Positions 1-64,000 of a stretch of 64,000 nt of DNA are shown piece by piece. Made by a program: the position numbers and the translations under genes. A model generated the notes under the pieces. The model saw only the letters and a program-made list of their open reading frames with translations. It had not been told where the DNA came from and made no database searches. Position 1 is the stretch's first letter. Each line of letters opens with the position of its first letter. Source of the DNA: Sedimentisphaerales bacterium (GTDB taxonomy: Bacteria; Planctomycetota; Phycisphaerae; Sedimentisphaerales; Anaerobacaceae). Where the stretch lies: NCBI GenBank assembly GCA_963708075.1, contig OY970194.1:4160001-4224000 (forward strand), given 5' to 3'.

Positions 1-3000
1 TCGGTGGCGCGGAGGGTCACCGCGCCCTCGGCGTCGACGGTGCTGTCCTGGAGGTAAGCCAGCACCTCAGCCGCCTGCGCCGTGCCGTCCGCCTTATAGC
101 CGATGAAGTTGTGCGCCGTCACGGCACCGATGGCCATGGCGCCGGCCACGCCGCCCGAGGCAACCGAGGCCACTTCCGTCGTAACTCGCGCGCCGATGGT
201 GGAGGTGTCGCCGGCGGTGAGGTTGATCGTGCCGGCGCTGATCAGGGCGCTGCCGTCGGCATAGGCCCATGTCTTGGTCAGAATGACGTTGCGTGCTTCC
301 GCACCCCCGCCGGCGATGCTGATCCCGCCCAGCCAGCCGGCGCCGACCGCCGCACTGGCCGCCGTGGCGATGCAGGAAATAGTAGCGGCGTCAACGGCTC
401 TGATCTCGATGCCGTCGGTCCCCATCGCCTTCAGCAGGCCGGCATTCTTGACGTAAGCGTCGACCTCGCTGGCGATCTCATTCTCCGCCAGCCCGACCGA
501 AACCGAGATCGAACCCGAGATCAAGCCGACTGCCCCTGCCAGGGACGCCGATCCGGTGACTGCGGTGATGCTCGAGCTGTCGTCAGCCCACAGCGATATG
601 CTGTCGGCGATGATGCCCGTTGTCCCGGTGCCGTCGATGAAGGCCTTGACCAGTGTACGGATGCGGTTTCGGCTGCTGACTCCGGCCCCTGCGCCCGTAA
701 TCGCCACGACGCCGCCGCCCAGCGCCAGCGAACCGGCCACCACCATCGCTTCGATGGTCAGGTTGGCGTCGGCCGTGAGGCTAAGATCGCCCAGCGCGTA
801 GATGCTCGAGTCTTTGATGTATGCCTGCACCTCGGCCGGATCGGCGGTGCCGTCGGGCGTGTAACCGATCAGGTTCTCGGCCATTGCGACACCGACCGCA
901 ACTCCCACGGCAACAAAACCGCCGGAGGCCGCGACCGCCAGGCCGCCCACCTCGGCATCGATGAGGGAGGTGTCGGTGGCAGTGATTGTGACGTCGCCCA
1001 CCTTGGCATCCTTGGTTCCAACGACGGCGTTCTCGATATACGCGTTGGTCTTGTTGAGGATGACGTTGGTCACATCGACACCGGCCCCCGCGAAGCCGAC
1101 TCCAACCAGTCCGGCACCCAGTGCTGCCGAGGCCGCTACCCCCAGTGCGTTGATCGTCGCATTCTCAGTCGCCGAGATCGTGATGGCGCCGCCGTCGCGT
1201 GTCTGCACACTCTGGCCGTTGGCGATGTAGGCGCTGACCTGGTTGTCTATCTCGTTGCTCGCGATCGATACGCCCACCGAAATCCCCGCCCCCACGAGCC
1301 CGACACCTATGGCCACCGCAGCGGTGCCGACCGTGGCATCGATGATCGAGGCGTCGCGGGCCGTCAGCGAAATGCTGTCGGCGGTAATGTCCGTGGCGCC
1401 GGACCCGTCGATATAGGCTTTGACATTGGCCGCCACGCGGTTGATCGCACTGGCGCCGGCGCCGCTGACACCGATGCCGGCGAACCCGCCTGCGGAAGCC
1501 GCCACCGAGCCGGCCCAAATGATCGCATCGATACCCAGCGTCGAGGTCGCGGTCAGCGTCAGATCGCCTGCCGCATCGACGCTCGAATTCTTGATATAGG
1601 CCTGCACCTCGATCGGCGAGTAGACACCGGTGGCCGAATAGCCAATCCGGTTCCGGGCGATCGCCGCACCGATGGACAGTCCGGCTCCGACGAACGCACC
1701 GCCGCCGATGGCGGCCGCGACCGCCAGCACCTCGGCATTGATGGTGGAAGTGTTGTCCGCGTCGAGAATCACATCCTGCGCGCTGCGGAGCACGCTGTTG
1801 TCCACGTAGGCGTTGGCGCTGCCGAGAATGATGTTGTTGGCCACAGCGCCGGCGCCGCTCAGGCTGGCGCCCACCAGACCCAGCGCCACCGCCGCCGAGG
1901 CCGCGGCCGCGGTAGCTTCGATGTCGGCGCCCTCCGAAACCGTGATGCTGATGTCGCCGGTGGCGTCCGTATTGGTATTGGTACTGGTCACACCCGCGTC
2001 TACATCCTTGATGAAGCCCGCCACGTCGTTGTCGATCTCGTTGAAGGCAATCCCCACGCCGATGGACAGCGATACCCCGACGCCGCCGAAGGCGGCCCCG
2101 ATCGAAGCGGCGCCCGTGAACGCGTCGATGGCGGAAGTGTCGTCGGCATTCAAGCTGACGCTGGCTGCGGTGATGCCTTTTCCGTCCTTGTCGCCCTGAA
2201 TGTAAGCCTGCACGAGCGTCGCGATGCGGTTCTCGGAGCCGGCGCCGCGCCGCTCAGCGACACGCCCACGAGCCCGCCCGAGATCGCCACCGACCCGGCG
2301 AAGACCGTCGCGTCGATGGTCTGATTGGAGATGGCATCGAGGGTCAGCACGCCGGTGGCGTCTACGTTGGAATCGAGGATATAGGCTTGGATTTGCGCCG
2401 CGTCCGGGTCCAGGCTGACCAGCCGCCATTGGGAGTTGTCCCCGTAGTTGAGGCGGGTCAGCCAGTTGTTGTTCTCGTTTGCATTACCTTGGCCATTGCC
2501 GGAGCCGACGGCGGTCGGCCGAAACAGGGTTTGTGTCCCGATGTACTCGTAGACGTTGCCTGCGTTGGCGCCGGCGGTGATTTTGACCGTATTGCCCGTC
2601 TCAATCCAAGCGGGATTGCTGCCGGTGGCGTAGTCGGCCGCGTAGAGGTAATTCGGGTTCCAGCCGATATAGTTGCGGGCGACGGCTACGCCGAGCGAGG
2701 CGCCGATCCCGGCAATGCCTCCTACGGCAATGGCGGCAGAGGCGCTCACGACCACCGCACGGATGCTGGCGGTGTTGCCGGCGTCAAGGTCCACCGTGCC
2801 GGCACTGCTGACCGCGCTGCCCTGGATATAGGCATTGGTGCCGGTGAGGATGATGTTGTTCGCGTCGGCTCCCGCGCCGCTGATGGCGACGCCCGCCACA
2901 CCCGCGAAGCCGGCGGCCAGCGAGGCGGCGGTGGAGATCGCATTGATGGCGGCACTCTCAGTGGCACGGATCGTGATGCCGTCCGATCCGGTGGCGTCGA

Positions 3001-6000
3001 TGCCGAAGTCGGTCAGAGTGTCAAGATCGTCTTCATCCGCCGCCAGACCGTCGGCATTGAGGATGTAGGCCTCGACGTCACCGGTGATAGTATTGCGCGC
3101 CAGGGAAACGCCGATCGAGAAAGAGACGCCTACTGTGCCGCCGACCGACGCGGCGAGCGAAGCTGCGCCGGCGAGTGCCTTGATCGTCGAGGTGTCATCC
3201 GCGGTCAGTGTTACGCTGTCGGCCACGATGCCGCCGTCCCCGTCGCCGTCGATGTAGGACTTGACGTCGACGCCGATCTTGTTCTCGGCCCAGACGCCCG
3301 AGCCACTGGCGGCGACGCCGACCGTTCCACCCAGAGCCACCGCCGCAGATCCGGCAAACACGACGGAGTCGATCGTCTGGCTCGCCAGAGAACTGAGCGT
3401 GAGGTTGTCAGCGGCTACTACACTGGTGTCGGCGAGGAAGGCCTGGACATTGCCGGCGACATTCACCCGTTTCCACAACGTGGTGTTGCGGTATGGCTGC
3501 AGGCTGAGGTCGAACGGCTGATTGCCGGCTGTAATCGGATCGCTATCGCTGTTTGACGGGCCGACGTATTCATAGATGTCGCCCGCCAGCGCGCCGCTCG
3601 AGATGCGCACCGTCATCCCCGGAGTCAAGGCGTCAATGTTAGTTCTACTTGTCGTGCCGCTCGACTCATAGTCGACCTCGACGTCAGCGCCGTTGGGATC
3701 CCAGCCGATGAAGTTGCGGGCGATGGAGACGCCGATCGAGACGCCCACGCCTGCTGCCCCGCCGCCCCCGATGGCCAGCGAGGCCGCCACCACCGCGGAC
3801 GAGATTGTCGATGTGCTCGCGGCGTTGATCGTCACATCGTCGTAGCTGTCGAGCACGCTGTCCTGGGAGTAGGCATTGGTTTTGGTCAGGATGACGTTTT
3901 GCGCCACGGCGCCCGCGCCACTGACGGCGACCCCGCCGGAACCGCCGATGCCGATCGCCAGCGAAGCGGCCACGGACACGGCGCTGATCGTCGTATGCGA
4001 CACGCTGATCTTGTTGGTCCCATTCTTGGTAATCAGTTCGAGCACATAGGTCTGGCCGTCGGGCGCCAGCAGCATCCAACTTTTGCCTTCAACCAGGATC
4101 GACAGCTTGAGCTCGTCGACGAGCTGCCACTCGTCGGCGTTCGTATAGTCTTCCTCGCTAAGGTCGATGTCGTTCGGAGTCTGGTACGTCTCCGAGCCGT
4201 AAGTCCCGTAGGTGCCGGAATTCTCGGGCGCCTTCACGATGTAGCGGTAGACACGGCCCCCTAAGCCGCCGGCGTAGTCTTTCGCCAACAGGACCGTGTC
4301 GCCCTCGCGCACATCCTGCTCGTCGTCACTGGACCGGTATTTCGCCGCCGTGGCGACGGTGCCATACAGCGCCAGCGTTTCGCCAAATGCCGTGCGCAGG
4401 GCTTCCAGGATCGCGCGATCGTCGTCGGCATCCTGCACTGCCTCATTGACCGCGTCGTCGAAACGACTGGTGACGCTGTCAGTCTCACTGGCCGGGTCAT
4501 CCGGATTGTCCGTGTCCGCCGTGGCGGCGTCGTCGAGGTTGGCCGCCGTAATCAGGCTAGTCAAGTCCAGATCGAACAGGTGCCGGCCCTGGCTCACCGC
4601 TGAGATCGTGATGCTGCCGCCGGAGGTGGTGACGCCTCCGTCGGCGTTGCTGATGTAGGCCTCCACGTCGTTGCGGACTTCGTTGATGGCTATCGAAAGC
4701 CCAATCGATACCGCTCCCCCGCCCGTGCCGCCGACCGAGGCGGCCAGCGAAGCTGCGCCGGCGACGGCGTTGATACCCGACGCGTCGCTGGCGGCGATGT
4801 GCACGCTGGCGGCGGAGATGCCGTCGGTAGCGGTAGTCGCGCCGTCGCCATCGATATAGGCCTGGACGACGCTGTTGATGCGGTTCTCGGAATAGACCCC
4901 GGCGCCACTGGCCGCGATGCCGGTGGTACCGCCGCCGGAAAGCGCGGCGGCGCCCGATCCCACCTTTGCCGTGATGCTTTGATTAGATTGTGCATCCAGC
5001 GTCAACACATCCAAGGCCTGTACGCTGGTGTTTTCAAGGTAGGCCCGCACTTCGTTGGGGTGGCTGTCATCAACATTGACCTGCTTCCAGAGCGAGCGGT
5101 CGGAATAGTCCAGGGTGCGCAAGTCGATGCTGATCAGTTGCCATCTGTCGGTATCGGTGTAGTCCTCCGCCGAAAGATCGACATTGCTGTCGTCATCGCC
5201 AACATACTGGTAGGTCGCCCCCAGCGTGCCCCCGGGTCCGTCGTAATCATCAGCCACGCGGATGCGACTTACGTTCTTCGTCAGTGTCACGCCGGTTTCG
5301 GAGGAATCGCCGGTTTCGAGCGGCTGAGTCAGGGTTGGGCCGAGGTACTCGTAGACATCACCCGCGCGTGCGCCGTCGGAGATCTTTACCGTCGTTCCCA
5401 GCGGCGTCCCCTTCGTCTGCGCATTGGACAGCGTTTGCCCCTGCGGCAGGCCGTCACTGGTTTCGTAGTCGCCATCAGCATCGGTGATGTCCCAACCGAT
5501 GAAATTGCGGGCGACGGCAACGCCCAGCGCCACACCCACGCCCGTGGTGCCGCCGTAGGACACCGACGCCGCCACCGCCACAATCGTCGCATCGATATCG
5601 GCAGTGCTCTTGGCATCGAGATCGACCTCGCCGACCTGCTGGCCGGACGAGCCCACGGTGCAGTCGCTGATATAGGCATTCGTAGTGGTCAGGATGATGT
5701 TTGTCGCTTCTGCCCCGCCGCCGCTGAGAGCAACGCCGTTCGTGCTTCCCATGCTACCGGAAACCGCTACGGCAACCGCCGTGGCACGGATCGTCGACTC
5801 ATCTTCTGCACTGATGCTGATATTGCCGCCGTTCGTGAGCACGGCCGGCAGATTATCGAGGAACGCCTCCACCCGGTCATCAATCCGGTTGTGGGCCAGA
5901 GCCACGCCGATCGACAGGCTGAACGAATTGGTAGAGCCGAAGGCGAGCGCGACAGAGACCGCTCCCGCCTCTGCCTTTATCGTCGAAGCATTCGTCGCCG

Positions 6001-9000
6001 AGAGCGTGAGATTGCCGCCGGACAGTGTGACACTTCCGGCCGTGATGAAGGCCATCACATCCATGGCGATTTCATTCCTCGTGAACACACCCGCCCCGCT
6101 CGCCGCCAGGGAGGTGCTGTCCGAGGAGGCCGCCACTACTCCCACCGCCGCCGCGTTGACGGCCGCCCCGATGTTCGCGGTAGAAGTCGCCGTCAGAGAC
6201 AGATTGCCCCCAACGTTAAGTACGACATCCTGTGCATAGGCACGCACCTGAAATGCCTCTCGACCGTCCTGGTCCTCACCGCTGATCGTATTGAGGGCGA
6301 CCGCTGCCCCGAGTGCGCCGGCGCCGACCGAAGCGGCCAGCACCAACGCGTCGATGCGCGAGCCATTGTCGGTGGCGAGCGTCAAGTCGTGCGCCGTGAC
6401 AGTGCCGCCATTGATGTAAGCATTCGTGTCGCCACTGATACTGTTGTTCGATAGTGCCCCCGCCCCGCTGATCGCCAAGCCGCTGCCACTGAACACGGCG
6501 ATGGCCAGGGAGGCGGCCACCGAGGCGGACCTGATGGTGTCGTCACTGTCGGCCGTGAGAGCGATATTGCCCGCGGAAGACGTCACATCCGAGTCATTGA
6601 GATACGCCTCAACGGTGCTGTCGATAATGTTCCAGGATACGCAAACCCCGATGGAAACGGAGATGGCGTTGCTTCCTGACGCGACGCTCACCGACACGCC
6701 AATCCCCAGGGTCTCGATGTCGGCATCGGAATCCGCTTCGACCACCATGTCGCCGTTGGCAGTAACGTCGGACGCATCCACATAGGCGAGGACGGAATCG
6801 GTAATTTCGTTCATGGCCAACGTGCCGCCAATCGCAACCGCCACACTCGTACCGTCTCCGGACGACACGGCCACGGCGCCGGCCACCGCAATGGAAAAGA
6901 TCAGAGGCTTCGAAAGGGCGCGGATCTCAATGCCATTCGTGGTTGAGGCGACCGTCGTGTCGGAGATGTACGCGAGGGTTTCGTTGTCGATCTCGTTGTA
7001 GGTCACCGACACCCCGATCCCCACCTTACCCTTGGCGAAAGCGACACCGCCAGCTATGGCATAGATGCTCGACGCATCGACGGCGTTGAGCCCGATCGGC
7101 CCGGAGGCCGTGATGCCGTGCTCATTATCGTCGTCGGACTTGATGAAGGCGGCCGTGGTGTTGCTCACCATGTTGACCGATACCGCCGCTTCCGCTGCCA
7201 TCTTTCCGGAACTGGCGCCGACCGCCGCGGTGACCGCGATGATCTCGGTCTTCGAATCCGCCTGGGCGGAGACGGAGGCGGCCGTCACATCCGAATTGAG
7301 GATAAAGCTTTCAGTGGTGTTGGACACGGTGTTGATCGCCACCGAGGCGCCGATCCCGGCCTTGCCCCCGTAAGCGACAGCGCCGGCTACGGAGACAATC
7401 TCGGCAGCGTCCTCGGCGACGAGGGCCACGAGGGGCACCTCGGTACTCGCCTCCGGGCCGCTGACGACGGTGTCGGTGATGTAGGCCCGGCTTTCGTTAT
7501 CGATCTTGTTGTAGGTAACCTGACCTGCCAGGCTGATCTTGCCTTTGTCGGTGGCGACCGAGACGCTGGCGCCGATCGAATAGATCGCGGCGGGCGTGTG
7601 GGCGCCGAGGACGAGCTGGCGGCCGATCCGGGCCACCGTATGAGCGAGGAAAGCCTCGGTCCGGGCATTGATCTGGTTCATCGTAAATGAACCGGCGATA
7701 GCGGCGCCGGAGCCTTGCCGTCTCGTAATCGTTACGGCACCGGCCAGGGCGAAGATCTGGGCGGCCTTGCCACGGTCCGCGGCGGTGATGACGACGCCTG
7801 TAATGGGCCCCTCGTCCTGCAAGGTGATCAACTGGTCTCCGACCAGAATACCTGTGAGAGTGAGCGTGGTCGCGGAGACATCGGCCAGAGTGTATTCCCC
7901 GTTGTTCTCCTGCGTCCCGGAGACTTTGATCTTCATGCCCGGCCGAAAACCGTCGGCGATCCAACTGCCCTCGGAACGCTCGATCGTATCCTGGGCGAGG
8001 GGCAGGGCGGTAAAGGTAAGCGCCGGATTGCCCGTCATAGCCGCACCCGCCTCGATGGACGGGTCGTCGCTGCTATTGGTGGTCTCGGTGGTGAGCATGG
8101 CGCCGGAGGTGAGGGTCAGCGTCGTCGGGGTGGCGTCCGCTATGATGTAGGTGCGATTGTTCGATGTTGTCCCTGAGACCTTGATCGACTGGCCGGCGCG
8201 GAAGCCCTCCGCAATCCAGTCGCCCGATGAGCGGGTGATGGTGTCCGCGGCCGCACCGTTGTCTCTGAAGGTCAGGGTCTGCTCAGTCGTCGGGCTTTCC
8301 GTGCCAAAAGTATTGGGTGCCGTGACGGCAGGTGTGGCAACGCTCATGCCGCTCGCGGTGCCGGCCGCTACTACATCGCCGGCGCTCAAGGTCAACGTCG
8401 AGTCCGTTACCTCGGCGATCGTGTAGGTACCGTCGTTGCCATCCGAACCTTGCACATAGATCGTCTGCCCGGCTTCGAAGCCGTCGGTCAGCCAACTGCC
8501 GCTGTCGCGAGTGATCGTGTCCGCGGCCGCACCGTTGTCGGCAAACGTCAGCACCGGACTGCCGCTCATCACGTGTCTCGTCAGCGTCTCGTTGGTCAGA
8601 ACCGCGTCCTGAGCCAGGGTCAGCGTCGACGCCGTCACCTCGGCGATCGTGTAGGTGCCGTCGTTGCCGGCACTGCCTTCGATGGTGATCTTCTGGCCCG
8701 CCCTGAACCCATCTGTCACCCAACTGCCGTTGTCGCGGGTGATGGTGTCGCGCGTGTCGGTCTCTGAGGAGGCGTTGTCGGCAAACGTCAGCTTGCCGGT
8801 CCCCGTCATCGCCACGGTTCCGAAGTCCGGCGACGGGTCGTCCGTGAGACGCGGAGAACTGGAGGTCAGTGCGACCAGGTGAACGTCATGGGCCTTGACG
8901 CTCACGGCACCGTCGATGTAAGCCAGGGTGGTCATGTTGACATAGTTCACCGACGCGTCACCCGAGATGCCCAAGCCGAAGCCACCGGTGTTTCCGGCCG

Positions 9001-12000
9001 CATCCTTCGCCGTAGTCGGGGCCCCCGCCGTCGAGTCACCGGATGCCGGCGCCTGATTCTGGCTCAAGGCCACGTAGCCGGCCAGCGAGAAGGAGAAAAT
9101 CTGTGGTCCCGAAAAGGCCTGGATGTCGATGTCGTCAGCCACGGAGATCACGCCGGTGGCAGCCTCGGGATCGTTGGTCACCATCGCCGTAGTGGACGCC
9201 CCGTCTGTGAGCGTGTCCGTGCGAATCAGCGTCAATACCTGCTCCGTCACGTAGCCGATCGTGTAGGTTCCATTGTTAGCCCCGGCGCCTGAGACGGTGA
9301 TCGTCTGGCCGGGCTGGAAGCCATCGGCGAGCCAACTGCCGCTGTCGCGAATGATCGTGTCGGGCGCCGACACCGTATCATCGCTAGCACTGGCCACCGT
9401 CTCGTCGCTCAGGCGCTCGTTCGGGTTCAGGGTGATGCAGGTGTCGGTTACCGAATTGATGGTGTAGGTGCCATTATTGGCAGTCGTACCGCTGACCGTA
9501 ATCGTCTGGCCGACGAGGAAGCCATCGTCGATCCAGCTCCCGCTGTCCCGAGTGATCGTGTCGGGCGCCGTGAGGGAGATGGTCGCGACGCTGGCGCTGC
9601 TGGCGGTGCCCGGATTGAGGCTGTCGCTCGCGACCAGTGTCAGCGTGGAGGCCGTCACAGCCGCGATCAGGTACAGGCCATCGTTGTCGCCCGAACCTTC
9701 CACGCGGATCATCTGCCCGGCTGCGAAGCCGTCGGTCAGCCAACTGCCGCTGCCGCGGGTGATCGTGTCCGCCGCCGCGCCGTTGTCGGCGAAGGTCAGG
9801 CTCCCGCTCATCGCGTGTCTGGTCAGCGTCTCGTTGATCAAGGCCTCACCCTCAGCCAGGAACAGCGTCAAGTCCGTTACCTCAGCGATCCTGTATGTGC
9901 CGTCGTTTTCGGCGCTGCCTTCGATGGTGAGGTACTGGCCCGCCCGGAAGCCGTCAGCCAGCCAACTCCCGGCGCTTCGGGTAATGGTGTCGCGCGTATC
10001 GGTCTCCGAGGCGGCGTTATCGGTAAAGGTCAGGGTATCGGTCCCGGTCATCGCCACGTGCTCGAAGCGCAGCGAAGGGTTGCCGGTCAGGCTCACGTCG
10101 GTGAAGGTGAGCCCGGGCGTACCGCTGATCTTGGCGCCGTTGCCGATGAAGGCCTTCGTGATGACCGTCACCTGGTTGAACGACGCGGAGATGCCGATGC
10201 CGACCTGCGCGCCCAGCACCACCCCGCCCGAGAAGGAGTAGACCCGAGGGTCGTTGGTCGCCCGAACCGTCAGGTCGTCGCTGGCCGTAATGTCGGCCCT
10301 ATCCTCTATATACGCGAGGGCTGTGCTGTTCTGCAGGACGATGTCGCCCGACCCATAGACGGCGATCTTTGCCGATGAACCCTCGGACGCGGCGACGGTG
10401 ATGAGCCTTTCCTGGGTGTCTGCCAGAACGTTGACGTCGGCAGCAGCGGTCACCTTCGCGCCGTCGGCGATCCGGGCGATGGCCTTGTTCTTGGTATAGA
10501 CGAAGCTGATCGCGCCACCAACCCCCGCCTTCGGGTCGTCGAGGGCCTTCACGCTGATGCTCTTTTCCCAGATCCCACTATCGAAGATCAGATCGTTGAT
10601 ACGCTCCAGCATCGCGCTGGACCCCAGCTTGTTGGCGACCTGGTTCGTGAGCAGTTGGTCCAGGAAGCTCCAACCGGCCATCTGGCCGGTCAGGTGCAAG
10701 CCGTTGACTTCGTTCCGGGCGTAAACGGTCACCGAAGCCCCCGAATCCACATCCGCCCCCTCGTCGATATAAGCCTCGGCGACGTTGTTGATGATCCGTA
10801 CATCCACCGAAGCGGCCAAGCCGAACTTGGATCCGGTACTGGAGTTGAAAACATAGGAGCTGAGAATGAGTTGTATCACATCGCCGCCGAGGATGGTCAT
10901 GAGGAAGTCGAGTACCGCGTCAGGCGAAGTGAAGTCCGTCTCCCACGGGAAGGGCGTCAGGAAGGTGGCGGTGATATCAATCGGACCTTTGGCGTTGACC
11001 ACGGCGTTCTCGCCGATGTAGGCCTTGACGTCGTTGTCATCCATCGTGATCGCCACCGCGCCGCCGACGGCAACGCCATCGGAGGTGGACTGGCTCACGG
11101 CCGTGGTGAAGCTGCGGTAAACCATGGACGCGGTGATCTCGATCGCGCCTCCGGCGTCCACGTTCGCGTACACGTTGTCGGCGATAAAGGCATGGACATC
11201 ATTGTCGACCTTAGCGAAGGTGACGGCGCCGGCGAGGTTGAACTTGCCCGATTTTATGACGGGGAAGATCAGGCCCACGACCTCCTCAAGAGGATTGAAC
11301 AGGGGGAAGCCTTTGGTGAAATCGGTGAAGATCGTTAACTTGTCCCTGAAGAACTGGTTGTACTGATTGCTGAGCTGGGTGAAGATGTCTCCAGTGCTGC
11401 CCAGGCACCGCGACTCGGATTGGGTAATGTTGGACTCCTCGGCGACGGCGGAGATGCTCACATCGCCGGAAGCATAGACTGTCCCGGCAATCCAGGCGTC
11501 GGTGTCCGTATCGATCAGGGTCAGCGCCAATGCCATGCTGACACCGGAAGCGCCCGTATTGATGACCGCGCCGGCCGTCTCCACATCCGTGCTCCCCTCA
11601 GCACTGACGATCAGGTCCCCGGTGTTCACCGTGGTGCCCACCCCCAGGTAGGCCTTGGCAATGGTGTCCGCCTTGCTGCCCGCGAAGGTCACGCTGACCG
11701 GCTTGTTCTTCCCCTGCGACATGGCATTGCCGGTCACGCTGTTGCTGGCGCTGGCGTCGAGCTCGAGGGCACCGTGTGCGGTCACCAATGTCGTGCCGTC
11801 GATCGACGTTTCCGCCGTCGCACTGGACTGCGTCCAGACCGCGGCGAGCCCCGCCACCTTCGGGATCGGCACGCCGGGGAAGGAAGACGACGCCGGCGAC
11901 TCCGCACTGGAACTCAGGCGGACGCTGCCGGTGGCAGCGGTGATGCTGGAGGCCCCCAGGATCTTGACTGTGGCCTCGGCGTTCGACAGGCTGAACAGCA

Positions 12001-15000
12001 TCGGGTTGGGGAACGGGATGAACTGGCTGATGATCGTCTCCGGATCAGGGACCAGCAACTGGCCGATGACCTGAGCACCCGCCACGTCCGCTTCGTCAAC
12101 GAGGGTGTCGTCCCAGATGAGCGTGATGGTGTCGAGGGTCGCGACCGCCACGGTATAGTACCCGTCGTTGTCTTCCGTGCCGTAGACGGTGATTGCCTGG
12201 CCGGTGAAGAATCCGTCGAGGAGCCAACTGCCGGTGTCACGCGTGATGGTACCCCAACCGATCGCATTGTGGCCGAAGGTCAGATTCGGGTTGCCGGTCA
12301 TCTCCGGGTCGACCGGAGGAATCAGCGAGGTGTCGGCGCCCGCCTCCATACTGACGGCATTGGCTATGATCACCGTATCCGTGAGGGTGACGCGCGCGAC
12401 CGCGTCCTTCTTCCACCCGAAGACGCCGAAACAGTCTTGGGCATAAGCATTCATCCCGACCCAATCGCCTTTGATAGTCGCGCCTGTAGCCGTGATCGTA
12501 GCACTGGGTCGCGGCGTGCCCGCCCAGCGGACGATACTCGATGCCCAGGCTTCGAGCGTGACGTCGCCTGCCATAAACTCGGCGGCCGCATCCGCGAGCA
12601 GACCGGAGCCCGCTTCGAGCGTGATCGTCCGCGCCCCGAGGTCGATGTCACCGCTGTTTCCGGCAGTCATGCTGGTCGAGAGAACCGCATTCGTCTTAAC
12701 GGTAATTGTGTCCGCTATGACCCCGATATCACCGCCATGACTGGATATGCTGCCCGCGAACACGACGCTATCGACATCGTCATCGCCTACGAGATCTTTC
12801 AGAGAGTCGAGCAAAGAGTCGATCACCAGGTCGATCTCGGCAATGCCGGTTAAGCTCCTCCTGCCGTAAATCTGGAGGTCGGCGGAGAAATCGGCCGGTA
12901 GCGACTCGACGGTGATCGTGTCGCTGCCTTTCCTGCCTTCGATCGTGAGCGACTCCAGGGCTGCAAGCTGCACGATGGAGATCGTGTAGATCGTGCTGCC
13001 CCGCTGTATGTTCAGCCCGGCGTCGTCGGCGTAAACGCGAATCGTGTCGTCGAATGTCGACCCGGTGATGACCGGGTCATTCGCATCGCCGCCTACGAAC
13101 GGCTGCGGGTCGAGGTTGGCGTAGGTCACACCCCCGTACGAGCCCTCGCTGTCGGGGTCCGCAACCTCGACGATCACTCCCGAGATAAGCAGGCCGTCCG
13201 TACCGCCTGTTCCGCCATCAACGCCCACAACACTGCCCCCCGCCTTGATGATGAAAGCGTCGATGTTGTCGGCCCGGCCCGTAAGGTGCTCTATGCCCGT
13301 GAAGTCGCTTTCATGCTCGTTGAACGTCAGCGCACCCGCGTTTGTGCCGGTGACGGTCCAGGTATTGTCGACAACGGGCGCTCCGGTGACTGTGTCATTA
13401 CTGCCTGAGCCGCCCTCGATGGAACCGGAGACGGAGCCTCCACCCTCGAACGCGAAATTATCGTCTCCGACGCCGCCGACAAGATGCTCGACATTGGCGA
13501 AATTCATGCCACCGGCCATGCCGGTGTCCGCACCGCTGATAACCCAATTGGTGCCCGCGTCGGGCCCGTTGATGGTGTCGGTGCCCTCGTGAATATACTC
13601 CACGACCGCCCCTGTGCCATCCTGATCGATATAGTAGATGTCGTCTCCGGCCCCGCCGGCCAGGATATCTCCGCCGGCACCGCCCGTGAGCGTGTCATTA
13701 CCGGCGTTGCCCACGAGAATATTCACGCTGCTGTTGCCGGTCATCTCATCGGCTCCGGAGCCGCCGATGACGTTCTCGATGTTCCACACGCCCCCGGTCC
13801 CCGTGGCGCTGCCCATGGTCAGGTTCACCACCACCGGATCGGTCCAGGTGGAGTAGTCCAGCGTGTCCGACCCGCCCAGGCCGTCAATCGTACCCCCGAA
13901 AGAAACACCGGCCGGGAAGGCAAAGGTATCCTGGCCGCTGCCGCCGACCAGGCTCTCGACGTTCGTGAACACCAAGCCGGTAGTCCCACCCAGGTTCCCG
14001 GCGCCGCTGCCGGTCAGGTTCCAAGTGATGTCCGTCGCGGGCCCCTCAATCCGGTCCGTTCCCTCTTCGCCATCGAAACTCAGGACGCCGCCGGCCACCG
14101 GCAGCGTGAGGTTGTCGGTGGTCTGGACCCGGAGTACATCGTCGCCGGTGCCCGTGGTGATCGTCAGGTTCGCAAGCCCCGTGGCGACCAGGCCGCTCAC
14201 GATGGTGATGCTATCCGCGTCGGACCCCGCCACGTCATGCGTGCCGGTATCGATCACGACCGTCTGGATATTGGTGAAGGTGATGGACTCGAAGGCCACT
14301 CCACCACTGGTTCCGGATATGCGATTCTGGCCCGCCGCGGGACTATCGATCGTGATGACATCTACGCCACCGGGGGTGGTGAAGGTGAGCGTCGAAGGAC
14401 GAGCAGAGGTGTCCAGGCCCGTGGGCCCGGTGCCGGTTACAGTGGCGCCGTCAATAAGAATAGGCTCAAGACCGGTGAAGGAAATCGAGCTGACGCCGGC
14501 TTGAATCGTACCGTCGCCAAAGACTTGACCGGGGGTATAGGTCCCGGCAACCATTCCAAGGATGACCAGTGTGTCGTATCCGCCCGCTCCGCCGTGGAAT
14601 GTCACAGGCAGTGGCAGATCACCGCGGCTCAAATCCACGACGAGCGTATCATCCGTTTCATCCGTCCCCTGGATGATCAGACCGCAGACTCCGCTCTCGG
14701 CCAGCAGTTGAGGCTGGAAATCCCACACATTAATCATCCCTGAAGCGGTCACGGTCAGGTAATTTGCATCCTGCGGGGGAGGGTTCGGAACGTGCAACGT
14801 GTCAATAAGTTGCTCGGTAGAGGACGGCAAGTCCTCGTATGTCACAGGCGACTGCGGATCGCAGACGCCGTCATCGACACCATTACTGATGGGCTCGCCC
14901 TCGTACGCAACGTCGCAATACGATGCCGCAAGCGAGCCACTGTACTGAGACGAGGTCACGCCGGACAGGTCCGTACTCAGCAGTTGGTCTGTTTCAATCC

Positions 15001-15343
15001 CGGATTCAGCCGGTTGGCTGTCAACAATCGTCGAGTCGCTGCCTCCGTTATCGGCCTGCGTCTCATCAGTAGCATTTTGTGTAAGGAACAGTTGAAGACT
15101 GTCGAGCTGGGCGTCAGTCGCACAGTCACTTGTGTCGGTGCTGACCTCTATGGCGGCTACGGGGATAACACTGGCAGTGGGATTGACATCGATGCGAATT
15201 GGATCGACCTCTTCGCTGCCGAACACGGCGGAAAGCAGGAGTCTCGGCTCGAGAGACTCTACGACACAGCCCGCCTGGCGGCCGTCTGTTGTCGCCAGTG
15301 AGCTCTTGCCTGCCCACCACTTCGCCAACCGTCCTATCACCAC
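1..15343 (-). CDS. Giant LEPR-XLL-motif surface/adhesin-like protein (>5,000 aa; 3' end beyond window; one probable 1-nt frameshift near 2248)
   Basis: 4416-aa ORF 2150..15400 with N-terminal VESLEPRLLLSA, GGxGxD RTX-like repeats and long N-x-V-x-A-Y-I beta-helix repeats. Near 2248 restoring one G turns SLSGAAPAPR into SLSGAGAGSENRIATLVQAYI. The same repeat style is read at the window edge (AYLQDSTVDAEGAVTLRAT). Likely start is GTG 15343/15340 after GAGGGGAG. Confidence 0.9.
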
Positions 15344-15702
15344 TACTCCCCTCACACGCACCACGCCGGTACGTGGAGATACCCACCTTCGCCGCGCCAC
15401 GCTCCTTCAGTAGAATATCCCTGCTGAGCCGGCACTCGCAGGTGCCGCTCAAGCTAAGAAATGAATCGGACTGGCTCTGCGGCTCTCACCCTTAGATGCC
15501 TACGTTCGACTCCGACAGTGCCGTCGGGGACGACTGCACACCATGACATCTTAACTCAGGCTGCCCATCTTCGTCAAGGAAAAATCGAGATTTCCTCAAG
15601 GTGAGGCGCACGTCACGCCCATGGGTAGGTTTTCAGGCAGCTAAGGACCTCCGCTCCCAGTCGCTACACACACAGGATCGGCCACTGCCCTGGTGACCCC
15701 GG

Positions 15703-15901
15703 GGCTGTTTCGAGAACCACTCGTTGCAGCAAACCCTGCCCCTCATTGCCGCAGCAAGTCTGTTCTGTCACTCGGTCCTCTAAAGCCCCAGATTCCTGTG
15801 AAATAGAGACAATTCCTCTCCCTAAGCGGCTCCCGATGTCGCGACGATCCTGGCATCCATGGCACACTATCCCTCCCTTGCGACAAATCCTCAAAACAGC
15901 C
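15703..15901. mobile_element. Possible ~200-bp MITE / internally deleted IS remnant
   Basis: Imperfect terminal inverted repeats GGCTGTTTCGAGAA (15703) and TCCTCAAAACAGCC (ends 15901), with no credible ORF between them. Confidence 0.35.
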
Positions 15902-16019
15902 TTTTGGGCCTATCGCAGAGCAATTCTGATACCTGCAAACGTGACGTGCACCCGCCTGCCACGAGTCGGGCGTCCCACAGGATCGCCGCGGCATTCCGGC
16001 GAAAATATGGACATGCCTA

Positions 16020-16048
16020 TTGACAAGGGTTGGAGAAGCTGATATCGT
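16020..16048 (+). promoter_or_regulatory. Putative sigma70 promoter for the VPLPA-CTERM gene
   Basis: TTGACA, 17-nt spacer, TG-n-TATCGT. Confidence 0.5.
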
Positions 16049-16217
16049 CGAGTTAGAAGGCGCAGGGAAGTTGTGCCGGATCACACTATGCGTCTTTCCT
16101 TAAGCCCCAAGGTACTAAGGCACAGGGACGTACTGTGCGGCGATAGGCCGACCATTGCAGAATCACTGCGTCGGCATTTCGCCTGAGTCGTTGAGGTTTG
16201 AAGGAAGGAGGAGAGAC

Positions 16218-16931
16218 ATGAGAACAGTGGTTGTGGCATGCGTCATTACAGCATGCGCATTTATTGGGCACTCCGCGTGGGCCGACCTATTTGATCCGGC
16301 CGACATTGATCAACAGCAGACGAGTATAGATCTCTGCTACGCGGTCGGGGATCTGCTTGGGATGCCGGTTTCGACTATGATGGCCCAGACATTCACAGTG
16401 GGCAAGCCGGGCATCTGGTATGGTATCGAAATCGGCGTCATAGATGCACCTATTTACGGGCCCGTGTCCCCGCCGCTTGTGCAGATCGGATACACGCAAG
16501 AAGATGGTCTGCCTCCTTGGACGAATCTCGGATCTGTCACTCTGTCCGACCCTGACCCCTCCGATGGCTGGATCCGCGGCACCCTTGTCTCGCCCATCTC
16601 CGTCACCGCGGGGGAAATGTACTCCATCATCGTGCAGCGGGACCCCGAATCTCCTGGAATCGTCTCGGTGGGTGCCACATATAATGAATCCTACCGCCCC
16701 GACCCCCTGAACCTGAACCCCCTGGACCCGGACGGCGGGGCCCTGTGGGGAAACGATGACGGTACCAATTGGGAGTTGTTAATGTTAAGTGGCGACGGCC
16801 TATTCGACTTCCCTGTCTACGACATGCAGTTCCGAACCTACGTCGCGCCTGTTCCCCTGCCGGCGGGAGTCTTGTTGGGGATTCTCGGCCTGGGCGTCGC
16901 GGGCTGGCGTCTGAGACGTCAAATGGCATAA
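16218..16931 (+). CDS. Secreted PEP-CTERM/VPLPA-CTERM sorting-domain protein (237 aa)
   Basis: RBS AAGGAGGAG before ATG 16218; signal peptide MRTVVVACVITACAFIGHSAWA; C-terminus APVPLPAGVLLGILGLGVAGWRLRRQMA (VPLPA, TM helix, basic tail). Confidence 0.88.
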   Translation: MRTVVVACVITACAFIGHSAWADLFDPADIDQQQTSIDLCYAVGDLLGMPVSTMMAQTFTVGKPGIWYGIEIGVIDAPIYGPVSPPLVQIGYTQEDGLPPWTNLGSVTLSDPDPSDGWIRGTLVSPISVTAGEMYSIIVQRDPESPGIVSVGATYNESYRPDPLNLNPLDPDGGALWGNDDGTNWELLMLSGDGLFDFPVYDMQFRTYVAPVPLPAGVLLGILGLGVAGWRLRRQMA

Positions 16932-17194
16932 CCGAGCATCGGCAACCATCGTAATTTCAGGGCTGCGTTTCACCACGGACGCAGCCCTGTTGCTTTTGTC
17001 CATCCGGGTCGACAAACAGGACCACGTGTACCTGTCAAGCGCCGACGGGACCATCCTGGAAACCCGCCTATCTCTTTGAAGCATAGGCACTTAGATCCCG
17101 GAGCCACGAGCTCGCATTTTCCCCCATCTGAGACTATACTGCCTGGCGAATTGGCCCGGCTTCCATTGTGTTGTGAAGCCTTGGCGGAGGTGGC

Positions 17195-17371
17195 ATGACA
17201 GAGAGTCTCGACATCCTCAGTACCGCTGTTTCACTGCTCATCAGAGCCGCTCTGCTCGCGGCGCGGTTCTCGGGACGCGTTCGCAAGCGAAACCTCAGAC
17301 GACTGGCGGCCAAGGATACCGATGACAAGGCCAAGGTGAACCAGCGACACACGGATTTTCAGTGCGTTTAG
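17195..17371 (+). pseudogene. Truncated N-terminus of a probable transposase/integrase, joined to the att fragment
   Basis: GGAGG RBS then MTESLDILSTAVSLLIRAALLAARFSGRVRKRNLRRLAAKDTDDKAK, which runs directly into tRNA-derived sequence at 17337. The family call is from memory of planctomycete integrase-core N-termini. Confidence 0.4.
17337..17363 (-). repeat. att site: 27-bp exact direct repeat of the tRNA-Phe anticodon-loop-to-T-loop segment
   Basis: TGAACCAGCGACACACGGATTTTCAGT occurs at both 17337-17363 and 23656-23682. Confidence 0.9.
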
Positions 17372-17790
17372 GCCATCTGTAAGTGCTTATGGCATAAGGG
17401 TTAATGGCTGCTACATAAGGACTTAGAGGGCTGGCGTAGGTCGCACAGAGGACGAACTGAGGGCCAACGTAGCAGCGTTGGCACACGTTTTTGGCACATC
17501 AACGAGTTGAGAGCACTGACAAGACCGGTCCAGTATCAGCAGCTCCCATCTCAGGAACAGCGGCCCACCGCTACCATGGTTGAGCCCGAGGACCCTTTCC
17601 TGTTTGGCTTCGGCTACGGCTTCGGTAGGACCTCCGCCTACGCCAAACAGGCGGCGGCATTCGCCGCCGGAGTCGCGGAGCCCAACGAGTTGTCTCCGTC
17701 CGCCAGCCTCGCCGATCCGGCTGCTTGCCGCGAGGCCCCTGGAGCCCCGTACGGCGTCGTCCAGAACCGTAAAGATATTCATCCCATCCA

Positions 17791-18887
17791 TCAGGCGGCC
17801 CTCCGATAGAAGTGCAGGAGTCCGCCAAGCCGCTCCTGGCAGACGACTTTGCCTTCCCCTTGCGGAGGCGGCTCGATGATCTCGTTGCCGATACCCTGGT
17901 GAGCCCGCTCCGTATGATAGTGCTCCATGTACTCTTTGATGACGAACTCCAGGTGCCGCTCGCCGAAGATCAGCATCCGATTCAAGCACTCGCTCTTGAT
18001 GCTGCGGACAAACCTCTCGACGATGCAATTTAGGTGCGGTGCCATGGGCAGGGTCCGGATGCACTTGACCCCGGACGACTTCAGGATTTCCCGGAACTCC
18101 TCAGTGAACAGAGGGTCCCGGTCGTGGATCAGGTACTTCTTGTCCTTAAGGAAACCTGAGAATTGATCGGCCAGATTCCTGGCTTTCTGGAGCATCCATT
18201 CGCGATGGGCCTGCTGGATGATACCGGCCACGTTCGCCTTGCGCGTGGCGTAGTCGATAGTGACCAGAACCATGTATCGGGTAAGGCCAGACAGGGTGTA
18301 AATCTCAGTCGTGAAGAAGTCGATAGCCGCCAGAGACTCCCAATGCGACCGTAGGAACTCTGACCAGCGGGTCTCTCTGGCTCGATCCGGACCGGGCGTG
18401 TATCCATTTCGCTTGAGGACATTGTCGATGGTCGTGTGGCAGATGTTGTGCCCCAAGTACTTGAGTTGTCCTTTGATCCTTCGAGAGCCCCAAGTCTTGT
18501 TCTTGCGTGTGATTTGGACGATCAGTTCCTCCATCTCTTCGGAGATTCTCTTTCTACCGGGTGTCCCCTTCTCCTTCTTCTTGCTGCCATCATACTTGCG
18601 AGCGATGAGATTGCGATGTCATCGGAGGATCGTATCTGGGGAGAAGACAGAACAAGCGTCATTCAGGACCGACCGCCCCAAACGTTTGCCAGTCGTGCCA
18701 ATCGCATCCGCTGGTTGTCATTGAGAAGGATTCTCTTGGTGTCGAGCTTCTCGCGTAGAATCTTGTTCTCCTCCTTGAGGTACACAATCACATCCCGCTG
18801 ATGCCGGTTGATCCAGCCGGCCAGCATCATCAGGAGCATGCCCATAGGTTTGACTTTCACCACCACTTCAGCCTTTCCACCTTCCAA
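17791..18887 (-). pseudogene. Integrase-core (rve, DDE) transposase, IS3/IS481-like, inactivated
   Basis: Motifs WGSRRIKGQL, AIDFFTTE, LIHDRD, VERFVRSIKSECL and YHTERAHQG. The N-terminal part (LAGWINRHQRDVIVYLKEENKILRE) is separated by a frameshift near 18685 and an in-frame TGA at 18619-18621 (DTILR*HRNL, where Trp is expected). Confidence 0.85.
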
Positions 18888-18987
18888 ACCATGTCCAGGA
18901 AATCAGGGTAAGCCATTATAGGTGGAATGCTCTCCGAGAGGAATCATTATCGCCGGTCCCTCCAGCGCGTTCGAAAGGCCGGGGTGA

Positions 18988-19284
18988 ATTGAAGGTGCCA
19001 GGTACGAATGGCAGGAAGAAGATCGGGCGTTCGATTTTAAGACGCATCCGGTGAACGGCTTCAAGGCCGGCGGTGTGGTGCGGGTGAAGCTCAACGGCGA
19101 GAACGACAACTGTCGCTGGTATCTCAACGATGCCGACGACATTCCGACGGTTGCCCTAGCCTACACGACGAACCTGGTGCACACACTCTATCCCGAATAC
19201 GGCAAGATCAGGTGGGAGTTCTGCAAGCACTATTCCCGCGATCAGAAGACGGACGCCATCAAGTACGACCCGTACGCCAAGTAA
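18988..19284 (+). pseudogene. C-terminal fragment of a gene, possibly an esterase/PHB-depolymerase-like hydrolase
   Basis: Open frame IEGARYEWQEEDRAFDFKTHPVNGF...TNLVHTLYPEYGKIRWEFCKHYSRD with coding-like codon usage but no proper start; abuts the transposase. Confidence 0.4.
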
Positions 19285-19432
19285 GCCACTTCTGTCCACC
19301 ATGCACTTACGACAAGAGGTCCAGCGTCGTACTGCTGGGCCTCTTATGCCGTTGCCAGCCGATCCGCTGGCGATCACCTTCGTCAAGGCGCTGTGATCCA
19401 GGTGTGGCGGCGCGGAATATGATCTACTTCGC

Positions 19433-19476
19433 GGTTCGGGACCAAGAGGGTGCAGGTTCACACCTTGTCGCCCCGA
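19433..19476 (+). repeat. Degenerate 3' half of tRNA-Pro(CGG), probable old att scar
   Basis: GGTTCGGGACCAAGAGGGTGCAGGTTCACACCTTGTCGCCCCGA gives anticodon loop TT-CGG-GA, a T-arm-like GCAGG-TTCA and acceptor strand CGCCCCG-A. There is no 5' half. Confidence 0.7.
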
Positions 19477-19560
19477 TTTGGCAAAGGTATTGCTCTTTCT
19501 TGCCGCTGTCATCCGCACAGTCTCAGAAAACGCTTTCAGACAATTCCCCTTTCTTTTTGC

Positions 19561-22500
19561 CTATTCTCTCTGAGGACCGAGTACGATGGGGTGCGCAGCG
19601 TTAGATCCATCAAGAAGTCTCTCGATCAATCGAAATTCAGGGAGAAGGTCCTGATCATGTTCCACGCCCTTGAATGGATTGCCGGTCTGCGGAGTGGCAG
19701 GATTCACCGCCGTAAGCTCTTCACGCGAATAGGGAACGTAAAGCCCAAAACCGATCTTGCCCGTAGCACGCGTCAACCAATCACCGTGCTTGCTCACACG
19801 AATTGGCCGATGCACGTTGTGCTCTCTAAGATAGTTCTTGATCTCTTGTTGATGAAGAAAATGTGGATAAGCACCTTGCGGGCGTTTTGCCAACTTGGCT
19901 GCCTTCTCCTCGTTTTCTGATAACTTTTGCCGCTCCCACACTTCAACCTCAGCGGCAAGTTCCTCAAACGCTCGGCCCAATTGCTTCCGTCGATCGCTCA
20001 TCGCGTACGGAATTACGGGCTGGCCGATGATGTCCCGCCAAAGCGCAACGACAGCGTTTTCGTTGGATCTTCCTCCTGGATCGAGAAACCATTCGCAAAC
20101 AATGCCTGCTTCCTCTATCCGTGTTCGCTGCTGCTCGAACCATGCGGCACACGCCTTGAGTAGATCCGGCTCTCCATGCGACGTGTCGCTCCTCGATTCG
20201 ACCAAAAACATCCTGCCATTCAGCAATGGTGTCAGTCGCTCTGCTTGCGTTCTCTCAATTCCTGGTGGAACTTGTGAGATAGTTTCGAGATCATCGTCAG
20301 GCAAATATTCCCGTCGCTTGAATTCTGCGGTACGTGCTTCGAGAAACTCCTTCACGTTATCTCCGATCAACACACGGGACTTGAGCAAAATAGCCTCATC
20401 GGGAAATGGACTGTGAATCCTCAGCGGAACTGACAGGAGAGGAACGCGATCGTCTAATGGCCAGAACGCATCTCTATATTGCGGGTCCACATCTGTTTTT
20501 ACGGCGATAAGGGCCGTATTTTCATCAGTCCGCAAGCTTGGAAGGATGCGCCCATTTCTTCGCGAGGCCAAAATGATGCATCGGTGAATGCCCGCCCAGC
20601 GGAGCATTGAGATCCATGACAGTGTGAAACCTTGGGGCAAACTCGCCCATTGCGCTACTTCGATTCTGTCGGTCCCAGGTGTATAGCCCGGGTACCGCAG
20701 CCCACGGTAGTAGGCGTGGCTACTCCCTGTCAGCCGCTTCGTCGGTCCATAGACCAAAGCATATGCGAGCATATCCCGCATCACGGCTTCAAGGAGTGGT
20801 TTGCTGAAAGGATACATTTCGGTTGCCAAGCGATCCCGTGTCAGGGTCAGTGGCAATGCCCCGTCTGGATCGAAGATCGAAACTGAAGGCACTTTCAGGC
20901 ACAAGGACTCCTCTGTTGACTTGTCGCTCCCCAAATGTGTCTTGCCATTTGTGGAGAGTGTATGCCACTTGACTCCCCTATCGCGCTCCATGTCCCCAAT
21001 CGTGATGCCGTTGCATGTCAATGTGGTCCCGTATTCTTCATAGGTCCATTGGATGTCCGTAAAGGGCTGATACGTGATTCGTCGCCACTTCAACGGTAGA
21101 GTTGCGCCTTCGGAAGGAAGCCAATTGTCATTATGGTCATTGAAATCGCCTGACCGATCAGTGTCTTCACCGTTACGAAGGCGTTTGACGACCGGATCAG
21201 ACAACCGATACCAATTCCACTCAAAACGAGAACTGTCGCCAAGGGGAGCAGAAAGCCTGACCCTAACTGTTGTTCCAATCTCCCGGCGCGCATGAAAGAG
21301 GTCAATTGACTCGTCTTCAAGGCGGGCCGTGAACTGGATGGCACGAGCAGAGGAATAATGCCGAGTGATGACCTGCAATTGTTCGCCCAACAAGAAAGCT
21401 GCAAGTGCGCCGACGCCAAAGCGACCGCTGCGGAGGACTTTGGAATGCCCGTTTGCGTCAGTGAACAACTTCTGCCAATCCGAGGAACGGCGATATGTAG
21501 CACCGGCCTTCAAGAAGAAATCTCGGACGATCTCAGCAGTCATTCCGATGCCGCGGTCAGCAACTTCGAACCAGTGAAGCCAATCCGATGGCGGACCGCC
21601 ATTTTCGGGCGTCGGTGTTTTCTCATCACGGCTGCATTCGGCGAGAATCACATCCGCATTGGGGAATCGAGAGTCGATGGGCGCAAAACTCGATTTACTC
21701 TCGAACGATAAAGCTCGCCGTTCCCGAACGGCGTCGAGCGCGTTTTGCAGCAACTCACGCACGCCAATGCCGGGGCTATCCCCATACAACGGCTTGACGA
21801 GCAATTTCAAGTATTCGCCTTGTGCGGTATCGAAGGCGGCGCGACAAGGCACGAACGTCAACTTTGATTCAAAACTCTGATCATAGAGATTCGATTTCAC
21901 TCGCCGTAAGCTCAACCACAATCGTGACAGGCGATCATAACGGCCATAGACCTCACCCAACACGGTCCAGCCGTGATCAAGCTCGGATTGAAGCATTTCG
22001 TGCCATTGCCGTAATCGAAACAGGGTCGACGCGATGAAGACTTCGCTCGGTTGGACATCAATGCAGACGGCTTCAGGGTCTTCATCGACATTGAGCCGAA
22101 CATCAAAAATTGCCTGATGAGACTCCTGTTCGCGCCGAGAGTAAGGGCTGGCAAGCTTCTGAATCAAGGCACGGGAGCCCGCTGCACGCTCGGCGTGTAC
22201 GTGCAACACATCGGCAACGCGCAGCACTGCCATCAGGTACACGACGTGTGTCCCGCGACTCTCTCGAAGATTGTTGGAGTGGTGGCGTGAGAGATAGCCA
22301 AATGTGTCGCGCAACTGCATGCCGTGTGAGCGAGATACCAGCCCGATCAAATCCCTCAGTTCCGGCGATACCATCGAGGAATCACTAACAATCAGTTGTG
22401 GGCCGTCATTGCCCGGCCATCCGTAACAAGCAATCTCATGAGCCAGGCGATGATGATGTCTCCGAATGAACTCTCCGATGAGCAGTGTTTGGCACTCGGT

Positions 22501-23055
22501 CAGTGGCTCGTTGCAGCGTACGATATGTGTTAGATGTTGTGTTGATTTGCTGTGTGACCATGGCAATTCGCCGAACAGCCGGCGAATCGTTCGCTCCCCC
22601 CAATGCCGCGATTCTTCAAGGTACATTTCCCATAAGGCGTGCCACGGCTGGTCCAACGCCTTATCGATCAATGGGCGAGCAGCACCGTCTATGAGTTCTG
22701 CAAAGGCCGCTTGCGTGAGGAACATCCCCATATCGTGGTACAAAACCGCGCCCGTTAGCACAAAAACGTCCTCCGCTGAGGTAACATCCCAACTATTGGG
22801 CCGGCCAAAACCACCAGTACATATCAAAAACTCGGCAAGGTGGGCAACGCGTAAGAGATGTTGTATCCCGTGGTCGGTGTATTCAGGAAAGAAGGTCATT
22901 CGAGGATGCTTACCAAGCCAAGCCACGTAGTGGCTGTAAGCAGCGTCAAGCAGCGGATAGCAGTTGCCGGCTTTTTGTTCTATTCTAGTCGGCAGTATCT
23001 GCTTGATGGGCAAATTCGGTATATCATTATGGCGTTCAACTGGCATTCGAACCAT
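19561..23055 (-). CDS. HD-CE phosphohydrolase fused to an Hsp90-like GHKL ATPase (conflict/defence-type protein, ~1160 aa)
   Basis: HD-CE motifs FFPEYTDHGIQH, LYHDMGM, RRHHHRLA, SHG, LRVAD; GHKL motifs LYGDSPGIGVRELLQNALDA, DRGIGMT, GRFGVG, GTTV. The start codon is uncertain (23103/23055/23046). Confidence 0.85.
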   Translation of the reverse strand: MVRMPVERHNDIPNLPIKQILPTRIEQKAGNCYPLLDAAYSHYVAWLGKHPRMTFFPEYTDHGIQHLLRVAHLAEFLICTGGFGRPNSWDVTSAEDVFVLTGAVLYHDMGMFLTQAAFAELIDGAARPLIDKALDQPWHALWEMYLEESRHWGERTIRRLFGELPWSHSKSTQHLTHIVRCNEPLTECQTLLIGEFIRRHHHRLAHEIACYGWPGNDGPQLIVSDSSMVSPELRDLIGLVSRSHGMQLRDTFGYLSRHHSNNLRESRGTHVVYLMAVLRVADVLHVHAERAAGSRALIQKLASPYSRREQESHQAIFDVRLNVDEDPEAVCIDVQPSEVFIASTLFRLRQWHEMLQSELDHGWTVLGEVYGRYDRLSRLWLSLRRVKSNLYDQSFESKLTFVPCRAAFDTAQGEYLKLLVKPLYGDSPGIGVRELLQNALDAVRERRALSFESKSSFAPIDSRFPNADVILAECSRDEKTPTPENGGPPSDWLHWFEVADRGIGMTAEIVRDFFLKAGATYRRSSDWQKLFTDANGHSKVLRSGRFGVGALAAFLLGEQLQVITRHYSSARAIQFTARLEDESIDLFHARREIGTTVRVRLSAPLGDSSRFEWNWYRLSDPVVKRLRNGEDTDRSGDFNDHNDNWLPSEGATLPLKWRRITYQPFTDIQWTYEEYGTTLTCNGITIGDMERDRGVKWHTLSTNGKTHLGSDKSTEESLCLKVPSVSIFDPDGALPLTLTRDRLATEMYPFSKPLLEAVMRDMLAYALVYGPTKRLTGSSHAYYRGLRYPGYTPGTDRIEVAQWASLPQGFTLSWISMLRWAGIHRCIILASRRNGRILPSLRTDENTALIAVKTDVDPQYRDAFWPLDDRVPLLSVPLRIHSPFPDEAILLKSRVLIGDNVKEFLEARTAEFKRREYLPDDDLETISQVPPGIERTQAERLTPLLNGRMFLVESRSDTSHGEPDLLKACAAWFEQQRTRIEEAGIVCEWFLDPGGRSNENAVVALWRDIIGQPVIPYAMSDRRKQLGRAFEELAAEVEVWERQKLSENEEKAAKLAKRPQGAYPHFLHQQEIKNYLREHNVHRPIRVSKHGDWLTRATGKIGFGLYVPYSREELTAVNPATPQTGNPFKGVEHDQDLLPEFRLIERLLDGSNAAHPIVLGPQRE

Positions 23056-23306
23056 TATACATGTTTTTAGCGAGTTGCACTCGTGGACGATGAGGAACAG
23101 CAATTAGTAGTTGAGGAACCCGCCGTCCTCCGCCATCCGTGCTCCGTCCTCCATTCTCTGCGTTTGGGTGGTGAAGAACTCGGCGGGCGAGCCCCACCGT
23201 ACCGTCCTCGTTCTCCGCGGTGAGGAATCCGTATTCATCTTGTGTGAATCCGTGTCTCCTCTGCGTCCCCCGGCGTTCTCTGCGATGAAATCCCGCACCA
23301 CTGGCG

Positions 23307-23560
23307 TTGAAGGTCCGGTTGGCTGCCGTTGGTATTATCGACGGGGAGCGGATCAGTGCGGCCAAGCCACTGGCTGAGTTGCTCAAGGACTTTACAGGTC
23401 ACATGGACGCCAAAGAGAGAAGTGCACAGCACGTGCGGTTGAACGATGAGCGGGCGGCGCATGCCTTGCTTCCCGATCTGGCAGCCAAACCCGATAGTGA
23501 ACAGGCGAGAGCGACCGGCACAGACAACGCGATTGTCACTGACTTGGGTGGGACGCTTCG
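23307..23560 (+). pseudogene. Internally deleted tyrosine integrase remnant
   Basis: N-terminal-like segment LAAVGIIDGERISAAKPLAELLKDFTGHMDAKERSAQHV joined to a C-terminal-tail-like DERAAHALLPDLAAKPDSEQARATGTD. No catalytic R-HxxR-Y core. Lies next to the tRNA att. Confidence 0.6.
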
Positions 23561-23639
23561 GGGTACAAATCGGCAGAATTCGGCGCATCTCGGCGCAAAG
23601 CAAGACCGCGTTTCTGATAGCGGCAACGCGGTTTCTGAG

Positions 23640-23712
<73 letters not shown>

Positions 23713-23738
23713 GGGTAGTGCCCATAAAAGGCGGAGCT

Positions 23739-23766
23739 AGTGTACCACAGGCCGTAACGATTGCAA
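23739..23766 (-). promoter_or_regulatory. Putative sigma70 promoter of tRNA-Phe
   Basis: Minus strand TTGCAA, 16-nt spacer, TACACT preceded by TG-n. Confidence 0.5.
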
Positions 23767-23870
23767 GCATTTTAAGCTCGCACCCGACATTTTGTTCGGG
23801 GTGGCGGTGGAAAAGGCGGGCGAACGCTCTTGGCCGGGTATCCACTGAAACGAAACATCCCCCTTTGCTT

Positions 23871-23915
23871 TTTACATGGCATTTACACACTTCGGGTCGT
23901 ATTTTAGCCTATAAT
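23871..23915 (+). promoter_or_regulatory. Tandem TTTACA direct repeat (11-bp period) plus TATAAT upstream of the response regulator
   Basis: TTTACA at 23871 and 23882; TATAAT at 23910-23915. Confidence 0.5.
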
Positions 23916-23929
23916 TAAGGTGTGGCAGG

Positions 23930-24633
23930 ATGATTATGGAATTACAGGCACACATACTGGTTGTTGAAGACGAGCAGGCGATCCGGACGGCGCTGGTGGA
24001 TTTCCTGGAGTACCACGGCTTCCGGGTCACGCCGGCGTGCGACGGGCTTGCGGCCAAGCAGGCGGTCGAGCAGAACCGCTTCGACCTGATCCTGCTCGAC
24101 CTGATGCTGCCGGGGATCGGCGGCGAGCAGTTGTGCTCGCTGTGGCGCCACGGCGGGGTACAGACCCCCATCATCATGGTCACGGCCAAGGGGCAGGAGA
24201 AGGACAGGATCCAGGGCCTCGACCTCGGGGCCGACGATTACATTACCAAGCCATTCTCGCTGGAGGAGATGCTGGCCCGCATCCGGGCGGTGCTTCGGCG
24301 GACGGACCCGGCCCGGGGCGTCGGCCAGAGCTTCGCGTTCGGCGACCTGCACATCGACATGGCCTCGCTCAAGGCTCTGCGCGGCGGCCGCAACATCGAC
24401 CTGACCAAGCGTGAAGCCCTGATCGTCCAGTACTTCGCCGCCAACCCCAACCGGGTGATCGATCGCGAGGAGCTCTACCGCGAGGTCTGGCACGATCTTC
24501 TGACCGACCTGGGCACGCGGACAGTCGATATGCACATCGCCAAGCTGCGAGCCAAAATCGAGCAGGACGTTTCCGCCCCGCAGATCATCCAAACCGTCCG
24601 GGCGCGGGCTACAAGTACGCGACCGCCCTGTAG
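23930..24633 (+). CDS. OmpR/PhoB-family DNA-binding response regulator (1-nt frameshift near 24600)
   Basis: ILVVEDE, LLDLMLPG, TAK, GADDYITKPF, RTVDMHIAKLRAKIE. Restoring one G gives QTVRGAGYKYATAL* (TAG 24631-24633). Confidence 0.93.
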
Positions 24634-24701
24634 GTCGCTGGGTCCATGCGCGGCTGGTGCCAGGAAGAAACTGGAGTGTCTGTGAGAATAATCGGGTATC
24701 C

Positions 24702-24794
24702 GGGTGGCAGCGGCAAGCGAAGAGAATCGGAGCTTGCCGATGGTGCTATGCATCCGAGGAGCCATCGGCAAGCTGGCGCTTGCCGCTGCCACCC
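24702..24794. repeat. REP-like inverted pair (GGGTGGCAGCGGCAAGC..AGCTTGCCGATGG family)
   Basis: Two inverted copies here; single copies at 48069-48100 and 49664-49695. Confidence 0.85.
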
Positions 24795-24850
24795 AGCACT
24801 TTGCCCAAGAACCTGGACAGACACAAACTGGATGTGATTGGATAAGGCTT

Positions 24851-24922
24851 GGGTGCCATGCTTACGCTCGCGTAAGCATGCTGTTTATGGAACATGTCTA
24901 CGCGAGCGTAGACATGGCACCC
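24851..24922. repeat. REP-like inverted pair (GGGTGCCATG family)
   Basis: GGGTGCCATGCTTACGCTCGCGTAAGCATG ... CATGTCTACGCGAGCGTAGACATGGCACCC. Confidence 0.85.
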
Positions 24923-24958
24923 GATCCGTGGGTTTCTTAAGAGAACGATCCGACGAGT

Positions 24959-27103
24959 ATGTACAGACGTCTTATCATTTTGAGCCTTGTCATCGTGGCC
25001 GCCGTGTGCGGGCTCGGGGGGCTCGGCTATCATGCTGTGGCCAAGTGGGCACAGGGTCTGGAGGGGGCCCGGCTGGGCGAGTTCGCCGAGGTGGCGGAGC
25101 AAATCCGTCAGGACGTCAAGCGGAAGCTCGATGAGTTCATCGAGGCCGAGCAGCAGCGAAAGTACACGGATTATCTGTACTACTATGTGCCCGAGAACAT
25201 GGCGGAGATGCAGCAACAGCAGTTGCCGCTGCTTCGGTCGCCGCTGGGCAACCAGTTGTCCAACAGCTTCGCCTACGGCTACTTCCAGATCGAGGGCGAT
25301 GGCAGCATCGTCACGCCGTACTACCCAGGCACACTGCCCCGGATGGACCAGGGCAGTGCGATGACAGACGAGGTGGAGCGTCAAGGGAGGAACATCAAGG
25401 ACAATGTGCTGCCGTCGATCACCCGCAGATCGGGTGTCTTGCGATTGCCCGACCAGCAGATGACACAGCAGGCCGAGAGTCAGAGCCCGCAGTTGACTTC
25501 GCTCCGGGACAATCAAACATCGGAAAACAACACCGTTGTGAAAGGCAAAGGCGCGCGCAGCAAGGCCTACCCGATCGAAAGCTTGAACAAGGAGGCCCAG
25601 GCGTCGCAGGTCATCAGGCAGCAGCGACTCTTTGTCAACTCGAACCAGGTCCAGGCCGTCCCGCCTCCATCGCAACCACCGACTGAGACACAAGCAGGTC
25701 CAGCCGAACAGGTTGCGCCCATGCCAGCCCAGCGGGGGCAAGTTGCAGAGCCATCCGCAGCGGCTCAGGAGCAGACTCAGGTGGCAGCCGCCCTGCCACC
25801 GCAGGATCAGCGGGACCTCTCCACCTCGTCCGGCATCCAGGCGGATTTGCAGCAGGCAAAGGACCTCTCCGAGATGGTGCAGATCCGCATCGAGCCGTTC
25901 GTGCCTCTCATCGTACCTGGCGTAAACCCGGAGACCTCCATCTTCGGCGGGCAGGTTTTCCTGCTGCGGCACGTGCAGATCGAGGACAGGCACCTTCTCC
26001 AGGGCTTTCAGTTGGATGAGCAGAGGCTCGTCACGGAGATCGAGGAATCGGCCGGACGATTCATGCGGGACGGCATGGGTTTCGAGTTGCCGCGGGTCAC
26101 CAAGGCGAGCGGGTACGTAGACGACGTCGGTGAGAAAGCCGCGTATACAGCCATCCTCGACTTCGGTTTTGGGGATCTCGCCCTGAGCCTCAAGGAGCTC
26201 GACCCCGCCTGGATCACCAAGCGAAGCGGGGAATTGCACCGGATTTACTTCGGGATTCTCGCGACCGTCGTGGCCGCCGTCACGCTGGCCCTGGTGAGCC
26301 TGTGGCACAACGTGCGGGCCCAAATCATACTGGCGAGGAAGAAGGACGACTTCATCTCGGCTGTCTCGCACGAGCTGAGAACACCTCTGACCTCGATTCG
26401 CATGTACTCGGAGATGCTGGAAAGGAACTGGATCAAGTCGCCGGACAAGCTGGGCGAGTATTACCGGAATATGCGGCAGGAGAGCGAACGGCTCAGCCGG
26501 CTTGTGGAGAACGTGCTCGATTTTGCGCGACTGCAAAAGGGTCGCAAGCGCTACGCCTTCCGGCTTGGCAACCTGAATGACTGCGTCGCCGAGGTCGTGG
26601 AGATGATGAAGCCCTATGCGGAGCAGCGCGGGTTCACCATCCGGACCGATTTCGAGCCGCTGGGCCAGACGCCATTCGACAAGGACGCCGTCACGCAAAT
26701 CGTCGTGAACCTGATCGACAACGCCGTCAAGTACGCCGCCTGTGCGACGGACAAGACCATCGCCGTGCACACGCGAGGACAAGACAGCTTCACCATCATC
26801 GAGGTCGAGGACCACGGCCCGGGCGTCCCCCATCGCCAGCGCAGGAAGGTCTTCGAGGAGTTCTATCGCATAGAAAGTGGGAAGTTTGAAGTGTCAAGTG
26901 TGAAGCCCAGAGAGCCTCTTCACACTTCAAACTTGAAACTTGACACTTCAAACTCGCCTCAAGTCACAGGCACCGGCCTGGGCCTGACGCTGGTCAAACG
27001 CTTCGCCGAAGCCCACGGCGGCTACGTCGAGATCGACTCCGCCCAGCCCACCGGCGCCATCTTCCGCGTCGCCCTCGCCACGCACCTTTTGCCCGCCTCA
27101 TAG
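24959..27103 (+). CDS. Membrane sensor histidine kinase (HisKA + HATPase_c) with a large Gln/Pro-rich extracytoplasmic region
   Basis: Two TM helices; SHELRTPLT, NLIDNAVKY, DHGPGV, GTGLGL. Confidence 0.95.
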   Translation: MYRRLIILSLVIVAAVCGLGGLGYHAVAKWAQGLEGARLGEFAEVAEQIRQDVKRKLDEFIEAEQQRKYTDYLYYYVPENMAEMQQQQLPLLRSPLGNQLSNSFAYGYFQIEGDGSIVTPYYPGTLPRMDQGSAMTDEVERQGRNIKDNVLPSITRRSGVLRLPDQQMTQQAESQSPQLTSLRDNQTSENNTVVKGKGARSKAYPIESLNKEAQASQVIRQQRLFVNSNQVQAVPPPSQPPTETQAGPAEQVAPMPAQRGQVAEPSAAAQEQTQVAAALPPQDQRDLSTSSGIQADLQQAKDLSEMVQIRIEPFVPLIVPGVNPETSIFGGQVFLLRHVQIEDRHLLQGFQLDEQRLVTEIEESAGRFMRDGMGFELPRVTKASGYVDDVGEKAAYTAILDFGFGDLALSLKELDPAWITKRSGELHRIYFGILATVVAAVTLALVSLWHNVRAQIILARKKDDFISAVSHELRTPLTSIRMYSEMLERNWIKSPDKLGEYYRNMRQESERLSRLVENVLDFARLQKGRKRYAFRLGNLNDCVAEVVEMMKPYAEQRGFTIRTDFEPLGQTPFDKDAVTQIVVNLIDNAVKYAACATDKTIAVHTRGQDSFTIIEVEDHGPGVPHRQRRKVFEEFYRIESGKFEVSSVKPREPLHTSNLKLDTSNSPQVTGTGLGLTLVKRFAEAHGGYVEIDSAQPTGAIFRVALATHLLPAS

Positions 27104-27188
27104 CCCTTCCACCTCGGCCCTCCAGATCAGCTTCGTCTCGCATGGGGTAGGGATTTGGGCTATATCGGGTTAGAAAGGAGCCGTGGCT

Positions 27189-27460
27189 ATGAAGCTCAGT
27201 GAACGAATCAAGCCAGTCAGTTATCTGAAGGCCCACACGGACAGGATCATACGCGAGTTGAGCACAAAGCGCGGGACCATGGTGATCACGCAGAATGGTC
27301 ACCTGAACTTGAGCGTGTCGGCGTGCGCGGCTACAGGGAAGTCCACTTTAAGCCTTACAGGATTATCTACCAGATCGTGGGGAGGAAGGTGTTCATTCAT
27401 TGTGTTCTGGATGGACGCCGGGCTGTGCAGGAGGTTCTTGAACGTCGTCTGCTCCGTTAA
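27189..27460 (+). pseudogene. Phd/YefM antitoxin N-terminus joined out of frame to a ParE/RelE toxin C-terminus (deleted TA operon)
   Basis: MKLSERIKPVSYLKAH...MVITQNG, then in another frame PELERVGVRGYREVHFKPYRIIYQIVGRKVFIHCVLDGRRAVQEVLERRLLR*. Confidence 0.82.
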
Positions 27461-27520
27461 CATCCAGCCAAATGATCCGGTTGAAATGGCAACAGACAAG
27501 ACCGGCTGCGTAGGCCAATA

Positions 27521-28000
27521 TCACTCTTCTTCCGGGGCGCCGGGGGTGAAGCAGACGAGGGCGATCAGGACCAGACCGGCGCCGGCGATGAACAGGGTGA
27601 TTCGCTTGGGGGGATCGCTGCACCGTTGCAGCCAGACTGGGATTTCCGGGGCGTCGGGCTCCTGCTCGGCCTCCGCTACCAGGGCCTTTCGGGCAATCGC
27701 CAGCTCGCCGGCCCGGGCCTTGGGATAGACGGTGTTCGGATCGTTGGGCTCGGTCCCCAGGGTCACAGGCACGATGCGCTGGAGCAGGTCAGGGTCCTTC
27801 TCCAACTCCTGCAACAGGGCATCATACTCGGCGTTGAGCGACTCAAGCTGTTTGAGGGACGATTGTGCTTCCCGGAGATAGCTCTTGTTGCGGCAGTACT
27901 GGGTGAAATCATCGCACAGGACCGCCCCGCCCAGCGCGACGGCACCGATGCTGAAGAACACCACAAAGAAAAGGAGGTGGAGAATCCCTTGCCTCTGCAT
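27521..28000 (-). CDS. Membrane protein with coiled coil, FtsB/DivIC (septum formation initiator)-like
   Basis: N-terminal TM, heptad coiled coil, LEKDPDLLQRIVPVTLG resembling the FtsB L..DP..IE..AR..LG motif, and a second C-terminal TM. Confidence 0.6.
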   Translation of the reverse strand: MQRQGILHLLFFVVFFSIGAVALGGAVLCDDFTQYCRNKSYLREAQSSLKQLESLNAEYDALLQELEKDPDLLQRIVPVTLGTEPNDPNTVYPKARAGELAIARKALVAEAEQEPDAPEIPVWLQRCSDPPKRITLFIAGAGLVLIALVCFTPGAPEEE

Positions 28001-28264
28001 GGCAGACCACCAATTGCGGATTGCGGATTTCGGATTGCGGATTCACGACGCGGCTTCGATCCGCAAGTCCATCATTGGCCCAATCCATTCATCCATACAC
28101 ACAGGGTGCGCTTGATCCGGTCGCCGCAGCGCCCTGCAACCTATCCGGCTTATCGGCCGCCGCCGGGCTCGTTCTGAAATGTTTCTCGGACTAAAAGAAA
28201 TGCGGATTGCGGATCGGGGTCAAAGGCCCAATCCGCAATCCGCAATCATCAATCTGCAATCAAC

Positions 28265-31014
28265 TTATACGGGGTAAACCGGCAGTTGGGCCCGGAGCAG
28301 CTCGTAGATGGTCTTGCCGCTCTTGACGCACACCGCCGCACTCTGGCGATACTGGGTGGTAAGCTGGTCGAAGTCCAGCTTCTTGAGATCCGCCAGACTC
28401 TTTTTGCCGCCGTTGGCCACGATGAACTTGGCCATGGTGTCGCTGGCGATGTCCCGCATGAGCTGCCAGAGCTCCCGGCCGTCCGCCGCCGCGACCGCCC
28501 GGCCCAGGGCCAGCGACATCGACAGGATGGCGTTCATGCCCAGCAGGCCCTTGCGCTGCATGGCGTGGATCTTCTCCTCTTTCGAGGCGTCCTTGCTGAT
28601 CCGGCCGGCAGCGATCGCCTGCTCGAGTTCCAGCCCGAGGAGCTGACGGTCGGTGTCGAGGAGCGAGCCCAGCGTACCGACTCGCTTGCCGACGAAGGCC
28701 TTGGCGAGCACGGTTTCGATGTGCTGGACGGCGTCCATGCAACCCTTGCCGTCGTATCGCCGGGACTTCTTCCAGAGGGCCATGAGCTTCTCATCGTTCT
28801 TGGCCCGGACCGCGTCCACCTTGACGTCCTTCTTGAATCGGAAGGTGCCGTCGCCGGCGGCCTTGAACAGGTCGGGATACTTCTTGACCGTATCGGACGG
28901 CTCGATGATGCTGTCCACATAGTGGATGGCTTCGTCCTCGCCGGCGCTGGTGCCCAGAGGGGTCGAGCCCTTGAAGCGAATGATGCCGCTTCGGCCGAGG
29001 AACAACGTGGCGGCCGCCGACGGGATACCGGCGTTGGTCGCCTCTTCCGTACCACTGACGGCCTCGATGGCCAGCATCTTCATCAGGAGGCTGGTCAGAT
29101 CGATGTCGCCCGCCTTCGCGGAGATGGTGCAGTCGTCTTTGCCGGTGAGGATCTTGACCAGCTCTTTGACGCTCTCTTCGATTTCCTTGCGCTCTTTGGC
29201 TGTCGTTTCGCGCTGCGAGGCTCGAGCCAGGGCGAGGATTTCCATCATGCGCCCGTACTTCTGGAGGCGTTCGGTGTTGGCGCCGCCGCCGCACTTGACG
29301 CCCAAGGCGTTCATCGCGGTGCCGATTTCCGCCTCGAACGGGTCGTTCGGGCTCTTGGACCGGTGGGAGATCACCAGCTCGGCGCCGTAGGCCAGCGAGG
29401 TCAGCATGGCCAGCACGGTCTCGGTCAGGGTTCCAATCTGGTTGGCCTTGATCAGCGAGGCGTTGATTTCGCCGTTCTTGGCGCACTTTTCAATGTTCGA
29501 GTCCTTGGTGGTGACCAGGTCGTCGCCGATGATGAAGATCTTGTCGCCAAGCTCTTTCACCAGGTTTTTCCAGCCCTGGTGGTCGCGCTCGCCGAATCCG
29601 TCTTCGATGGACAGGATCGGGATGCCTTCTTCCATGGACTTCTTGAAGAGGTCCAGGATCTGGTCGCGGCTCATCTCGACCTTGCTCTTGTCGCGCCAGA
29701 AGCGATACATGCCGACGGAATCGGGCTCGCCGCGCTCCTCGCGGTAGGCGTTTTCGAGCTCGGAGCACGCCGGGTCCAGAGCGATCGCGACATCGACGCC
29801 GGGGACCCACTCGCAGTCCAGAATGGCCTGCTTCATGAAGCGCCACATGCGCTGCTCAGGCACCTGGTCTCCCTCTGCCTTATCGACGTAGGGTGCGATG
29901 CCGCCTTCGAGGCCGACACCCATGACCTTGCGCCCGGGGCCGACTCGATGATTTCCTTGAGCCGGTACTGGAGCTTCACGGTCATTTCCTGGGCGTCTTC
30001 GTAGGTCTTCGGGGAAAGCGGCATGAACATGCTTTCCTGCATGGAAATGTTGCTTTCGGGGTATTCCTTCTCGGTGTGCCGGCCGCCCATGGCGCAGTTT
30101 CGGAACTGCCACGGGGCCGCAACGCGGTTGCCGTCCTTGAGGATGATCTGCTGCATGCGCGTGGTCAGCAGCCTCTGCTTCACGGCAGCGACCTGCACGG
30201 GCCAGCTCTCCTTCGAGGCAGCCGCAGCCGCGCGGGCCGCCTGCTCGGCGGCGATCTTCTCGCGGGTGCGGAACTCGCGGAGCTTGCCGGGGTCGGCCAG
30301 CAACCGGTCCAGCATGCCCACGCAACCGGGAGCCAGGAAGAACCGGCCGACGTAGACGAAGAAGTCAACGCCGGTGGAAAGGCCAATGGCGATGAGCACG
30401 ATAGCCGCCGGCAGGCAAACCGCCGCCAGGTATCCGCTCCACACGGGGGCCGACGCCGCGACGGCCAGGTTGTACGGGGCATCGGGGACGAAGTTGCCAT
30501 GCTCTTTCTTGACGCCGTAGAACTTGCCCCACGGAATCAGCAGGAGCATCTGGGCGTAGTAGCCGAACTTACTGCCGCTGCTCTTGAGGATCGCATCGGC
30601 TTTCTCCTGGGAATCCTTATTCAAAGCCGTCAGCTTCGCGGCCGTGAGGAAGTGTCCCATTTCGTGGACGGCAATGGCGATATGCCACGACAGGTAAAGA
30701 ACGGCCAGCGAGATCCACACTTCGATGTGGGTCGGCAGGAACATGAACTGCAGCACGACGGACTTGATGTTCACGCCGGCCTCGGCCTGCTGTCGCAGTT
30801 GCTCGGCCGGCAGGCTCAGCACGGAGGAAATGAAGGCAGCGTGGAAGGAAACCAGCTTGTGGTTCGCGATTACCCAGCCGCGCTCCAGGGCCATCCGCTG
30901 AAGGCCCGCCGCACGGTTCGGCCTGCGGAATATATCACGCACCGCCTGCCACCCGCGGCGCACGATCCCGTTGTTCCGGTGGACTCCCACCTCTGACTCT
31001 GCCAGTTGACTCAT
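28265..31014 (-). CDS. M50-peptidase-like membrane domain fused to a circularly permuted enolase (~916 aa; 1-nt frameshift near 29930)
   Basis: HEMGH in a TM helix; then barrel motifs GGRH, MQESMFMP, VGLEGGIAP, ALDPACSE, SIEDG, GDDL, LIKANQIGTLTET, SHRS, VKCG, ERLQKY; then enolase N-domain motifs PLGTSAGEDEA, RYDGKG, LGMNAILSMSLA. ORFs 29833..31032 and 28265..30325 join at ESAPGA|KVMGVGLEGG. AAGGAG RBS precedes ATG 31014. Confidence 0.88.
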
Positions 31015-31366
31015 TCTCAACTTCTCCTTCATCTATAGCTCGACCCATGTCGGCATTTCAGCCCCAACTGAAAGGCTCATGGGCTCTTACCACCTTGCAG
31101 GACGTGCCTCGTGAAGCCATCCCCCACTTGTCGTGGATTGATGGTTGCGGACTCACCATCTTCCGTGATCCGCCACCAATCCGACCTCCGCAGTCGCTAC
31201 GGGCCCGTGCCATTCCCCGCGCTCGGGGAACACAGAACCATACGAATTCCGCGCGAGAAAGTCAATAGCGATTCCGCAAAGTTCATAGGAGAATCGCGGG
31301 ATTGTGCCGGCGAAGAACGGCGGCGGGACAGCAGCAAACGAAAGACACTCGAAAATGCCATCTGTC

Positions 31367-31696
31367 TTGGGGACCACAGCCTCGCTGTCCCCAAACCCCT
31401 GAGATTTTTCGCTTTGCGCCAACAGCATGGTAGGAGAATGAGGCTGCCCAGTTGCCCTGCCAGCTTCCCATTTTGCTGCCAGGGGCCTTGGGGTAATCTG
31501 CCTTCTGCGGTCGCTTGCCGGCGAGGAGCATCGATGGTATTCTTGCACGTGCCGTTGCGGAGGACAGGGCTCTGCTGAGAAGCAACCCGAGCGCCGTAAC
31601 GGTCCAATGGCATAGCGATGCCGCTTCTTCGGGGCATCGCTCTTCATATCGATGCTGTTGGCAAAAAGCGAAAAATCTCGGGGGTCCGGGGGCAGA
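31367..31696. repeat. Inverted pair of ~45-60-bp palindromic elements (ATGCTGTTGGC..AAAGCGAAAAATCTC.GGGGT..GGGG.CAG)
   Basis: 31367-31428 is the reverse complement of 31652-31696; the right copy is completed at 33284-33294 after the IS. Confidence 0.75.
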
Positions 31697-31697
31697 G

Positions 31698-33282
31698 AGG
31701 CTGTGAAGAAATCGGTCTTGACGGGGATGGTAGAATAACGGGCATGAAAGAGCAAGGAACTCTGCCGGGAATGGAATCTCAGGTTAGTGAGATGGAACAA
31801 GATTCGAGAGACTGTGTGCCTGCGGGTCCGTTGCGGTTTCGTCGGCCGGACCGGTCACAAACGCGGATGGTTCCGTTGTCCCTGGAAGAGACGATCCCGC
31901 CGGGCCATCACGTGCGGGTGCTTTGGGCCGTGGTGGAGCGGCTGGACCTGTCGAAGTTTACCGAGGGACTGAAGGTCAGTGAGGGACAGGCCGGGCGGTC
32001 GGCGACGGACGTTCGCTTGCTGGTGGCATTGTGGTTGTATGCGGCGACCCAGGGGGTGGGCAGCACGCGGGAGTTGGAGCGGCTGTGCGAGCATCATGCG
32101 GCGTATCGCTGGCTGTGCGGCGGGGTTGGCGTGAACTATCACACGTTGAGTGATTTTCGCGTCAGTCATGAAGAGGCGTTGGACGGTCTGATGACCGAGG
32201 TGCTGGCGATGCTGATGGAGCGTAAGCTGGTCAGCGTGCATCGGATCAGCCAGGATGGGATGCGTGTGCGGGCCAGCGCCGGCAAAGGCAGTTTTCGACG
32301 GGAGCGGCGATTGAACGAGTTGCTCGACCAGGCCAAGGGCCAGGTGGAAGCTCTGAAGGCCCAGCGGGAGTCGCCCGCCCTTACGGATCGCCATGCGCGG
32401 CAGGTGGCGGCGAAAGAACGAGCGGCTCGAGAGCGGCTGGAGCGAGTGGAAAAGGCGCTGGGGGCCTTGGAGGAGATCAAGAAGGTCAAAGCCCAAGCGC
32501 GGAACAATCAGCGGGACAAACCCAGCCCGCCGCGTGCCTCGACGACCGACAGTGAAGCCCGTGTGATGAAAATGCCTGATGGCGGCTTTCGTCCAGCCTA
32601 TAACCTGCAGTTTGCCAGCGACACGCAATCGCGGGCGATCCTGGGCGTGGACGTGACCAACGCGGGCACGGACAAGGCCGAGAGTGCGCCGATGCGTGAG
32701 CACGTCGAGGAGCGTACGGACGGCCAGGTGAAGGAGCACTTGATGGATGGAGGCTTTGTCAAGTTGGAGCAGATCCAGGCGGCCGAGCAGGCGGGTGTAC
32801 GCATCTACGCTCCGCCGCAGGGCGGTCGAGGGTGTGTGGACCCCTGTCAGGTGCGTAAGACGGACAGCCCTGAGATCGCCGCCTGGCGGACGCGCATGGC
32901 CAGTGAAGAAGGCAAGAGCATCTATAAGGAACGGGCGGCGACCAGTGAGACGGTCAACGCCGATCTGCGGACCTATCGCGGGTTGGCTCGATTGCTGGTC
33001 CGTGGGCTGCACAAGGTGCGTTGTGTTGCGCTGTGGTCTGCGCTGGCGTACAACATGATACATTTTGGTGAGGCATTATTGGTGGGCTGAGAGTCCAAAA
33101 GGGGCATAGAGTACCGCCCCAGGGCCCGATCGGGCCGGCTGCTGAACTGATGGAGGTTTGGACAAGACAGATCGACCCCTGAACGAACCTGAATAGACTG
33201 AGATCTACAGAATGAACAAGGACCGATCAGGTCGCAGAGATGCAGTCGAACCATCACAGTAATTCGAATTCTCTCACAGCCT
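31698..33282 (+). mobile_element. IS1182-family insertion sequence
   Basis: Terminal inverted repeats AGGCTGTGA / TCACAGCCT with CAGAG on both flanks (31693-31697 and 33283-33287). Confidence 0.88.
31744..33090 (+). CDS. IS1182-family transposase
   Basis: LEETIPPGHHVR, LLVALWLYA, AYRWLCGG, YHTLSDFR, QDGMRVRASA, STTDSEARVMKM, PAYNLQ, LMDGGF, YKERAATSE. The start codon is uncertain. Confidence 0.92.
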   Translation: MKEQGTLPGMESQVSEMEQDSRDCVPAGPLRFRRPDRSQTRMVPLSLEETIPPGHHVRVLWAVVERLDLSKFTEGLKVSEGQAGRSATDVRLLVALWLYAATQGVGSTRELERLCEHHAAYRWLCGGVGVNYHTLSDFRVSHEEALDGLMTEVLAMLMERKLVSVHRISQDGMRVRASAGKGSFRRERRLNELLDQAKGQVEALKAQRESPALTDRHARQVAAKERAARERLERVEKALGALEEIKKVKAQARNNQRDKPSPPRASTTDSEARVMKMPDGGFRPAYNLQFASDTQSRAILGVDVTNAGTDKAESAPMREHVEERTDGQVKEHLMDGGFVKLEQIQAAEQAGVRIYAPPQGGRGCVDPCQVRKTDSPEIAAWRTRMASEEGKSIYKERAATSETVNADLRTYRGLARLLVRGLHKVRCVALWSALAYNMIHFGEALLVG

Positions 33283-33456
33283 CAGAGCCCTCGGTTGTCT
33301 TGTCCCCTGCTTGCGATGTCTCATCCCATAATGACTGCCCTACTGTTGGAGAGTTGGTCCGCACGCGTGTTTTTTGCGATTTTCAGCATTGTGGTCGCAT
33401 TGCGGCCGGGGGCGGGCTCTTTAGAATAGAAGCGCTTCAGTAAAGGGTACCTGAGC

Positions 33457-33993
33457 GTGCAGTCTGATGCAGAATTGATCGAAAGTGTCCTGGCGGGCCG
33501 GGAGCAGGCGTTTGAGCTGTTGGTCAAACGCTACGAGCGATCGGTCCGTGCGACGGCCTTGCACGTCGTGAAAGACCGTCACCTGGTCTTCGATATCGCC
33601 CAGGAGTCGTTCCTGAGGGCCTACCGGCAGTTGGGCCACCTCCAGCAACCGGCGGCTTTCGGGGCCTGGCTCCTGCGGATCACCCATCGTTGTGCCCTGG
33701 ATGCACTGAAAAGAAGGCCCAACGAGGTTCCGCTGGAGCTGGATGAGAGCCTCGGCGTGGCGCCGGAGAGCCGTGACGGGCAACTCGAAGAGGACAAGCG
33801 GGAACTGCTGGCGGCAGTCATGCAACTGCCGGCCGCCGAGCGACAAGTCGTCATGCTTCGGTATTTTGACGGTCATACCGTCAAAGAGGTCGCGAGAATC
33901 GCCGGCCGAAGCGTCGGCACAGTCACCAAACAACTGTCCCGGGCCCACAGACGCCTGCGGAGCATGGTTAAGGAGTTGTACGATGCCTCCTGA
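33457..33993 (+). CDS. ECF RNA polymerase sigma factor
   Basis: SDAELI, AFELLVKRY, DIAQESFLRAY, FGAWLLRI, VKEVARIAGRSVGTVTKQLSRA. Confidence 0.93.
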   Translation: MQSDAELIESVLAGREQAFELLVKRYERSVRATALHVVKDRHLVFDIAQESFLRAYRQLGHLQQPAAFGAWLLRITHRCALDALKRRPNEVPLELDESLGVAPESRDGQLEEDKRELLAAVMQLPAAERQVVMLRYFDGHTVKEVARIAGRSVGTVTKQLSRAHRRLRSMVKELYDAS

Positions 33994-35428
33994 GAAGAAT
34001 ATCGAAGAGAGATTGCAGGAACTGGGCCGGGCCGTGGGCGGGAATGACTCGCTCACCAGGGCGGTAATGGCCCGCATCCGCACAGGGCAGATCGCTGCGT
34101 CAGACGAGGACTCCCAATCAAGGATTCAACTCGTTGTCAGGAGATTGATCATGAACAGAACCATGAAGTTCACTACTGCCGCGGCGTTGATCATTGTCGC
34201 GTTCGTTGGCGCAGTCAGCTTTCTGGACAGGTTCGGGGCCTCGGCTTACGCCGTGGAACAAACCATCGAGGCCCTGCACAACGTCCGATATATGCACATC
34301 GTCAAGTATGATAAAGCCGGAAACCTTGAAGATGAGCGATGGGAAGAGATCGATCCGAACGGCTATCAGGCCCGATATCGCCAGAACACGCCCTCCCATT
34401 TGTTCTACGTGGTGGACGACCGCAAGACCGTCATGGTCTACCACGCCGGCAAGGACAAAAACACGGCCATCCTCTACGATCCCAAGGAGCAGTCCTACAC
34501 ATGGCATTACGCCCCCGGCAAGATGTTCGATGAGATCGCCGAAGGCAAACCGGCCTATGCCGTCGTGGCTGAGAACGTCCAGTACAAAGGTCGGCCTGCA
34601 CACCATCTGCGAATGGTGGCCTTGGATTGGGACGTGTATATCGATCCAAAGAGCAAGCTGCCGATGGCCATCGGGGACTATGAAGTCAGCTACGAGGAGC
34701 CCCCTCAAGGCACGTTCGACATCGCGATTCCCGAAGGCGCCATCGTGGTGGACAAGCGACCCGGCGCGACACCGGGGCCGGAGCCGCTGTGGATGGTGCA
34801 GGAGCGGGAGAAGAAGGAAGCGGCCAAGATTGCCCAAGGCTATTTCGAGCAGGGCAGGCGGGCCCTGGCTGCGGGCCAGTACGCAGCCGCCGTGGACGCA
34901 CTGACGGAGTCGCTGGAGCTCTCGCCTGGACGCAATTGGGCCCAGTTCTGGCTGGGCAAGGCGCTTTATGAGTCCGGCCGCTATGATGAGGCTATCTATC
35001 GGCTTACGAGAGTGATCGAGATGACGAGTGAACACGGCTTGCAGATCCCCTCCTATTATTTGGCCAGAGCCGTGGCTTTCCAGGGCAAGGGAATGACCGA
35101 TATGGCACAGATCGACTTCGAGAAGGCTCTGCCAAAGATGATAGAGGCCTTGCGAAACTCTGAAGCAGCGGGGTCCTTCGACCTTGCCGACGATCCCCTG
35201 CGGTGTGCTGACGGCATGAGGGAAGACTGCCATGGAGCCCCGACGCCGGAGCAGAGCCTGGTCATGATGATCAACCGCTTGCGAATCCTCACCGGGCAGA
35301 ACTTCGGCTACGACCCCAGTGCCGGCGAGGAGGAAAAGGAACGGGCCATCTCCGCCTGGGAGCAGTGGTCCAAGGATTCAGGCCGGTTCAAGTTCACGCC
35401 GGATGCCAAGCTGATTCCTGTCCCATAG
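33983..35428 (+). CDS. Probable anti-sigma factor: TM helix, LolA-like region and TPR repeats
   Basis: ATG 33983 with AAGGAG RBS overlaps the sigma gene end; TM AAALIIVAFVGAVSFL; TPR-like YFEQGRRALAAGQYAAAVDALTESLELSP and AQFWLGKALYESGRYDEAI. Confidence 0.75.
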   Translation: MPPEKNIEERLQELGRAVGGNDSLTRAVMARIRTGQIAASDEDSQSRIQLVVRRLIMNRTMKFTTAAALIIVAFVGAVSFLDRFGASAYAVEQTIEALHNVRYMHIVKYDKAGNLEDERWEEIDPNGYQARYRQNTPSHLFYVVDDRKTVMVYHAGKDKNTAILYDPKEQSYTWHYAPGKMFDEIAEGKPAYAVVAENVQYKGRPAHHLRMVALDWDVYIDPKSKLPMAIGDYEVSYEEPPQGTFDIAIPEGAIVVDKRPGATPGPEPLWMVQEREKKEAAKIAQGYFEQGRRALAAGQYAAAVDALTESLELSPGRNWAQFWLGKALYESGRYDEAIYRLTRVIEMTSEHGLQIPSYYLARAVAFQGKGMTDMAQIDFEKALPKMIEALRNSEAAGSFDLADDPLRCADGMREDCHGAPTPEQSLVMMINRLRILTGQNFGYDPSAGEEEKERAISAWEQWSKDSGRFKFTPDAKLIPVP

Positions 35429-35488
35429 CCGCTTGCGACAACAGACAAGAGATGGTACGCACACTGACCGGTGTGCTACCCATGGCAC

Positions 35489-35515
35489 AAGGGCCGGACG
35501 ATAACTCCGGCCCTT
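35489..35515 (+). terminator. Stem-loop, probable terminator
   Basis: Perfect 10-bp stem AAGGGCCGGA-CGATAAC-TCCGGCCCTT downstream of the operon; weak U tract. Confidence 0.55.
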
Positions 35516-35805
35516 CTCATCTTTAATGCGACCAGGGGCATTTTCTTTCGCGAATTTGCTGTAACGTTTCTTCGCACTTAACGTCTATGTGTATAGAGAG
35601 AACTTAACGCTGCACACTTTCGCAGGGATGCAAGGGCTATCGCGGGTCGCTTCAGTCGTCCGCCGCGGCAAAATCATCGCGGAGGACCGGCTGCGGGGCA
35701 CTCTGTCGAACACCTTACCTCCTTTCACTGTTGGGCCGACTGGCGGAGGTCGGCCTTTGTTCTTGCGCATTGATTCCCCTGCCGCCAGCCTCTACAATGG
35801 TTCTC

Positions 35806-36519
35806 ATGCGAATCCCATTGACCAAGTATGGATTGCCCCAGGTGGTCATCTATCCGCTGACCTTCCTTGCGGCGATGATTGCGTATTTCATGATTGCCCT
35901 GCAGTACTTCCCCGATTGGGCCGTGCAGACTTCGTGGGTATTTCTGACCGTGTCGGCGGTCGAGCTGGTGTTTTTTGCATTGCTGGTGTGGTCCCTGAGC
36001 TTCTTTCGAGACCCTCAGCGGGAGATCCCCCGGGATGGTAACCTGCTTCTGGCCCCCGCCGACGGTACGGTAAGAGATATCGAGATCGTGGACGAGAAGG
36101 ACTTCATCGGCGGCCCGGCGCTGCGAATTGGCGTCTTTTTGAGCGTTTTCAACGTCCATATCAACCGTTGCCCCTGTGACGCGAAGGTCGAGAAGATCAC
36201 CTATCGTCGGGGCAGGTTCCTCAACGCGATGAATCCGTTGGCCGGCAAAGAGAACGAGTCGAATGACATTGCAGTGGTTCGGACGAAGCGGCCGAACGAC
36301 CACCTTCTTGTCCGCCAGATCAGCGGGGCGATCGCCCGGCGGATCGTCTGTGCCGCCCGGGTCGGACAGCCGCTTGCCGCCGGCGAGCCGTTTGGCATGA
36401 TCAAATTTGGCTCCCGCACCGAACTTTACGTTCCCGCCGGCGAATATATAGAATGTCTCGTGCGGATCGGGGACAAGGTCAAGGCGGGCATCACACCGAT
36501 GGTAAGGTATCGCGATTGA
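35806..36519 (+). CDS. psd: Phosphatidylserine decarboxylase proenzyme
   Basis: FFRDPQR, APADG, VFLSVFNVHINRCP, QISGAIARRI, GMIKFGSRTE (GS autocleavage motif). Confidence 0.95.
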   Translation: MRIPLTKYGLPQVVIYPLTFLAAMIAYFMIALQYFPDWAVQTSWVFLTVSAVELVFFALLVWSLSFFRDPQREIPRDGNLLLAPADGTVRDIEIVDEKDFIGGPALRIGVFLSVFNVHINRCPCDAKVEKITYRRGRFLNAMNPLAGKENESNDIAVVRTKRPNDHLLVRQISGAIARRIVCAARVGQPLAAGEPFGMIKFGSRTELYVPAGEYIECLVRIGDKVKAGITPMVRYRD

Positions 36520-36562
36520 CGATTTACCATTTGTGATTTACCATTTGTGAGTACGAGACGAC

Positions 36563-37516
36563 ATGCAAAAATCGGGCCAGGAGTTGGTAACAGGAATGAA
36601 CGGCAAACATCAGTTCGCGAATCATAAGCCGAAGGGCCGGCTGTTTCGGCGGGTCCGCCGGCAGCGCGTCAAGTATATCACGGTGTTGCCCTCGCTGATC
36701 ACCATCCTCAACGGCGTGTTCGGCTTCACCGCCATCATGTTCGCCAGCAAGAGCGGGGACGCAAGCACCGCCCGCGTCTCCCATTTTGCCGTCGCCGGGT
36801 ACATGGTCCTGCTGGCCATGTTCGCCGACATGCTCGACGGCAGACTCGCACGGATGAGCCAATCGACCTCCAGCTTCGGCGGCCAGTTGGACAGTCTCTG
36901 TGACCTGGTCAGCTTCGGCGTAGCACCGGCGTTCCTCATGCTCAAGCTCGTAGAGAGCGAGCTGGCGTTGACGGGCGAGCTGCACCACGACATCCTGTAT
37001 CGCTTCGTCTGGCTGGCGGCCCTGGTCTACATAAGCTGTGCGGCGATCCGCCTGGCCCGTTTCAACGTGGAAAACGACGAAAATGAGGCCGCTCATATGA
37101 GTTTTGCCGGCCTGCCCAGCCCGGCGGCGGCGGGCGTGGTCGTCAGCCTGGTCCTCTTCCACCAGGAGGAGTTGCCGGACATGAAGCTGCTGGTCTATGC
37201 CCTGCCCTTTTTCGCCCTCACCGCGGGCATCCTCATGGTCAGCCGAATTCGATACCCGCACGTCGTAAACGTGTATCTGCGAGGAAAGCAACGGTTCAAC
37301 TACCTCATCAGGGTGCTGTTATTCCTCGGCCTGGTCGTCTGCATGAAGCAGACCGCCTTGTTTCTGATCTTCACCACCTATGCGGGCGGCAGCCTCGTCA
37401 AATGGCTCTATTTCAAAGCCACCAGGCAGAAGAGCCGCCTTGCCCCGGTCACCGCAGATCTTGCCGCGGGTACTGCCGGCGCAAACCCGTCCTACGGTCC
37501 GCACAGCCCGGAGTGA
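36563..37516 (+). CDS. pssA: CDP-diacylglycerol--serine O-phosphatidyltransferase
   Basis: DMLDGRLARM...FGGQLDSLCDLVSFGVAPA, RLARFN, FAGLPSPAAA; follows psd. Confidence 0.95.
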   Translation: MQKSGQELVTGMNGKHQFANHKPKGRLFRRVRRQRVKYITVLPSLITILNGVFGFTAIMFASKSGDASTARVSHFAVAGYMVLLAMFADMLDGRLARMSQSTSSFGGQLDSLCDLVSFGVAPAFLMLKLVESELALTGELHHDILYRFVWLAALVYISCAAIRLARFNVENDENEAAHMSFAGLPSPAAAGVVVSLVLFHQEELPDMKLLVYALPFFALTAGILMVSRIRYPHVVNVYLRGKQRFNYLIRVLLFLGLVVCMKQTALFLIFTTYAGGSLVKWLYFKATRQKSRLAPVTADLAAGTAGANPSYGPHSPE

Positions 37517-37532
37517 AAATCCGCATCGGAGC

Positions 37533-37561
37533 TTGACAGCGCCGGAAGGGGCCGGTATAAT
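37533..37561 (+). promoter_or_regulatory. Perfect-consensus sigma70 promoter
   Basis: TTGACA (37533-38), 17-nt spacer, TATAAT (37556-61). Confidence 0.85.
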
Positions 37562-37679
37562 TAAGTTCATGGTGGAGCAAGGTTTGCGCCGCCATCAGAG
37601 ATGGCTCATGGTTGGCCCGGGCCCGGAGTGTTGCGCAGGTGACCCAGCGACTCGACTGCACCTTAGAGAAAAAGGGGAT

Positions 37680-37943
37680 ATGATGAAAAGCGTGACGGCT
37701 GTGGAAAATAGGAAAGGATGGCAGAAAGGGACAGGTTTACGCCTTTTCACAGTGGTGGCCTTGTGCCTGCTGGGGATGCTCCTGAGCGGCTGTTCCTGGC
37801 AGCATCCGGGCGAGACCGCCCAAGAGGTCAGTCGAAGACACGAGCGGTCACTGCAGTTGAACAATCAGATGATGCTTTCCGACATTGACAGGGTCCTGCT
37901 GCTGGACCGGCCCAGCCATCTCACCGACAAACGAATACCATAA
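37680..37943 (+). CDS. Small lipoprotein (87 aa), unknown function
   Basis: AAGGGG RBS; hydrophobic stretch ending in lipobox LLSGC. Confidence 0.7.
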   Translation: MMKSVTAVENRKGWQKGTGLRLFTVVALCLLGMLLSGCSWQHPGETAQEVSRRHERSLQLNNQMMLSDIDRVLLLDRPSHLTDKRIP

Positions 37944-37984
37944 GAGAATCCGGGGTCTCGAGGCCCACGGAAGGGTCAGCGCAG

Positions 37985-38812
37985 GTGGATGCACTATTTG
38001 ACTACTTTCATCGGGTCGCGGCAAATCCACCGTGGATAGTTGTCGTCGAGCTGCTTTCGATCGGGCTGGTGGTCTGGTGGGTCGTTGATTTCCTCGAAGG
38101 CACACGCGGCGAGCGACTGTTTCGCGGCGTCATCTTCCTCCTCGTGGCGGGCGTGCTCATCCTGAACCTGGTAGTCGAGCGGCTTCCTTTCGAGCGGCTT
38201 CAGTATCTCTACAAAGGCTTCCTCATTGCGGTCATGATCGTGGCGGTGGCCGCGTTTCAGCCGGAGATCCGCCGCGTCCTCATTCAGATCGGCCAGCCCC
38301 GCATCTGGATGGGCTCTTCCCATCAACTCTCCCGCACGGTCGAGGAGCTGATCTCCGCGGTGACGCAGCTTTCGGCCGCTCGCATCGGCGCCATCATCGT
38401 CCTGGAGAGGGAGGTCGCGCTTGGGGAGTTCATCGAAACAGGCTCCCGGCTCGATGCCCGCGTGACGGCCGACCTGCTCAAGAGCATCTTCTATCCGGGA
38501 ACCGCCCTGCACGACATGGCCGTGGTGATTCGCAATGACAGAATTGTCGCCGCACGCGTACAGTTGCCCTTGGCGGAAGCGGGCACCATCGATGGCGTCG
38601 CGTTGGGCTCACGCCATCGGGCGGCCCTCGGCATCACCGCCGGGTCCGATGCCCTGTGCCTGGTCGTCAGCGAGGAGACGGGGACGATCTCCGTGGCGCA
38701 CGAGGGCAAGCTCAATCGCAACGTCACCGAGTCGCAGATCCGGTCCTACCTGGCGACGACCATGGGGGAAAGCATGCCGCTGGTGGGCCGGCTGTGGAAA
38801 CGCCATGCGTGA
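37985..38812 (+). CDS. cdaA: Membrane-bound diadenylate cyclase (CdaA/DacA)
   Basis: Three N-terminal TMs, FQPEIRRVL, GAIIVLER, SIFYPGTALHD, GSRHRAALG, VVSEETGTIS. Confidence 0.93.
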   Translation: MDALFDYFHRVAANPPWIVVVELLSIGLVVWWVVDFLEGTRGERLFRGVIFLLVAGVLILNLVVERLPFERLQYLYKGFLIAVMIVAVAAFQPEIRRVLIQIGQPRIWMGSSHQLSRTVEELISAVTQLSAARIGAIIVLEREVALGEFIETGSRLDARVTADLLKSIFYPGTALHDMAVVIRNDRIVAARVQLPLAEAGTIDGVALGSRHRAALGITAGSDALCLVVSEETGTISVAHEGKLNRNVTESQIRSYLATTMGESMPLVGRLWKRHA

Positions 38813-38854
38813 TATGGAAGTGGAGTCTCGCGGAGCTCCGTGTGAAATTGTGAC

Positions 38855-39907
38855 ATGATAGACGCAAAACGCAAACTCGGAAAGATCTCAGTGACCGTGT
38901 TTCTCACCGCCCTGATCTGGGTGTGGGCGGACCTGGCGCAGGATGAGCGGTTGGAGCTGTCCAATTTCGTCACGATCACGATGGCCAAGTCCGGCGATCC
39001 GAACCTCTGGGTCGCCCTGGAGGGCGACAGCTCGACGCTGCGGGCATCCGTGACCATCGAGCGCGTCGTTCTCAAGGGCCCCGCCTCACGGGTCAGTGAA
39101 ATCGTGCGGCGCAAGAACCGCGAGAAGCTGGACCTCAACTTGTTCCTCGTGCCCGAGCAGATGGGCCTGACGGAGACGACCACGCGCACACTCGATCTCG
39201 ATGTGCTCAGTTTCCTCAAGCAGAGCGATGAGATCCGGCAACTGGGCCTGACGGTGGAGACCAGCGAGCCGAGGATGATCAGGGTTCAGCTCTCCCGGCT
39301 CAAGACCGAGCCGATGAAAGTGGAATGCATCGATGACATGGGCAATCCGCTCATCGCCGAGACCATCGAGCCGTCGCTTGTGAAGGTGCGCGTTCCACCC
39401 GAGGGGATGGCGGCCGCGAGGGTGCGACTGACGGCGGAGGAACAACGCCAGGCCCGGGAATCGCCGGTGGAGAAGACTCCCTACATCGAGCTGGCGGACG
39501 GCCAGCGGCGCGACGCGCTGCAACCGGTAAAGGTGAAACTGCCGCCGGCGGAGAATGCGCTGCGGCAATACGCCGTGTCGGCGACCATCGGCCTGTGCAT
39601 GAGCCAGAATATGCAGGACAAGTTCACGGTCGAATTGCGAGGGGATCCGATGGCGGATCTCGTACTCGTTCGGGCGACCGCCGCCGCTCACCAGGAGTAT
39701 GACAAGATGCCATTCCACATGCTCCTGTTCATCGAGGACTCGGACAAGCCCAGCCAGGAGTACTTGTCCCGCGAGGTCGTCTTCAATTTCCCGCACGACC
39801 ACGTGGAGCGCGGCGAGATCAAATTGGATCAACCGGTGCCGAAGGTCCAGTTCCGCTTAGTCCCCATCCCCGAGCCGGCGCCCGCCCCCACTCCCGCTGA
39901 AACATAG
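38855..39907 (+). CDS. CdaR/YbbR-like membrane-anchored regulator
   Basis: N-terminal TM (VFLTALIWVWA), VVLKGP and IEPSLVKV YbbR-like segments; directly follows cdaA. Confidence 0.65.
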   Translation: MIDAKRKLGKISVTVFLTALIWVWADLAQDERLELSNFVTITMAKSGDPNLWVALEGDSSTLRASVTIERVVLKGPASRVSEIVRRKNREKLDLNLFLVPEQMGLTETTTRTLDLDVLSFLKQSDEIRQLGLTVETSEPRMIRVQLSRLKTEPMKVECIDDMGNPLIAETIEPSLVKVRVPPEGMAAARVRLTAEEQRQARESPVEKTPYIELADGQRRDALQPVKVKLPPAENALRQYAVSATIGLCMSQNMQDKFTVELRGDPMADLVLVRATAAAHQEYDKMPFHMLLFIEDSDKPSQEYLSREVVFNFPHDHVERGEIKLDQPVPKVQFRLVPIPEPAPAPTPAET

Positions 39908-39921
39908 ACCCATCGTCACGG

Positions 39922-41616
39922 TTATGAGGCGACGTCCGCGGCGCGGCGGGCCGGGTAGGCAAGAAAGACCCTTGCTGCGGAGATAACCGAGACACTGCCG
40001 AGCACCAGCAGGACCAGGCCGCAGACGCCCGAGATGACCACCTCCGTCTTCATCTTTCCGCCGAACAGGTCCCCCAGCGACCTGATGAACGGCAGGACCT
40101 GCAGAATCAACGCGGCCATCGTTGTCACGAGCATGAAGAGCATTGGCACGATGGTATAGAAAGCCCGCTTGCCCGAGCCGATCAGCCAGGCGGACAGCGC
40201 CAGAAGCGTCAGGCTGGCCAGCATCTGGTTGCTCGTGCCGAAGATCGGCCAGGCGACCAGGTATGCCTTCTCCTTCGCCGCCAGAAGGAAGATCAGCGGG
40301 ATCGCCAGACTGATGGCCGTGGCCAGGCAGCCGCCCCAGAGCCCGCGCCAGCCGGTCAGCTCCTGCAAGATGTAACGGGCCAGCCTGGTGGAGACGTCGA
40401 GCGTGTCGTACACGAACGTGGAAAAGGCCAGCAGCGCGAACGGGAAGGCAACGTTGAAGCCGATTCCCAGCAGGCCGCAGTACTTGGCCAGGCCATTCGC
40501 ATAGATCAGATTCGGGTCCATTTTGAGCTCCTCCGAGCCCTGCTTGATCATCATGACGGTCGCCAGAGCCAGCACCGCCACGACGCCCTCCAGCAGCATC
40601 GCCCCGTAGCCGATCGGCTTGGCGTCGGACTCCTTGTTGAGCTGCCTGGAGGTCGTGCCCGAGGAGACAATCGCATGGAACCCCGAGCAGGCGCCGCACG
40701 CCACCGTGATGAACAGGAAGGGAAAGAGGAGCCTGCCATTCAGCGAACTCTTGAGGCCCGAGAGATTCACAGCCGGATACGCGATCTCGAATCCGCCGAG
40801 CAGGGCGCCCGCCAGGCCGATGAAGATCGTCAGGTACAGCAGCCATCCGCCGAGATAACCGCGCGGCTGCAACAACAGCCACATCGGAATGATCGACGCG
40901 ATGAAACAGTAGATCAGGAGGAAGACGTCCCATTGCTTGGCAGAGACGCCGCCGAAGAACTCCAGCACGGGCGCCGGCAGGCGCGGCCCGATCCATACCG
41001 CCAGCAGCACCAGCGGCAGAAAGATCACCGTGAGCAGCCACAGCTTGAGCTTCGAGTGCCGCAGCAGTACGCCCATGACAATCGCCAGGGACAGGTACAG
41101 GATCGAGGATGCCGCGACTCCCGGCCCGTAGGCCTCGCCTTGCGCGACGGCCTTGAAGGTCTGGCCGGTAATGTCGGTGAAGGCGATGATCACGTACACC
41201 AGCGCCAGCCAGATGAAGATCAGGAAGTAGATATACGTGTACCCGGGCAGGTACAGCCTGGCGATCTCACCCACCGACACGGCCTTGTGCCGCACGGAGG
41301 CAGTCAGCGTGGCGAAGTCGTGGACCCCGCCGATGAAGACCGCGCCGACCACGATCCACAGCCACGCGGGCAGCCAGCCGAACCAGATCGCCGCCAGTAC
41401 GGGCCCGACAATCGGCCCCGCGGCCGCAATGGCCGAGAAGTGCTGGCCCAGCAGCAGCGGCGCCTTGGCCGGCACGTAATCCAGGCCGTCATTGACCTCA
41501 TGGGCGGGCGTCCGGTAGTTGTCGCTGAGGCTCATCTGCTTTGCGACGAACCGGCCGTAGGTGAAGTACGCCAGAGTGAAGATCACGATCGTCGCCAATA
41601 CGATTATGCTAATCAT
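39922..41616 (-). CDS. cstA: Carbon starvation CstA-family transporter
   Basis: TPAHEVNDGLDYVP, GQHFSAIAAAGPIVGP, WLLLQPRGYL, ACGACSGFHA, WPIFGTSNQM. Confidence 0.95.
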   Translation of the reverse strand: MISIIVLATIVIFTLAYFTYGRFVAKQMSLSDNYRTPAHEVNDGLDYVPAKAPLLLGQHFSAIAAAGPIVGPVLAAIWFGWLPAWLWIVVGAVFIGGVHDFATLTASVRHKAVSVGEIARLYLPGYTYIYFLIFIWLALVYVIIAFTDITGQTFKAVAQGEAYGPGVAASSILYLSLAIVMGVLLRHSKLKLWLLTVIFLPLVLLAVWIGPRLPAPVLEFFGGVSAKQWDVFLLIYCFIASIIPMWLLLQPRGYLGGWLLYLTIFIGLAGALLGGFEIAYPAVNLSGLKSSLNGRLLFPFLFITVACGACSGFHAIVSSGTTSRQLNKESDAKPIGYGAMLLEGVVAVLALATVMMIKQGSEELKMDPNLIYANGLAKYCGLLGIGFNVAFPFALLAFSTFVYDTLDVSTRLARYILQELTGWRGLWGGCLATAISLAIPLIFLLAAKEKAYLVAWPIFGTSNQMLASLTLLALSAWLIGSGKRAFYTIVPMLFMLVTTMAALILQVLPFIRSLGDLFGGKMKTEVVISGVCGLVLLVLGSVSVISAARVFLAYPARRAADVAS

Positions 41617-41848
41617 ATAGCCTCCCGGCTTCGACCCTAAAGACCACGGCTGTCATGCCTATCAGTCTATCAGACCGGGAGCAGCTTACGCAAGCCGGTC
41701 GGGCAAATCATCACATCCCGTGAGATGCTACTGCCCATCACGCAGGCCTGCCGGGTGTGCGGCCTTCAGGATGCCCTCAAGCACAGTCTCAGGACTTCCT
41801 GACTGTGGACAAGGGAGACGCCGCCGCCAGGGCCGCCCGCGACCGAAT

Positions 41849-42766
41849 TCAGCTTGAGGGCGATGTGGTCCGCGCCTTTGGGCTGATATCGTGGGACTGC
41901 CTCGTCAGCGGCAGAATGCCCGCCATCTCTCCGATCACGTTCACGAGCTCCGTGCCGGACGGAATGACGATCTTGGCGTTCTCGCTCAGGGACTTTTCCA
42001 GAGCCTCGAGTTTTCGGAGCAGTTGCGCGTTCCCGACGAAGTACGTGTTTGCGGCCTCGTTGACCAGCCGGATCGCCTCGGCCTCGCCCTCGGCGGCGAG
42101 GATCTTGGCCTGCTTGATTCCTTCGGCCTTCTTGATCTCCGCCCTCTTCTCACCGTCCGCCTGCCGCTCCATCGCATTGGCGAAATCCAGGGCGGCAACC
42201 TTCTCGTTCTCCGCCTTGACGACCTTGTTCATCGTCTCCTGAACATCCTTTGGCGGGTCGATCTCTTTCAATTCTGTCCGCACGATCTCCATACCCCAGT
42301 TCTTGGTCTCCCGGCTCAGGGTCTCCAGCAGCGCAGTGTTGATCTTGTCCCGCTCGCTGTTCGCCGACTTCAGCGTGAGAGTGCCGATGATATTGCGCAG
42401 CGTCGTACGGGCGAGGTTGACGATCTGATACTGGTAGTTGTTGACATTGTACTGCGAGCTTTTGACGCTCTCTTCGTCGCTCTTGACCTTGAAGTAGACT
42501 TGGGCATCCACCCTCGCATTGAGGTTATCATTTGTGATGATCTCCTGCGGCTGGGCGTCCACCATCTGCTCCGTCGTATTGATCTGAATCATTCGATCGA
42601 CCCCGGGAATGATCCAGTGAAATCCCGGCTGGGCGAACCGATGGTACCTGCCGAACCGCTCGATCAGGCCCCGGTGCGTCGGACGAATGATCCGCACGCC
42701 CGAGAACGCGAAGAGGAACACAAAAGCCACAACGACGGACACCACGATCGGACCGATTGGACTCAT
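41849..42766 (-). CDS. SPFH/band 7 (stomatin-like) protein
   Basis: N-terminal TM, GLIERFGRY, QEIITNDN, TTLRNIIG, EIDPPKDV; GGGAG RBS. Confidence 0.92.
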   Translation of the reverse strand: MSPIGPIVVSVVVAFVFLFAFSGVRIIRPTHRGLIERFGRYHRFAQPGFHWIIPGVDRMIQINTTEQMVDAQPQEIITNDNLNARVDAQVYFKVKSDEESVKSSQYNVNNYQYQIVNLARTTLRNIIGTLTLKSANSERDKINTALLETLSRETKNWGMEIVRTELKEIDPPKDVQETMNKVVKAENEKVAALDFANAMERQADGEKRAEIKKAEGIKQAKILAAEGEAEAIRLVNEAANTYFVGNAQLLRKLEALEKSLSENAKIVIPSGTELVNVIGEMAGILPLTRQSHDISPKARTTSPSS

Positions 42767-42898
42767 AAGACTCCCTTTCACTCAGATCAGCCAAGCTCTC
42801 TTATCTTGCCGTGATGCCTTGCACAAAGCACAAGAGAACAAAGAGCAAGTCATCAAGAGGCGATTGTCCTGACACCTCTCTGTGGATGGCGGCACATG

Positions 42899-44236
42899 TT
42901 ATTTCTTCGGCTGGTCGCGGGAGGTTTTGGGGCGGGCCAGGAGACGGATGGGGACCTCGGCGATGGGCAGCAGATCCCGCAGGCGGCCGGTGACGAAGCG
43001 GCGGTAGTTCTCGTCGAACACCCCCGGGTCGTTCACGAACATCAGGAACGTCACCGGGTTGACGGCGATCTGCGTCACGTAGTAGATCCGCGGCCACCGC
43101 ATGCCTCGCTTCTGGGGGGTCGCCCGCTCGTTCCGGATGGCCTCGAACGCCTTGTTCAACCGGCCCGTGGTGATCCAGGTCGTCGCCTGCTTGTACAGCT
43201 CGGCCGACAGGTCCAGCACGCTCTGGACGTTCTTGCCCTCCGTGGCCGTCGTGAAGGCGATCGGCGCGTACCGGAGCATGGGCATGGTCTTCGTCAGGTA
43301 CTCCCCGTAATCGCTCGTGGCGGCCCGGCTCTTGGCCAGGTCCCACTTGTTGACCACGAGGATGCACGCCTTGAACTCCTCGGCGACCAGGTGCGCCAGC
43401 TTCTTATCGACCTCGGAGACCGGGGCCGTCGCGTCGATCAGGAGCCAGACCACGTCGGCCCTGCTGATGGACCGGATGGACCGGATGTAGCCGTAGAACT
43501 CGATGCTGTTGGCCATCTTTCCGCGTTTGCGGATGCCGGCGGTGTCGATGACGATGAGGGTCTTGCCGTCCTTCTCGATCCGCACGTCGATCGCGTCGCG
43601 CGTGGTGCCCGGGACCTCGCTGACGATCACCCGCTCGCTGCCGGCGATGGCGTTGACCATGCTGCTCTTGCCCGCGTTGCGTTTGCCGACAATGGCGATC
43701 TTCATGGCCGGCTCCGGCGGAGCCCCCATCTCCTCGACGCCTTCGAGCCGCTTGAAAATCTCGTCGAGCAGTTCCGTCTTGTTCACGTTGTTCTGCGCCG
43801 AGACACAGAGGAACTCGCCGAACCCGAGCCGGACGAATTCCCCGGCGGCGGGGAACATCCTGGCCGTATCGGCCTTGTTCGCCACGCCGATCACGTCGAG
43901 GTTGTGCTTGCGGAGCATCTCGGCGATCCGCTGGTCGAGCGGCGTCAGACCATCGCGGATATCGACCACGAAGAGCACCAGGTCGGCCAGCGCGATGGCC
44001 TGCATGATCTGCCTCTCGATGTGGTCGCTGAGCTGGTCGGCGTCGACGATGCCGTAGCCGCCCGTGTCGATGAGCTCGAAGTACCGGCTATCCCGGCCGA
44101 TGAACGTGCTGACGCGGTCCCGCGTAACGCCGGCCGTCGGCTCGACGATGCTGATCATCTCCCCGGCCAGTGCGTTCAACAGGCTGCTCTTGCCCACGTT
44201 GGGCCGACCAATGATCGTAACTACAGGCAATCCCAT
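42899..44236 (-). CDS. der: Ribosome biogenesis GTPase Der (EngA)
   Basis: Tandem G domains GRPNVGKS/DTGG/NKAD and GKRNAGKS/DTAG/NKWD, plus a KH-like C-terminus. Confidence 0.97.
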   Translation of the reverse strand: MGLPVVTIIGRPNVGKSSLLNALAGEMISIVEPTAGVTRDRVSTFIGRDSRYFELIDTGGYGIVDADQLSDHIERQIMQAIALADLVLFVVDIRDGLTPLDQRIAEMLRKHNLDVIGVANKADTARMFPAAGEFVRLGFGEFLCVSAQNNVNKTELLDEIFKRLEGVEEMGAPPEPAMKIAIVGKRNAGKSSMVNAIAGSERVIVSEVPGTTRDAIDVRIEKDGKTLIVIDTAGIRKRGKMANSIEFYGYIRSIRSISRADVVWLLIDATAPVSEVDKKLAHLVAEEFKACILVVNKWDLAKSRAATSDYGEYLTKTMPMLRYAPIAFTTATEGKNVQSVLDLSAELYKQATTWITTGRLNKAFEAIRNERATPQKRGMRWPRIYYVTQIAVNPVTFLMFVNDPGVFDENYRRFVTGRLRDLLPIAEVPIRLLARPKTSRDQPKK

Positions 44237-44517
44237 CTTCGTCGATCCTATCTATCCTATGTTTTGCGCGATCCGCCGGAGAATGCGGCCAAGCAGGCGC
44301 ATTGTACTACAATCGAGGCGAATCGCAAAGCTTCACTTCGCCCGGCGATGTTGTGCCACTTGAATGATCCCCGAGTTCCGCATAGAGTAGAGGGACGGTT
44401 CCGTCGGGAATGAACGGGAATGGGCATTGAATCGTATAAAATGAAAGTCAGTAGCGCAGTCGGGTGTGAGATTTCGGCCCCGGCGGCGGATGTTGTCAAT
44501 CTGCAGAGGGGTTTCCC

Positions 44518-45904
44518 ATGAGACATTTGTTCCGCAGGCTGGTCATTGCGCTCGTTCTGGTGGCGGCCGTGGGCGGCTCGGCCGCGTGGTACATCCGCCG
44601 CGATAACGCCGAGGCGGTCTCATTCCGCACGGCCACGGTTACCCGCGGCGACCTGGTGGTGACCATCGGGGCTACCGGCACAGTAGAGCCGGAGGAGGTC
44701 ATCGACGTCGGCGCTCAAGTCGCCGGGCAGATCATCTCGTTCGGCAAGGACGCCAACGGCGACACCGTGGATTATACCTCGCCTGTCGAGCCCAACATGG
44801 TGCTGGCCCAGATCGACGATACCCTCTATCGTGCTCAGGCCGCCGAGGCAGCCGCCCAGGTCCAGCAGGCGCAAGCCGCCGTGCAGACGGCGCAGGCCAA
44901 CTTCAAGCAGAACCAGGCCAAGCTCTACCAGGCCCAGCGCGACTGGGATCGGGCGCAGAAGCTCGGGCCGGCATCGGAAGCCCTGGCGCAGACCACGTAT
45001 GATAGTTACCGGTCGGCCTTCGAGATCGCCCAGGCGAATATCGCCGTCAGCCAGGCCGACATCGCCCAGGCCCAGGCGTCGCTTGCCCAATCCCAGGCGG
45101 TCCAGCAGCGCGCCCAGCGCAACCTGGACTATTGCACGATCAAGTCTCCGGTCAAGGGCGTGATCATCGATCGCCGGGTCAACGCGGGTCAAACAGTGGT
45201 CGCGAGCCTCAACGCCCCGAGCCTGTTTCTGCTGGCCAAGGACCTGACGCACATGCGAGTGTGGGTAGCCGTCAATGAGGCGGATATCGGCAAGATCAAA
45301 TCGGGCCAGCCGGTGAGTTTCACTGTTGATGCGTTCCCGGGCGAAACCTTCAAGGGCGAGGTGGCCAAGGTCCGGTTCAACGCCTCCATGACGCAGAATG
45401 TCGTCACGTATACCACGGAAATCACCACGGACAACTCCAGCGGCCGGCTGCTGCCCTACCTGACGGCGAACGTGAAGTTCGAGCTCAACCGGTTCAACAG
45501 TGTTCTGATGGTACCGAACGCGGCGTTGCGCTGGACGCCGTCGGCCGAGCAGATCGACCCGGGTGTCCGCGATTCGTTCAAAGCGCGGCTGGCGGACTCC
45601 AAACGCCCCGGCGCCAATCCGCCATCGCGAGGTCCGCAATCCCCGTCGGCTTCCGAGAACCGGCTCCAGCCGGGGCACCCTCTGGGCCGTAGAAGGCAAA
45701 TACGTCAGGCCCATCCCCGTGCGGGTAGGCCCGAGCGATAACCTGATGACGGAGGTACAGGGGGACGGCGTCGTGGAAGGCTTGCAGATCGTCACGGGCG
45801 TGCAGGCGCAGGCTGCCGCTCAAAGCACGGACACCACCAACCCGTTCGCCCCGCGATTCCCGCGAAGACCGAGCGGCGGCGCCGGCGGCCCGCCACCACG
45901 CTGA
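44518..45904 (+). CDS. MacA-like efflux periplasmic adaptor (frameshift near 45665)
   Basis: VGAQVAGQI, IKSPVKGVII, GQTVVASLNAPSLF, VNEADIG. The C-terminus continues in ORF 45563..45904 (GTLWAVEGKYVRPIPVRVG). Confidence 0.9.
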
Positions 45905-45933
45905 CAGCCGGCCTTGAGGGAGCAGACGCAGCC

Positions 45934-46658
45934 ATGGAATTCATTGAACTGCATGATATCCACAAGACCTATTACATCGGCGACATTGATGTGCCGGTGC
46001 TCAAGGGCGTTTCGCTGACCGTCTCGCGCGGCGAGATGGTCGCGCTGATGGGCGCATCCGGGTCGGGCAAGAGCACCCTGATGAACATCCTGGGCTGCCT
46101 GGACCGGCCGACCTCCGGCGAGTACTGGCTTGAAGGCGAGGACGTATCGCGGCTGTCCTCCGATCAGCGGGCCATGGTCCGCAATCGCAAGCTCGGGTTC
46201 GTCTTCCAGAACTTCAACCTGCTGCCGCGGACCAGCGCCCTGGAGAACGTGGCGATGCCGCTGACCTACACGTCCGATCTGTCCGACCGCCAGGCTCGGC
46301 ATCGTGCCCGGGAGGTGCTGGTGCGGGTCGGGCTGGCCGACCGGCTCGACCACGAGCCATCGCAGCTTTCCGGCGGCCAGCAGCAGCGCGTGGCGATCGC
46401 CCGTGCACTGGTGAACCACCCCCCGCTGCTGTTCGCCGATGAGCCCACGGGCAACCTCGATTCGCACACCAGCGAGGAAATCCTCCGCATGTTCGTCGAA
46501 CTCAACGACGCTGACGGCATTACCATCATCATGGTCACGCACGACGCGGATGTGGCCAGGCACGCCCGGCGGATCATTCACATCCACGACGGCGTGATCG
46601 TCGACGGCCCCGGCGAGCCGGACGCGCACCCTGCGGCCGCCGGGACGGGAGATACAAC

Positions 46659-46662
<4 letters not shown>
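45934..46662 (+). CDS. MacB/LolD-type ABC ATP-binding protein
   Basis: [36 protein letters not shown]. Confidence 0.96.
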
Positions 46663-48027
<1,365 letters not shown>

Positions 48028-48149
48028 GGCTGATGGCAAATGGCTTTCTCGCAACCGGTCATGAGCCCGGGTGGCAGCGGCAAGCGCAGCTTGCCGATGG
48101 CGGACAGTCAGACGCGTTAGTGCCGGACATCAGGCAAGGGGAGTTGATC

Positions 48150-49607
48150 ATGCACGAACCGTTGCGGTGTGATGGAAGCGTGAGCCGGGTCGCCTGGCCT
48201 GCGCTTCAATCCTTATATGTGTACACATCCTGTCTTGTATTGCTGGCCGGCTGCAAGGTGGGCCCGAACTTCAAGCCGCCGCAGACGCCGGTCCCGCAGG
48301 AGTGGACCGGTCCCCTGCCGCCGTCGCCTGCCGAGGCCGGGCAGGACCTCGCGTCGTGGTGGACGCAATTCGACGACCCGACGCTGACCTCACTCGTGGA
48401 TAGCGCCATCGAATCCAATCTGGACCTGCAACTGGCGCAAGTGCGGATTCGCCAGGCGCGTGCCGCTCGCGGGGTTGCCGCCTCCGGCCTGGGTCCGAGC
48501 GTCAATGCGACCGGCTCCTTCCGTCGCGGCCAGTCGCCCGGATTGGCCGGGGCCAATACCTTCGGGCCGACGACGAACCTGTACCAGGCCGGCTTCGATG
48601 CGGCCTGGGAACTGGACGTTTTCGGTGGCGTGCGGCGCAGCGTCGAGGCTGCCAACGCCGATCTCCAGGCCTTCGTCGAGGCCCGGCGAAACACCTTAGT
48701 GACGCTCACGGCCGAGGTGGCCCTCAACTACATGGACCTGCGCTCCCTGCAACAGGAGATCACCATCGCCCAGGAGAACCTCAAAGCCCAGCAACACAGC
48801 GCCGACCTGACCCGCCAGCGATTCGAGGGCGGGTTCGTCAGCGGCCTCGACGTCGCCAACGCACGGGCCCAGGTGGCGACCACGGCCGCTCAGATCCCCG
48901 TCCTGGAGACCTCCGCCCGGCAGACGATTTACAGCCTCAGCGTCCTGTTAGGCCGCGAGCCCGGGGCCCTACTGGCGGACTTGTCGGCCGCAGCGCCCAT
49001 CCCCGCGACACCGCCGGCTGTCCCCGTGGGCGTCCCTTCCGAGCTGCTCCGCCGTCGCCCGGACATCCGCCAGGCCGAGGCCCAGATTCACGGCGCCACC
49101 GCCCGCATCGGCGTGGCCGTCGCGGACCTCTTCCCGCGATTGTCCCTGTCGGCCGCGATCGGCAGAGAAGGAAACAAGTTCAGCTCGCTAAGCGATGCGG
49201 TCAACCGCTTCTGGTCGTTTGGCCCCTCAGCGAGCTGGAACATTTTCGCCACCGGCCGCAACCTCTCCAACATCGAGCTGCAAAGGGCCCTGGAGGAAGA
49301 ATCGCTGATCACATATCGACAGATCGTCCTGGCCGCTCTGCAGGAAGTGGAAAACGCGTTGATCGCCTCCGCCAAAGAACAGGAGCATCGCACGGCCCTG
49401 ATCGACGCGGTCACCGCCAATCGACGAGCCGTGCAACTGGCCACCGAGCTCTACACGCAGGGCCAGACCGACTTCCTCAACGTCTTGAATGCTCAGCGCT
49501 CCCTCTACATCTCCGAGGATGCCCTCGCCCAGAGCACCCGCACAGTCTCGACGAACCTCGTCGCCCTCTACAAAGCCCTCGGCGGCGGCTGGCAACCGGA
49601 AGAATAG
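48150..49607 (+). CDS. NodT/OprM-family outer membrane efflux lipoprotein
   Basis: Lipobox VLLAGC-KVGPNF, WWTQFDDPTL, AAWELDVFG, LLRRRPDIRQAE, LYKALGGGW. Confidence 0.94.
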   Translation: MHEPLRCDGSVSRVAWPALQSLYVYTSCLVLLAGCKVGPNFKPPQTPVPQEWTGPLPPSPAEAGQDLASWWTQFDDPTLTSLVDSAIESNLDLQLAQVRIRQARAARGVAASGLGPSVNATGSFRRGQSPGLAGANTFGPTTNLYQAGFDAAWELDVFGGVRRSVEAANADLQAFVEARRNTLVTLTAEVALNYMDLRSLQQEITIAQENLKAQQHSADLTRQRFEGGFVSGLDVANARAQVATTAAQIPVLETSARQTIYSLSVLLGREPGALLADLSAAAPIPATPPAVPVGVPSELLRRRPDIRQAEAQIHGATARIGVAVADLFPRLSLSAAIGREGNKFSSLSDAVNRFWSFGPSASWNIFATGRNLSNIELQRALEEESLITYRQIVLAALQEVENALIASAKEQEHRTALIDAVTANRRAVQLATELYTQGQTDFLNVLNAQRSLYISEDALAQSTRTVSTNLVALYKALGGGWQPEE

Positions 49608-49773
49608 CAGGTCCCCCGAGCGGGCGCATAACAGGATTGTGACAGAGCAGGTATCGAGTTCCAGGGTGGCAGCGTCAAGCGCAGCTTGGCGATGGCCTGG
49701 TTGGGATGCCTTGCTTGATGAACGAGCAGCGATCCCTCTGACAAGTGGGAACTGACCACGGAGAACTGTCCAC

Positions 49774-50271
49774 TCACCTGGGTGTCACGCGAATCTTGAT
49801 CATCGCCACCAGGAGGGACTTCTTGCCCGCCGGCAGATTGTCGAGCCGGGCGTTCTTGACCTCGGCGCACAGCGTGGCCATGCCGAACGGGGGGCTGATG
49901 TCGGGGGGATCGACGGAGCAGGAGTACTCCCCCGGCACGACGCCTGTCGGCTCGATGGAGCAGGTCACCGTCAGATCGAACGTGCACATCACGATCAGGG
50001 GGCTGCAACCCCTGTAAGTCCCCTCGTCCACCCGCTCCAGCCTGACCGCCGAAGCCCCGAGGAGAAACTTGTAGACTCCCACGACGTCCATGACGACAGG
50101 TATTTCCAGGTCCGGGATCGTCTGTTCGACGAAGACGCACGGCCAGTCATGCGTCTTGATCTCCCCCGCGCTGCAGGCCATCGCCACAGCCATCATCACG
50201 GCCAGGACAGCTCCCGCCGTCGCAGCGTGACACGCCGTGATCGAAGTCCCTCGCTCGGAATGTCCCTTCAT
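49774..50271 (-). CDS. Putative secreted hypothetical protein
   Basis: Signal-like AVLAVMMAVAMACSAG followed by a beta-rich, Cys-containing domain; coding-like codon usage. Confidence 0.6.
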   Translation of the reverse strand: MKGHSERGTSITACHAATAGAVLAVMMAVAMACSAGEIKTHDWPCVFVEQTIPDLEIPVVMDVVGVYKFLLGASAVRLERVDEGTYRGCSPLIVMCTFDLTVTCSIEPTGVVPGEYSCSVDPPDISPPFGMATLCAEVKNARLDNLPAGKKSLLVAMIKIRVTPR

Positions 50272-50724
50272 CACCCTGCCCTCTATCCCGCCAAACCCGC
50301 CTGCCCACGGCTCCTTCCCGAAATCCGCCCGACATGCCGCTCCTCCCATGAGGACATATCCAACCAAGAATAATTGTAGCCCCCCCCACCCCCCTTGTCA
50401 ATGGCAGTCCAAATCTTCTTGGCCACAGAGAGCCTGCCCTCGCGAAGGCGGGGGTCACAGAGCACACAGAGAAAATGGAACCGTTGATGAACGCTGATGA
50501 ACGCAGATTTTCAACCGTGAACCGGCAACTGCAAACAGGGATCGGTGATCAGGGCTCAGAACCAATCGGTCCTGCTGCCCCCTGGCCCCTGACCCCTGAC
50601 ACCTCCCTCTTTGAACCGCGGGGGACGCAGAGCCACGCGGAGGAAATGAACTGTGCACGGCGTCGGCGAGAGCCGGTAGCGTGGACTCCGCCCACCGCCT
50701 TGTCTCGAAAACTGGGGTCCGTCC

Positions 50725-50892
50725 CTAGTATCCCAGTCGTCGAACTGGTGCAGAAAACGAGTCAATTCCGGTTTGATCTGCATGATCGTATTGGCGTCCA
50801 TACCGATGACCTCCCAACGGAACTTCCGTTCCTATCGGATCATCGGATGGCTGCTTAGATTTTCTTGAGCTTTCGTAGCGTTATAGTACTAG
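50725..50892 (-). mobile_element. Internally deleted IS701-family mini-element
   Basis: CTAG at both ends (50725-28 and 50889-92). GGAGG RBS plus MDANTIMQIKPELTRFLHQFDD (starts 50801) resembles IS701 transposase N-termini. Confidence 0.65.
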
Positions 50893-50895
50893 TTT

Positions 50896-53538
50896 CTACC
50901 GCTCTTGGTGCTCTTCGTTTGGCGTTTCGGGAGTCCCATCCGAGTCTCCGTCCATGACATGATCAAGGTTAACCCCGAAGTAGGCCGCATACTGACTACT
51001 TGGTACATCATCGGGAGTGTCTTCCGCACGATTCTCCTGAAGACGTCGTTCTATGTACTCCCTATCGGCACGGAACTTCTCTTGAATGAGAGGCATGAAT
51101 TGACAACCCAGGCCTCCTCGCACGGGCGCAAGATTATATGCATCGAACTCCCTCTTCTCTTCATCTGCCAGGTAATCCAGGAATCGCTGTGTACGAGAAA
51201 ACCGAACCTGCATTCGCTGGTATTTCTCATGCTCGCGATCAGCCAAGTTGTTTACTTCGTAGACAGACTGGCGTAGCGCGCGTTCGAGGGACGCATCGTT
51301 CAATGGAGTATCCTGGAGAACAAGATCCAGGTATGCAAAGATCCGGCTCAGATGTGTCATGTAATACCAACCCGACGCGGTAACGCGCACATGACTTGCT
51401 CCGGCGACAGTAACAGTCGAGCGAGTGTTCACTTCGATCAGTTGCTTGTTGACAAGCCGATCCAGCGTGTTTGTCACATCACACACATTATCAAATACGT
51501 CAGCAAAGGCACCCACGCACCTCGAGAGTTCTACGTAACCCTGTCCCTCCGGATTTGACTCACTCCTGCGCTCGAGCAACGTGGCTAGTATCCGCATCGC
51601 GGTGAAATGACTGGAGTTCTTTTCGGCCGTACAATTGAACAGATTCAAGATAGGGCTCTGCTCCTCCTTGTAGTACGCCCTATCCTGCAACATTATCGAC
51701 TTCAAAAACTCGTGAAAGGCGACGCAGTAAGTGCCATCTCGACGGTAGATCAGGAGCATCTTGTCCACGTCAGTTGCTCCTGATGTGAGGAATGTCGCGA
51801 ACATTTGGAGAGCAAGTCTCATGTTGCCGAAGCATAAGCATTCAACAAGCAGTGATATTCTCCGACTCCATTTGAATATGCTGGTCTGGACAATCCGAAA
51901 GAATTCACACACATCACGAGCATCGAAGCTATGGTCCTGCAGGACAGTCCGCATCAACCTGCTCTCTTGGGTCCCAATTGCACGTATTGCATATTCGATC
52001 CGGTTCTCGATCATTGGACGAAACCGAGGGGAGGCTATGTGAAACTTGTGGCTTGTATAGGCACTGAACGCCCTCTGGATGGTTGGTGCGTAGTATGACT
52101 CCTCCCGCAATGCAATTATCGTTACGCAGCCTGCCACTCTGGCAATCCGTTGAGCCAATAGAAATATCTGGGCCTGGTACTCGGGATCAAGCTGGTCTAC
52201 ATTGTCTGCAAAGAGGACAACGGACTTCCCCTTCACGACACTCGCATACTTCAGGAGTTTGGGTACGTAGTCCGAGAGATCCTCTTGCCACTGTAACAAG
52301 TATGTGCTGATAGCATCTTCGTATTCTTCCGTGTGATTGCGGATACCCCTCAGTGCAGTTCGCTCAAGATTCGTTAGCTTGTCCTTGAAGATCTTCTTGA
52401 GGTAGCGACGTTCTTCTATGCCGTCGCTGCTGTAATTGGCCCTCACTATGTCGAGTACATGAGACCATACAAATGACTCCAGCATGACCGGATCAAGTGG
52501 AGCGTTCAGAAAGTCTACATGAAAGGTATAGCTTTTCCGGTCAAGTAGCTCTTTGGCCAGTAGGTTTTCGTACCGCCTCAAGAATGTAGTTTTTCCTGAA
52601 CCTACACCGCCCAAGAGTAAGTACAACTCACCTCTCCTGTCCCGAATAGCATTTTCCAACTGCTCGCCGAATTTGCCCACGTCATCGGCCGTCTGGCTTA
52701 TGGCTACAGCGCCCTCGTCGAGCAAAGGTTGTGGAATTGCATCGGTGATTACAACGTTCAAGTCCTCCGCGACTACCCGAAGGCTCTGGTTGTGTACATA
52801 ACACGATTGGAGAAGGTCAGGGTCCCCTTGGGCCGCTATGTCCTCGAAGAAGTACTTCGTTATGGGTTGAAGCTGCCCATTCAGTCTGTTCCTGCGCAGC
52901 GGCAGGTCGGCATTGAAGAGGCGAGTAACTACGCGCGCGAGGCTTCTCGAACTAGGTAATCCGCGACCAAATGCGTCCTCAAGAGAACCTTTGCATATCG
53001 CCGAATAGGAGAGGAGGTTCCAAAACTCAACGAAATGATCGCGAATATACTCCATGGAAGGGAACACACGAGCACGCCCTTCGCGCCATGGGATATCATC
53101 TCGAATGGCTCGGAATACCAGCCATGTGTACCCATTCGTTGCCACAGCGTATCTTATCGCTCCATCATCGCAGTATTGGCGAACCTGATAGATTGCCTTT
53201 TTAACTTCGGGGTCCGTGACTAGCACACCATTCAATTTTAGAGACCGCCCCGAGACGTTGAGCGGCAAGACAAATGAAGTCCCCTCCCGTTTTGCCTCAA
53301 CAGCTATAGTAGACACACCGCGGATACGTAATTGGTAATCGGTGTGTCCCGATTCGACGGCATCCTCTCTACTGATTGCCTCTTCTGGCCACTGGCAGAC
53401 CTCCTTCAGTACTCTATCTATGCATTTGACTCTCGTGTCAGTTTCGCTAGCTGCGCCTCTCCTCTGGAGAAATGACCTAAAGTCAGAAATAATGCCTTCA
53501 AGCAACTTGAGCGATTCGTCCACCGAATGATGCACCAT
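50896..53538 (-). CDS. HsdR-N-like PD-(D/E)xK nuclease fused to a P-loop NTPase (~880 aa), candidate defence protein
   Basis: SETDTRVKCIDRVL, HTDYQL, VEAKR, QVRQYC, AVATNG; Walker A GGVGSGKTT; Walker B VVLFADNVDQ. Lower GC; GAGG RBS before ATG 53538. Confidence 0.8.
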   Translation of the reverse strand: MVHHSVDESLKLLEGIISDFRSFLQRRGAASETDTRVKCIDRVLKEVCQWPEEAISREDAVESGHTDYQLRIRGVSTIAVEAKREGTSFVLPLNVSGRSLKLNGVLVTDPEVKKAIYQVRQYCDDGAIRYAVATNGYTWLVFRAIRDDIPWREGRARVFPSMEYIRDHFVEFWNLLSYSAICKGSLEDAFGRGLPSSRSLARVVTRLFNADLPLRRNRLNGQLQPITKYFFEDIAAQGDPDLLQSCYVHNQSLRVVAEDLNVVITDAIPQPLLDEGAVAISQTADDVGKFGEQLENAIRDRRGELYLLLGGVGSGKTTFLRRYENLLAKELLDRKSYTFHVDFLNAPLDPVMLESFVWSHVLDIVRANYSSDGIEERRYLKKIFKDKLTNLERTALRGIRNHTEEYEDAISTYLLQWQEDLSDYVPKLLKYASVVKGKSVVLFADNVDQLDPEYQAQIFLLAQRIARVAGCVTIIALREESYYAPTIQRAFSAYTSHKFHIASPRFRPMIENRIEYAIRAIGTQESRLMRTVLQDHSFDARDVCEFFRIVQTSIFKWSRRISLLVECLCFGNMRLALQMFATFLTSGATDVDKMLLIYRRDGTYCVAFHEFLKSIMLQDRAYYKEEQSPILNLFNCTAEKNSSHFTAMRILATLLERRSESNPEGQGYVELSRCVGAFADVFDNVCDVTNTLDRLVNKQLIEVNTRSTVTVAGASHVRVTASGWYYMTHLSRIFAYLDLVLQDTPLNDASLERALRQSVYEVNNLADREHEKYQRMQVRFSRTQRFLDYLADEEKREFDAYNLAPVRGGLGCQFMPLIQEKFRADREYIERRLQENRAEDTPDDVPSSQYAAYFGVNLDHVMDGDSDGTPETPNEEHQER

Positions 53539-53974
53539 AGTCAAGCCTCGCAACATGCCCGCAATCGCTTCTCGCGCGACCGTTTCACACCGACGGCCTT
53601 TTGCTCTGAGTACAGATACCATGAATGACTTCTGCAGATTACACCGGATGAGTGGCACGATCAAGGAAAAACTCAAGCCTTTGGGGGATATCTGAGGGAA
53701 AACGGGGACCGTCACTATTTCCGTCTTCTCCCATCTCATTTATCCCTCGGCCTTCGCACCTTCATGGCCATCGAAGACATTTCGGCCTCACCACATCGAT
53801 CCGACCCGCGACGGGCCATTCGAAATGCGGAACTCGGAATGCGGAGTGCGGAATGACAAGCAGGGATCGGGGTCAGGGAATCAGGCGGGTTCTTACCTTC
53901 CTGCGTTCTTACCCTCTTACTTTCCATGCTTTATTCTCCGTGGTCTCCGTGACCTTCGTGGTGAAGAACAAGGA

Positions 53975-54214
53975 TCGGTGGGCGAAGCCCTCGTTGTTCT
54001 ACACATCTTTCAAGATAGTCCCGCAAGGACGGCCGCTCATAGCCCACCGTTTCAACGGTGGGTACGAAAGTCCGAAACCATACCAAGCCCCGTAGGGGCG
54101 AAAGAAAGGCGCCGGCCGAGGGTGTTCTTTCGTCCCGGACGGGACTCGTTTTGTGTGCGGCCCCTGTCCCCAGCGATCAATCGCTGGGCTATGATCTTTC
54201 GCCCTGCGGGCTTG
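53975..54214. repeat. ~240-bp composite palindromic repeat, inverted copy at 55196-55440
   Basis: AGCCCACCGTTTCAACGGTGGG, GCCCCGTAGGGGCGAAAGAA, GTCCCGGACGGGAC and CCCAGCGATCAATCGCTGGG all recur in reverse order and orientation. Confidence 0.85.
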
Positions 54215-54329
54215 CTTTGCGGCCGAAACATGGCATTTCTCATCAGAATCGCGGCTCTACCATCCCGAGATATGTAGAACAACGAGGGCGAAGCCCACCC
54301 TACCGGCTCTCGCCGAAGCCGTGCACGGT

Positions 54330-54437
54330 TTATCTTCTCCGCGTGCCTCCGCGTCCCTTGCCATGACGCATCTCGACAGCTTCGGTGGCGTAGTCCAGCA
54401 TGTGGCGGAGACGGGTCGTGTCGTCATGCCGCGTCAT
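54330..54437 (-). pseudogene. Truncated HEPN (DUF86) toxin
   Basis: [23 protein letters not shown] overlaps the MNT stop, then runs into repeat DNA and stops after 35 aa; no RxxxxH motif. Confidence 0.75.
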
Positions 54438-54726
54438 ACTGCACCTCTGCCTCGGCGAGTACTTCGTCACGAAAGTACTTGGACAGGAATCCGGCGGTGT
54501 TCAGGTCCACCTTACGCCCGAGGATTTCGGACAGCTCCTCCTCCATCGTGAAGAAGCGCAGCCCGACCCGCACATCGGGTTCGAATTCAACGAGGACATC
54601 GATATCGCTTTCGGGCGTGAAATCGTCGCGGAGCACCGAGCCGAACAACGCCAGTCGGCGAATGCGATTGCGCCGGCAGAACTCGGCGATTCGCTCTTTC
54701 GGAATGTCGATCGGTGCCTTGGCCAT
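54424..54726 (-). CDS. MNT minimal nucleotidyltransferase antitoxin
   Basis: [39 protein letters not shown]. Confidence 0.93.
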
Positions 54727-54800
54727 ACACCTCTATCGTGCCATCGCGGCCGGTGATTGGGTAGCCAAAGTGATAGGATAGATCGGTGGGGCAAGCCCTG

Positions 54801-55161
54801 GGGATTTACGGTCTATGATTTGCGATTCACGATTGGGGAGGAGGCAGGGGAAGTGAGAAGTTTGAAGTGTGAAGTTTGATGTTTGAAGCGGGAGGTTTGA
54901 AGCGGAAGGTCTATCGGGGATTGCAGTTCTCTGCGTCTTGGCGTCCCCATTCGACTGCGCTCAGAGCCCGCCCTGAGCTTCGCCGAAGGGGCAGGTTCTG
55001 CGCGAGATAATCAAAGAGGATCGGTGTGCGGTGCACACCCTACGAAATCTGCGAAAATCTGCGTAATCTGCGGATAGAAGAGGCAGTTGCGAGGTGTTTT
55101 TGGCAGTTCTCGCCTGCGAATCCGCGTTTATCAGCGTTTATCAGCGGTTCCATTTTCTCTG
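54801..55161. repeat. ~350-bp composite repeat, inverted copy at 58991-59335
   Basis: Core 54904-55045 is nearly identical to the reverse complement of 59107-59248. Confidence 0.9.
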
Positions 55162-55195
55162 CGTGCCGGCGTCCCTGCGAGACAGTGGGCCCGAC

Positions 55196-55440
55196 CAAGC
55201 CTGCAGGGCGAAAGACCATAGCCCAGCGATTGATCGCTGGGGAACCAGGGCCGCAAACAAGAGGAGTCCCGTCAGGGACGAAAGAATGCGCCAAGGGTCG
55301 TGGCGGCTTTCTTTCGCCCCTGTGGGGCTTGGGGTGATTTCGGGCATTCGTACCCACCGTTGAAACGGTGGGCTATCATCATCCGTCCCTGCGGGACTAT
55401 CTTGACACATGTGTAGAATAACCAGGGGCAAGCCCCACCC
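55196..55440. repeat. Inverted copy of the 53975-54214 repeat
   Basis: Same hairpin modules as 53975-54214, reverse-complemented. Confidence 0.85.
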
Positions 55441-55633
55441 TACGGGCTTATCTTCTCACCTCCTTACGTTCTTACCGTCTGGCACCCATGTGCGGCAGGT
55501 CTGGGCGAGAACGAGCCGGGGGCGGGCGGCGTAATAGTGGGGGCGAGACCCTTGCTATGAAGGGGCGGATCTGGTAGGATGGTGCGGTTTCGATGCCATC
55601 GGAATGTCCTGGTGAATCCCGTGGAAAAAGGTC

Positions 55634-56903
55634 ATGGCAGAGAGTGCAGTTGGACAATTGCAGTGCGGCGAAAGGTTTCCGGCCGGTGCGGCTTCATGTG
55701 GCACCCCCGCCCTCGGGGGTGATCCCAGCCGGGGGCGGCTGGGCCACAGAGCGGGGCTGTATGTCCATGTGCCGTTCTGCCGGAGCAAGTGCCGGTACTG
55801 CGGGTTCTATTCCGTGCCATGTGGCACCCCCGCCCTCGGGGGTGATCCCAGCCGGGGGCGGCTGGGCCACACCGGGCGATTGACCGCCGCCCTGCTGCGG
55901 GAACTGGAGCGATATGACGGGGCCGAGTTCCGCACGGCCTATATCGGCGGGGGCAGCCCCACGGCGTTGCCCGCGGAACAACTGCTCGCGCTGGCTCGTA
56001 GAATTCGCGAGCGGTTCACGGGGATTGAGGAATTCACGGTCGAGTGCAATCCGGGGCAGGTGGAGCTTGGGCTTTTGGAGAGATTGCGGCAGGCGGGGGT
56101 AAACCGGCTGTCGTTCGGGGCACAATCGTTTCATCCGGCCGAGTTGCAATTGCTGGGGCGCGGGCATGGCGTCGAGGATATCGGCCGGGCTGTGGAGCTG
56201 GCGAGGCGAGCGGGGTTTGACAATGTCGGGCTGGACCTGATCTTTGCGATCCCGGGCTCGACGCTCGGCGACTGGCAATACAGCGTGGAGGCGGCGATCC
56301 GTTTGGGCGTGCAGCATGTGTCGGCTTATAGCCTCAGCTTCGAGACGGGGACAGTGTTCGACGCGTGGCGGCAGGCCGGGCGGCTGTGTGCCGTGGATGA
56401 GGAACTGGACCGGGCCATGTATGAGTGGGGCGTGGAGCGGCTGGGGGCGGCGGGGATCGAGCAGTATGAGATTTCCAACTTTGCCCGGCCGGGATTTGAG
56501 TGCCTGCACAACGTCGGGTACTGGGCCAACCGGCCGTTTGCCGGTGTCGGGCCGGGAGCGGCGTCCTGTGGGCGGGGCTGCAGGACGGCCAACGACCCGG
56601 ACATCGAGCGGTATGTGGCGGCGGTGGAGGCCGGCGAGGAGGTCCCGGGCGTGGTCCAGCCGGTAAATGATGAGGACGCGGTCTGTGAGACGGCGGTCCT
56701 GAACCTGCGGATGCGATCCGGGATCGACCTGGCCGAGTTTAGGCGGCGGACCGGGCGCGATGCGATGCAGACGTTCGCCGAGCCGATTCGGCGATACCGT
56801 GACCTGGGCCTGATCGAAGTCACGGACCGGGCGGTCCGGCTCACGCGCGCAGGCTCTGCCCATTGCGGACTCGATACTTTGCGATTTTTCGGCTCTTGAC
56901 TGA
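55634..56903 (+). CDS. hemW: Radical SAM heme chaperone HemW (HemN-like); 1-nt frameshift near 56850
   Basis: [45 protein letters not shown] and HNVGYW (HNxxYW). The corrected end is [15 protein letters not shown]. Confidence 0.92.
55697..55871. repeat. Two identical 52-bp double-hairpin REP-like elements within hemW
   Basis: TGTGGCACCCCCGCCCTCGGGGGTGATCCCAGCCGGGGGCGGCTGGGCCACA at 55697-55748 and 55820-55871. Confidence 0.93.
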
Positions 56904-56909
56904 GAGACT

Positions 56910-58716
<1,807 letters not shown>

Positions 58717-58990
58717 TCATTGATGATGGATAATGGATGATTGATGATTCAATCATCGAGGCCGCGGAGGAATCTACGTAGGGGCGAATCATCATTCGCC
58801 CGCCTATTTTCGACACGGATTCAGTTCAAAACGATTGATTTTCAACCGCGAAGCACGCGAAATACGCGAAAACTGCTTCATTCATGTCATTCCCGCGAAG
58901 AGCCTGCCCTCGACCCCCGATCAAGTCGAGGGCAAGCTCTGATCGGGGGCGGGAATCCAGGTTTCTTCACCACCGAGGACCCAGAGGACA

Positions 58991-59335
58991 CGGAGAAAAT
59001 GCAACCGCAAATAGACGCTGATGAACGCAGATTTTCGACTGAAAACTATCGAAAAACACCTCGCAACTGTCTTTTTGTCCGCAGATTACGCCGATCTTCG
59101 CAGATCTCGTAGGGTGTGCACCGCACACCGATCCTCTTTGATTATCTCGCGCAGAACCTGCCCCTTCGGAGAAGCTCAGGGCGGGCCCTGAGCGCAGTCG
59201 AATGGGGACGGCGAGACGCAGAGAACTGCAATCCCCGATAGACCTTCCACTTCAAACATCACACTTCACACTTCAAACTTCACCCATCCCACTTCGCTTC
59301 TCAATCGTAAATCGTCATTCACAAATCGTAAATCC
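58991..59335. repeat. Inverted copy of the 54801-55161 composite repeat
   Basis: Direct reverse-complement comparison with 54801-55161. Confidence 0.9.
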
Positions 59336-59464
59336 AGAGGCCCCTGCCCCGCGAAAAACCGTCGAAGACCTCAGATTCTCATTGGCTTGTGGGCGGGAAT
59401 ATGGTTAATTATGCCTCTTGATGTGACGCGTCGTTGGTTTACGTGTGTACAGGAGGTACGTCGT

Positions 59465-59563
59465 ATGTCGAAATCGAAAGACACAAGGAAAGAGCAGAAG
59501 AAACAGCCGCAGAAAACGCTGAAGGAAAAGAGAGCCGCCAAGCGAGAGAAGAAGAACGCCTGA
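59465..59563 (+). CDS. 32-aa Lys/Arg-rich small protein
   Basis: AGGAGG RBS; MSKSKDTRKEQKKQPQKTLKEKRAAKREKKNA*. Confidence 0.7.
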   Translation: MSKSKDTRKEQKKQPQKTLKEKRAAKREKKNA

Positions 59564-59749
59564 TCCATCCGCGGCACGATCTCTGTTCAAGTCATCCTGG
59601 CCGCCCGGGATAGTACCCGCATCTGCACGATTCAGGGGCCATCGTACTCAGTTCGCCCCGGAAACAGGTAAAGCGTCCCCCGGGACTTGAGAACCTGGCC
59701 AACGCTCATCATATTAGCGAGCATGAGACGGGTGAGTGTTCCGACAGGC

Positions 59750-59914
59750 TTACTTTGCGGCTGTGACCTCAGGCGAGGGAGGTGTCTTTGTAGACTTCCA
59801 TTTGTCCTTGCGGATGAACTCAGTCCAGATCGCCTTGGCCTCCTCTTCGGAGCAAATGAACGGCTTGTCCGTGCCTCGTGCCTTGCGGTATTCTGTGTTC
59901 GTCATGTTCGACAT
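59750..59914 (-). CDS. Possible 54-aa small protein
   Basis: GAGGTG RBS; MSNMTNTEYRKARGTDKPFICSEEEAKAIWTEFIRKDKWKSTKTPPSPEVTAAK*. Confidence 0.4.
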   Translation of the reverse strand: MSNMTNTEYRKARGTDKPFICSEEEAKAIWTEFIRKDKWKSTKTPPSPEVTAAK

Positions 59915-60265
59915 CCTTCACCTCAGACCGGGCGGCACAGTTCGCTCCGAGAGCCATCTTCAGCTTTCGTCAGGGGCGCTCGCCTCAATCCGAGTACATT
60001 CATTATACGCTTCCCGGCCGGACTTCGTCAACCGCAGACTTCCCGCATCATGCCCCCAACGCCAGGTCCCCGGCCAGTCCACCCCCATTGATTCCCCAAA
60101 AAGGCCCTTTGCGAGCCCCTAAACCCCATTCCACCGTCGAAACCCCGCCCGACCAGCGCCAACCATAAATCTTCGTCCGCGACAGTTATTTCCACGATTT
60201 CCTCCCATGTGGCGGACATCCTTCCCAATTCTCAGCCAAAATGAGCCAAGCGTCCCCAGAACTCA

Positions 60266-63200
60266 CTATTCCCTGATTTCTGGCGGCCATGCATAGGCCG
60301 ATCTTCTCACTGATTCATAGTTCGCATCAAGGTCCCGCTGCATCAGAATCAACGCAGCGATCCGGCGGGCCATGTTCATAACGTCGCGTGCCTCTTCGGT
60401 TTTGATCGCTCTGCCAAGGATGCTCTCTTCCCGGTAACTCAGCCATTTCTTGATGACCTGATACCCGCCGATGTTATACTCCCACACGTTCAAGGGGATG
60501 TTGCGCCAATAAGCCGTATCGTTCAGGTACACGTCGCAGGTCTTTTCGCCTAGTAGCCGAATCACGTCTTTGGCTGTCATTCCTCGTGCCGTAGCTTCAG
60601 CTTCGATGGCCTTAAGCTCTCCTGCATCATATGCCCGCAGAGACAGTCTACCCTTGGCGGGCATGACAACACCGCTTTTGCCGGCATGCCCCCAGCCGGC
60701 GATCACGGCCAAGTCGAGCACCGCCTGCCCAATCTTCGTTGTGACGCCGATGATCTTGAACAGAGGACCTAACCTGCCCACCGTGACGCCGGGGATCTCG
60801 GTCTCGGTATCCAGAATTGCTGCGATCCGCTCACCCAACGATGCTGATGCCTGGAGGGCCTTACGCGCAGCGGGCAGCGGAATCCTAGGCCAATCCCGTC
60901 GAATGCCGTCCGCGTTTTGCGCAAGATAGATCGGGCTATATCCAATTGCCAAAGCGTGCATCCAGATCCACCCCGCTGCCTTGGTGTCCACATCGGCATC
61001 TTTGACGCCTACCTTGGCCAAGTAGGCACGTGCAGCCCTGGAGAGATTGGAGACGGGCTGATCCTCGACACGGCTACCGTCCAAGGCATCAAACAGGGTC
61101 GCGTGTTGCCGCTTGTTCAGACGATTCCCATTGCACAACCAAAATGGAATAGCCACCGCATCAGGCACGATGTAGTGGTCATCGAATAGAGTGGCCGCGA
61201 AACTGATAGGATGCGCCTCCCGATCGGAGCTTGACCGAAAGCGGGTAAGGAGAAACTGATTGCCCTTCCAAAGCTGCGCCCAAAGACTTGGACGCGCGCG
61301 GTTCCAGACGGGACTCACCGATGTATAGTAACACCATCGCACGTCAAAGGGACGCAGAACATATCGGCACACGTGGTCGGCGTCGAACGTCTCCGCTTTG
61401 ATGGCTTTCTGGCGTGCTGTCTTGGGCTCGAACGCCGCAGCGCTTTGGGTCAATGCGCCATGTTGAGCCTTATATTCTTCCCAGGACATGTCGGGTGCCA
61501 GATAATTCCGCATCCGCTCTTCAAGTCTCACACGATCTATATCGATCAGCGCTCCGCCTCGCTTCTCCATCAATCCGTTGAACGGTGGAACAGCACACAA
61601 ATCTACCATTTTCGGCCAAGACTGATACTCGCGAGAGACTGCTTCCGGGCGGAAAGAAAGCCGGTTCTCAGACGACGGACAGGCCAGCGTGTACGTCGCG
61701 TCGAACTTCTTGGTCTTGAGGCTATCGTGCAATTTCGCTCGCTTGTCGACGCCCCAGAAGTGGCGAAAACGAACCGTCGGTTTCTTCTGCCGCGTGGCCT
61801 TGCGGACAATGACGCAAATCGTCGTGCCGACTCGAATGCCTTCACGGTTGTAGTCGGTCGAAAAGACGGACGGGTCGGGTTTGCCTTCGGGCGTCAATTT
61901 TCCTGTTTCCCGGCTGTCGCCGTTCATGCAGTCCAACCACAATTTGTCGAACTCCTTGAGAAACCGCTCGCGCATAACAACGAAGGAGGGGTCACCCAGG
62001 TACGAGAAATTGGAAATGAAGGAGATCACTCCCCTGCCGGTCATCTCCGCGATGCGTCGTTCCGCCAAGCGGAGGAATCGCACGTAGAGATCGTCCAGAT
62101 TGAACTTCTTGATACCCCAGCCGCCAGCGCTCGTAGGCTTGTTCAGATTGGCTTTGTAGGGTTCGACCAGCCCTTGTTCCTCCTCCGGGCTGACACCGGC
62201 GAAGGCATTGTAGGGCGGGTTCCCCAGGATCACCAAAATCTTCTTCTTGCGCTTCACTTGCTCGGCGGCGTCGCGCTCCTCCACGAGCTCCGGATAGGGC
62301 AAAGGCAGGGTCGCCTTGGCTCCCCTGGGTAGCTCCCACCCCGTCAAGGCATTGGTCAGATACACGCCGACCCGCTCACCTTTGCTCTGTAACAGCGGCG
62401 CACCTTCCGCCTGGAGCATCAGGCCCAGTTGGAGGTGCGATACCACAAAGGGGGCGGGGAGGATCTCAAAGCCGAACACGCGGTTCATCGCTGCTTCCTT
62501 CAGATCCGACGCGACGAGAGCGTCTCCCGCCTTGTCGCGCAGAGTTGTGGCAATTCGACGGAGGACCTCGACCAGATATGCCCCCGTGCCACAGCAAGGG
62601 TCCAACACGATCACGTTGGGATCGGCCAAACCATCGGGAAGGTCCAACTCCTCGCGCAAAACCGTGTCGACGCGCACAACCTGATACCTGACGATCTCCG
62701 GTGGGGTGTACCAAACGCCCAGTTCCTTGCGCAAGTCCGGGTCGTAGGCCTCGAGGAACGGTTCGTAAAAGTATTGGACCGCGTGCTCGTCCTCGAAACG
62801 CTTGAAGAACTCACCTCGGTCAACACGGTTCAGGACGCCAGCACCCCAGTCCAGCAGTTCCACCAGGCCCAACTGACCAAGCTGGCTGGGTTCGGCGACT
62901 TGCCGGTATAGGGTTCGGATGAAGGGAACATGCAGAGACCATTCGGACGTGCGCCAGTCAAATCGCGTGTTGGGACTGCGGTTGGCTTTGTGCCAGCTTA
63001 CCCATGCGGAGAAGACGCCGTAGAAAAGGGTCTGAACCAGTGTTGATCGGAAGAAGTGCTCGCCCTTGTCGGCAGTGAACTTCATGCCTAAGGCATCTTC
63101 CAGGGCGGATCTTACGGCCTGCAGAGCCGGCAACTGCTTCTGCTGCTCGACACGGAAAAGACCATCGCGTGCGTAGGATGCCAGGAACCATGCCACCAGT

Positions 63201-63808
63201 TTCGGGCTCACCAGCGGCGCATTGTGCAGACATGCTCGCTTGATGAACTCGATGAACTGCTGGCCCTTTTGCTGGGCGGTTGCGCGGGGATGCGCGACCT
63301 TATTCTGCCAGAAATCCCTTTCATCATCCGCCAGCGAGAATGATTCACGTTCCACTGGATGCGCGTTGGTGCCTCGCTCGACGATCAGGAAGTCACGCAG
63401 GTTGGTCACGACAACGATGCCATATAGATTGAGGTACTTGGAAACCTGCTCGCTTGCCGCGACGCCCTTCACTTCCTTCTTCGCTGACTTTGCTTCTATC
63501 GCGCCGCGAGATGGAGGAAGGCCGCGTCCGGGTTTGGCCTCGCTCTTGCGGCCGAACTGATCGGCTGTAAAGAGTCCCCCATCGGGATTGTCTGCTCCTT
63601 GATCCTTCAGGTTCATGACGCAAAGAACTTTGGGCTTCAGTGTCTTGCCCACGGCGTTGAACAGATTGGCCAGAGCCGGGTAATACGATGTCTCAGGCGA
63701 GTTTGCCTGTGTTGAGCGAATGTCCCGCAATTGGGACAGATACGCCTCGGCAATCCCTACAGCCTGATTGGCCGTCATTGGACCGACACTCGCATCCTGC
63801 TTTGCCAT
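60266..63808 (-). CDS. Single-polypeptide R-M enzyme: nuclease-like N-terminus, N6-adenine MTase and type ISP-like C-terminal specificity domain
   Basis: PDGG..IEAK, YFYEPFLEAYDP, GVWYTP, LDPCCGTG, GNPPYN, DLYVRF, YVLRPFDVRW, DWPRIP, IGGYQVIKKWLSYR. Confidence 0.9.
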   Translation of the reverse strand: MAKQDASVGPMTANQAVGIAEAYLSQLRDIRSTQANSPETSYYPALANLFNAVGKTLKPKVLCVMNLKDQGADNPDGGLFTADQFGRKSEAKPGRGLPPSRGAIEAKSAKKEVKGVAASEQVSKYLNLYGIVVVTNLRDFLIVERGTNAHPVERESFSLADDERDFWQNKVAHPRATAQQKGQQFIEFIKRACLHNAPLVSPKLVAWFLASYARDGLFRVEQQKQLPALQAVRSALEDALGMKFTADKGEHFFRSTLVQTLFYGVFSAWVSWHKANRSPNTRFDWRTSEWSLHVPFIRTLYRQVAEPSQLGQLGLVELLDWGAGVLNRVDRGEFFKRFEDEHAVQYFYEPFLEAYDPDLRKELGVWYTPPEIVRYQVVRVDTVLREELDLPDGLADPNVIVLDPCCGTGAYLVEVLRRIATTLRDKAGDALVASDLKEAAMNRVFGFEILPAPFVVSHLQLGLMLQAEGAPLLQSKGERVGVYLTNALTGWELPRGAKATLPLPYPELVEERDAAEQVKRKKKILVILGNPPYNAFAGVSPEEEQGLVEPYKANLNKPTSAGGWGIKKFNLDDLYVRFLRLAERRIAEMTGRGVISFISNFSYLGDPSFVVMRERFLKEFDKLWLDCMNGDSRETGKLTPEGKPDPSVFSTDYNREGIRVGTTICVIVRKATRQKKPTVRFRHFWGVDKRAKLHDSLKTKKFDATYTLACPSSENRLSFRPEAVSREYQSWPKMVDLCAVPPFNGLMEKRGGALIDIDRVRLEERMRNYLAPDMSWEEYKAQHGALTQSAAAFEPKTARQKAIKAETFDADHVCRYVLRPFDVRWCYYTSVSPVWNRARPSLWAQLWKGNQFLLTRFRSSSDREAHPISFAATLFDDHYIVPDAVAIPFWLCNGNRLNKRQHATLFDALDGSRVEDQPVSNLSRAARAYLAKVGVKDADVDTKAAGWIWMHALAIGYSPIYLAQNADGIRRDWPRIPLPAARKALQASASLGERIAAILDTETEIPGVTVGRLGPLFKIIGVTTKIGQAVLDLAVIAGWGHAGKSGVVMPAKGRLSLRAYDAGELKAIEAEATARGMTAKDVIRLLGEKTCDVYLNDTAYWRNIPLNVWEYNIGGYQVIKKWLSYREESILGRAIKTEEARDVMNMARRIAALILMQRDLDANYESVRRSAYAWPPEIRE

Positions 63809-63930
63809 GCCCGAAATCCCTTGACCTTACGAATGAACCGAAGTGCCAGCCATCTTACTCGACCCGGCGCAGATGTCAAACGATCTCTGCACCCCAGGGC
63901 CACTCTTGTACGAACGAGTTTCCCAGAAGA

Positions 63931-63963
63931 GCGGTGGGCGGAGCCCACCTTACCGGCTCTCGC
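63931..63963. repeat. GTAG-type REP-like palindrome (GGTGGGCGGAGCCCACCTTAC family)
   Basis: Related copies near 50664-50698, 54286-54320 and 55427-55443; partial copies near 23185, 53975 and 54784. Confidence 0.75.
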
Positions 63964-64000
63964 GTGGTTCGCGCCTGCGGCTGGACGAGGGCGGGCACGG

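Follow-up and report, generated by a model that had tools for sequence, protein, structure and literature searches.

A single minus-strand gene in the window, the whole stretch of 64,000 nucleotides that was analyzed, was found to encode a protein of ~916 aa in which a membrane domain is followed by an enolase TIM barrel and only then by the enolase capping domain. The gene is probably a working glycolytic enolase that is tethered to the membrane, stands as the sole copy in the genome, and carries a divergent M50-type domain. The features are listed in Table 1.

Table 1. Features of the permuted enolase gene and its surroundings, in window coordinates
Feature	Position	Strand	Basis or remark
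Whole gene	28265..31014	-	~916 codons read through the gap; stop at 28265-28267
Membrane domain, M50/site-2-protease-like	30283..30897	-	AF2 model, conservation, hhalign, VIA-align
HEMGH, putative zinc ligands and catalytic Glu	30652..30666	-	Invariant in alignments A2, A3, and A5
NLAVAASAP, equivalent of the M50 "AGP" helix motif	30445..30471	-	Family consensus NLAVAAAGP
LDRLLADPGK	30283..30312	-	ADPG Asp invariant
Conserved cytoplasmic helical linker, membrane domain to barrel	30121..30282	-	Model helices 244-265 and 271-284
One-base gap	29929..29930	-	Window GC-AAG; relatives GCC AAG (Ala-Lys)
Enolase TIM barrel	29216..30120	-	Pfam, solved-enolase match, superposition, conserved residues
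Helical linker of ~48 aa, old enolase C terminus to old N terminus	29072..29215	-	Helices 606-624, 633-636, and 640-647 in the model
Enolase N-terminal (capping) domain, behind the barrel, ~45-aa insert	28406..29071	-	Pfam and homology
C-terminal helical tail, ending ...QLPVYPV	28268..28405	-	Model and homologues
Downstream co-oriented 159-aa gene (TM and coiled coil)	27521..28000	-	Marks the ancestral eno locus

The Pfam cut-offs were 21.5 bits for Enolase_C, 35 bits for Enolase_N, and 27.2 bits for Peptidase_M50 (PF02163). Enolase_C scored well above its cut-off both in the window piece (136.1 bits) and in the intact homologue P0001 (162.1 bits), and in the window the match was split by the one-base gap, with positions 5 to 60 in the first reading frame (frame A; E 0.058) and 61 to 277 in the second (frame B; E 2.1e-39). 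Positions 52 to 130 of Enolase_N were matched after the barrel (E 3.1e-8) at 34.3 bits in the window piece, slightly below the cut-off, as was the score of 32.7 bits in P0001; remote members of the family clear it (76.8 bits for P0178 and 71.7 bits for P0148). The domain order of Peptidase_M50, Enolase_C, and Enolase_N expected in the initial annotation was recovered for the two enolase domains, while Peptidase_M50 fell below the Pfam cut-off. The barrel matched solved enolases by sequence (E 7.6e-39), and its AF2 model superposed on them at 2.1 to 2.5 Å over ~298 columns (E ~1e-16), although its identity to the canonical enolases of the same family was only ~33%. In the model of the linker between barrel and cap, pLDDT was below 50 at residues 629 to 638.

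The motifs GGRH, MQESMF, GLEGG, ALD, SIEDG, GDD, IKANQIG, SHRS, VKCG, and PLGTSAG were all present in the window, a catalytic set that, judged from the sequence, is far beyond chance. In P0001, the equivalent residues are His313, Glu327, Glu370, Asp414, Glu471, Asp498, Lys523, His551-Arg552-Ser553, Lys574, and Ser690, corresponding to His159, Glu168, Glu211, Asp246, Glu295, Asp320, Lys345, His373-Arg374-Ser375, Lys396, and loop Ser39 of yeast enolase. The capping domain holds the loop Ser in PLGTSAG, together with RYDGKG and LGMNAILSMSLA. Every catalytic equivalent was invariant or at least 90% conserved among 26 full-length members with identities down to 26%, which bears out the earlier proposal that the catalytic set is intact. 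As a separate observation, made by eye only, the C-terminal ...LPVYPV and the barrel start ...AAPWQF recall the canonical "LPVP" junction; remnants of such a junction would fit a duplication-deletion route to the permutation.

The data established both the architecture and its conservation. Of the 120 best homologues, 107 were intact at 875 to 954 aa, in agreement with the single ~916-aa protein first proposed. With the membrane domain as query, phmmer returned 123 cluster representatives. Enolase_C came straight after the membrane domain in 32 of the 33 long representatives scanned, and Enolase_N was also present in 27 of the 33, behind the barrel every time, so the barrel-before-cap order read initially from the window alone recurs in 27/27 relatives with both Pfam matches. 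A relative was encoded in 205 of 599 candidate stretches of species genomes, and the family extends over several phyla, at times as giant fusions with dikinase domains. Among 24 genomes of the genus, the permuted form was present in 23; a canonical-type copy was found too in 13, decayed or partial canonical copies in 4, and none in 7. In other lineages, a canonical-type enolase accompanied the permuted form in three of five genomes. Therefore, it does not follow that the permuted form acts as the housekeeping enzyme throughout the family. In a quick tree, the permuted enolases formed a separate clade on a stem branch of ~1.8 changes per column, with the Sedimentisphaerales sequences as a shallow branch inside a diverse, multiphylum permuted clade. 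On this nesting in the quick tree, an origin of the permuted gene in situ from the resident eno was rejected.

The window locus was established as the only enolase in the closed 7.5-Mb genome by searching all six frames for Enolase_C and Enolase_N and by running tblastn with two canonical enolases. The one exception was a 50-residue in-frame relic of a canonical enolase (G000:C1:17677-17826), and this was all that came of the search for a canonical eno elsewhere in the genome that had been suggested at the outset. PGK, iPGM, PK, and PPDK are all present, as are four ordinary M50 genes besides the fusion gene. The permuted form was similarly the only enolase in G040, G049, G077, and G112. Residue conservation and sole-enolase status make enolase activity most likely, and as the only enolase in the bacterium, the protein most likely carries the glycolytic step from 2-phosphoglycerate to phosphoenolpyruvate. 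The downstream 159-aa gene was found after canonical eno in eight relatives and after permuted eno in four, and it was not found behind the second canonical eno copy; the permuted gene occupies the ancestral eno locus. An apparent likeness of the 159-aa protein to FtsB/DivIC was unsupported by Pfam and NCBIfam. The recurring neighbors in 80 loci were housekeeping genes only, comprising a psd and pssA-like pair, rnc, a STAS protein, and two small TM/coiled-coil proteins.

The membrane domain has a basic N terminus, and its AF2 model (pLDDT 87.7) consists of four long helices, a short beta-hairpin, and two amphipathic helices, with HEMGH lying within model helix 64-94. Alignment with M50 by hhalign (88.9%, E 2.4e-6, 113 columns) paired the HExxH, the GGV strand, the AGP motif, and the LDG zinc-ligand Asp, the last with the ADPG Asp and at low confidence in that stretch. 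All three motifs that the initial annotation had likened to those of M50 were thus aligned, and their coordinates were reproduced exactly. The LD Asp of LDRLLADPGK showed no variation in A5 and a conservation of ≥90% in A2, and F, E, A, and A columns were conserved in the linker before the barrel. Peptidase_M50 scored 15.5 to 16.2 bits on the window protein (E 0.011 on window pieces) and at most 25.4 bits among the long relatives scanned with Pfam, against a cut-off of 27.2; sub-threshold M50 matches were nevertheless obtained in 21 of 27 members (E ≤ 0.1), and no other family recurred. RseP (7w6z_A; rmsd 5.2 Å, 118 aligned) and MjS2P (3b4r_B; rmsd 3.1 Å, 101 aligned) ranked second and third among 48,161 chains in VIA-align, both at Z 6.4, a value below 8 that helical bundles can reach by chance. 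A Foldseek search of the model against the PDB gave nothing at E ≤ 0.001 (best 0.31), with no site-2 protease among the matches listed. A profile of the membrane domain alone gave nothing against the sequences of solved structures except a single chance match (E 0.94); the same search with A2 was dominated by enolases because its long rows brought in barrel columns. The closest language-model clusters were all M50, M50B, or S2P. On these profile and model comparisons, the remote homology is established, and the membrane domain is to be regarded as a divergent M50/site-2 protease relative lying below the Pfam cut-off.

Whether this domain is a mere anchor, that is, a catalytically dead M50 relic tethering a working enolase, was considered in light of its motifs, and such a role appears possible but somewhat unlikely. 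The sub-threshold M50 score is consistent with a relic, as is the lack of the NxxP motif: the Asn and Pro of NxxPxxxLDG are not kept, the family consensus being GRxxxxxGxVxxLDxxxADxG without a conserved N, and the P of this region is present in Phycisphaerae members only. The window protein also reads SAP where the family has AGP, and HExxH has been lost from two members (P0169 and P0188). However, the H, E, H, and D are invariant in members just 33 to 50% identical, and the conserved cytoplasmic helix behind the Asp speaks for a functional site. With the metal-site residues under selection across phyla, the protease-like domain is probably more than a passive anchor; it would probably act either as a metalloprotease within the membrane or as a regulatory module that depends on metal.

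Under the preferred reading of a membrane-tethered working enolase, the product would be an inner-membrane protein of ~916 aa in which a basic N terminus together with four membrane helices makes up a divergent M50 (site-2 protease)-type domain. The predicted topology is N-in, C-in, and it would place the HExGH and the conserved Asp where helices 2 and 4 end on the cytoplasmic side. The conserved helical linker would lead from there into a complete cytoplasmic enolase. The cap has been relocated behind the barrel by circular permutation at a natural domain boundary, with ~50 aa bridging the old termini, and the conversion of 2-phosphoglycerate to phosphoenolpyruvate would be run at the membrane surface. 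At its own locus, the resident canonical eno would have given way to the permuted gene, and another canonical copy would have decayed to the relic.

A bolder version, in which one polypeptide would serve as the glycolytic enolase of the cell and also cleave proteins within the membrane as an active zinc protease, is judged unlikely. The cap, positioned just after the ligand-bearing helix, would move between open and closed states on substrate binding and thereby gate the membrane-embedded protease site. If true, the rate of regulated intramembrane proteolysis would be governed directly by 2-PG/PEP occupancy, and with it by glycolytic flux, and in the larger relatives the same module would pass PEP to the fused dikinase domains. 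The second function offered by the initial annotation was an intramembrane protease that senses 2-PG/PEP. In the metabolite-gated form of this reading, regulated proteolysis by the M50-like domain would be the main task, and the enolase module would be a cytoplasmic 2-PG/PEP sensor, in the manner of the CBS domains of some site-2 proteases, and not the metabolic enolase of the cell; this is regarded as distinctly doubtful. It would accommodate the invariance of HExGH and the aligned Asp across phyla in all but 2 of 33 members, the presence of a canonical enolase alongside the fusion in many lineages, as for a specialized paralogue, and the long stem branch separating the clade from canonical enolases. 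But a sensor has no need for all catalytic residues, the Lys base and three Mg ligands included, to be conserved at ≥90%, and the fusion is the only enolase in the closed genome and in the four others named above. Moreover, in none of the 80 loci did the gene adjoin a sigma/anti-sigma pair or a candidate substrate for the protease. Of the two functions originally proposed, the membrane-tethered working enolase was favored by the sole-enolase status in a closed genome and by the ancestral eno locus, and the sensing protease is the better fit where a lineage retains a canonical enolase as well.

As assembled, the gene is out of frame. Comparison of ORFs and homologues indicated one gene broken by one absent base, with two overlapping minus-strand ORFs, 29833-31032 (399 aa) and 28265-30325, in different frames. 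The start was assigned at 31014, which is Met7 of the ORF, and the frame is open from an ATG farther upstream, at 31032, as well. The homologous part of frame A finishes with KEIIESAPGA at 29929-29958, and homology picks up in frame B with KVMGVGLEGG at 29900-29929. Since both frames use base 29929, exactly one base is missing, and the loss earlier placed near 29930 can be pinned to 29929/29930. Uninterrupted homologues read ...KEIIESAPGAKVMGVGLEGG... across this region. The extra base, a G inserted after 29929 on the plus strand, was present in relatives' contigs from two RNA runs (one contig of run X15 and two of run X16); contig cover in these runs is not evidence of transcription. The best-matching sequencing run contained 0.48 of the words, and the near-identical closest run, X1, was without a contig spanning 29842-29964.

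A genuine one-base deletion, making the gene a real pseudogene in this strain with no protein made, is quite improbable. The genome's own annotation, which calls only a 527-aa piece (P0002), would agree with it, as would the frame of the assembly as given. Such a loss would leave the genome with PGK, iPGM, PK, and PPDK but zero enolase. Furthermore, tblastn with P0001 covered 31014-29926 and 29941-28268 and revealed no further stop or frameshift in 2.7 kb outside the gap, at 93% protein identity. A MacB-type permease in the same 64-kb window is likewise broken by a frame change, a sign of indel errors in the assembly, and the frameshift at 29929/29930 is therefore most likely an assembly error. 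The chance that the fusion and domain order are themselves an assembly chimera, for which the frameshift alone could be cited, is practically negligible, as over 100 independent assemblies of metagenomes and genomes, drawn from several sources and phyla and including closed chromosomes, show the same order; homologues that were never fused or permuted would have pointed to misassembly, and fused and permuted homologues were instead found in hundreds of independent assemblies.

Literature searches found no published description of a membrane-anchored, circularly permuted enolase. Enolase is among the most conserved and best-studied enzymes, and its natural permutation together with fusion to a membrane protease-like domain was unexpected, as was the finding that such a fusion can take over the locus of the canonical gene. 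The family offers a natural test case for the constraint on domain order in a two-domain TIM-barrel enzyme. Because the permuted proteins fail the 300-bit cut-off of the NCBIfam eno equivalog TIGR01060, annotation pipelines name them "hypothetical," and reconstructions of metabolism in Sedimentisphaerales, WOR-3, and other uncultured anaerobes can consequently be expected to report a missing enolase in error. The conserved putative metal site beside an enzyme of central metabolism suggests a testable link from glycolysis to regulated intramembrane proteolysis or to a membrane-localized supply of PEP, and the recurrence of the dikinase fusion in other phyla supports such a link.

Canonical enolase is a soluble protein of ~430 aa with the capping domain ahead of the barrel. 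Compared with the canonical enzyme (EC 4.2.1.11; 1iyx, 4a3r, and 1w6t), the window protein shares the TIM barrel (30 to 34% identity, 2.1 to 2.5 Å rmsd), a recognizable capping domain, all catalytic and Mg-binding equivalents, and the same locus as the eno of relatives. It differs in its size of 916 aa and its membrane domain, and in an order of barrel, ~50-aa linker, and cap with a ~45-aa insert in place of cap and then barrel. On TIGR01060, the canonical eno of the same-family relative L016 scored 705.5 bits and the permuted P0001 only 197.5, and the permuted proteins form a distinct clade on a long branch. With the site-2 proteases (M50), the fusion has in common a membrane helix bearing HExxH, then a short beta-hairpin and a helix of the AGP type, and after these a conserved Asp that hhalign set, at low confidence, on the LDG ligand, but it lies below the PF02163 cut-off, does not conserve NxxP, gave no Foldseek match, and carries an additional conserved N-terminal motif, GWVIANHxLVSFHxAF. 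Site-2 proteases bearing CBS or PDZ domains also carry a soluble domain, which in the fusion is an entire metabolic enzyme. The giant relatives (P0134, P0178, and the P0129 cluster, from Eiseniibacteriota, Omnitrophota, and others) have the same modules in the same order and belong to the same clade, but they add PPDK-type ATP-grasp and phosphohistidine swivel domains. The window protein is without dikinase domains, no truncated dikinase was found linked to its gene, and the best match of the fused dikinase part in this genome was an ordinary full PPDK (32% identity). Therefore, the Sedimentisphaerales lineage has the minimal, two-module form.

The gene at positions 28265 to 31014 of the minus strand (~916 codons) had been described in the initial annotation as an M50-like membrane domain, an enolase barrel, a linker and, only then, the enolase cap, with one base missing near 29930. 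Its coordinates and motifs were all correct on re-check, and the missing base was borne out. The first of two overlapping reading frames encodes a basic N terminus and hydrophobic helices, with HEMGH at 30652 to 30666. Its homologous reading ends with KEIIESAPGA (29929 to 29958) and resumes in the second frame with KVMGVGLEGG (29900 to 29929); base 29929 is common to both frames, and therefore exactly one base is missing. Intact homologues read SAPGAKVMGVG across the break, and an extra base behind 29929 was found in relatives' contigs from RNA-library runs (X15, n = 1; X16, n = 2), the site being GC-AAG in the window versus GCC AAG in relatives. Were the loss genuine, the gene would be a pseudogene. 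However, the organism would then be without any enolase, the remainder of the 2.7-kb gene is clean, with 93% protein identity to the intact homologue P0001, and a MacB/FtsX-type ABC permease in the same window (46515 to 48027, plus strand) is likewise split over overlapping frames (46515 to 47534 and 46909 to 48027). An indel error in the assembly is very probably the cause of the break. The split permease, which is preceded by an ABC ATPase gene and an HlyD-type gene, the latter intact, is the second apparent one-frame break in these 64 kb.

The window comes from a closed genome of 7.5 Mb, assembled as one contig. Searched in all six frames with Enolase_C and Enolase_N, and by tblastn with two canonical enolases, it yielded only the permuted locus and one relic. 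In the latter, an N-terminal stretch of ~20 residues (65% identity to relatives) runs in frame into ~30 barrel-helix residues (59% identical; genome-wide tblastn E value, 3.7e-6). Nothing more of enolase follows, the remainder having been deleted, and it is a deletion relic. The permuted gene is thus the sole enolase in a genome that also encodes PGK, iPGM, pyruvate kinase and PPDK.

Features of the window, of the closed genome G000 and of the reference homologue P0001
Feature	Position	Strand	Remark
ORF, first frame	29833-31032	-	399 aa; overlaps second ORF in different frame
ORF, second frame	28265-30325	-	overlaps first ORF in different frame
Enolase_C profile positions 5-60	end of first frame	-	Pfam, E 0.058
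Enolase_C profile positions 61-277	start of second frame	-	Pfam, E 2.1e-39
Enolase_N profile positions 52-130	behind barrel	-	Pfam, E 3.1e-8
DDE transposase (DUF772 + DDE_Tnp_1)	31618-33090	+	between enolase gene and psd/pssA-like pair
ECF sigma factor + TPR protein	33457-35425	+	between enolase gene and psd/pssA-like pair
Giant ORF, 4416 aa	2153-15400	-	sole Pfam match, RTX calcium-binding repeat
ORF, 809 aa	3-2429	-	other frame; overlaps 4416-aa ORF by ~277 bases
Two overlapping ORFs	17426-18534	-	one with integrase core domain (rve_3)
HD-CE domain protein, 1180 aa	19564-23103	-	PF24391, E 4.8e-35
Canonical-type enolase relic	G000:C1:17677-17826	+	outside window
Barrel	~300-600 (P0001)		AF2 model
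Helical linker	606-647 (P0001)		AF2 model; low confidence 629-638
Beta-rich cap with insert	~649-870 (P0001)		AF2 model
Helical tail	after cap (P0001)		AF2 model

A search with the enolase part yielded 7,816 proteins at an E value of ≤0.001 among 8,000 candidates. Of the 120 best homologues, 107 were uninterrupted (875 to 954 aa, 77 to 94% identity) and 13 were shorter, one of the latter being the 527-aa piece called in the window itself. Full-library phmmer with the membrane domain (first 300 residues) as the query gave 123 cluster representatives, of which 36 (33 long, 3 short) were scanned with Pfam. Enolase_C lay right behind the membrane domain in 32 of the 33 long representatives (541 to 2607 aa), and Enolase_N, also present in 27, lay behind the barrel in every one, upholding the barrel-before-cap order. 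Named members came from Eiseniibacteriota, Planctomycetota and Omnitrophota. Relatives were encoded in 205 of 599 candidate stretches (one genome per species); the best 80, all MAGs, were mostly from Phycisphaerae and Sedimentisphaerales but also from WOR-1/Margulisiibacteriota, WOR-3, Aminicenantes and Fermentibacterales. Misassembly as the origin of the fusion is excluded, as the same fused, permuted order occurs throughout the homologues and the species-genome scan.

When 26 full-length members were aligned (lowest identity, 26%), every catalytic equivalent, as assigned by yeast enolase numbering, was invariant or at least 90% conserved: catalytic His, both Glu, three Mg ligands, Lys base, His-Arg-Ser, second Lys and loop Ser. 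The catalytic set noted in the window is intact. Solved enolases matched P0001 residues 299 to 593 (E value, 7.6e-39). With the AF2 model of P0001 (pLDDT 83.9, pTM 0.80), Foldseek ranked enolases top (E value, ~1e-16; ~298 columns; 2.1 to 2.5 Å; TM ~0.6 of target), the match being restricted to the barrel, as would be expected when a sequential aligner is applied to a permuted protein.

Enolase_C was detected in 99 of 101 genomes from the order, nearly all canonical (~435 aa). The long form was confined to six genomes, all from the window's family: alone in G000, G040, G049 and G077 and with a divergent canonical copy in G025 and G089. Among 24 genomes of the genus, 23 had the permuted form (three as partial matches); 13 had a canonical-type copy besides it, 4 had decayed or partial canonical copies (stop codon, internal deletion, split, contig edges), and 7 had none. 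In other lineages, both forms were present in G109 and G110 (WOR-1) and G111 (Aminicenantes), and only the permuted form in G112 (WOR-3).

In eight relatives, the gene immediately after canonical eno encodes a 159-aa transmembrane/coiled-coil protein; in four, as in the window, this gene immediately follows the permuted enolase. It does not adjoin the second canonical copy. In the window's lineage, the permuted gene took over the locus of the resident eno, and the other canonical copy became dispensable as a result; this argues strongly for enolase activity. In a rapid maximum-likelihood tree built from 60 barrels (43 permuted, 17 canonical), the two forms fell on two sides of one branch (SH-aLRT 100, length ~1.8), and the Sedimentisphaerales barrels formed a shallow cluster within those of other phyla; the permuted family is therefore an old paralogue from a single permutation event. 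The psd/pssA-like pair, found at 35731 to 37513 in the window, lies ~0.5 kb upstream of the enolase gene in relatives, indicating a ~4-kb insertion here. Elsewhere in the window, the 4416-aa and 809-aa ORFs may together form a single, even larger gene interrupted by a further frame break, and the overlapping pair with the integrase core looks like an IS3-type element in its usual two-frame layout.

The membrane domain is read as M50-type but divergent, having retained its metal ligands, and not as an M50 member in good standing. HExGH was conserved across 33 diverse sequences (lost only in P0169, altered in P0188), as were GWVIANHxLVSFHxAF, PxGxFxGV, NLAVxAAGPxxS and GRxxxxxGxVxxLDxxxADxG. Against seven ordinary M50 proteins from the window's genome and relatives, hhalign gave 88.7%, rising to 88.9% when the alignment was enriched (E value, 2.4e-6; 113 columns), pairing HExxH, the hairpin and AGP and placing, with low local confidence, the invariant Asp of ADPG on the LDG Asp, which supports remote homology. 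Pfam M50 matched 21 of 27 members at an E value of ≤0.1 and no other family recurred, but all scores observed were under the cut-off of 27.2 bits (16.2 for the window, 25.4 for the best scanned relative); the expected Pfam order held for the enolase domains, with Peptidase_M50 sub-threshold. In its AF2 model (pLDDT 87.7), four long helices are accompanied by two amphipathic ones and a beta-hairpin, with HExGH and the Asp pair at the same ends of helices 2 and 4; these ends would be cytoplasmic, and the site presumably binds zinc. An RseP orthologue and MjS2P ranked 2 and 3 of 48,161 chains (5.2 Å over 118 residues and 3.1 Å over 101), each with a Z score of 6.4, in the chance range for helical bundles. 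Foldseek with this model and a profile search of PDB sequences gave no match. As a lead only, the nearest language-model clusters were all M50, M50B or S2P (scores, 0.88 to 0.89). Neighborhoods of 80 loci held no conserved partner gene pointing to a protease substrate. In five WOR-3 loci (L128, L130, L131, L132 and L137), a conserved 555-aa membrane protein is encoded ~70 bases downstream of the permuted enolase.

Giant relatives reach 6041 aa (P0139). In P0139, P0134, P0178 and P0141 (2000 to 6000 aa in total), the membrane domain and permuted enolase sit mid-protein, amid long stretches without any Pfam family; P0134 and P0178 add PPDK_N and PEP-utilizers (phosphohistidine swivel) domains, and P0141 has a weak GPI match. 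A dedicated counterpart of the dikinase fusion partner was not found in the window's genome.

The enolase part would face the cytoplasm and probably catalyzes 2-PG to PEP at the membrane; the M50-like domain might also cleave a substrate, with enolase occupancy as a conceivable gate. No description of an M50-like domain with a permuted enolase was found in the titles and abstract openings returned by literature searches. The membrane domain differs from M50 proteases in the absence of the NxxP motif. Homologues, from Sedimentisphaerales and Phycisphaerae MAGs, are labeled "enolase" (JGI) or "hypothetical protein" (NCBI); the latter label follows from the NCBIfam eno equivalog cut-off of 300 bits, which the permuted protein misses at 197.5, against 705.5 for a canonical eno from the same family.
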